From: an uncultured virus (IMG/VR IMGVR_UViG_3300027719_000270)
Taxonomy: Duplodnaviria; Heunggongvirae; Uroviricota; Caudoviricetes
DNA: 21,472 bases
Direction: 5' to 3' (one strand)
IMG/VR virus record: IMGVR_UViG_3300027719_000270
In this document: piece after piece, positions 1 to 21,472 of the stretch
How positions within the stretch are numbered: position 1 is the stretch's first letter
Layout of the letters: each line of letters starts with the position of its first letter
Notes under the pieces: generated by a model
What the model was told of the DNA's origin: nothing
Seen by the model: the letters and a program-made list of their open reading frames with translations, nothing else
Databases searched by the model: none
Translations under genes and position numbers: made by a program

Positions 1-272
1 TCATGTACAACCCCGTCATCATTCATATCGATAAGTGGAATCTTTTTCCCTTCTTCATAAAGAGCCAACCTGCCGCAAAGACATCCCTGCTTATTGCATA
101 TATGCGTTAACGCATGTACCGTTTTGTCTTGTAATTCTCTTTTTCTTGCGTTTGGGACGAGATCATGAGCTCTTTTGAAAAGATCCTCTAAATTGAAGTT
201 TAGATCTGGAGTTGTGCCATTTAATCCAACCGCTCTACGATAATTTATTTTCTTTATTTTTACTTCGCCCAT
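1..272 (-). CDS. Hypothetical protein, N-terminal 90 aa (runs off the left edge)
   Basis: Not in the ORF track. ATG at 272, open to base 1: MGEVKIKKINYRRAVGLNGTTPDLNFNLEDLFKRAHDLVPNARKRELQ...CGRLALYEEGKKIPLIDMNDDGVVH. AT-rich upstream spacer. Confidence 0.75.
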   Translation of the reverse strand, partial: MGEVKIKKINYRRAVGLNGTTPDLNFNLEDLFKRAHDLVPNARKRELQDKTVHALTHICNKQGCLCGRLALYEEGKKIPLIDMNDDGVVH

Positions 273-295
273 AAGATTGTAATTTATATTGTTAA

Positions 296-301
296 ATTAT
301 A
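296..301 (-). promoter_or_regulatory. Possible -10 element (TATAAT) for the ORF starting at 272
   Basis: Perfect TATAAT on the minus strand 23 nt upstream of the ATG. No canonical -35. The same TCGTATAA 8-mer lies upstream of the repressor (3063-3070). Confidence 0.35.
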
Positions 302-315
302 CGACATTTGTAATT

Positions 316-465
316 CTATCACCCTTTCAGCTCTGCAATCAAGCTTTTACGCTACTAACGTGAGACTTGTGCTCATTTTCTAAAGTGCTTAATGACGTGA
401 GCAGGCGGTCTATAAAGTCGGCTATGGGGTCTTTGGGGAGGGTTTAAGTTCGCAATCGCAAACCA
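316..465 (-). pseudogene. Degenerate copy of the 3' half of the gene at 1323-1580
   Basis: Aligns by eye to 1323-1474 with about 18 substitutions and two 1-bp deletions in T-runs. The corrected frame reads VCDCELK.LPKDPIADFIDRLLTSLSTLENEHKSHVSSVK.LIAELKG*. Confidence 0.85.
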
Positions 466-485
466 TTGTAGCAACGCTTGCTATA

Positions 486-569
486 TTATTTTCCCGGGTT
501 AGGCTTCGGCGGCGTTCTTATGGGTTTAGCCGGAGGAATGCTTCTCTTTTCCGAATTATTGTCAGCCAT
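486..569 (-). CDS. 27-aa Pro/Lys-rich peptide MADNNSEKRSIPPAKPIRTPPKPNPGK
   Basis: Below the ORF-track cutoff. ATG 2 nt after the stop of the upstream ORF, with GAGG SD-like sequence about 10 nt upstream. Shares a motif with the upstream ORF. Confidence 0.6.
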   Translation of the reverse strand: MADNNSEKRSIPPAKPIRTPPKPNPGK

Positions 570-571
570 AT

Positions 572-817
572 CTATTTTTCCTCTGAAGAAGCCGTTTTGG
601 AATTATTCTGCGGCTGGTCATTCGGTTTTCTTACTGCTTTCATTACAGGCGCAGAGTCCATCGCATAACTCTTAAAAATTGTTACTTCCGGCTGGTTTGC
701 TTTCTCATGAGTCTTTCTTACCGCCGCCATTGGCGGGATTGAGTTTGCCACAACCATTATTTCCTTTGTTTTGTTTATGCTTTTTTGAACATTACCACTA
801 TCGCCTTTATTACTCAT
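572..817 (-). CDS. Small hydrophilic, low-complexity protein with an internal repeated motif
   Basis: ATG at 817 overlaps the end of 810-1298 (alternative ATG at 823). Contains SIPPMAAVRK and SAPVMKAVRK. Confidence 0.65.
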   Translation of the reverse strand: MSNKGDSGNVQKSINKTKEIMVVANSIPPMAAVRKTHEKANQPEVTIFKSYAMDSAPVMKAVRKPNDQPQNNSKTASSEEK

Positions 818-1298
818 AACCATTAACCCTTTCAGTTTTAATTGGTTTAGTTAAACCATTGTCCTTTTCTGTGCTGCAAAATTTTCCAAAAGAAAAAAGT
901 AGTCCGATTGAAATTAGGGCTACGATAAAAGAAACTCTAATGAATATATTACACAAATCTGCGAATTTTCCGTAGCGATTTACGTTTTTTACAGCTGCCA
1001 TTCTTCCGTTTTCATCTAATTGATCATCATTTGCATCATAATGCGAATTACATGATATGGTAGCAACAATACAGGATACAACCTCAATGCCTACGCAGAA
1101 TAAAAATCCCCAAAAAGCAATATATAGAAAAATTTTATCAATTAGATTTGTAAATCTTGAGATAAAATCAATTTGGGTAAACATCAAAGCAATAGCACCG
1201 GAAGATACGCTAAGAATTAATTTAGATAAAAACAGAGAATTTTCCTCATATAAATGAAGGGAATATTGCCGCATTTGATTTTCTCTGTCTTCTTGCAT
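810..1298 (-). CDS. Hypothetical membrane protein (about 3 TM helices)
   Basis: Three hydrophobic stretches (LILSVSSGAIALMF; IFLYIAFWGFLFCVGIEVVSCIVA; IFIRVSFIVALISIGLLFSF). Very AT-rich. Confidence 0.8.
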   Translation of the reverse strand: MQEDRENQMRQYSLHLYEENSLFLSKLILSVSSGAIALMFTQIDFISRFTNLIDKIFLYIAFWGFLFCVGIEVVSCIVATISCNSHYDANDDQLDENGRMAAVKNVNRYGKFADLCNIFIRVSFIVALISIGLLFSFGKFCSTEKDNGLTKPIKTERVNGYE

Positions 1299-1322
1299 AT
1301 TGGCGATTTTACAAAAAAATAC

Positions 1323-1474
1323 CTATTCCCCTTTCAGCTCTTCAATCAAGCTTTTTACGCTACTAACGTGAGACTTATGGGCGGTTTCTAAGGTGTTTAT
1401 GGACATTTGCAGACGGTCTATAAAGTCGGCTATGGGTTCTTTGGGGAGGGTTTTAAGTTCGCAATCGCAGACCA
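1323..1474. repeat. Second copy of the 150-bp imperfect direct repeat (partner 316-465)
   Basis: Shared blocks include acgctactaacgtgagactt and cggtctataaagtcggctatggg. Confidence 0.9.
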
Positions 1475-1580
1475 CGTAGTCGGCGCCGTCTATGTTTATA
1501 ACATGTATAGCCTCTACGTCCCGCTTGCACTTTGGGCAGCGATAGGGAAACTTGAGGGGGATTTTTTTGCCTGAAACCAT
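1323..1580 (-). CDS. Small putative zinc-ribbon protein with C-terminal helix
   Basis: CPKC...CDC cysteine pattern, amphipathic C-terminus, 3 nt from the upstream stop. Confidence 0.7.
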   Translation of the reverse strand: MVSGKKIPLKFPYRCPKCKRDVEAIHVINIDGADYVVCDCELKTLPKEPIADFIDRLQMSINTLETAHKSHVSSVKSLIEELKGE

Positions 1581-1583
1581 GGG

Positions 1584-1898
1584 CTACTTTTGCTTTAATG
1601 CTTTTAGAATCTCGGCGTTTGACGCCTCAATGCGTGAGGCAGACTTGCATAATTGAGAGAGCGCAAGCAAAAGGGCCGCCGCAAGCAGGCTTGAAACAAG
1701 CGCGGATATCCCCCAGCCCTGCAATTTTGCTATGCTTAAAAATATGCACGCAAAAACGCCCGAGAGCATTTGCAAAACCGCAAAAACGTTCAGGATAAGG
1801 CAAATTGATGGTGCTTTATTGGGGTTTGACTGTTGCGCGTACTTTGAGGGATTTGGATTAAGTCCCAAGTTCTCAAGATCTGAATCAAGGTTTTTCAT
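1584..1898 (-). CDS. Hypothetical two-TM membrane protein
   Basis: AAGGAAG SD, two hydrophobic segments, N-terminal LGLNPNPSKY motif. Confidence 0.8.
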   Translation of the reverse strand: MKNLDSDLENLGLNPNPSKYAQQSNPNKAPSICLILNVFAVLQMLSGVFACIFLSIAKLQGWGISALVSSLLAAALLLALSQLCKSASRIEASNAEILKALKQK

Positions 1899-1940
1899 GT
1901 CGGCTTCCTTTTTTATTGGGGCGGATTTTTTTTGCCCATT

Positions 1941-2624
1941 TTATTCAAATTTTCTAGAGGCCTTCAATTCTTCTATCTTAAGCTCTATATCGTGAATATC
2001 AGACTCTAAGTCGCGTATTTTATCATATTTATCTTTATTCTCGCTAAATGGAAGTTGAGATACATCAACCTTTTCAATTTCTTTATTCAAAGCCTCAAGA
2101 GTTAAGTCATCAATTTTTTGGTATATTTCTTTTTTGCCCGGGCGTATGTCAAAATAGTAAACGTCTTCTCTATATTCATTTATATATAATGCCATCAGGA
2201 TAAAGGTTCCGTCCTCATTCGGTTTAACCTCGGCCTTAAAGTCATCATTGCTCCATGCGCCGTATCCATTTTGCATCGCAAGGCGGCCATAAATTTTATT
2301 TTCCTTAATATCGGCTTCCCGAATCTTATAATCAAACTTTGCTATTTTACCCAATTTACGTTCAACAGCGGCAATCTTTTCGTCTTTAATGCGCAACGCT
2401 TCGGCGGCTTGGGCTGCAAGTTCCTTTTGCTTAAAATGCGATTGGAGTTTGATTATCCCAAGGCTGAAAAGTAAGAGTACGGCAGCCGATGCGATATAAA
2501 TGTATTTTCTGGGGAATCTGCCAACTTTTCGATTTTCATGACACCCCGAATATTTTTTCGGATTAGGGTTAATCCCCATGCCTGACAACATTTTATCTGC
2601 ATCTTTTATCTGATTATTTTTCAT
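1941..2624 (-). CDS. Single-pass membrane protein with coiled coils (lysogen accessory; superinfection-exclusion candidate)
   Basis: AAGGAA SD, TM segment YIYIASAAVLLLFSLGII, charged helical tail. Lies 17 nt downstream of the repressor stop. Confidence 0.8.
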   Translation of the reverse strand: MKNNQIKDADKMLSGMGINPNPKKYSGCHENRKVGRFPRKYIYIASAAVLLLFSLGIIKLQSHFKQKELAAQAAEALRIKDEKIAAVERKLGKIAKFDYKIREADIKENKIYGRLAMQNGYGAWSNDDFKAEVKPNEDGTFILMALYINEYREDVYYFDIRPGKKEIYQKIDDLTLEALNKEIEKVDVSQLPFSENKDKYDKIRDLESDIHDIELKIEELKASRKFE

Positions 2625-2641
2625 GGATGTTCCTTCTTCGG

Positions 2642-3058
2642 TTACTTGTCAGCGTCAGACTCGTATCTTTTTGTTAAAAGCTCCAGAACTAATTCAAGCT
2701 TTGTTCGATCTCCATTTTCGTAAAGTTTTAAAAGCTCTATGGCTGTATCCACAATTTGGGATCTCGTCATTTTACTGTATACAATTTCGTATAAATCTAA
2801 AAGGCTCTGGTTATCTGTTTGGGCTTTACCTTGATTCGATTTTGATATGAAATCCTCGACACTTATTGAATCATCTTCAAGGAGAGCCTGGGATATTTTA
2901 AATTTTTCAGCTAAGGCGTTTAATGCCCTTGAATAGGGCTTTTGTCCATTAAACCATCTGGAAATCGTTGGTTGATTAACGCCAATTAAATCAGATAGCC
3001 CACGTTGCGTTAACCCGCTGCGCTTCATGAGGTATTTTATTTTCTCGGAAAAATGCAT
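2642..3058 (-). CDS. XRE-family HTH prophage repressor (Mu c / cI position)
   Basis: GLTQRGLSDLIGVNQPTISRWFNG HTH. Divergent from the Ner-like gene. No S24 peptidase domain apparent in 138 aa. Confidence 0.9.
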   Translation of the reverse strand: MHFSEKIKYLMKRSGLTQRGLSDLIGVNQPTISRWFNGQKPYSRALNALAEKFKISQALLEDDSISVEDFISKSNQGKAQTDNQSLLDLYEIVYSKMTRSQIVDTAIELLKLYENGDRTKLELVLELLTKRYESDADK

Positions 3059-3136
3059 AATTTTATACGATTTCGCTTGACCTGATATGATTTTTGATTC
3101 AAATTCGGCTCATAAAAACGGAAAACGCTATCTTAA
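3059..3136. promoter_or_regulatory. Divergent lysis/lysogeny promoter-operator region
   Basis: 78-bp AT-rich spacer between divergent HTH genes. TTGACC at 3077-3082 and inverted repeat TTTGA-T-TCAAA at 3093-3103. Confidence 0.65.
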
Positions 3137-3340
3137 ATGGCACAAAATAAAATGAAGGCAATACAAAAGAGTTCCCCCGAAGACTTACGCAAAATATTGC
3201 GGGAGCAGGGTTATTCTTTGGTGGGTTGGGCGCGCGCAAACGGATATAGTCGTATTACGGTTACCAGAGCGTTGTCCGGTCGGCATTTAGGCAAGCGCGG
3301 GCGCGAAATCCGCGCAAAGGTTGAAGGGCTTACAAAATGA
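3137..3340 (+). CDS. Ner/Cro-like small DNA-binding protein (BcepMu gp16-like)
   Basis: LREQGYSLVGWARANGYSRITVTRALSG...GKRGREI pattern. First gene of the early operon. Confidence 0.85.
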   Translation: MAQNKMKAIQKSSPEDLRKILREQGYSLVGWARANGYSRITVTRALSGRHLGKRGREIRAKVEGLTK

Positions 3341-3603
3341 ATAACAGAAAGGTCGAAACTATGGAAACTAGTGCAGATGTGGTCATAAAGCAAATGTTAA
3401 CGTGCCGCCAAGATACGTTGATGGAAAGGGATGCGGCATATCTAAATGCGGTTAATAAGTGCATCCGAGATTACCAAAAACTTATTGCCGACGCCACATT
3501 GTTACTCGGTGCTAAATCCCCCTTTGTAGAGGAATGTGCGAAAATTATGAACGCACAACGCGATAACATCATCGCTGTCGCAAACACGCCAAACCGCTAT
3601 TAA
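3337..3603 (+). CDS. Hypothetical protein
   Basis: ATGA overlap with the Ner-like gene; helical 88 aa. Confidence 0.7.
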   Translation: MNNRKVETMETSADVVIKQMLTCRQDTLMERDAAYLNAVNKCIRDYQKLIADATLLLGAKSPFVEECAKIMNAQRDNIIAVANTPNRY

Positions 3604-3619
3604 TTCACGACTTTAACCT

Positions 3620-4606
3620 ATGAATACAGAAAAACAACTCTATATGACGGCAGATGAGCTGATGCAGCTCCCCTGCCACCCACTGAGAAACAAGCAAATG
3701 TATGCGCCGATTGACCTCAAGGGCAAATCGACGGACGTAATCCTAAAAGGATACTTTGAGGATAGGCGGGAGGAAGACGAAGCTCTTGAGATGTCGGTAG
3801 CGCAGCTCGGCGTGCAAACCCCCGTAATTATCGACGAATTTAACCAAATAGTCGATGGCAAGCGCCGCATAAGGGCGGCCTACAAATTTGATAAGGGGAT
3901 GAAAATCCCCGTCCATATATGCCTTTCTGTCGAAGCGGAGCTTATTTTGGTAAACTCCATAATGCACTTAAGGCACCTGACAAAATTTCAACGCCTTTTT
4001 ACGGTATTTCCCTATGTGCGCGATATGGCAAACGCCCTGGTCGATATAGCCGCCCGTGCCAAAGTAAGTAATTTTAAAGCGGGTAATTCCCCAACAGCGC
4101 AAACTTTGCGCTCTCGGGATGACGAGGCGCAAAATATTGCGGACTCCGTTGTTTATTACGGTGACGGTAAGCGAGTTGTAAGGCTCTTTCGCCTTGAAGA
4201 CTTGGCGCAACTCTTAAGCGTTTCGGCACGTTACCTTAATTACGTCAAGGGTATATATGACGCCATAGATGCAGCCGAAGATCCGGAGAGCGCGGCGGTC
4301 ATAGCCTATAGGTGCATATTTTGCGACAGCACACCTATTGAGCGCATAGCAAGCGCGGTGGGCGGCGCGTTTTCAGAGCGCAACACCGCCGATGAGGCAA
4401 ACCGCCCCATGAGCGAACTTTTGGGCAAAGTTGAAAAAGCCCTTGAAACCTTGGCTCTGCGCGTAAGCAAAGACTCAATTTTGCATGACGCCGCGGCCAT
4501 GGAAGAACTCGGCAAACGCTTTGAAACGTTCGCCTTAAAACTACCCGCCGAACTGCGCGACATTTTGTCAAAAAAACTTCGCGCGGCACAGCAGATAACA
4601 AAGTAG
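3620..4606 (+). CDS. ParB/Srx N-terminal domain protein with downstream HTH-like segment
   Basis: GVQTPVII...IVDGKRRIRAA ParB box, N...RHLT motif, LAQLLSVSARYL HTH-like segment. Confidence 0.8.
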   Translation: MNTEKQLYMTADELMQLPCHPLRNKQMYAPIDLKGKSTDVILKGYFEDRREEDEALEMSVAQLGVQTPVIIDEFNQIVDGKRRIRAAYKFDKGMKIPVHICLSVEAELILVNSIMHLRHLTKFQRLFTVFPYVRDMANALVDIAARAKVSNFKAGNSPTAQTLRSRDDEAQNIADSVVYYGDGKRVVRLFRLEDLAQLLSVSARYLNYVKGIYDAIDAAEDPESAAVIAYRCIFCDSTPIERIASAVGGAFSERNTADEANRPMSELLGKVEKALETLALRVSKDSILHDAAAMEELGKRFETFALKLPAELRDILSKKLRAAQQITK

Positions 4607-4610
4607 CGCC

Positions 4611-6392
4611 ATGAAAAGCACCTACACGCAGCATGAAAAGGCCGAGTTTGTCGCACGCGTCGATGAGCTTATGCGCTTTGAAAACCTGTCACAAAACGCG
4701 GCCGCTGCGCGTGTGGGTGTAACGGGCGCACAGGTGCTTAAGTGGCGCCGCGCCCTGCTTGCGGGCGGCGTCACCGCACTGCAAAACAGATACGCCGCCT
4801 GCGGCCGCAAACCAATGTATGTGCCGACAGAAGCGGAATCTCAGGCCTTGCGCGAGCTTGTTTTGAATACCGACCCCACAAGCGGCGCGCGCGTCAATAA
4901 AATATTGGCGGCGCAACTTTTTGCGCGCGATGAGCGTTGCTCTGACGCTCTGCGGGCGATACTTGAAAATTTGGGCATGTCGCGCCGAGCTTTGCCGCCG
5001 ACAATCGCCAAGGCAATGCACGTGCGCAAGTCTGATAAGGACCTATTGCGCGGCGGCAAGCGTTACGCCCTTGAGGGGCTTGTAACCCCGCGCGAGCTGT
5101 CTTACATTGACGAAATGGGCGCTATTCAAGCCCTTATGCCGGGCGACCTTTGGGAGAGCGACGACATGCATTTAAACGGCATGTTCTGGGTACCGTGGGA
5201 GAGCGACACCGACAAATGCGCAACAAAATTCGGCTGCCGCGTCTTCAGGGCGCAGCTCTTGCCTTTTTTGGATGTGGCGACGGGCGGCTTTGTTGCCTAC
5301 TCTTTAATCTTGCGCGAAAGCGACGCCTACAAGGCCGAAGACATCCGCTGGGCGCTGTCGCACCTGTTTAACACGGTGGGCGTGCCGCGCACCCTGCGCT
5401 TTGAGCACGGTTCTTGGGCGTCAAACGCCGTAGAAAGCATAGAAAAAGACATACACGTATGCCGCATTGTCCATGCAAAAACCGCCAAGGGTAAAATCAT
5501 AGAGGGGCGCTTTAACGTCCTACAACGCGTGCTTGCGGTCAACGAAATACACCTGGGCCGCAAACGCGGAGAGTTTGAATGGGCAAACTCTCAATGGATG
5601 GCCTACCGCAACGGCGTGCGCGATCCGCGCAAAGAAATCCCGAGCCTTGCCGAACAGGTGCAGCGCTTAGACGCCGCCTTTGCCTTTGTGAACAACAAGC
5701 CCATGAATGGGGAGCTATACGGCCCCGACAACGCCAAAAAGCTGCATAATTTGCCCTACTGGATACCGCAACAGATTGCGGATAAATTTTATTTGGATAA
5801 CCCGGCACCCCGCAAGCCCGAGCTTGAAGAAATGCTCGCGGTCTTGCCCGCCGCGCGCGACGTTTCAATCCGCAACGGCCTTGTGCGCGTTAAGATGGAA
5901 GATTTTGGCGGGGTGTATTATTTCCACAGCCCCGAATTTGCGCGCGTGGGCGACGGGTGGCCCGTTCGGGTATGCTTTGACCCGACCGATCCGGAAATGG
6001 GCGCCGGCATACTTTCGCAACGCGATACCGACGATGCGCGCAACCTTTTAAATATCAAGCGCGGGGCGTTTATTTGCCGCGCGGCGTATGTTGAACGCGT
6101 GCCGCAATTTGCCGTAGGCGGCGGCGACACGCTGGGCTTTGACCGAGCAAAGCGCCACGCAAAGCTTGCCCATTTACTTTTTAGGGAAATTGTGCCGGCG
6201 CACCGCCACCGCGGCGTCACCGTGCACGAATTCCGCAGCGGCACGTCCGGGGAACGCACCGAGGTGCGGGGGCTTTTGCCCGCGCAAGCGCCGTGCCCGA
6301 CAGTCGCGCCGCGCCGCAGCGCGGCAGAACCCGCGCCAAGCGACCGCCGAGGGGCGGCCATAGACGTGGAAAAGCTTTTTACGGTTGAGTAA
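4611..6392 (+). CDS. Mu A-like DDE transposase
   Basis: N-terminal HTH, PGDLWESDD, FLDVATG, GVPRTLRFEHG, KGKIIEGRF, and C-terminal VRVCFDPTD segment. Directly upstream of a B-like ATPase. Confidence 0.92.
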   Translation: MKSTYTQHEKAEFVARVDELMRFENLSQNAAAARVGVTGAQVLKWRRALLAGGVTALQNRYAACGRKPMYVPTEAESQALRELVLNTDPTSGARVNKILAAQLFARDERCSDALRAILENLGMSRRALPPTIAKAMHVRKSDKDLLRGGKRYALEGLVTPRELSYIDEMGAIQALMPGDLWESDDMHLNGMFWVPWESDTDKCATKFGCRVFRAQLLPFLDVATGGFVAYSLILRESDAYKAEDIRWALSHLFNTVGVPRTLRFEHGSWASNAVESIEKDIHVCRIVHAKTAKGKIIEGRFNVLQRVLAVNEIHLGRKRGEFEWANSQWMAYRNGVRDPRKEIPSLAEQVQRLDAAFAFVNNKPMNGELYGPDNAKKLHNLPYWIPQQIADKFYLDNPAPRKPELEEMLAVLPAARDVSIRNGLVRVKMEDFGGVYYFHSPEFARVGDGWPVRVCFDPTDPEMGAGILSQRDTDDARNLLNIKRGAFICRAAYVERVPQFAVGGGDTLGFDRAKRHAKLAHLLFREIVPAHRHRGVTVHEFRSGTSGERTEVRGLLPAQAPCPTVAPRRSAAEPAPSDRRGAAIDVEKLFTVE

Positions 6393-6413
6393 AAATTAAA
6401 CAAAAGGTCAAAA

Positions 6414-7400
6414 ATGGAAAATCCAATCATCACAGAAATCGGTCAGTTGGTTACGCGTTGCGAGAAGCACCAAAAGGCTTTGGGGCTCTCGGACAACGCT
6501 TTTGCGGTTAAATACCGCGATTTTGTGGGCAGTTCAAAAACGTGGCGCCAGCGCCTTTGCGGCGGCAATTACGAGGGCGTTAAATTGGACCGCATACTTA
6601 AAAAGCTCCGCAATTTTGTAAGCCTTTTGGACGGCGGGGCTGCCATGGAGCAAATCTATGACGATTTGCCAATATTCCAGCAGTTTATCGGGCGCTACAA
6701 CCGTCTGCAAAGCGCGCGCACAGACAGGCGCGTGATGGTGTTTTTGGGAGAGACGGGCGTCGGCAAATCGGTATGCGCACGCCATATTCTGCGCGAAAGC
6801 CCGTCGGAAACCGCTTACGTGCGTTGCCAGCCTACTTGGAAAGATAATCATTTAGCTATATTAAACGGAATTTTGCGCGCACTCGGCAAAGACCAGGTAT
6901 CGCGCAAGGCAAAGGCGCTTGAGATGGTGCTTGAGCACCTTAAAAGCAACCCGATGACGGTAATATTCGACGAGGCGCACGACGGCGGGGTGGTGCTGCT
7001 TAAGCTTATTAAGAGCTTGGTAGATGAAACGCCCTGCAAGTTTATAGTTATGGCATATCCGACTTTGTGGAAGCGCATGCTCCTTGCAAGTTCAGACGCC
7101 CACGCCGAGGCGCGTCAGCTTTTTGGGCGCACGCAAAAGCCCGTATTTGACCGCTATGCCGGCGGTACAACAGCGGATAACATAGAGGTATTTTTAAAAC
7201 GCTCTACGGCGCTTAACGGCTCATCCAAAGACGTGGCCGCGCAAATCTTGGAAATTGTGCGGCATAACGGGAATCTGCGCCTGGTGGCGGACATTGTGGA
7301 CGCCGCCGACGCGCTTTATATGGAGACCGAAGAGGAACTTGACGGTCCCAAGGTTATAAAACTGGCGCAAGAACTTTCAAACCCGGGAGGTGCGAAGTGA
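6414..7400 (+). CDS. Mu B-like AAA+ transposition ATPase
   Basis: Walker A GETGVGKS, Walker B VIFDEAH, C-terminal GNLR motif. Confidence 0.92.
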   Translation: MENPIITEIGQLVTRCEKHQKALGLSDNAFAVKYRDFVGSSKTWRQRLCGGNYEGVKLDRILKKLRNFVSLLDGGAAMEQIYDDLPIFQQFIGRYNRLQSARTDRRVMVFLGETGVGKSVCARHILRESPSETAYVRCQPTWKDNHLAILNGILRALGKDQVSRKAKALEMVLEHLKSNPMTVIFDEAHDGGVVLLKLIKSLVDETPCKFIVMAYPTLWKRMLLASSDAHAEARQLFGRTQKPVFDRYAGGTTADNIEVFLKRSTALNGSSKDVAAQILEIVRHNGNLRLVADIVDAADALYMETEEELDGPKVIKLAQELSNPGGAK

Positions 7401-7666
7401 GTATTAAAATATTAATGGGAAAAGATGGTATCCAAGCCTTGCGTGAACTTTTGGATGATAAACCCAAAGCCCTAAACAAGCTGATAGAACTGGCTTCAAG
7501 TCTCGTCCTTTTAGAATCTAAAGTTGGAGAATTAACCCATGCGCTAGAATACACAAAGCGAGTTGCCCGCGGTGCAAAATACGACGATAAAGGCACATTT
7601 GTTCCGTATCAAATGCGTACCGACGCCCGCGCAATTTTAAAGGTTATGAAAGGAGGCGCGAAGTGA
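7386..7666 (+). repeat. 15-bp direct repeat GGAGG(T/C)GCGAAGTGA at 7386-7400 and 7652-7666
   Basis: 14/15 identical. Each copy contains an SD and a GTGA stop/start overlap. Confidence 0.75.
7397..7666 (+). CDS. Hypothetical protein
   Basis: GTG start coupled to the B stop, GGAGG SD. AT-richer than its neighbours. Confidence 0.75.
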   Translation: MSIKILMGKDGIQALRELLDDKPKALNKLIELASSLVLLESKVGELTHALEYTKRVARGAKYDDKGTFVPYQMRTDARAILKVMKGGAK

Positions 7667-7884
7667 ATACTTCCAAATGCGTAAAGGCTCTTTTTATCCG
7701 CGCGCGCTCATATATGCCGAACGCGCAGCGGCAAGAGCTTTTGCGCGCGCTTGAAAGCGATGAGACTGCGCTGCTTTGCGTAAATAAAATACGCGACCGC
7801 AGGGCACTTATAGGCAAAACGCCCCGCGTTAAAAAGTCAAATATCGAAGAAAAACAAACTACATTATTCGGAGGTAATCTATGA
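7663..7884 (+). CDS. Hypothetical protein
   Basis: GTGA coupling, GGAGG SD. Confidence 0.7.
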   Translation: MNTSKCVKALFIRARSYMPNAQRQELLRALESDETALLCVNKIRDRRALIGKTPRVKKSNIEEKQTTLFGGNL

Positions 7885-8159
7885 GCATCTTGCAAAAACT
7901 GCTTAAGCCGCTTGCGGCTTTCGTTGAAAAATTCCGCTCGGCAAACAAAATCGCCACTCCGCAGATTGAGGTGGCTATCGTCTATAATAAGGCGCGCGGC
8001 GGCTTTGCGATAATGTTCCCCGGCGGGGAGCTTTACGGCAATTGGGGGTGTGAGGCCGACGCCTTGCGCGCCGCCACATTTTACGACCGTCTGAAAGTCA
8101 TCGAAATTGAAAGCTGGCTGAAGCTATATGCGCCGCAGGACGGAGGCTTTTATGATTAA
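7881..8159 (+). CDS. Hypothetical protein (paralogous domain to the next ORF)
   Basis: ATGA coupling, GGAGG SD. Motif GGFAIMF...YGNW...DA. Confidence 0.75.
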   Translation: MSILQKLLKPLAAFVEKFRSANKIATPQIEVAIVYNKARGGFAIMFPGGELYGNWGCEADALRAATFYDRLKVIEIESWLKLYAPQDGGFYD

Positions 8160-8553
8160 ACTGCCCAGCCCCCAGCGCGTGGCCGTATTCAAAAAGCCCA
8201 GCGGCAGGTGGGCAATAATGTTTGTTAACCGCAAGCGCTTTGGCGATTTTGCGAGCGCGCCCGAGGCCTCGGCCTTTGCCGAAGCTCGCGGCTGTGTTGC
8301 CGCCGTGCTTGGCCCCGTGAGCGCCGCCGATGGGCAAGACGTAATCCACTGGCATTATCAAAATCTTGACGGCTTTGAACGCTGGCGCGCATTGCGCGGC
8401 GATGTCGAGCTTTTATCGGCAACGCGCAAGCACGGTGACGGATTTTGGATGTGCGAAACCGACGCCACACGCACTAACGGGCGTCTGAATGTCAGCATTA
8501 CAGATATCGCGCGCGATATCGCCAAAACGCCATTTTTGTCAAATAACTCTTAA
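8152..8553 (+). CDS. Hypothetical protein
   Basis: ATG at 8152 with GGAGG at 8142-8146 (preferred over 8128). Motif GRWAIMF...FGDF...EA. Confidence 0.75.
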   Translation: MIKLPSPQRVAVFKKPSGRWAIMFVNRKRFGDFASAPEASAFAEARGCVAAVLGPVSAADGQDVIHWHYQNLDGFERWRALRGDVELLSATRKHGDGFWMCETDATRTNGRLNVSITDIARDIAKTPFLSNNS

Positions 8554-8565
8554 CATGATAAACCC

Positions 8566-8811
8566 ATGAGCAAAAATAAAACAGAACAAGCCCCTGCGGC
8601 GAATAAAATAATTTGCCCTAATTGCGGCAAAGAAATGCAGATGAGCGTAAAGCTGGTCTATAATGAAAAATGGTTAGCAACATTGGCTTGCCCAGGCACG
8701 GACTGCGCGGCTCCTGAATTTTGCGGGATTGCCAAAACCAAAGCATTGGCGGAAGCCGAAGCCCTTGCGGCTTTTAATATGCAGAAAGGCGCAGAAAATG
8801 GCCAAGCTTAA
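8566..8811 (+). CDS. Small zinc-finger protein (Lar/restriction-alleviation-like pattern)
   Basis: CPNCG...CPGTDC followed by EAEALAAFN. The family call is by pattern only. Confidence 0.6.
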   Translation: MSKNKTEQAPAANKIICPNCGKEMQMSVKLVYNEKWLATLACPGTDCAAPEFCGIAKTKALAEAEALAAFNMQKGAENGQA

Positions 8812-9307
8812 GATTAGGCAAATTGCCACGGCTGCAGAATTTTTTGAGTCTGTGGACGATTGCGCCGTTAAACAGGCGCGCGTAGAAAGGCTTGAGGCAG
8901 AGCTTAAAAGCAAAATTGTGGCGCTTCAGGTTAAGTATTCCGCAGATATCGACCCGCTTAAAAAGGACGTTGAAAAGCTTTTAAACGAATGTTCCGACTA
9001 CGCCTCTTTACACCACACCGAACTTTTCGGCAAAAACAAGAGTGCCGCCACCACCGTGGCAGATTACGGCTTCAGGACAGGCACACCAAAACTGGTAAAG
9101 CTTGTTAAAAGCAAAGAAGAGGATGTGGCGCTGTCTTTGGAAAACGAGGACGGCGGCGCTTATGTCTCAAAAAAGCTTAGTCTTGACAAGGAAGCGATCA
9201 AGTCCGCGTTGGAGCGCGGCGTAGAAAGTCTGAAGCGCCTGTTCCGCGTGGATCAGGACGAGGCTTTTTTTATCAACCCTAAGGCAGATGATACAAGAAA
9301 GGCGTAA
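8798..9307 (+). CDS. gam: Host-nuclease inhibitor Gam
   Basis: Coiled-coil N-terminal half, ELFGKNKS...YGFRTGTPKL, LDKEAIK, QDEAFFINP. ATG at 8798 gives 169 aa, typical of the family. Confidence 0.9.
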   Translation: MAKLKIRQIATAAEFFESVDDCAVKQARVERLEAELKSKIVALQVKYSADIDPLKKDVEKLLNECSDYASLHHTELFGKNKSAATTVADYGFRTGTPKLVKLVKSKEEDVALSLENEDGGAYVSKKLSLDKEAIKSALERGVESLKRLFRVDQDEAFFINPKADDTRKA

Positions 9308-9308
9308 T

Positions 9309-9728
9309 ATGAAAAAAGTAGATATCGAATCTGTGAAAACAGTGCTAAGCCGCTCGGACATCGGCGCAACAAAGGCGGCGCAAATAATTGAAGACATTGT
9401 ATGCGAGGCAAGTGCCCATGGTGATGAGCGCGAGCCCGTCGTAAAAAAGCAATCCGTAATCGTTCTAGGGGCGTCCAGCCTGAAGACGGATAATCCAATA
9501 GGTTGGGTTGTGCAAATCCCCGAGGATGAAAATCCGTCGGAGGCGCTGTCGCTCATCGCAAAGTGCGCGCAAGATTTTAACTTGTCGCCCTCAGGCCGCC
9601 GCGTGCCTCTTAAGACCGTCGCCGATGTTATGGAATTTTGCCGCGCGTCCATTTGCAAACAAAATAATCTTTGGATTAAAACCAAAGAACCCGTCTTGGC
9701 AATAGTTGCAGAAAACAAATTAGGGTAA
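9309..9728 (+). CDS. Hypothetical protein
   Basis: ATG 1 nt after the gam stop; 139 aa, operon-consistent. Confidence 0.75.
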   Translation: MKKVDIESVKTVLSRSDIGATKAAQIIEDIVCEASAHGDEREPVVKKQSVIVLGASSLKTDNPIGWVVQIPEDENPSEALSLIAKCAQDFNLSPSGRRVPLKTVADVMEFCRASICKQNNLWIKTKEPVLAIVAENKLG

Positions 9729-9732
9729 GATC

Positions 9733-9978
9733 ATGAAATTTAAAATATACAAAACATCGTGCAGCGTTAACGGAAGCGCCACGGCTCCATGCAAAGCCGC
9801 CGAAGCGGAAGTAGAAAAAAGCGAATACGGCTATAACTCTGTAATCTGGCTTGTTGAAATAAAAAGCATAACTGACCTTATGGAGCTATTAAAAGAAGTG
9901 GGCGTCTGCGTCATAAGTGGAAAACGCGAGGAAGAAAAATACCCCGAACTCGAAATATACGACGACCACAGGGAATAA
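9733..9978 (+). CDS. Small phage hypothetical protein
   Basis: WLVEIKSITDL...ELEIYDDHRE pattern; tight spacing on both sides. Confidence 0.75.
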   Translation: MKFKIYKTSCSVNGSATAPCKAAEAEVEKSEYGYNSVIWLVEIKSITDLMELLKEVGVCVISGKREEEKYPELEIYDDHRE

Positions 9979-9982
9979 ATCA

Positions 9983-10489
9983 ATGGCTAGCATATTGACA
10001 GTCGAACAAAAAAAACGCGTGTGTATTTTGGCGCGCCGCGCTTGGGACTGCGTATCCCAAGCGCAGCGCGACCACTTTTTGCAGGCCGACGGCGGGCAGA
10101 CAAAAACTGCGGCGTTCGACATGTGGCGCCATCATCAGCAAGCCGTGGCGGTGGGGCAAATGCGCTTAACGGCGAGCACAAATGACGAATATTGCGTGCT
10201 TATGGCGCATTTTGCGATGCTTGCCGACGATCCCGTCGAGGCCGAATTTTGGCTCTTGCGCAACGCCACCGATGAGCAGCGGCGCGCTTTATATTTGATA
10301 AAAAATAATTGCGGCGACGGTATCGATTGGCCGAAATACCCGCAGGCAATATGCATTGCCCAAAACAAGTGCGGCCTGAGTGCGGCAACGGTGCGGCAGC
10401 TTTTTAACATACTGTCAACCGTCCGCAATCGCAAAGCTTTAAAAAAACAAAAAGAAAATCACTCAGAAAGGCAGTTGAATTTATGGTAA
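9983..10489 (+). CDS. GemA / Mu gp16-like regulatory protein (divergent)
   Basis: Position at the end of the early operon and a two-lobed helical pattern (G..RLT...NDEY..LMAHF; L..AT..QL..IL..V). ATG 4 nt after the previous stop. Confidence 0.6.
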   Translation: MASILTVEQKKRVCILARRAWDCVSQAQRDHFLQADGGQTKTAAFDMWRHHQQAVAVGQMRLTASTNDEYCVLMAHFAMLADDPVEAEFWLLRNATDEQRRALYLIKNNCGDGIDWPKYPQAICIAQNKCGLSAATVRQLFNILSTVRNRKALKKQKENHSERQLNLW

Positions 10490-10848
10490 AGACTATAGAA
10501 GTTGCGCCTAAAATGTCTATTCAGGCACCTGCGCCCCGCAGGCATACCACATGTGAGATGGTTAAGGTGGGGCCGGATTTATATAAGGCCGTCCCTAAAA
10601 CGCGGGATGAGTTTGTGCGCCTGACGGCTGCATCGGTTGAAACCTTGGGACTTGGTATATCATACCGCTCGCTCTTGCGCCTTGTATCAAGCGGTTTTGT
10701 CCAAGGACAAAAAGTCACGCCGCAAATTTGGCAGTTTAGCCTGGACAGCTATTATGACCATGTGCGCCGCTGTGTCGACGACCCGGATTTTTGGAGCAAA
10801 GACCACCCCGACCAAAATTTAAAAAAGTATACCTCTGTCATACGGTGA
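10483..10848 (+). CDS. Winged-HTH (excisionase/MerR-like) DNA-binding protein in the Mor/C activator position
   Basis: LGLGISYRSLLRLVSSGFVQGQKVTPQIWQFSLDS resembles an HTH plus wing. Last early gene. Confidence 0.6.
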   Translation: MVKTIEVAPKMSIQAPAPRRHTTCEMVKVGPDLYKAVPKTRDEFVRLTAASVETLGLGISYRSLLRLVSSGFVQGQKVTPQIWQFSLDSYYDHVRRCVDDPDFWSKDHPDQNLKKYTSVIR

Positions 10849-10956
10849 TTAAAATGCGCGTTATGCCTCGGCAAAGCTCGGCAAAACGATTTTCAGCCCC
10901 CAAGGGCTACCTAACTAGGCAAACGGCATAAATACGATTTTTAGGCGATTTTAAAA
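10849..10956. promoter_or_regulatory. Early/late junction with repeats; putative late control region
   Basis: CTCGGCAAA x2 (10867, 10877), CGATTTT x3 (10887, 10935, 10946), TTATGCC/GGCATAA inverted pair (10861-10867, 10925-10931). Confidence 0.5.
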
Positions 10957-12378
10957 ATGATAACAAAACCCATCAGTAACGACGAAGCGGCGGCGCACTT
11001 AAAAACCAAACCCGTACTGTCGGCCGGCGCATATTACAAGCTTGCGCCCGAGCTTAAGGCGCGCGCGTTTACAATATCCGGCATTAACTCTGTAGATACC
11101 ATGAGGTCGGTGCGCGACATTTTGGCCACATTGCCGCAGGGCCGCAACTGGGATGATGTAAAAGACGATATCGCAGAAAAACTGCGAGAAAAGTGGGGAG
11201 AGAATGAAAACGCCGTCCAACGTCGCGCCGAGCTGCTTTTGCGCAAACACGGCCTTGATGCCTATCGCGTCGGCCAGTTTGAGGCCGCGCAACGCACCAA
11301 AGCCCTGATGCCCTATTTTAAGTGGATAGCCACCAACGACCAAAAGACGCGCCCAAGCCACGCCGCGCTGCACGGCTTGGTTTTACCTGTCGACCATCAG
11401 TTTTGGGATGACCACATGCCGCCCGGTTGGGCATGGAATTGCCGTTGCCAAGTTGTGCAGGTATCTCAACTTGACTATGACGAGCAAGTGGAGCTTGAAA
11501 GGAATATCCCGCCAGAGCGCCGCAGGGCGCTTACTGAAGCCCAAGCCCAAGATTTGCTGCGCAACGAGCGCCTGCAAACGGGGCCCGACAGCGCAGCTAT
11601 TGTGCGCTCTGACATGGAGTCCGGCTCAAACCCCAAAAATTTAAAAATGTCTGCGTCTGAAATTTTGCGCCGTTATGACGCGGCGGAGCAAGCCGCATTA
11701 CTGGCCGAGCTTGACGCCGTAGAACTGCCCGAATACGAATCGAAATATACCGCGCGCGACTGGTTTGAGAATAAACCCGCACCGTCGTTTAAAGAGCCGC
11801 AGCCCCGTCCGCTTACGGATAATATACAAATCGATTCAAAAACCCTTGCCCCAAGCGTTAAGCGCGGCTTTGACGGCGCGGTTGAGTCAATTTGGAAAGC
11901 GCACGGCGCGTGCGAAATGCCCACGTGTACACTCGTCTCTGCCCCCATAACAAACCAGGGCGAGTATGACCCAAATACGCGCACCATTACAATAAACCCG
12001 CTCGCCAAAAATCCGCAACTTACAATAATGCATGAGGCGGCGCACTACTTATCACATAAGGGGTTTGGCGTGCGCGACAAGTTGTCGGCAGGCACCGACA
12101 AAAAACTCTCCGCGCTTATGAAAACCATTGACGCAAGCAGCCGCGTAAGCGTATTAAAGTTAAAGCGCGACATGGGAGAGGCAGACAAAGATTATAATTA
12201 TTTGTTGCAAGACGAAGAACTCTTCGCGCGCGTCTATACTCAATATGTTGTGACCAAAAGCGGACAAGCCGAGCTTTTGAATAATTTGGATACCGACTAT
12301 TATTGGCCGCCGAAGGAGTTTGAGGGAATATCAAACAAATTGGAAACACTCTTTAAGAGATTAGGCTGGAGGCTGTAA
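10957..12378 (+). CDS. MuF/gpF minor head protein with C-terminal HExxH zinc-metallopeptidase extension
   Basis: MuF motifs KARAFTISG, NDQKTRPSHAALHG, FWDDHMPP, WNCRC. C-terminal TIMHEAAHYL (HEAAH at 12031-12045) and EELFAR (12214-12231). Confidence 0.9.
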   Translation: MITKPISNDEAAAHLKTKPVLSAGAYYKLAPELKARAFTISGINSVDTMRSVRDILATLPQGRNWDDVKDDIAEKLREKWGENENAVQRRAELLLRKHGLDAYRVGQFEAAQRTKALMPYFKWIATNDQKTRPSHAALHGLVLPVDHQFWDDHMPPGWAWNCRCQVVQVSQLDYDEQVELERNIPPERRRALTEAQAQDLLRNERLQTGPDSAAIVRSDMESGSNPKNLKMSASEILRRYDAAEQAALLAELDAVELPEYESKYTARDWFENKPAPSFKEPQPRPLTDNIQIDSKTLAPSVKRGFDGAVESIWKAHGACEMPTCTLVSAPITNQGEYDPNTRTITINPLAKNPQLTIMHEAAHYLSHKGFGVRDKLSAGTDKKLSALMKTIDASSRVSVLKLKRDMGEADKDYNYLLQDEELFARVYTQYVVTKSGQAELLNNLDTDYYWPPKEFEGISNKLETLFKRLGWRL

Positions 12379-12648
12379 ATGAAAACGGTAACACGCGAAG
12401 ATTATTACAGGGCGATTGCGCATTTTGCCCACGAAGCCGCGGCATGGCGTGGCCGCTGGGATGATATCCCCATGCCGGATAAGGCATACCTTATAGAATA
12501 CCACGCCGCGCTGCGCGATATGGCACAGCGAGACATGGATATAATAGACGCGGTCAAAGAAATAACTTTAAAATTCCCCAACGAAAGCCCGAATGGCGTG
12601 ATCGGATCGCTGTCGGGTTTAACGGGCGGCTTTCAGGAGATTATGTAA
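12379..12648 (+). CDS. Small hypothetical protein; candidate immunity partner of the gpF extension
   Basis: Starts immediately after the gpF stop (TAAATG) with GGAGG SD. Sits between gpF and gpG, which are adjacent in Mu. Confidence 0.7.
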   Translation: MKTVTREDYYRAIAHFAHEAAAWRGRWDDIPMPDKAYLIEYHAALRDMAQRDMDIIDAVKEITLKFPNESPNGVIGSLSGLTGGFQEIM

Positions 12649-13073
12649 TGGGCTTAAAAATTGAAATTTTGGAAGATACCGCCACGCCGTCTTTGCTTAA
12701 GTATTTTGAAAGCGAACCCGCGCTTAAACAAAACGTTCTCGAGGCCGTAGCACTTGAGCTACAAAGCTACGCGGTGCAGTCTTTCGGTGACCCATCAAAA
12801 CGCGTAGCGCCTTGGGCGCCAAAGAAAGACGGTAAGCCCTCAAACCTCACAAAGAGCACAAAGCTGCGCCAAAGCATACGCGTATTTACCGCCACAGCAT
12901 CAAGCGCCGCCGTCGGCAGCGATGCCATGTATGCGTCTGCCCATCAGTTCGGCGCGCCTAAGCGCAATTTGCCGCGCAGGGCGTATTTCCCGCTCACGGT
13001 CGACGGCAAACTTTTTGCACCGTTTGAGCGGCGCGTAGACGCGCTTGTGCGCCGCGCCTATAAAATATTTTAA
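12648..13073 (+). CDS. Phage virion morphogenesis protein (Mu gpG / P2 gpS family)
   Basis: W.P...L.KS.KLRQSI, YASAHQFG, LPRRAYF motifs. Confidence 0.9.
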   Translation: MGLKIEILEDTATPSLLKYFESEPALKQNVLEAVALELQSYAVQSFGDPSKRVAPWAPKKDGKPSNLTKSTKLRQSIRVFTATASSAAVGSDAMYASAHQFGAPKRNLPRRAYFPLTVDGKLFAPFERRVDALVRRAYKIF

Positions 13074-13080
13074 AATAAAT

Positions 13081-13147
13081 TTGCCAGCCGTGCCACCGTT
13101 GCCACCGCCGTTTGCGCGGCGGCTTTTTTTTTGTCATACTGGCACCT
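13081..13147 (+). promoter_or_regulatory. Putative activator-dependent late promoter upstream of protease I
   Basis: Three tandem TGCCA(G)CCG units at 13082-13107. TG-T-CATACT -10-like element at 13132-13140, 7 nt before GTG 13148. Confidence 0.55.
13105..13132 (+). terminator. Possible Rho-independent terminator after gpG
   Basis: CCGCCG-tttgcg-CGGCGG stem-loop followed by C and nine T. Confidence 0.6.
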
Positions 13148-14122
13148 GTGAGTATCGCAATAGCAAAAACAGGAGAACCGCCATGCAAGCTTAAAGTATT
13201 GCCTTGGGGCGACTCGTTCTATCGGGGCGGCCGAGAAAAGGTCGCGCTTAACGAACGGTCGCTGACCGAGGTGCCGCGCATGCACAAACTCTATAATTAC
13301 GACCGCATAGCGCTCGATTTCTCGCATAATTCGTTCCCGCTTTCTGACGCCTACAAAGAACCTGTCACGGTCGCGGCATTTGGGGAACTTAAGGTATTCT
13401 CCGGCGACGGCGCCTATTTGGAAAATTTACAGTGGACGCCCGAGGGCGCAAAGGCGTGGGCGAACGGCGACTATCCGGACTTATCGCCCGTAGTTAAAAC
13501 CGAGCCCGACGGCACGGTTACATTTTTTCATTCCGTTGCGCTGTGCCGCAACGGCAAGCTTGAGGGTTTGCATGCCTTCACCGACGACATTTCGGCAATA
13601 ATCAGCCCGAATTCAACCAATAATAAAACAATGAATCCCGACGAAGCAAAAAAAATTAAGGGGCTTCTCGTTGCGATTCTTGGCTTGTCGGAAGACGCGG
13701 ACTTAGCCGCGATAGAGACGGCGGCCAAGGACTTCGGCGAAAAACTCAAAAAGGCGGAGGGCAATAAGCCGCCCGCAAATCCTCAGCCCGACGCGCTCAA
13801 GGCGTTCTCGGACTCTCTGGGCGCAATTAAAACGCGCTTAGACAAAATCGAAGCCGACGGCGCCACCGCGCGCAAATCGGCAATAATATCGGCCGCAATA
13901 GCCGCGGGCAAGCAGGTGCCGGCCGACATCGCGGCCAAGCTTGATGAAGCCGCATTGCAGGCTTTCTGCGCAAACCTCCCCGAGGGCGTAGTGCCGCTTA
14001 CAAAGCGCAGCCCCGACGGACTTAAAGAGTTTACCTCAAACCCCATAGGGTCCCCCGTAGTAGCCTCCGTCTGCAAGACACTCGGCCTGTCGGAGGAAGA
14101 TTTCAAGAAAGGATCTAAGTAA
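13148..14122 (+). CDS. Mu-like prophage protease I with C-terminal scaffold
   Basis: VLPWG, ALDFSH, QWTPEG, YPDLSPVV, HSVAL motifs, then an Ala-rich helical C-terminus ending VCKTLGLSEEDF. GTG 13148 preferred over 13112. Confidence 0.88.
   Translation: MSIAIAKTGEPPCKLKVLPWGDSFYRGGREKVALNERSLTEVPRMHKLYNYDRIALDFSHNSFPLSDAYKEPVTVAAFGELKVFSGDGAYLENLQWTPEGAKAWANGDYPDLSPVVKTEPDGTVTFFHSVALCRNGKLEGLHAFTDDISAIISPNSTNNKTMNPDEAKKIKGLLVAILGLSEDADLAAIETAAKDFGEKLKKAEGNKPPANPQPDALKAFSDSLGAIKTRLDKIEADGATARKSAIISAAIAAGKQVPADIAAKLDEAALQAFCANLPEGVVPLTKRSPDGLKEFTSNPIGSPVVASVCKTLGLSEEDFKKGSK
13631..14122 (+). CDS. Putative internal in-frame scaffold protein (Mu gpZ equivalent)
   Basis: In-frame ATG (MNPDEAKK...LGLSEDA) preceded by an A-rich tract CAACCAATAATAAAACA resembling this phage's intergenic leaders. 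Confidence 0.6.
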   Translation: MNPDEAKKIKGLLVAILGLSEDADLAAIETAAKDFGEKLKKAEGNKPPANPQPDALKAFSDSLGAIKTRLDKIEADGATARKSAIISAAIAAGKQVPADIAAKLDEAALQAFCANLPEGVVPLTKRSPDGLKEFTSNPIGSPVVASVCKTLGLSEEDFKKGSK

Positions 14123-14123
14123 T

Positions 14124-14564
14124 ATGGCATACAATATTTCAACCCGCGACGGCAGATATATTACCGTCCCCGTAAAAGCCGAGACCGCCATTCTTGCGGG
14201 CGCGCTTGTTGCGCTTAATGCCGACGGCATGGCGGTTCCGGCGTCGGACGCCGCAAACCTTAAAGTAATAGGCCGTGCCGAAAACGATGTATTAGGAGGT
14301 GCCGCCGATGGCGACGTCAGCCTTACCGTTTTGCGCGGCGTATTTAAATACGACAATTCCGCCGCAAGCGCCGTAACTGCCGCAAACCTTGCAACACCGG
14401 TTTACGTTGCCGACGCGCACACCGTTGCCGCCGAATCCGTAAACGGCATATTCGCAGGCGTAGCGCTTGAAATTGACGCTGACGGCGGTGTTTGGGTCGA
14501 CACGACTCTGGCGCCGCTATGCCGCGCGCCCGAAGAAGCCGCCGCGCCCGAAGGCGGCGTATAA
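14124..14564 (+). CDS. Capsid cement/decoration protein (DUF2190-like)
   Basis: PVKA...ILAGALVA...VIGRAE...RGVFKYDN...VYVADAHTV...GVWV pattern, between protease and capsid genes. Confidence 0.8.
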   Translation: MAYNISTRDGRYITVPVKAETAILAGALVALNADGMAVPASDAANLKVIGRAENDVLGGAADGDVSLTVLRGVFKYDNSAASAVTAANLATPVYVADAHTVAAESVNGIFAGVALEIDADGGVWVDTTLAPLCRAPEEAAAPEGGV

Positions 14565-14588
14565 CCCTTAAAAAGGAAAGTTTAAACT

Positions 14589-15503
14589 ATGATTATTAAT
14601 AAATCAAACATCGCCCTTGCAGTACAGGGCTTCAGAGCCTTATTTAACAACGCTCTCAACGGTACCGTTCCCAACGATACGGGCCGCAAGCTGTCAATGG
14701 TGGTGCCCTCAAGCAACGCCACGGAAACCTGGGCGTGGCTTGAACACCTTGCCGGCATGAAAGAACTCCTCGGCGAAGTCAAAATTGAAAATATCGCCGC
14801 GGACTCTTACACCATTGCCAATAAGGAGTGGGAGCTAACGGTCCAGATTCCGCAGGCCGACTTTGAGCGCGATTCTTACGGCAAGTATCGCAATTTGATA
14901 TCGGGGATGCCAGCAAAGAGCCGCAGCCACGACAGCCAAATGGTCGCAAAACTACTGTGCGGCGGCTTTGACAATACGTGCTATGATGGCAAGAAGTTCT
15001 TTGCAACGGATCATGCGTATAAAAATAACGACAAGATCACGTTCTCAAACAAGCTGACAAAAAAGCTTTCGGCAACGCAGTTTGAAACCGCGCGCAAAAT
15101 GATTAAAACCGTCCGCCGCGCGGATGGCGAAAGCATGGAGCTCGGCGCCGATCTGTATCTCATAGTGTCGGCCAAAAACGAAAGTTTGGCAAAGTCCATA
15201 GTGGAGGCCGAACGCAATGCCGACGGCTCGACTAACGTCAACAAGGGCACCGCAAAAATCATCGTTTGGAGCGCTATCGACGTGCTCGGCGAAGACATGT
15301 GGTTCTTGGCCGACTTGGGGCAAGTCACCATCATGCCCTTTGTCATTCAAGAGGAAAAGTCCGTGGAGCTCATAGAGGTTACAGACCTTGAAGATTCTCG
15401 CGTGGTCACCACCCACCAGTTCTTGTTCCAAGCCTATAAACGCACGGGCTACGGCTACGGTTTCCCGCAGCTAGTTGTGGGCTCTACCGGCGCACAAGCT
15501 TAA
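14589..15503 (+). CDS. Mu-like major capsid protein gpT
   Basis: VPSS...W.WL...GMKE, YTIANKEWELTV, CYDGKKFFATDH, WFLAD, GYG..Q motifs; 304 aa. Confidence 0.93.
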   Translation: MIINKSNIALAVQGFRALFNNALNGTVPNDTGRKLSMVVPSSNATETWAWLEHLAGMKELLGEVKIENIAADSYTIANKEWELTVQIPQADFERDSYGKYRNLISGMPAKSRSHDSQMVAKLLCGGFDNTCYDGKKFFATDHAYKNNDKITFSNKLTKKLSATQFETARKMIKTVRRADGESMELGADLYLIVSAKNESLAKSIVEAERNADGSTNVNKGTAKIIVWSAIDVLGEDMWFLADLGQVTIMPFVIQEEKSVELIEVTDLEDSRVVTTHQFLFQAYKRTGYGYGFPQLVVGSTGAQA

Positions 15504-15526
15504 CAATAACCAACCCTAAACCGCCG

Positions 15527-15573
15527 GGGGGCCGTAGAGATTTTTTGACCTATCTTTGCGGCCCCCTCTTTTT
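15527..15573 (+). terminator. Stem-loop terminator/attenuator after the capsid gene
   Basis: GGGGGCCGTAGAGAT...ATCTTTGCGGCCCCC stem (with G-U pairs) followed by TCTTTTT. Confidence 0.7.
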
Positions 15574-15578
15574 AAAAT

Positions 15579-16028
15579 ATGTGGCAGACAGTAACATTAA
15601 ACGGCATTTTGGCGTATCGCCCGCAGGCGATTATCGACGCAATTAACGACGGCTACGACTGGGAAGACTCCCCCGTTTATACTGCCATTGCCGACGTGAC
15701 TGCGGACGTGCGCGCGTCGGTCGCCGCATCCGGTAAATATAAGCTAGACGTCAACGCCGCAAGCATACCGTCGGAACTCATGGCGCAGGCCGTTGCCCTT
15801 GTTATAGAGCTTGCAAAGGGAAAAATCAATATGGCGCTGACCGATGACGAAGTGCGTCTTGCAAATGCCGCGAGGGAAAAACTCGCAAAAATCGCAGACG
15901 GCAATTTGGCCGTTTCGCAGCCGACCAACCCGCAGGCTGCAAGTTCAAGCGCGCAGACGGGTGGCGGCGGTGCCATAATCTCCGCGCCCAGCGTAACATT
16001 TGACCCGCCCGGGAGGCTGCATTGCTGA
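15579..16028 (+). CDS. Head-tail adaptor, Mu gp36/J (DUF1320)-like
   Basis: AIAD.TADV...Y.L...IPSEL...A...L.KIADG.L pattern, directly after the capsid gene. Confidence 0.8.
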   Translation: MWQTVTLNGILAYRPQAIIDAINDGYDWEDSPVYTAIADVTADVRASVAASGKYKLDVNAASIPSELMAQAVALVIELAKGKINMALTDDEVRLANAAREKLAKIADGNLAVSQPTNPQAASSSAQTGGGGAIISAPSVTFDPPGRLHC

Positions 16029-16466
16029 ATGAACCCGTTTTATGAGATCCAATCCTCCATTGAGGGCGTTGCGGCCGCCGCAATAGATAATACGAAAGTA
16101 AAGGTACTTTCGCGGCGCAAGGGCGATACCAAAAATGAGGTAGACGCGGAACTTTCAAAAATTGGCGTGGCCGTTATTGTGTCCGCACCGCTGCCCATTG
16201 AATACGGCACGGGCGGCGGCAATGCACTGTATATAGATAAGGTGCGCATCGGCCTGCAAATAATTGAAAACGTCGGGTTAAATAAGACGGCGCCCAAGGC
16301 GTTTGAGCTGCTGACTCTCCTCACAAAAAAATTTCACAACGAGCGCATAACGCTCAGTGACGGACAAATAATAACATTTGTTTTGCTGCCCGTCGAGGAC
16401 AAGTCGCCCGAAGATACGGCGCATGTCATTCTCTTTCAACCTATGGAATTTGCATTAACAATTTAA
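16029..16466 (+). CDS. Putative tail completion/terminator protein (gp37/K position)
   Basis: Size, alpha/beta pattern and synteny only. Confidence 0.55.
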   Translation: MNPFYEIQSSIEGVAAAAIDNTKVKVLSRRKGDTKNEVDAELSKIGVAVIVSAPLPIEYGTGGGNALYIDKVRIGLQIIENVGLNKTAPKAFELLTLLTKKFHNERITLSDGQIITFVLLPVEDKSPEDTAHVILFQPMEFALTI

Positions 16467-16496
16467 CAAAATTTTAACTCAACACTAAGGAAATAT

Positions 16497-17492
16497 ATGG
16501 GCTTCAAAGCACAACCAATAAAAGTCATCAAGGGGCCTTGCTTCGTAAAATACGGTGCAAACGCCTTTGTCACAAAGGGCGACGTCAAAGTCGCATTTAA
16601 GGGCACCTATGAAAAAATCCCCACGGGCACCGGCGGCAACATAGGTTCAATGCTGGTAGGCATGCGCGCCGATATAACATTCTCGCCGCGAGAATTTACC
16701 GCGCTTGCGGCACTCTTTGCGTTTAAAGATTGGGTTGCTGGGCAGCCTATATTTTCTGACGCGGGCGGCGCCGATGAGGTTTTAAGCATATATTCAGCCA
16801 GCACAAGCGCGGCGGGCAAGACCGACGAGCTTGAGTTTTCGCGCGCAGGGCAGACTGGCTTTTCGGCGCTGACTCTCGGAGTTAAGGCGGACCCGCTCGC
16901 GGATTTAACGTATACCGCACTGCCAAATCTTCGTCGAGGCGGCCTTACCGACCGCGGCGTGCTTGCGCTTGAGACGGTCATAGACGCCCCCTTTACGGTG
17001 CCCGCCTTGGTACCTGCAAACATTATGCGCATACCCGCGATTGGCAAAATCGGCGACATCTATTTTGACATGGATGACGGCGCGCAAATTACCTTCAATG
17101 TGCCGACAACCGAAGACAGCACCTGCCGCACGGGCGTGCATAACCTAATCTGCGGCGACATCGAAGTAAGCGCGCAGTTAAAAGCAAAAAATATCTCCGA
17201 ATCCGATTGGCGTTCTATCGCCAAGCTTTACGGCACTACTGCGCTCGGCGGCGTGTTGGGTCTTACAGCGCCCGATCTTATCTTGCGCGGCGCCAAGGCG
17301 GGCGATTACCAATTCACGCTGCCGCGCGCAGAATGCGATACGGATAAGGAGCTTTTGTTCTCTCGCACCGAAAACCGTTTTGGCGCGCTCACATTCAACT
17401 CTTACGGCGATGATGCCGGCAAGCGGTTCTTGGTTGCGCTCGCCGCGGCCGATGTCGCCTTTGATGACTTAGCGCCGCTGCCCGCGGCTTAA
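16497..17492 (+). CDS. Putative major tail tube protein (non-contractile type)
   Basis: Strong AAGGA SD. IKGP..V..G...TKGDVKV.F N-terminus typical of tube proteins; beta-rich. No sheath gene before it. Confidence 0.6.
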   Translation: MGFKAQPIKVIKGPCFVKYGANAFVTKGDVKVAFKGTYEKIPTGTGGNIGSMLVGMRADITFSPREFTALAALFAFKDWVAGQPIFSDAGGADEVLSIYSASTSAAGKTDELEFSRAGQTGFSALTLGVKADPLADLTYTALPNLRRGGLTDRGVLALETVIDAPFTVPALVPANIMRIPAIGKIGDIYFDMDDGAQITFNVPTTEDSTCRTGVHNLICGDIEVSAQLKAKNISESDWRSIAKLYGTTALGGVLGLTAPDLILRGAKAGDYQFTLPRAECDTDKELLFSRTENRFGALTFNSYGDDAGKRFLVALAAADVAFDDLAPLPAA

Positions 17493-17496
17493 TATT

Positions 17497-17994
17497 ATGC
17501 TGCCCGCGCGGATAGAGTTTGCAGGTATGGTATTGGGCGAGGTGGGTATCGACGGCGTTTACGCGATTGATACACGCCTCGTCTCGATTGCGCGCGAAAC
17601 ACAGACAATTAAACTACGCGGGGCGCTCTTCCCCCACCAAATTTCCGCGCGCAAAACCAGCGCAGTATTAAGCGTAACGGTATCGCGCACCATGCCGTCA
17701 GTCTATACTGCGGAGCGTTACGAAATTGCCCACGCGACAAAACTGGCCGAGCTTGAGGGCGGCAATGTGCGCGCTGATACCGCGCGTAACACATACATTG
17801 CGCCATACGCACAGCTTGCGGGCATCACGCCGCAGCGCAACGGCATAAACGTTAAGATGACCTATGAGTTTCTCTGCGGGCGCATAGACACCGCATGGGC
17901 GCTTGTCGCAAAAATCGGCATGGATGCAACGCCCGCGCGCTTACTCATGCGTTTAAACGGCGTCGAAACAATACCAACCCTAGAAAAAATTTAA
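17497..17994 (+). CDS. Putative tail tip/distal-tail-like protein
   Basis: Beta-rich 165 aa after the tube gene. The fold guess is by pattern only. Confidence 0.45.
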   Translation: MLPARIEFAGMVLGEVGIDGVYAIDTRLVSIARETQTIKLRGALFPHQISARKTSAVLSVTVSRTMPSVYTAERYEIAHATKLAELEGGNVRADTARNTYIAPYAQLAGITPQRNGINVKMTYEFLCGRIDTAWALVAKIGMDATPARLLMRLNGVETIPTLEKI

Positions 17995-17995
17995 T

Positions 17996-18265
17996 ATGGC
18001 AAATTTACCTGACGTCCAAATCGGCGATATTACGCCAAACCCCACCTTGCCCGACACCGCAAAAATCCCCTGGAGCGAGGGGGCAATAACATACGCCGCG
18101 CTTTACGCGCAAATAAAGGCCGCGCTTTTGGCGGACATACGCGCAAGCGGCCTTACGCTTGAGGGCGCGCTTTTGCTCAAAAACAAAGAGTCTGCGGCGC
18201 TTGAAGAAATCGCAATCACCACAAACGCCCAAGGCGTCTCAATCCCGTTTGTACCAGAGGAGTAA
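17996..18265 (+). CDS. Small tail-associated protein resembling fibre N-terminal segments
   Basis: QIGDITP...LPDTAKIP...G.TY...AQIK resembles the KISELP-type starts of fibre proteins. Begins 1 nt after the previous stop. Confidence 0.55.
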   Translation: MANLPDVQIGDITPNPTLPDTAKIPWSEGAITYAALYAQIKAALLADIRASGLTLEGALLLKNKESAALEEIAITTNAQGVSIPFVPEE

Positions 18266-18269
18266 TTTT

Positions 18270-19850
18270 ATGATTAAAAAAATTTTACCATTGATTATTT
18301 TAATGGCGGCCTCGCAGACCGTGCAGGCGGCCTATAACCGCCCGCTTACGGTGGATGAGTCGGAGCACTTGCACCCGGGCAGCAATTTTATTGTCAATAA
18401 TGACCTCGCCACAAATGCGAGCGTGCTGTCCGCCCTCGATGATTTTACGGGCGGCGACCTGACGGGGCTGCTTGTTAATTACGTAACCAATACGCAGCTC
18501 ACCGCGGCGCTCGCCTCTTTTGCGCAGACTGCGGACTATTATACTAAGACATACATTGACGCCACATATTACACCAAGACGGCGGGCGATGCGCGCTACG
18601 CGCTCAAAACCGACGTGCCCACAATCGCAACGCTCACGCCCGGCACGGGCATTACGGGTACGGATTTTAACGGCAGCGCCGCGGCAACGTGGAGCCTCAA
18701 CCAAACGTACATCGACGGCCGCGCAAATACCGTTGCCACGCAGCTCATAGACGCCCGCCTGCCGGAGCAAAAAAAATACCCCGTATTTTTAATAGATACC
18801 TCCGGCGGGTTTTCTGATGCCGAGGTTAAGGGCTGTTTGCCTTATTATTCTGCGGATTTCGTGCGCCTTTGGTATACCACCACCACCGCCGCAGACAACG
18901 CCACGGGCTACCGCACCAACGCCAAGGCGGACATTTACGCCGACATATTCTTTACGTCCCCGGATATCCCCCTCATAGACGCGCGTCGCATTATCCAATT
19001 TGTTCCTGAGGCTTATAACACAATAGCCGCACAGGCGGCCGCAATGTCGGCGCTTTCTGCGGGGCCCGCCGTGCCCGCAATAGGCGGCATTGAGATTTGG
19101 CCAAACGTAAGCGCGTACATAGGCGATCCGGTCGAGGTGCCTGTGGCCGCTTTTTTCGAGCCTGAAAATAACCCCGCTTATATTGACCCGTCTAAATACG
19201 TCGCAAACCCGGGGGCAACAGACGGCAGCGTGTCTTTTGTTGCCACGCGTTTAACGCCTACGGATTTTGAGCGGTCAGCCGCGGGCAATCCTATATATCG
19301 CCCCATCATGCCTTTTTACTGCCTAAAAACCCGCCCCGTCCAATACATCTTGCGCGATGAGCAGTTCGGCGATGTGGCCGACCTTTTAATCTGGCCGCGC
19401 GGTTTGCGCATAAGCGCGGCCACGCGCATTACAAGCGGCCTTCCCGCAGGCTATGTCAGCGGCGTCCAAATCAGCGGTTATAGGGTATTGGGGGAGTTCT
19501 CGGGCTCGGCGGGGCTGGTCTATTACCCATATACCTTTGAGGCGGGCAAAACTTATATGGTTATCACGTCGGCGTGGGTTAAGGCCGTCAGTGCAACGCC
19601 GACAGCCAAAATCGGCATAGGTGTATACACATCGTTTTTAAACTCAACCTATGTTAATCGCGGATGGAGTTTTGGCGCGATGAGCAGCACCGCTTGGACA
19701 AAAATGACCTACATTACGACATTTGTCTGCTCGGCCTCTACCACTACAAACGCGCAGAAAATCGGCATAATGGTAGGCATACAAGGCTCGGACACGGTCT
19801 GCACCGCGCAAATCACAGGTCTGACCGTTGCGGCAATTCAACTTGATTAA
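18270..19850 (+). CDS. Tail-fibre/adhesin-like protein with N-terminal signal peptide (526 aa)
   Basis: ATG 4 nt after the previous stop with GAGGAG SD. MIKKILPLIILMAASQTVQA-A signal, YYTKT repeats, GDARY, TLTPGTGITGTDFNGS, and a C-terminal beta-sandwich-like region (FEAGKTY...AWVK...WTKM). Confidence 0.75.
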   Translation: MIKKILPLIILMAASQTVQAAYNRPLTVDESEHLHPGSNFIVNNDLATNASVLSALDDFTGGDLTGLLVNYVTNTQLTAALASFAQTADYYTKTYIDATYYTKTAGDARYALKTDVPTIATLTPGTGITGTDFNGSAAATWSLNQTYIDGRANTVATQLIDARLPEQKKYPVFLIDTSGGFSDAEVKGCLPYYSADFVRLWYTTTTAADNATGYRTNAKADIYADIFFTSPDIPLIDARRIIQFVPEAYNTIAAQAAAMSALSAGPAVPAIGGIEIWPNVSAYIGDPVEVPVAAFFEPENNPAYIDPSKYVANPGATDGSVSFVATRLTPTDFERSAAGNPIYRPIMPFYCLKTRPVQYILRDEQFGDVADLLIWPRGLRISAATRITSGLPAGYVSGVQISGYRVLGEFSGSAGLVYYPYTFEAGKTYMVITSAWVKAVSATPTAKIGIGVYTSFLNSTYVNRGWSFGAMSSTAWTKMTYITTFVCSASTTTNAQKIGIMVGIQGSDTVCTAQITGLTVAAIQLD

Positions 19851-19867
19851 ACAAAACGGACAAACCC

Positions 19868-20251
19868 ATGCAAAAAAAATCTTTAATAAAATTCTCTTGC
19901 TGGCTATTCGCCGCCTCTTTGGCGTCTTGCCAACCCGCGCACGCGCAAGCGGGGCTTGCGGTGCCGACAGAGTTTGCGGCCTTTGGCAAAACCCTATCGC
20001 TGTCGTATGAGGTGCATAACTCAAGCGCAGACCCCGCGCGCGATTTTGCGCGCCTACAAGCCGCCGCCGAGGCGCAATATACCGCGCTTTGCCCGGGGCG
20101 TCTCAAAGTAAACCTCTCGCCCATGTCGTATTTTGGGCAATGGCGCGCGGCTCTCATAAAATCAAACGCCGCCGCCGCAGACTGGCAAAAATTTTACACG
20201 GTTTTAAACACTGAGCTTCAAAACCAACAAAAAATCAAAAAGGAAAACTAA
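19868..20251 (+). CDS. Exported protein or lipoprotein, unknown function
   Basis: MQKK plus hydrophobic core, then LASC (lipobox-like, Cys21) and AHA-Q (SPase I-like). Confidence 0.7.
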   Translation: MQKKSLIKFSCWLFAASLASCQPAHAQAGLAVPTEFAAFGKTLSLSYEVHNSSADPARDFARLQAAAEAQYTALCPGRLKVNLSPMSYFGQWRAALIKSNAAAADWQKFYTVLNTELQNQQKIKKEN

Positions 20252-20917
20252 ATGAAAAAACTACTCTCTATTATATTCTGCACCGCGCTGCTATTAGTAT
20301 GCGGTTGGTCGTCTACCATGGCCGCAACCTTTGCGGAGCTTGCGGCAAGCTTGCCCGATGACGCCAAGCTCCGCCCCGCAGCCGCAAAGGCGATATTGAC
20401 CAACGGCGATAACCTCGCGATTATCGGCGTAGAGTTTGACAAGGTCAGCGGTGAGACTGTTGTCTACACCGCACTTTTTACGGTCGAAAAGGAGCGCATA
20501 CTTTTGACGTATTACGCGGAAACTCTGACACCGTCTGAAGGCAATATGCTCTCGATGTGCAGGGTTGCCCGCGCGCGCTTTGCAAAGCTTGCGTCTGCCG
20601 AGCTTTACGCCGCCGCGCTCGGCTCTCCAAACCTCTCCGAGATTGAAAAATTGTCCCTGCAAATACACCGCGGCGACCTTGCGGAGTTTTGGGCATTAGA
20701 CCCCTCGCTCTTTGACGCCGGCCAAGCAACGGCTTTTTTAAACAAACTCGAAAAACTGAGGCTGCAAAAGTCCGATTCGGACTGCTTTGAAAAATACATG
20801 CAGCTTTGCAAAGTGTGGGTAGATAAGGCGGCATTTGCAGACCAATACGCCCGCGCCGTAAAGCTGCGCGACTATTATTTTGCGGCGCTCCAGAGCGCGC
20901 AGATACTAAACCAATAA
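20252..20917 (+). CDS. Exported alpha-helical protein, unknown function
   Basis: AAGGA SD; MKKLLSIIFCTALLLVCGWSSTMA-A signal-like N-terminus. Confidence 0.75.
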   Translation: MKKLLSIIFCTALLLVCGWSSTMAATFAELAASLPDDAKLRPAAAKAILTNGDNLAIIGVEFDKVSGETVVYTALFTVEKERILLTYYAETLTPSEGNMLSMCRVARARFAKLASAELYAAALGSPNLSEIEKLSLQIHRGDLAEFWALDPSLFDAGQATAFLNKLEKLRLQKSDSDCFEKYMQLCKVWVDKAAFADQYARAVKLRDYYFAALQSAQILNQ

Positions 20918-20938
20918 ACAAAAACAAAAGAGGCAATC

Positions 20939-21472
20939 ATGAAAAAATTACTGATAATATTTGGAGCGGCCTTGTCCGCATTTACTCTCGGTGGGTGCGC
21001 AAATACCACGAAGATTCTCGAAACGACCTACGCCGAAGACGGTAAAACCGTTGCGAAAACCATAGAGACTGAAACCGATGAAAGCATAGGCTCAATCTTG
21101 GCAAAAGCGTATGTCGACGACTCGAAAAATAAGTTCCGAGTTGTTTGGATGGACGCCAACAAATTTGACCTGGGTATTACCTATACCAGCGGCGTGCCGA
21201 CTTTGGGCGTAGGCTACCTGTCTATGAACGGCGGCTTTATTGATGTTCCGTTCAAGGTCGACGGAACCCCTCTCATAACCTTAGACAAGGATGCGGTAGG
21301 ATATTTGGCCAACATCGTCAAAGCCACTAAGCTCGACATGGGGGTTTCATACGATAATAGCGGAGACTTCTCATTCGGTACAGGCAGCTCTGCATCGGCA
21401 ACATCGGCAAACGCTGCAGTTCAAACTGATAATACGTCTGCCGTATCGACAACGGCAACCGAAAACAAGTAA
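20939..21472 (+). CDS. Lipoprotein, unknown function
   Basis: GAGG SD; MKKLLIIFGAALSAFTLGG-C lipobox (Cys20); Ser/Thr/Ala-rich tail. Stop codon at the window end. Confidence 0.8.
   Translation: MKKLLIIFGAALSAFTLGGCANTTKILETTYAEDGKTVAKTIETETDESIGSILAKAYVDDSKNKFRVVWMDANKFDLGITYTSGVPTLGVGYLSMNGGFIDVPFKVDGTPLITLDKDAVGYLANIVKATKLDMGVSYDNSGDFSFGTGSSASATSANAAVQTDNTSAVSTTATENK

Follow-up and report, generated by a model that had tools for sequence, protein, structure and literature searches.

A signal-bearing fibre-like protein heads a candidate envelope-targeted cassette within the tail operon of a Mu-like element

Tailed-phage particles are generally taken to be assembled entirely in the cytoplasm, and the exported phage proteins known so far are mostly small factors for exclusion or conversion. 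T5 Llp, Cor of T1, phi80 and N15, and Lom and Bor of lambda are exported proteins encoded beside receptor-binding genes. For the MAT fibres of Bdellovibrio bacteriovorus, a signal peptide, a conserved beta-rich domain and variable tips are described in 21/21 cases (Caulton et al., 2024; PMC10769870). Mu-like prophages of Neisseria carry inserts encoding surface-exposed antigens, according to a second report (PMC9779448).

Here, we focus on four consecutive genes, p526, p127, p221 and p177 (Table 1), at the end of the window, i.e., the whole stretch of 21,472 nucleotides that was analysed. A preliminary description of this DNA had proposed that a fibre-like protein with a hydrophobic N-terminal signal ending in VQA/A heads four consecutive exported proteins, with one or two lipoboxes among its partners. 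All four open reading frames (ORFs) lie where they had been placed and bear Sec-type signals. The N-terminus of p526, MIKKILPLIILMAASQTVQA/A (residues 1-20 before the slash), has an h-region of 10 residues behind a positively charged n-region, with V-Q-A at -3/-1. Two partners have a lipobox, namely p127 (L-A-S-C21) and p177 (L-G-G-C20), the latter also giving weak matches to lipoprotein families that cover the signal only. p221, whose ATG lies directly 3' of the p127 stop, starts with a hydrophobic 16-mer followed by T-M-A/A; its L-L-V-C17 does not make a canonical lipobox. By one fixed heuristic, 5 of the 35 ORFs in the window appear signal-bearing, four of them being the consecutive cassette genes. 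The fifth is the TTG-extended start of a protease gene, in which the protease Pfam match begins only at residue 28. Applied to 25 related Mu-like viral loci, the same heuristic is passed by 3 of the 171 ORFs of at least 100 aa that lie 3' of the head gene, and thus four signals in a row are far above background. Signal calls are based on this heuristic together with conservation. Nor does p526 start further downstream: ATG 18270 follows a strong Shine-Dalgarno sequence (GAGGAG, 8 nt 5' of the start), and upstream of it substitutions follow the p89 frame, with 9 synonymous vs 2 non-synonymous changed codons in comparison with a relative from wastewater.

Table 1. Coordinates of the features discussed, numbered along the window.
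Feature	Coordinates	Strand	Basis or remark
p331, tail-tube-like, marks start of tail module	16497..17492	+	Atlas model fold match
p165, tail-assembly-chaperone position	17497..17994	+	position only
p89, small, no signal peptide, travels with exported block	17996..18265	+	shared block
p526, predicted exported fibre-like protein, whole gene	18270..19850	+	ORF, 526 aa, GAGGAG ribosome-binding site
Signal peptide of p526	18270..18329	+	residues 1-20, predicted cleavage VQA/A
Fibre-type repeat region of p526	18453..18749	+	residues 62-160; YYTKT repeats, TLTPGxGIxG...W motif
Central domain of p526	18747..19319	+	residues 160-350; invariant D183, E185, K187, R239 (family alignments)
C-terminal CBM-like beta-sandwich of p526	19335..19841	+	residues 356-524; VIA, Foldseek, BFVD
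p127, predicted lipoprotein	19868..20251	+	lipobox LASC, Cys21; also in wastewater relative
p221, N-terminal hydrophobic signal or signal-anchor	20252..20917	+	TMA/A; also in wastewater relative
p177, predicted lipoprotein, Ser/Thr-rich tail, accessory	20939..21472	+	LGGC, Cys20

The element is a Mu-like, siphovirus-type prophage of a freshwater bacterium, and the cassette lies inside its tail operon because a tube-like gene (p331) is located upstream and a tape-measure-like gene (p883) directly downstream. For p331, no match was found in Pfam, PHROG or PDB sequences, and two homologues are 44-45% identical. Its Atlas model (pTM 0.73) matches the PF18906 Phage_tube_2 cluster (TM 0.61/0.73, 252 aligned) and passes the naming bar. 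Neither p165 (Pfam, PHROG and further family searches) nor p89 has a family match, and a canonical in-phase -1 slippery heptamer is absent from p165-p89. The window ends at the p177 stop, and the parent contig L001 continues with an 883-aa gene at the very next base (TAAATG), whose product is Ala-rich and repeat-bearing with one Gly-rich hydrophobic segment. With p883 abutting p177 and the tube fold as a lead for p331, the position inside the tail operon given in the preliminary description is borne out. One 332-aa gene and then attR-like repeats follow p883; for attL, no inverted copy of the right-end repeat lies within the window. The cassette shows none of the marks of a moron (own promoter, terminator, atypical composition). 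The gaps between its ORFs measure 0-21 nt, its GC content of 0.49-0.56 is like that of the neighbours, and promoter-like sites (10 vs 8.0 shuffled) and terminator-like sites (15 vs 16.8) are at shuffle level in a consensus scan, which here is weak evidence. The Neisseria uptake sequence is absent from the window. The layout of a Helicobacter Mu-like record (H9) is different.

The relative from wastewater, although diverged, has the cassette in the same place between p165/p89 and the tape-measure-like gene. It keeps p89-p526-p127-p221 as a block that matches 17875-20918, with the left breakpoint inside p165 at 17875. p177 is absent, and p221 is directly followed by a gene starting ATGGCCGAC, like p883. 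The block is under purifying selection, with 29 synonymous vs 7 non-synonymous changed codons, and I5L is the sole change in the p526 signal. Two sequencing runs in contig form (X5 and X6), labelled RNA-Seq but probably of DNA, carry no information on expression.

p526 is made up of four parts, a signal peptide, fibre-type repeats, a family-specific central domain and a C-terminal CBM-like beta-sandwich. Both fibre-type motifs reported previously are present in its translation (residues 89-110 and 121-143). Residues 62-159 match six long fibre proteins in 4-11 stretches each (HMMER), one of which contains Mtd_N and Peptidase_S74 and another PTR; Pfam PTR itself does not match p526. p526 thus shares homologous shaft repeats with known fibres but departs from the layout of a cytoplasmic fibre, which lacks an export signal and starts with a virion-attachment domain; by the same heuristic, a signal peptide occurs in 0/6 of the long fibres sharing its repeat. 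The AF2 model of the central domain (pLDDT 74, pTM 0.72) has no clear match in the PDB, with a best VIA Z of 4.1 to a generic Ig-like fold and Foldseek E >0.3. The C-terminal domain adopts a beta-sandwich jelly-roll fold in a model of moderate confidence. Its VIA Z scores are 9.9 (6zps), 9.3-9.0 (CBM22) and 8.9 (CBM4-2), and among phage proteins 8.9 (phi812 baseplate chain), 8.9 (K2-2 tailspike) and 8.0 (Douge central fibre). Altogether, 39 chains reach a Z of at least 8, with ~135-152 residues aligned at an rmsd of 3.1-3.8. Foldseek matches have E values of 3e-4 to 1e-3 and TMt of 0.5-0.57, and the BFVD matches are tail and tail-fibre proteins. At the level of sequence, the domain has no Pfam CBM match at E up to 10 and does not fall into CBM4/9/22. 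The full-length monomer model of p526 is poor (pLDDT 55, and <50 over residues 15-118).

Nine remote homologues define the family of p526, and 9/9 have the signal peptide in the same position; P0005 is alignable to p526 from residue 2. Homologues lacking the hydrophobic N-terminus, which would have spoken against the preliminary description, were thus not encountered in the family or in the wastewater relative. The contrast between these nine proteins and the repeat-sharing ordinary fibres suggests that export defines the family. Three homologues (P0012, P0013 and P0016, 258-344 aa) contain, apart from the signal and the central domain, only a short N-terminal region; hence, the conserved core of the family is not a long fibre. 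The family appears to be rare. No member was found by tblastn with p526, P0004 and P0016 in 50,697 phage genomes, none was present in the 25 related Mu-like loci, and tblastn of the phage collection with p331, p883 and p332 (the product of the 332-aa gene) gave no match. A word-indexed protein search with p526 and the family profile (A1) returned only the query itself, genome-contig scans with p526 and P0012 had no match, and viral-contig scans with p526, P0002, P0005, p331, a second profile (A2), p883 and p332 recovered only the window itself. Searches of PDB sequences with p331, p221 and p177 yielded nothing meaningful. Moreover, p89 and the partners of p526 share no similarity with the long fibre proteins or with ORFs of the related Mu-like loci, and Pfam, PHROG, NCBIfam and PADLOC searches covering the cassette proteins and their neighbours gave the cassette proteins no matches beyond weak ones confined to the signal.

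We tentatively favor reading these genes as a late-expressed envelope cassette composed of a fibre-derived receptor- or glycan-binding protein and lipoproteins. The four genes would form an envelope-targeted unit within the late (tail) operon of this Mu-like element of siphovirus type. Their products would be moved out of the cytoplasm and do their work in the host envelope, not as cytoplasm-assembled tail parts. Following Sec export and cleavage by signal peptidase I, p526, which would derive from a tail fibre, would most likely have as its ligand a glycan or receptor of the producing cell's envelope. The predicted lipoproteins p127 and p177 would be lipid-anchored and p221 membrane-anchored or periplasmic, and all three might be envelope partners of p526 or act alongside it. 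The likeliest purpose would be to mask or occupy a receptor, so that superinfection is excluded or progeny are not lost on debris. Such a mode would be like that of Llp, Cor or Lom, but with a fibre-derived protein. What the sequences show directly are the signals with their conservation, the domain composition, the place in the operon and the purifying selection, whereas we infer export itself as well as ligand, partnership and purpose. The envelope reading draws on the row of four signals against a low background, the retention of the signal throughout the family, the CBM-like sandwich, the short homologues and the precedents of Llp, Cor, Lom and the Neisseria inserts. The presence of p177 here and its absence from the relative indicate accessory behaviour and, like the rarity of the family among the queried phages and Mu-like loci, argue for the envelope reading. 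Against it, the tight gaps, the abutting stop-starts (also onto p883), the lack of a promoter or terminator excess and the even GC content mean that the usual marks of an accessory insert are missing. The same place in the diverged relative, the lack of sequence similarity to known exclusion proteins and the fact that only the 332-aa gene after p883 is left in the element, with no second receptor-binding candidate visible, also count against it. Furthermore, in a host with an outer membrane, a soluble protein exported by Sec only would stay periplasmic, out of reach of any surface receptor.

The lack of another receptor-binding candidate speaks for a different role, in which p526 would acquire its fold in the periplasm or beyond the membrane and be added to the tail at lysis or in the lysate, with its partners helping it to fold, holding it or releasing it. 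This role as an exported virion fibre seems somewhat unlikely to us, and we regard as unlikely the specific proposal of a Sec-exported receptor-binding fibre whose attachment to the tail takes place outside the cytoplasm, during lysis or later, and which is held or chaperoned by envelope proteins. Several observations are nevertheless in its favor: p526 is translationally coupled between tube-like and tape-measure-like genes without a sign of separate expression, its repeats share homology with repeats of true phage fibres, its tip domain is like those of tailspikes and fibres, and, in the manner of host-range modules, p89-p526-p127-p221 is exchanged en bloc between diverged relatives. In addition, T4 and P22 fibres or tailspikes can be added to particles in vitro. 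On the other side, a Sec-exported fibre is not known from any tailed phage, and our literature search found neither such a fibre nor a two-compartment assembly of virions described. The queried phage genomes contain no member of the family, its short members are devoid of the fibre and tip parts, and its cysteines are not conserved, so oxidative folding offers no obvious reason for export. Moreover, portal, terminase and lysis genes are absent from the 25 kb seen of the element, which may therefore make no virions alone. The preliminary description had missed two readings, an Llp/Cor/Lom-type exported class and a defective or helper-dependent element; either would weaken the view of p526 as the receptor-binding fibre of this virion. 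Its premises (signals, start and partners) withstood the refutation checks run here, while the mechanisms it attached to them, joining of the virion or display on the lysogen, are proposals.

Display of p526 on the lysogen surface, or its release, with a lipoprotein as anchor and altered host adhesion as the outcome, would be reminiscent of the Bdellovibrio MAT fibres. We regard this as distinctly improbable, even though p526 joins a variable tip of carbohydrate-binding type to fibre repeats and a signal peptide, and its gene adjoins those of lipoproteins. No promoter for lysogen expression is evident, and the cassette leads into the tape-measure-like gene without a break. A lipobox is missing from p526, and no outer-membrane translocator is visible, should the host be diderm. 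The family profile matched no PDB sequence at E up to 1, and to our knowledge PDB sequences include only tip fragments of MAT fibres. The layout of signal peptide, conserved beta-rich domain and variable tips, as described in the MAT-fibre report (PMC10769870), and the surface antigens of Neisseria Mu-like prophages (PMC9779448) are compatible with an adhesin. A lysis function, with p221 as the inner-membrane part, p127 or p177 as an outer-membrane lipoprotein and p526 as a periplasmic wall-binding helper, is very improbable. The absence of a recognised endolysin, holin or spanin elsewhere in the element, the membrane-anchored p221 adjoining lipoproteins and late co-expression would fit it. 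On the other hand, no endolysin or holin adjoins the cassette and no PHROG or Pfam lysis family matched. With 106 and 157 mature residues, p127 and p177 are long, and they are poor in proline (3.9% and 1.7%). Known spanin pairs have the opposite order to p127 and p221 (lipoprotein, then anchor), the wastewater relative dispenses with p177, and p221 is of mixed strand/helix character by sequence, not a long coiled coil. The partners thus do not resolve as ordinary holin or spanin proteins and, in particular, do not constitute a two-component spanin of the Rz/Rz1 type.

p526 unites real tail-fibre ancestry with a signal peptide that is kept across a rare family and in a close relative, and its gene is wired into the tail operon instead of forming a separate insert. 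If the envelope reading is true, the host cell would carry a copy of the phage's own receptor-binding equipment, a new use of it by a phage. If p526 joins the virion instead, tail assembly could span two compartments. Either way, p526 defines a family and a testable cassette.

The likeness to Llp, Cor, Lom and Bor lies in the signal peptide or lipobox, the location in the tail-fibre region and the presumed action in the envelope. p127 and p177 are of this general kind, as predicted small lipobox lipoproteins beside a receptor-binding-type gene, while no homology to Llp or Cor was detected for the cassette proteins (PHROG, Pfam and NCBIfam; only weak signal matches). In contrast to these systems, the cassette comprises four genes headed by a 526-aa fibre-like protein and sits, coupled and without its own promoter, terminator or composition shift, between genes in tube/chaperone position and a tape-measure-like gene. 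Ordinary fibres and tailspikes share with p526 the LTPGxGxxG/YYTKT-type repeats, and its sandwich aligns to their tips (Z 8.0-8.9). However, they assemble in the cytoplasm and have no signal peptide, whereas p526 has one where a virion-attachment domain would sit, and its central domain has no structural match. The Neisseria prophages are likewise Mu-like with intercalated surface-protein genes; the composition of their inserts is reportedly atypical, while that of the cassette is even. With MAT fibres, p526 shares by architecture an analogous layout of signal peptide, conserved domain and variable tip. MAT fibres, whose conserved N-terminal domain measures ~130 aa, are encoded by chromosomal genes of a predator, measure 800-1,150 aa and in many cases have S74 chaperone-protease ends, whereas p526 has 526 aa, no S74 domain and a place in a prophage tail operon.

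The window represents a Mu-like transposable prophage. The five genes directly after the major head protein gene T (149, 145, 331, 165 and 89 aa) have no family match and precede four genes encoding p526, p127, p221 and p177, here called the cassette. The last base of the window is the end of the p177 stop codon, and the window appears to be a viral-collection contig excised from a 215,576-base metagenome contig, which is partly covered by L001, a stretch that extends beyond the window end. At the left, an AT-rich arm (GC 32-46% vs. 50-57% elsewhere) carries six minus-strand ORFs of no known family behind the repressor gene; they lack PHROG or PADLOC matches and may be cargo of an accessory or defence kind, or host DNA flanking the element. 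Unusually for the early region of a Mu-like element, the Ner-like and transposase genes flank a gene whose 328-aa product weakly matches a ParB N-terminal domain.

Features of the Mu-like element and its right flank (window positions unless L001 is named)
Feature	Position	Strand	Remark
AT-rich arm	1-3100		
Repressor	2642-3058	minus	
ParB-domain-like gene	3620-4606		328 aa
Transposase	4611-6392		
MuB-like ATPase	6414-7400		
Gam	8729-9307		
MuF-like protein	10957-12378		
G-like morphogenesis protein			after MuF-like protein
Protease I			after G-like protein
Cement/scaffold-like protein			before T
Major head protein T	14589-15503		
p526	18270-19850		526 aa
p127	19868-20251		127 aa
p221	20252-20917		221 aa
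p177	20939-21472		177 aa
p883	L001 13204-15855		883 aa
GGCGGTTACA repeat	L001 16892-16901		
GGCGGTTACA repeat	L001 16971-16980		
Integrase N-terminal fragment	L001 17175-17693		172 aa

The preliminary description had proposed that a fibre-like protein and three partners, one or two of them with lipoboxes, all carry signal peptides. A single fixed heuristic, applied alike to window ORFs and related loci, flags five of the 35 window ORFs including all four cassette proteins, compared with three of the 171 ORFs lying beyond T in a set of 25 related Mu-like viral loci, which bears the proposal out. The fifth flagged ORF extends the protease gene to a TTG start that was probably mis-called. p526 begins with MIKKILPLIILMAASQTVQA/A (a slash marks predicted cleavage) behind a GAGGAG Shine-Dalgarno sequence, p221 has a hydrophobic stretch of 16 residues followed by TMA/A, and lipoboxes are present in p127 (LASC) and p177 (LGGC). 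In the p526 frame, the ORF of maximal length begins at a TTG 111 nt upstream (18159-18269), overlapping the gene for p89. The ribosome-binding site, the alignment with the homologue P0005 and the substitution pattern disfavour this TTG and favour the ATG at 18270.

In 1.84 billion representatives searched exhaustively with HMMER, 16 proteins reached E <= 0.001, namely the query, nine short (258-459 aa) and six long ones (619-2,111 aa). The nine short proteins and p526 form one family with a common central domain, in which D183, E185, K187 and R239 are invariant, and most of the nine contain a TLTPGxGLxG...W motif. Similarity to the six long proteins is confined to p526 residues 62-159 and recurs in 4-11 repeated stretches, in line with the fibre-type motifs noted before; one of them has Mtd_N and Peptidase_S74 domains and one a PTR repeat. 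By the heuristic, a signal peptide is present in all nine short homologues, so the hydrophobic N-terminus is not peculiar to p526, and in none of the six long fibre proteins. Thus, p526 has the shaft repeats of ordinary fibres yet belongs to a rare, export-defined family. The P0005 alignment runs from p526 residue 2 through the fibre repeats; short family members lack the fibre and tip parts, and the family is absent from the phage genomes queried. In six of the nine homologues (P0002, P0011, P0012, P0013, P0015 and P0016), Gln directly follows the predicted signal-peptidase site (A/Q or G/Q). Secreted proteins of Bacteroidota typically have such a Gln, and the family is therefore likely to extend over several phyla.

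The full-length model of p526 is poor (pLDDT 55). Residues 15-118 fall below 50 in the monomer model, and fibre shafts often score low in such models. Modelled alone, the central domain reaches pLDDT 74 and pTM 0.72, with no clear structural match (best Z 4.1; none in Foldseek at E <= 0.001). Residues 356-524 are predicted to form a beta-sandwich, for which Foldseek matches were also obtained and which resembles CBM22, CBM4 and related modules (Z 8.9-9.9) and the tip domains of phage tailspikes and fibres (Z 8.0-8.9).

The proposed location inside the tail operon is corroborated on both sides. Upstream, the predicted structure of p331 provides a lead to a tail-tube fold (PF18906, TM 0.61/0.73). 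Downstream, the gene for p883 starts at the base directly after the p177 stop. p883 contains 18.6% Ala, one Gly-rich hydrophobic segment (206-228) and several internal ALEREIAR-type repeats of the form ALEREIARR...AGL(S/T)Q(A/S)EAA, features that we take to be typical of tape-measure proteins; it has no family match and no match in phage genomes. Gene junctions within and around the cassette measure 0-21 nt, promoter-like and terminator-like sites are as numerous as in shuffled sequence, and GC is even with the surroundings. Hence, from the sequence, the cassette would be part of the late tail transcript and is not a typical self-contained insert.

The whole window stretch was found in three freshwater DNA runs, from which it may originate. 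Contigs from two wastewater runs of another study match only 17875-20918 (85-100% nucleotide identity), that is, the end of p165 followed by p89, p526, p127 and p221, with unlike flanks on both sides. The breakpoints of this mosaic relative lie inside p165 and right after p221, where the stop codon is followed by ATGGCCGAC..., whose first three codons are as in p883. This 30-letter loose end suggests that the relative lacks p177 and continues straight into its tape-measure-like gene. Among the 39 listed differences (a further 100 are unlisted), 36 codons are changed (29 synonymous, 7 non-synonymous), and I5L is the sole listed change in the p526 signal peptide. The block is thus a unit that is conserved, under selection and exchangeable, and whose place in the tail operon is fixed, with p177 as an accessory. 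A 35-base stretch over the p127/p221 junction (20231-20265; ribosome-binding site and MKKL start) also occurs between unlike flanks in other contigs of two runs, either by chance or perhaps because swapped cassettes have this junction in common.

In L001, the gene for the 332-aa p332 overlaps the p883 stop (ATGA) and is the element's only gene after the tape-measure-like gene. Two direct GGCGGTTACA repeats, ~40-130 nt past it, look like Mu-type right-end transposase sites; the window contains neither an inverted copy nor attL. The integrase fragment follows immediately, and beyond it lie host genes (permease, aminotransferase). The element encodes transposition and head functions as well as tube-like and tape-measure-like proteins. 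In ~25 kb (window plus L001 13204-16980), no ORF is large enough for a portal or large terminase and no lysis genes were recognised. The element may be defective or helper-dependent (satellite-like).

That p526 is exported and joins the virion as a fibre, as envisaged in the preliminary description, is kept in play by the tight operon wiring, by a position that does not differ between two diverged elements and by the absence of another receptor-binding candidate in the element, all of which count against an envelope-acting cassette. We nevertheless consider a virion fibre rather unlikely; literature text searches did not turn up any report of a tail fibre exported through Sec. Less likely are a role in lysis and a lysogen adhesin like the MAT fibres of Bdellovibrio, which begin with signal peptides as p526 does (PMC10769870).

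Tentatively, we favour a cassette that would be produced late in infection and act in the envelope, because export defines the family, the adjacent genes encode envelope proteins, neither fibre nor tip parts occur in short members, and the queried phage genomes lack the family. p526, as a fibre-derived carbohydrate binder, might together with the lipoproteins occupy or mask a receptor or wall glycan. Such a cassette would, by analogy, be akin in function to Llp, Cor or Lom.
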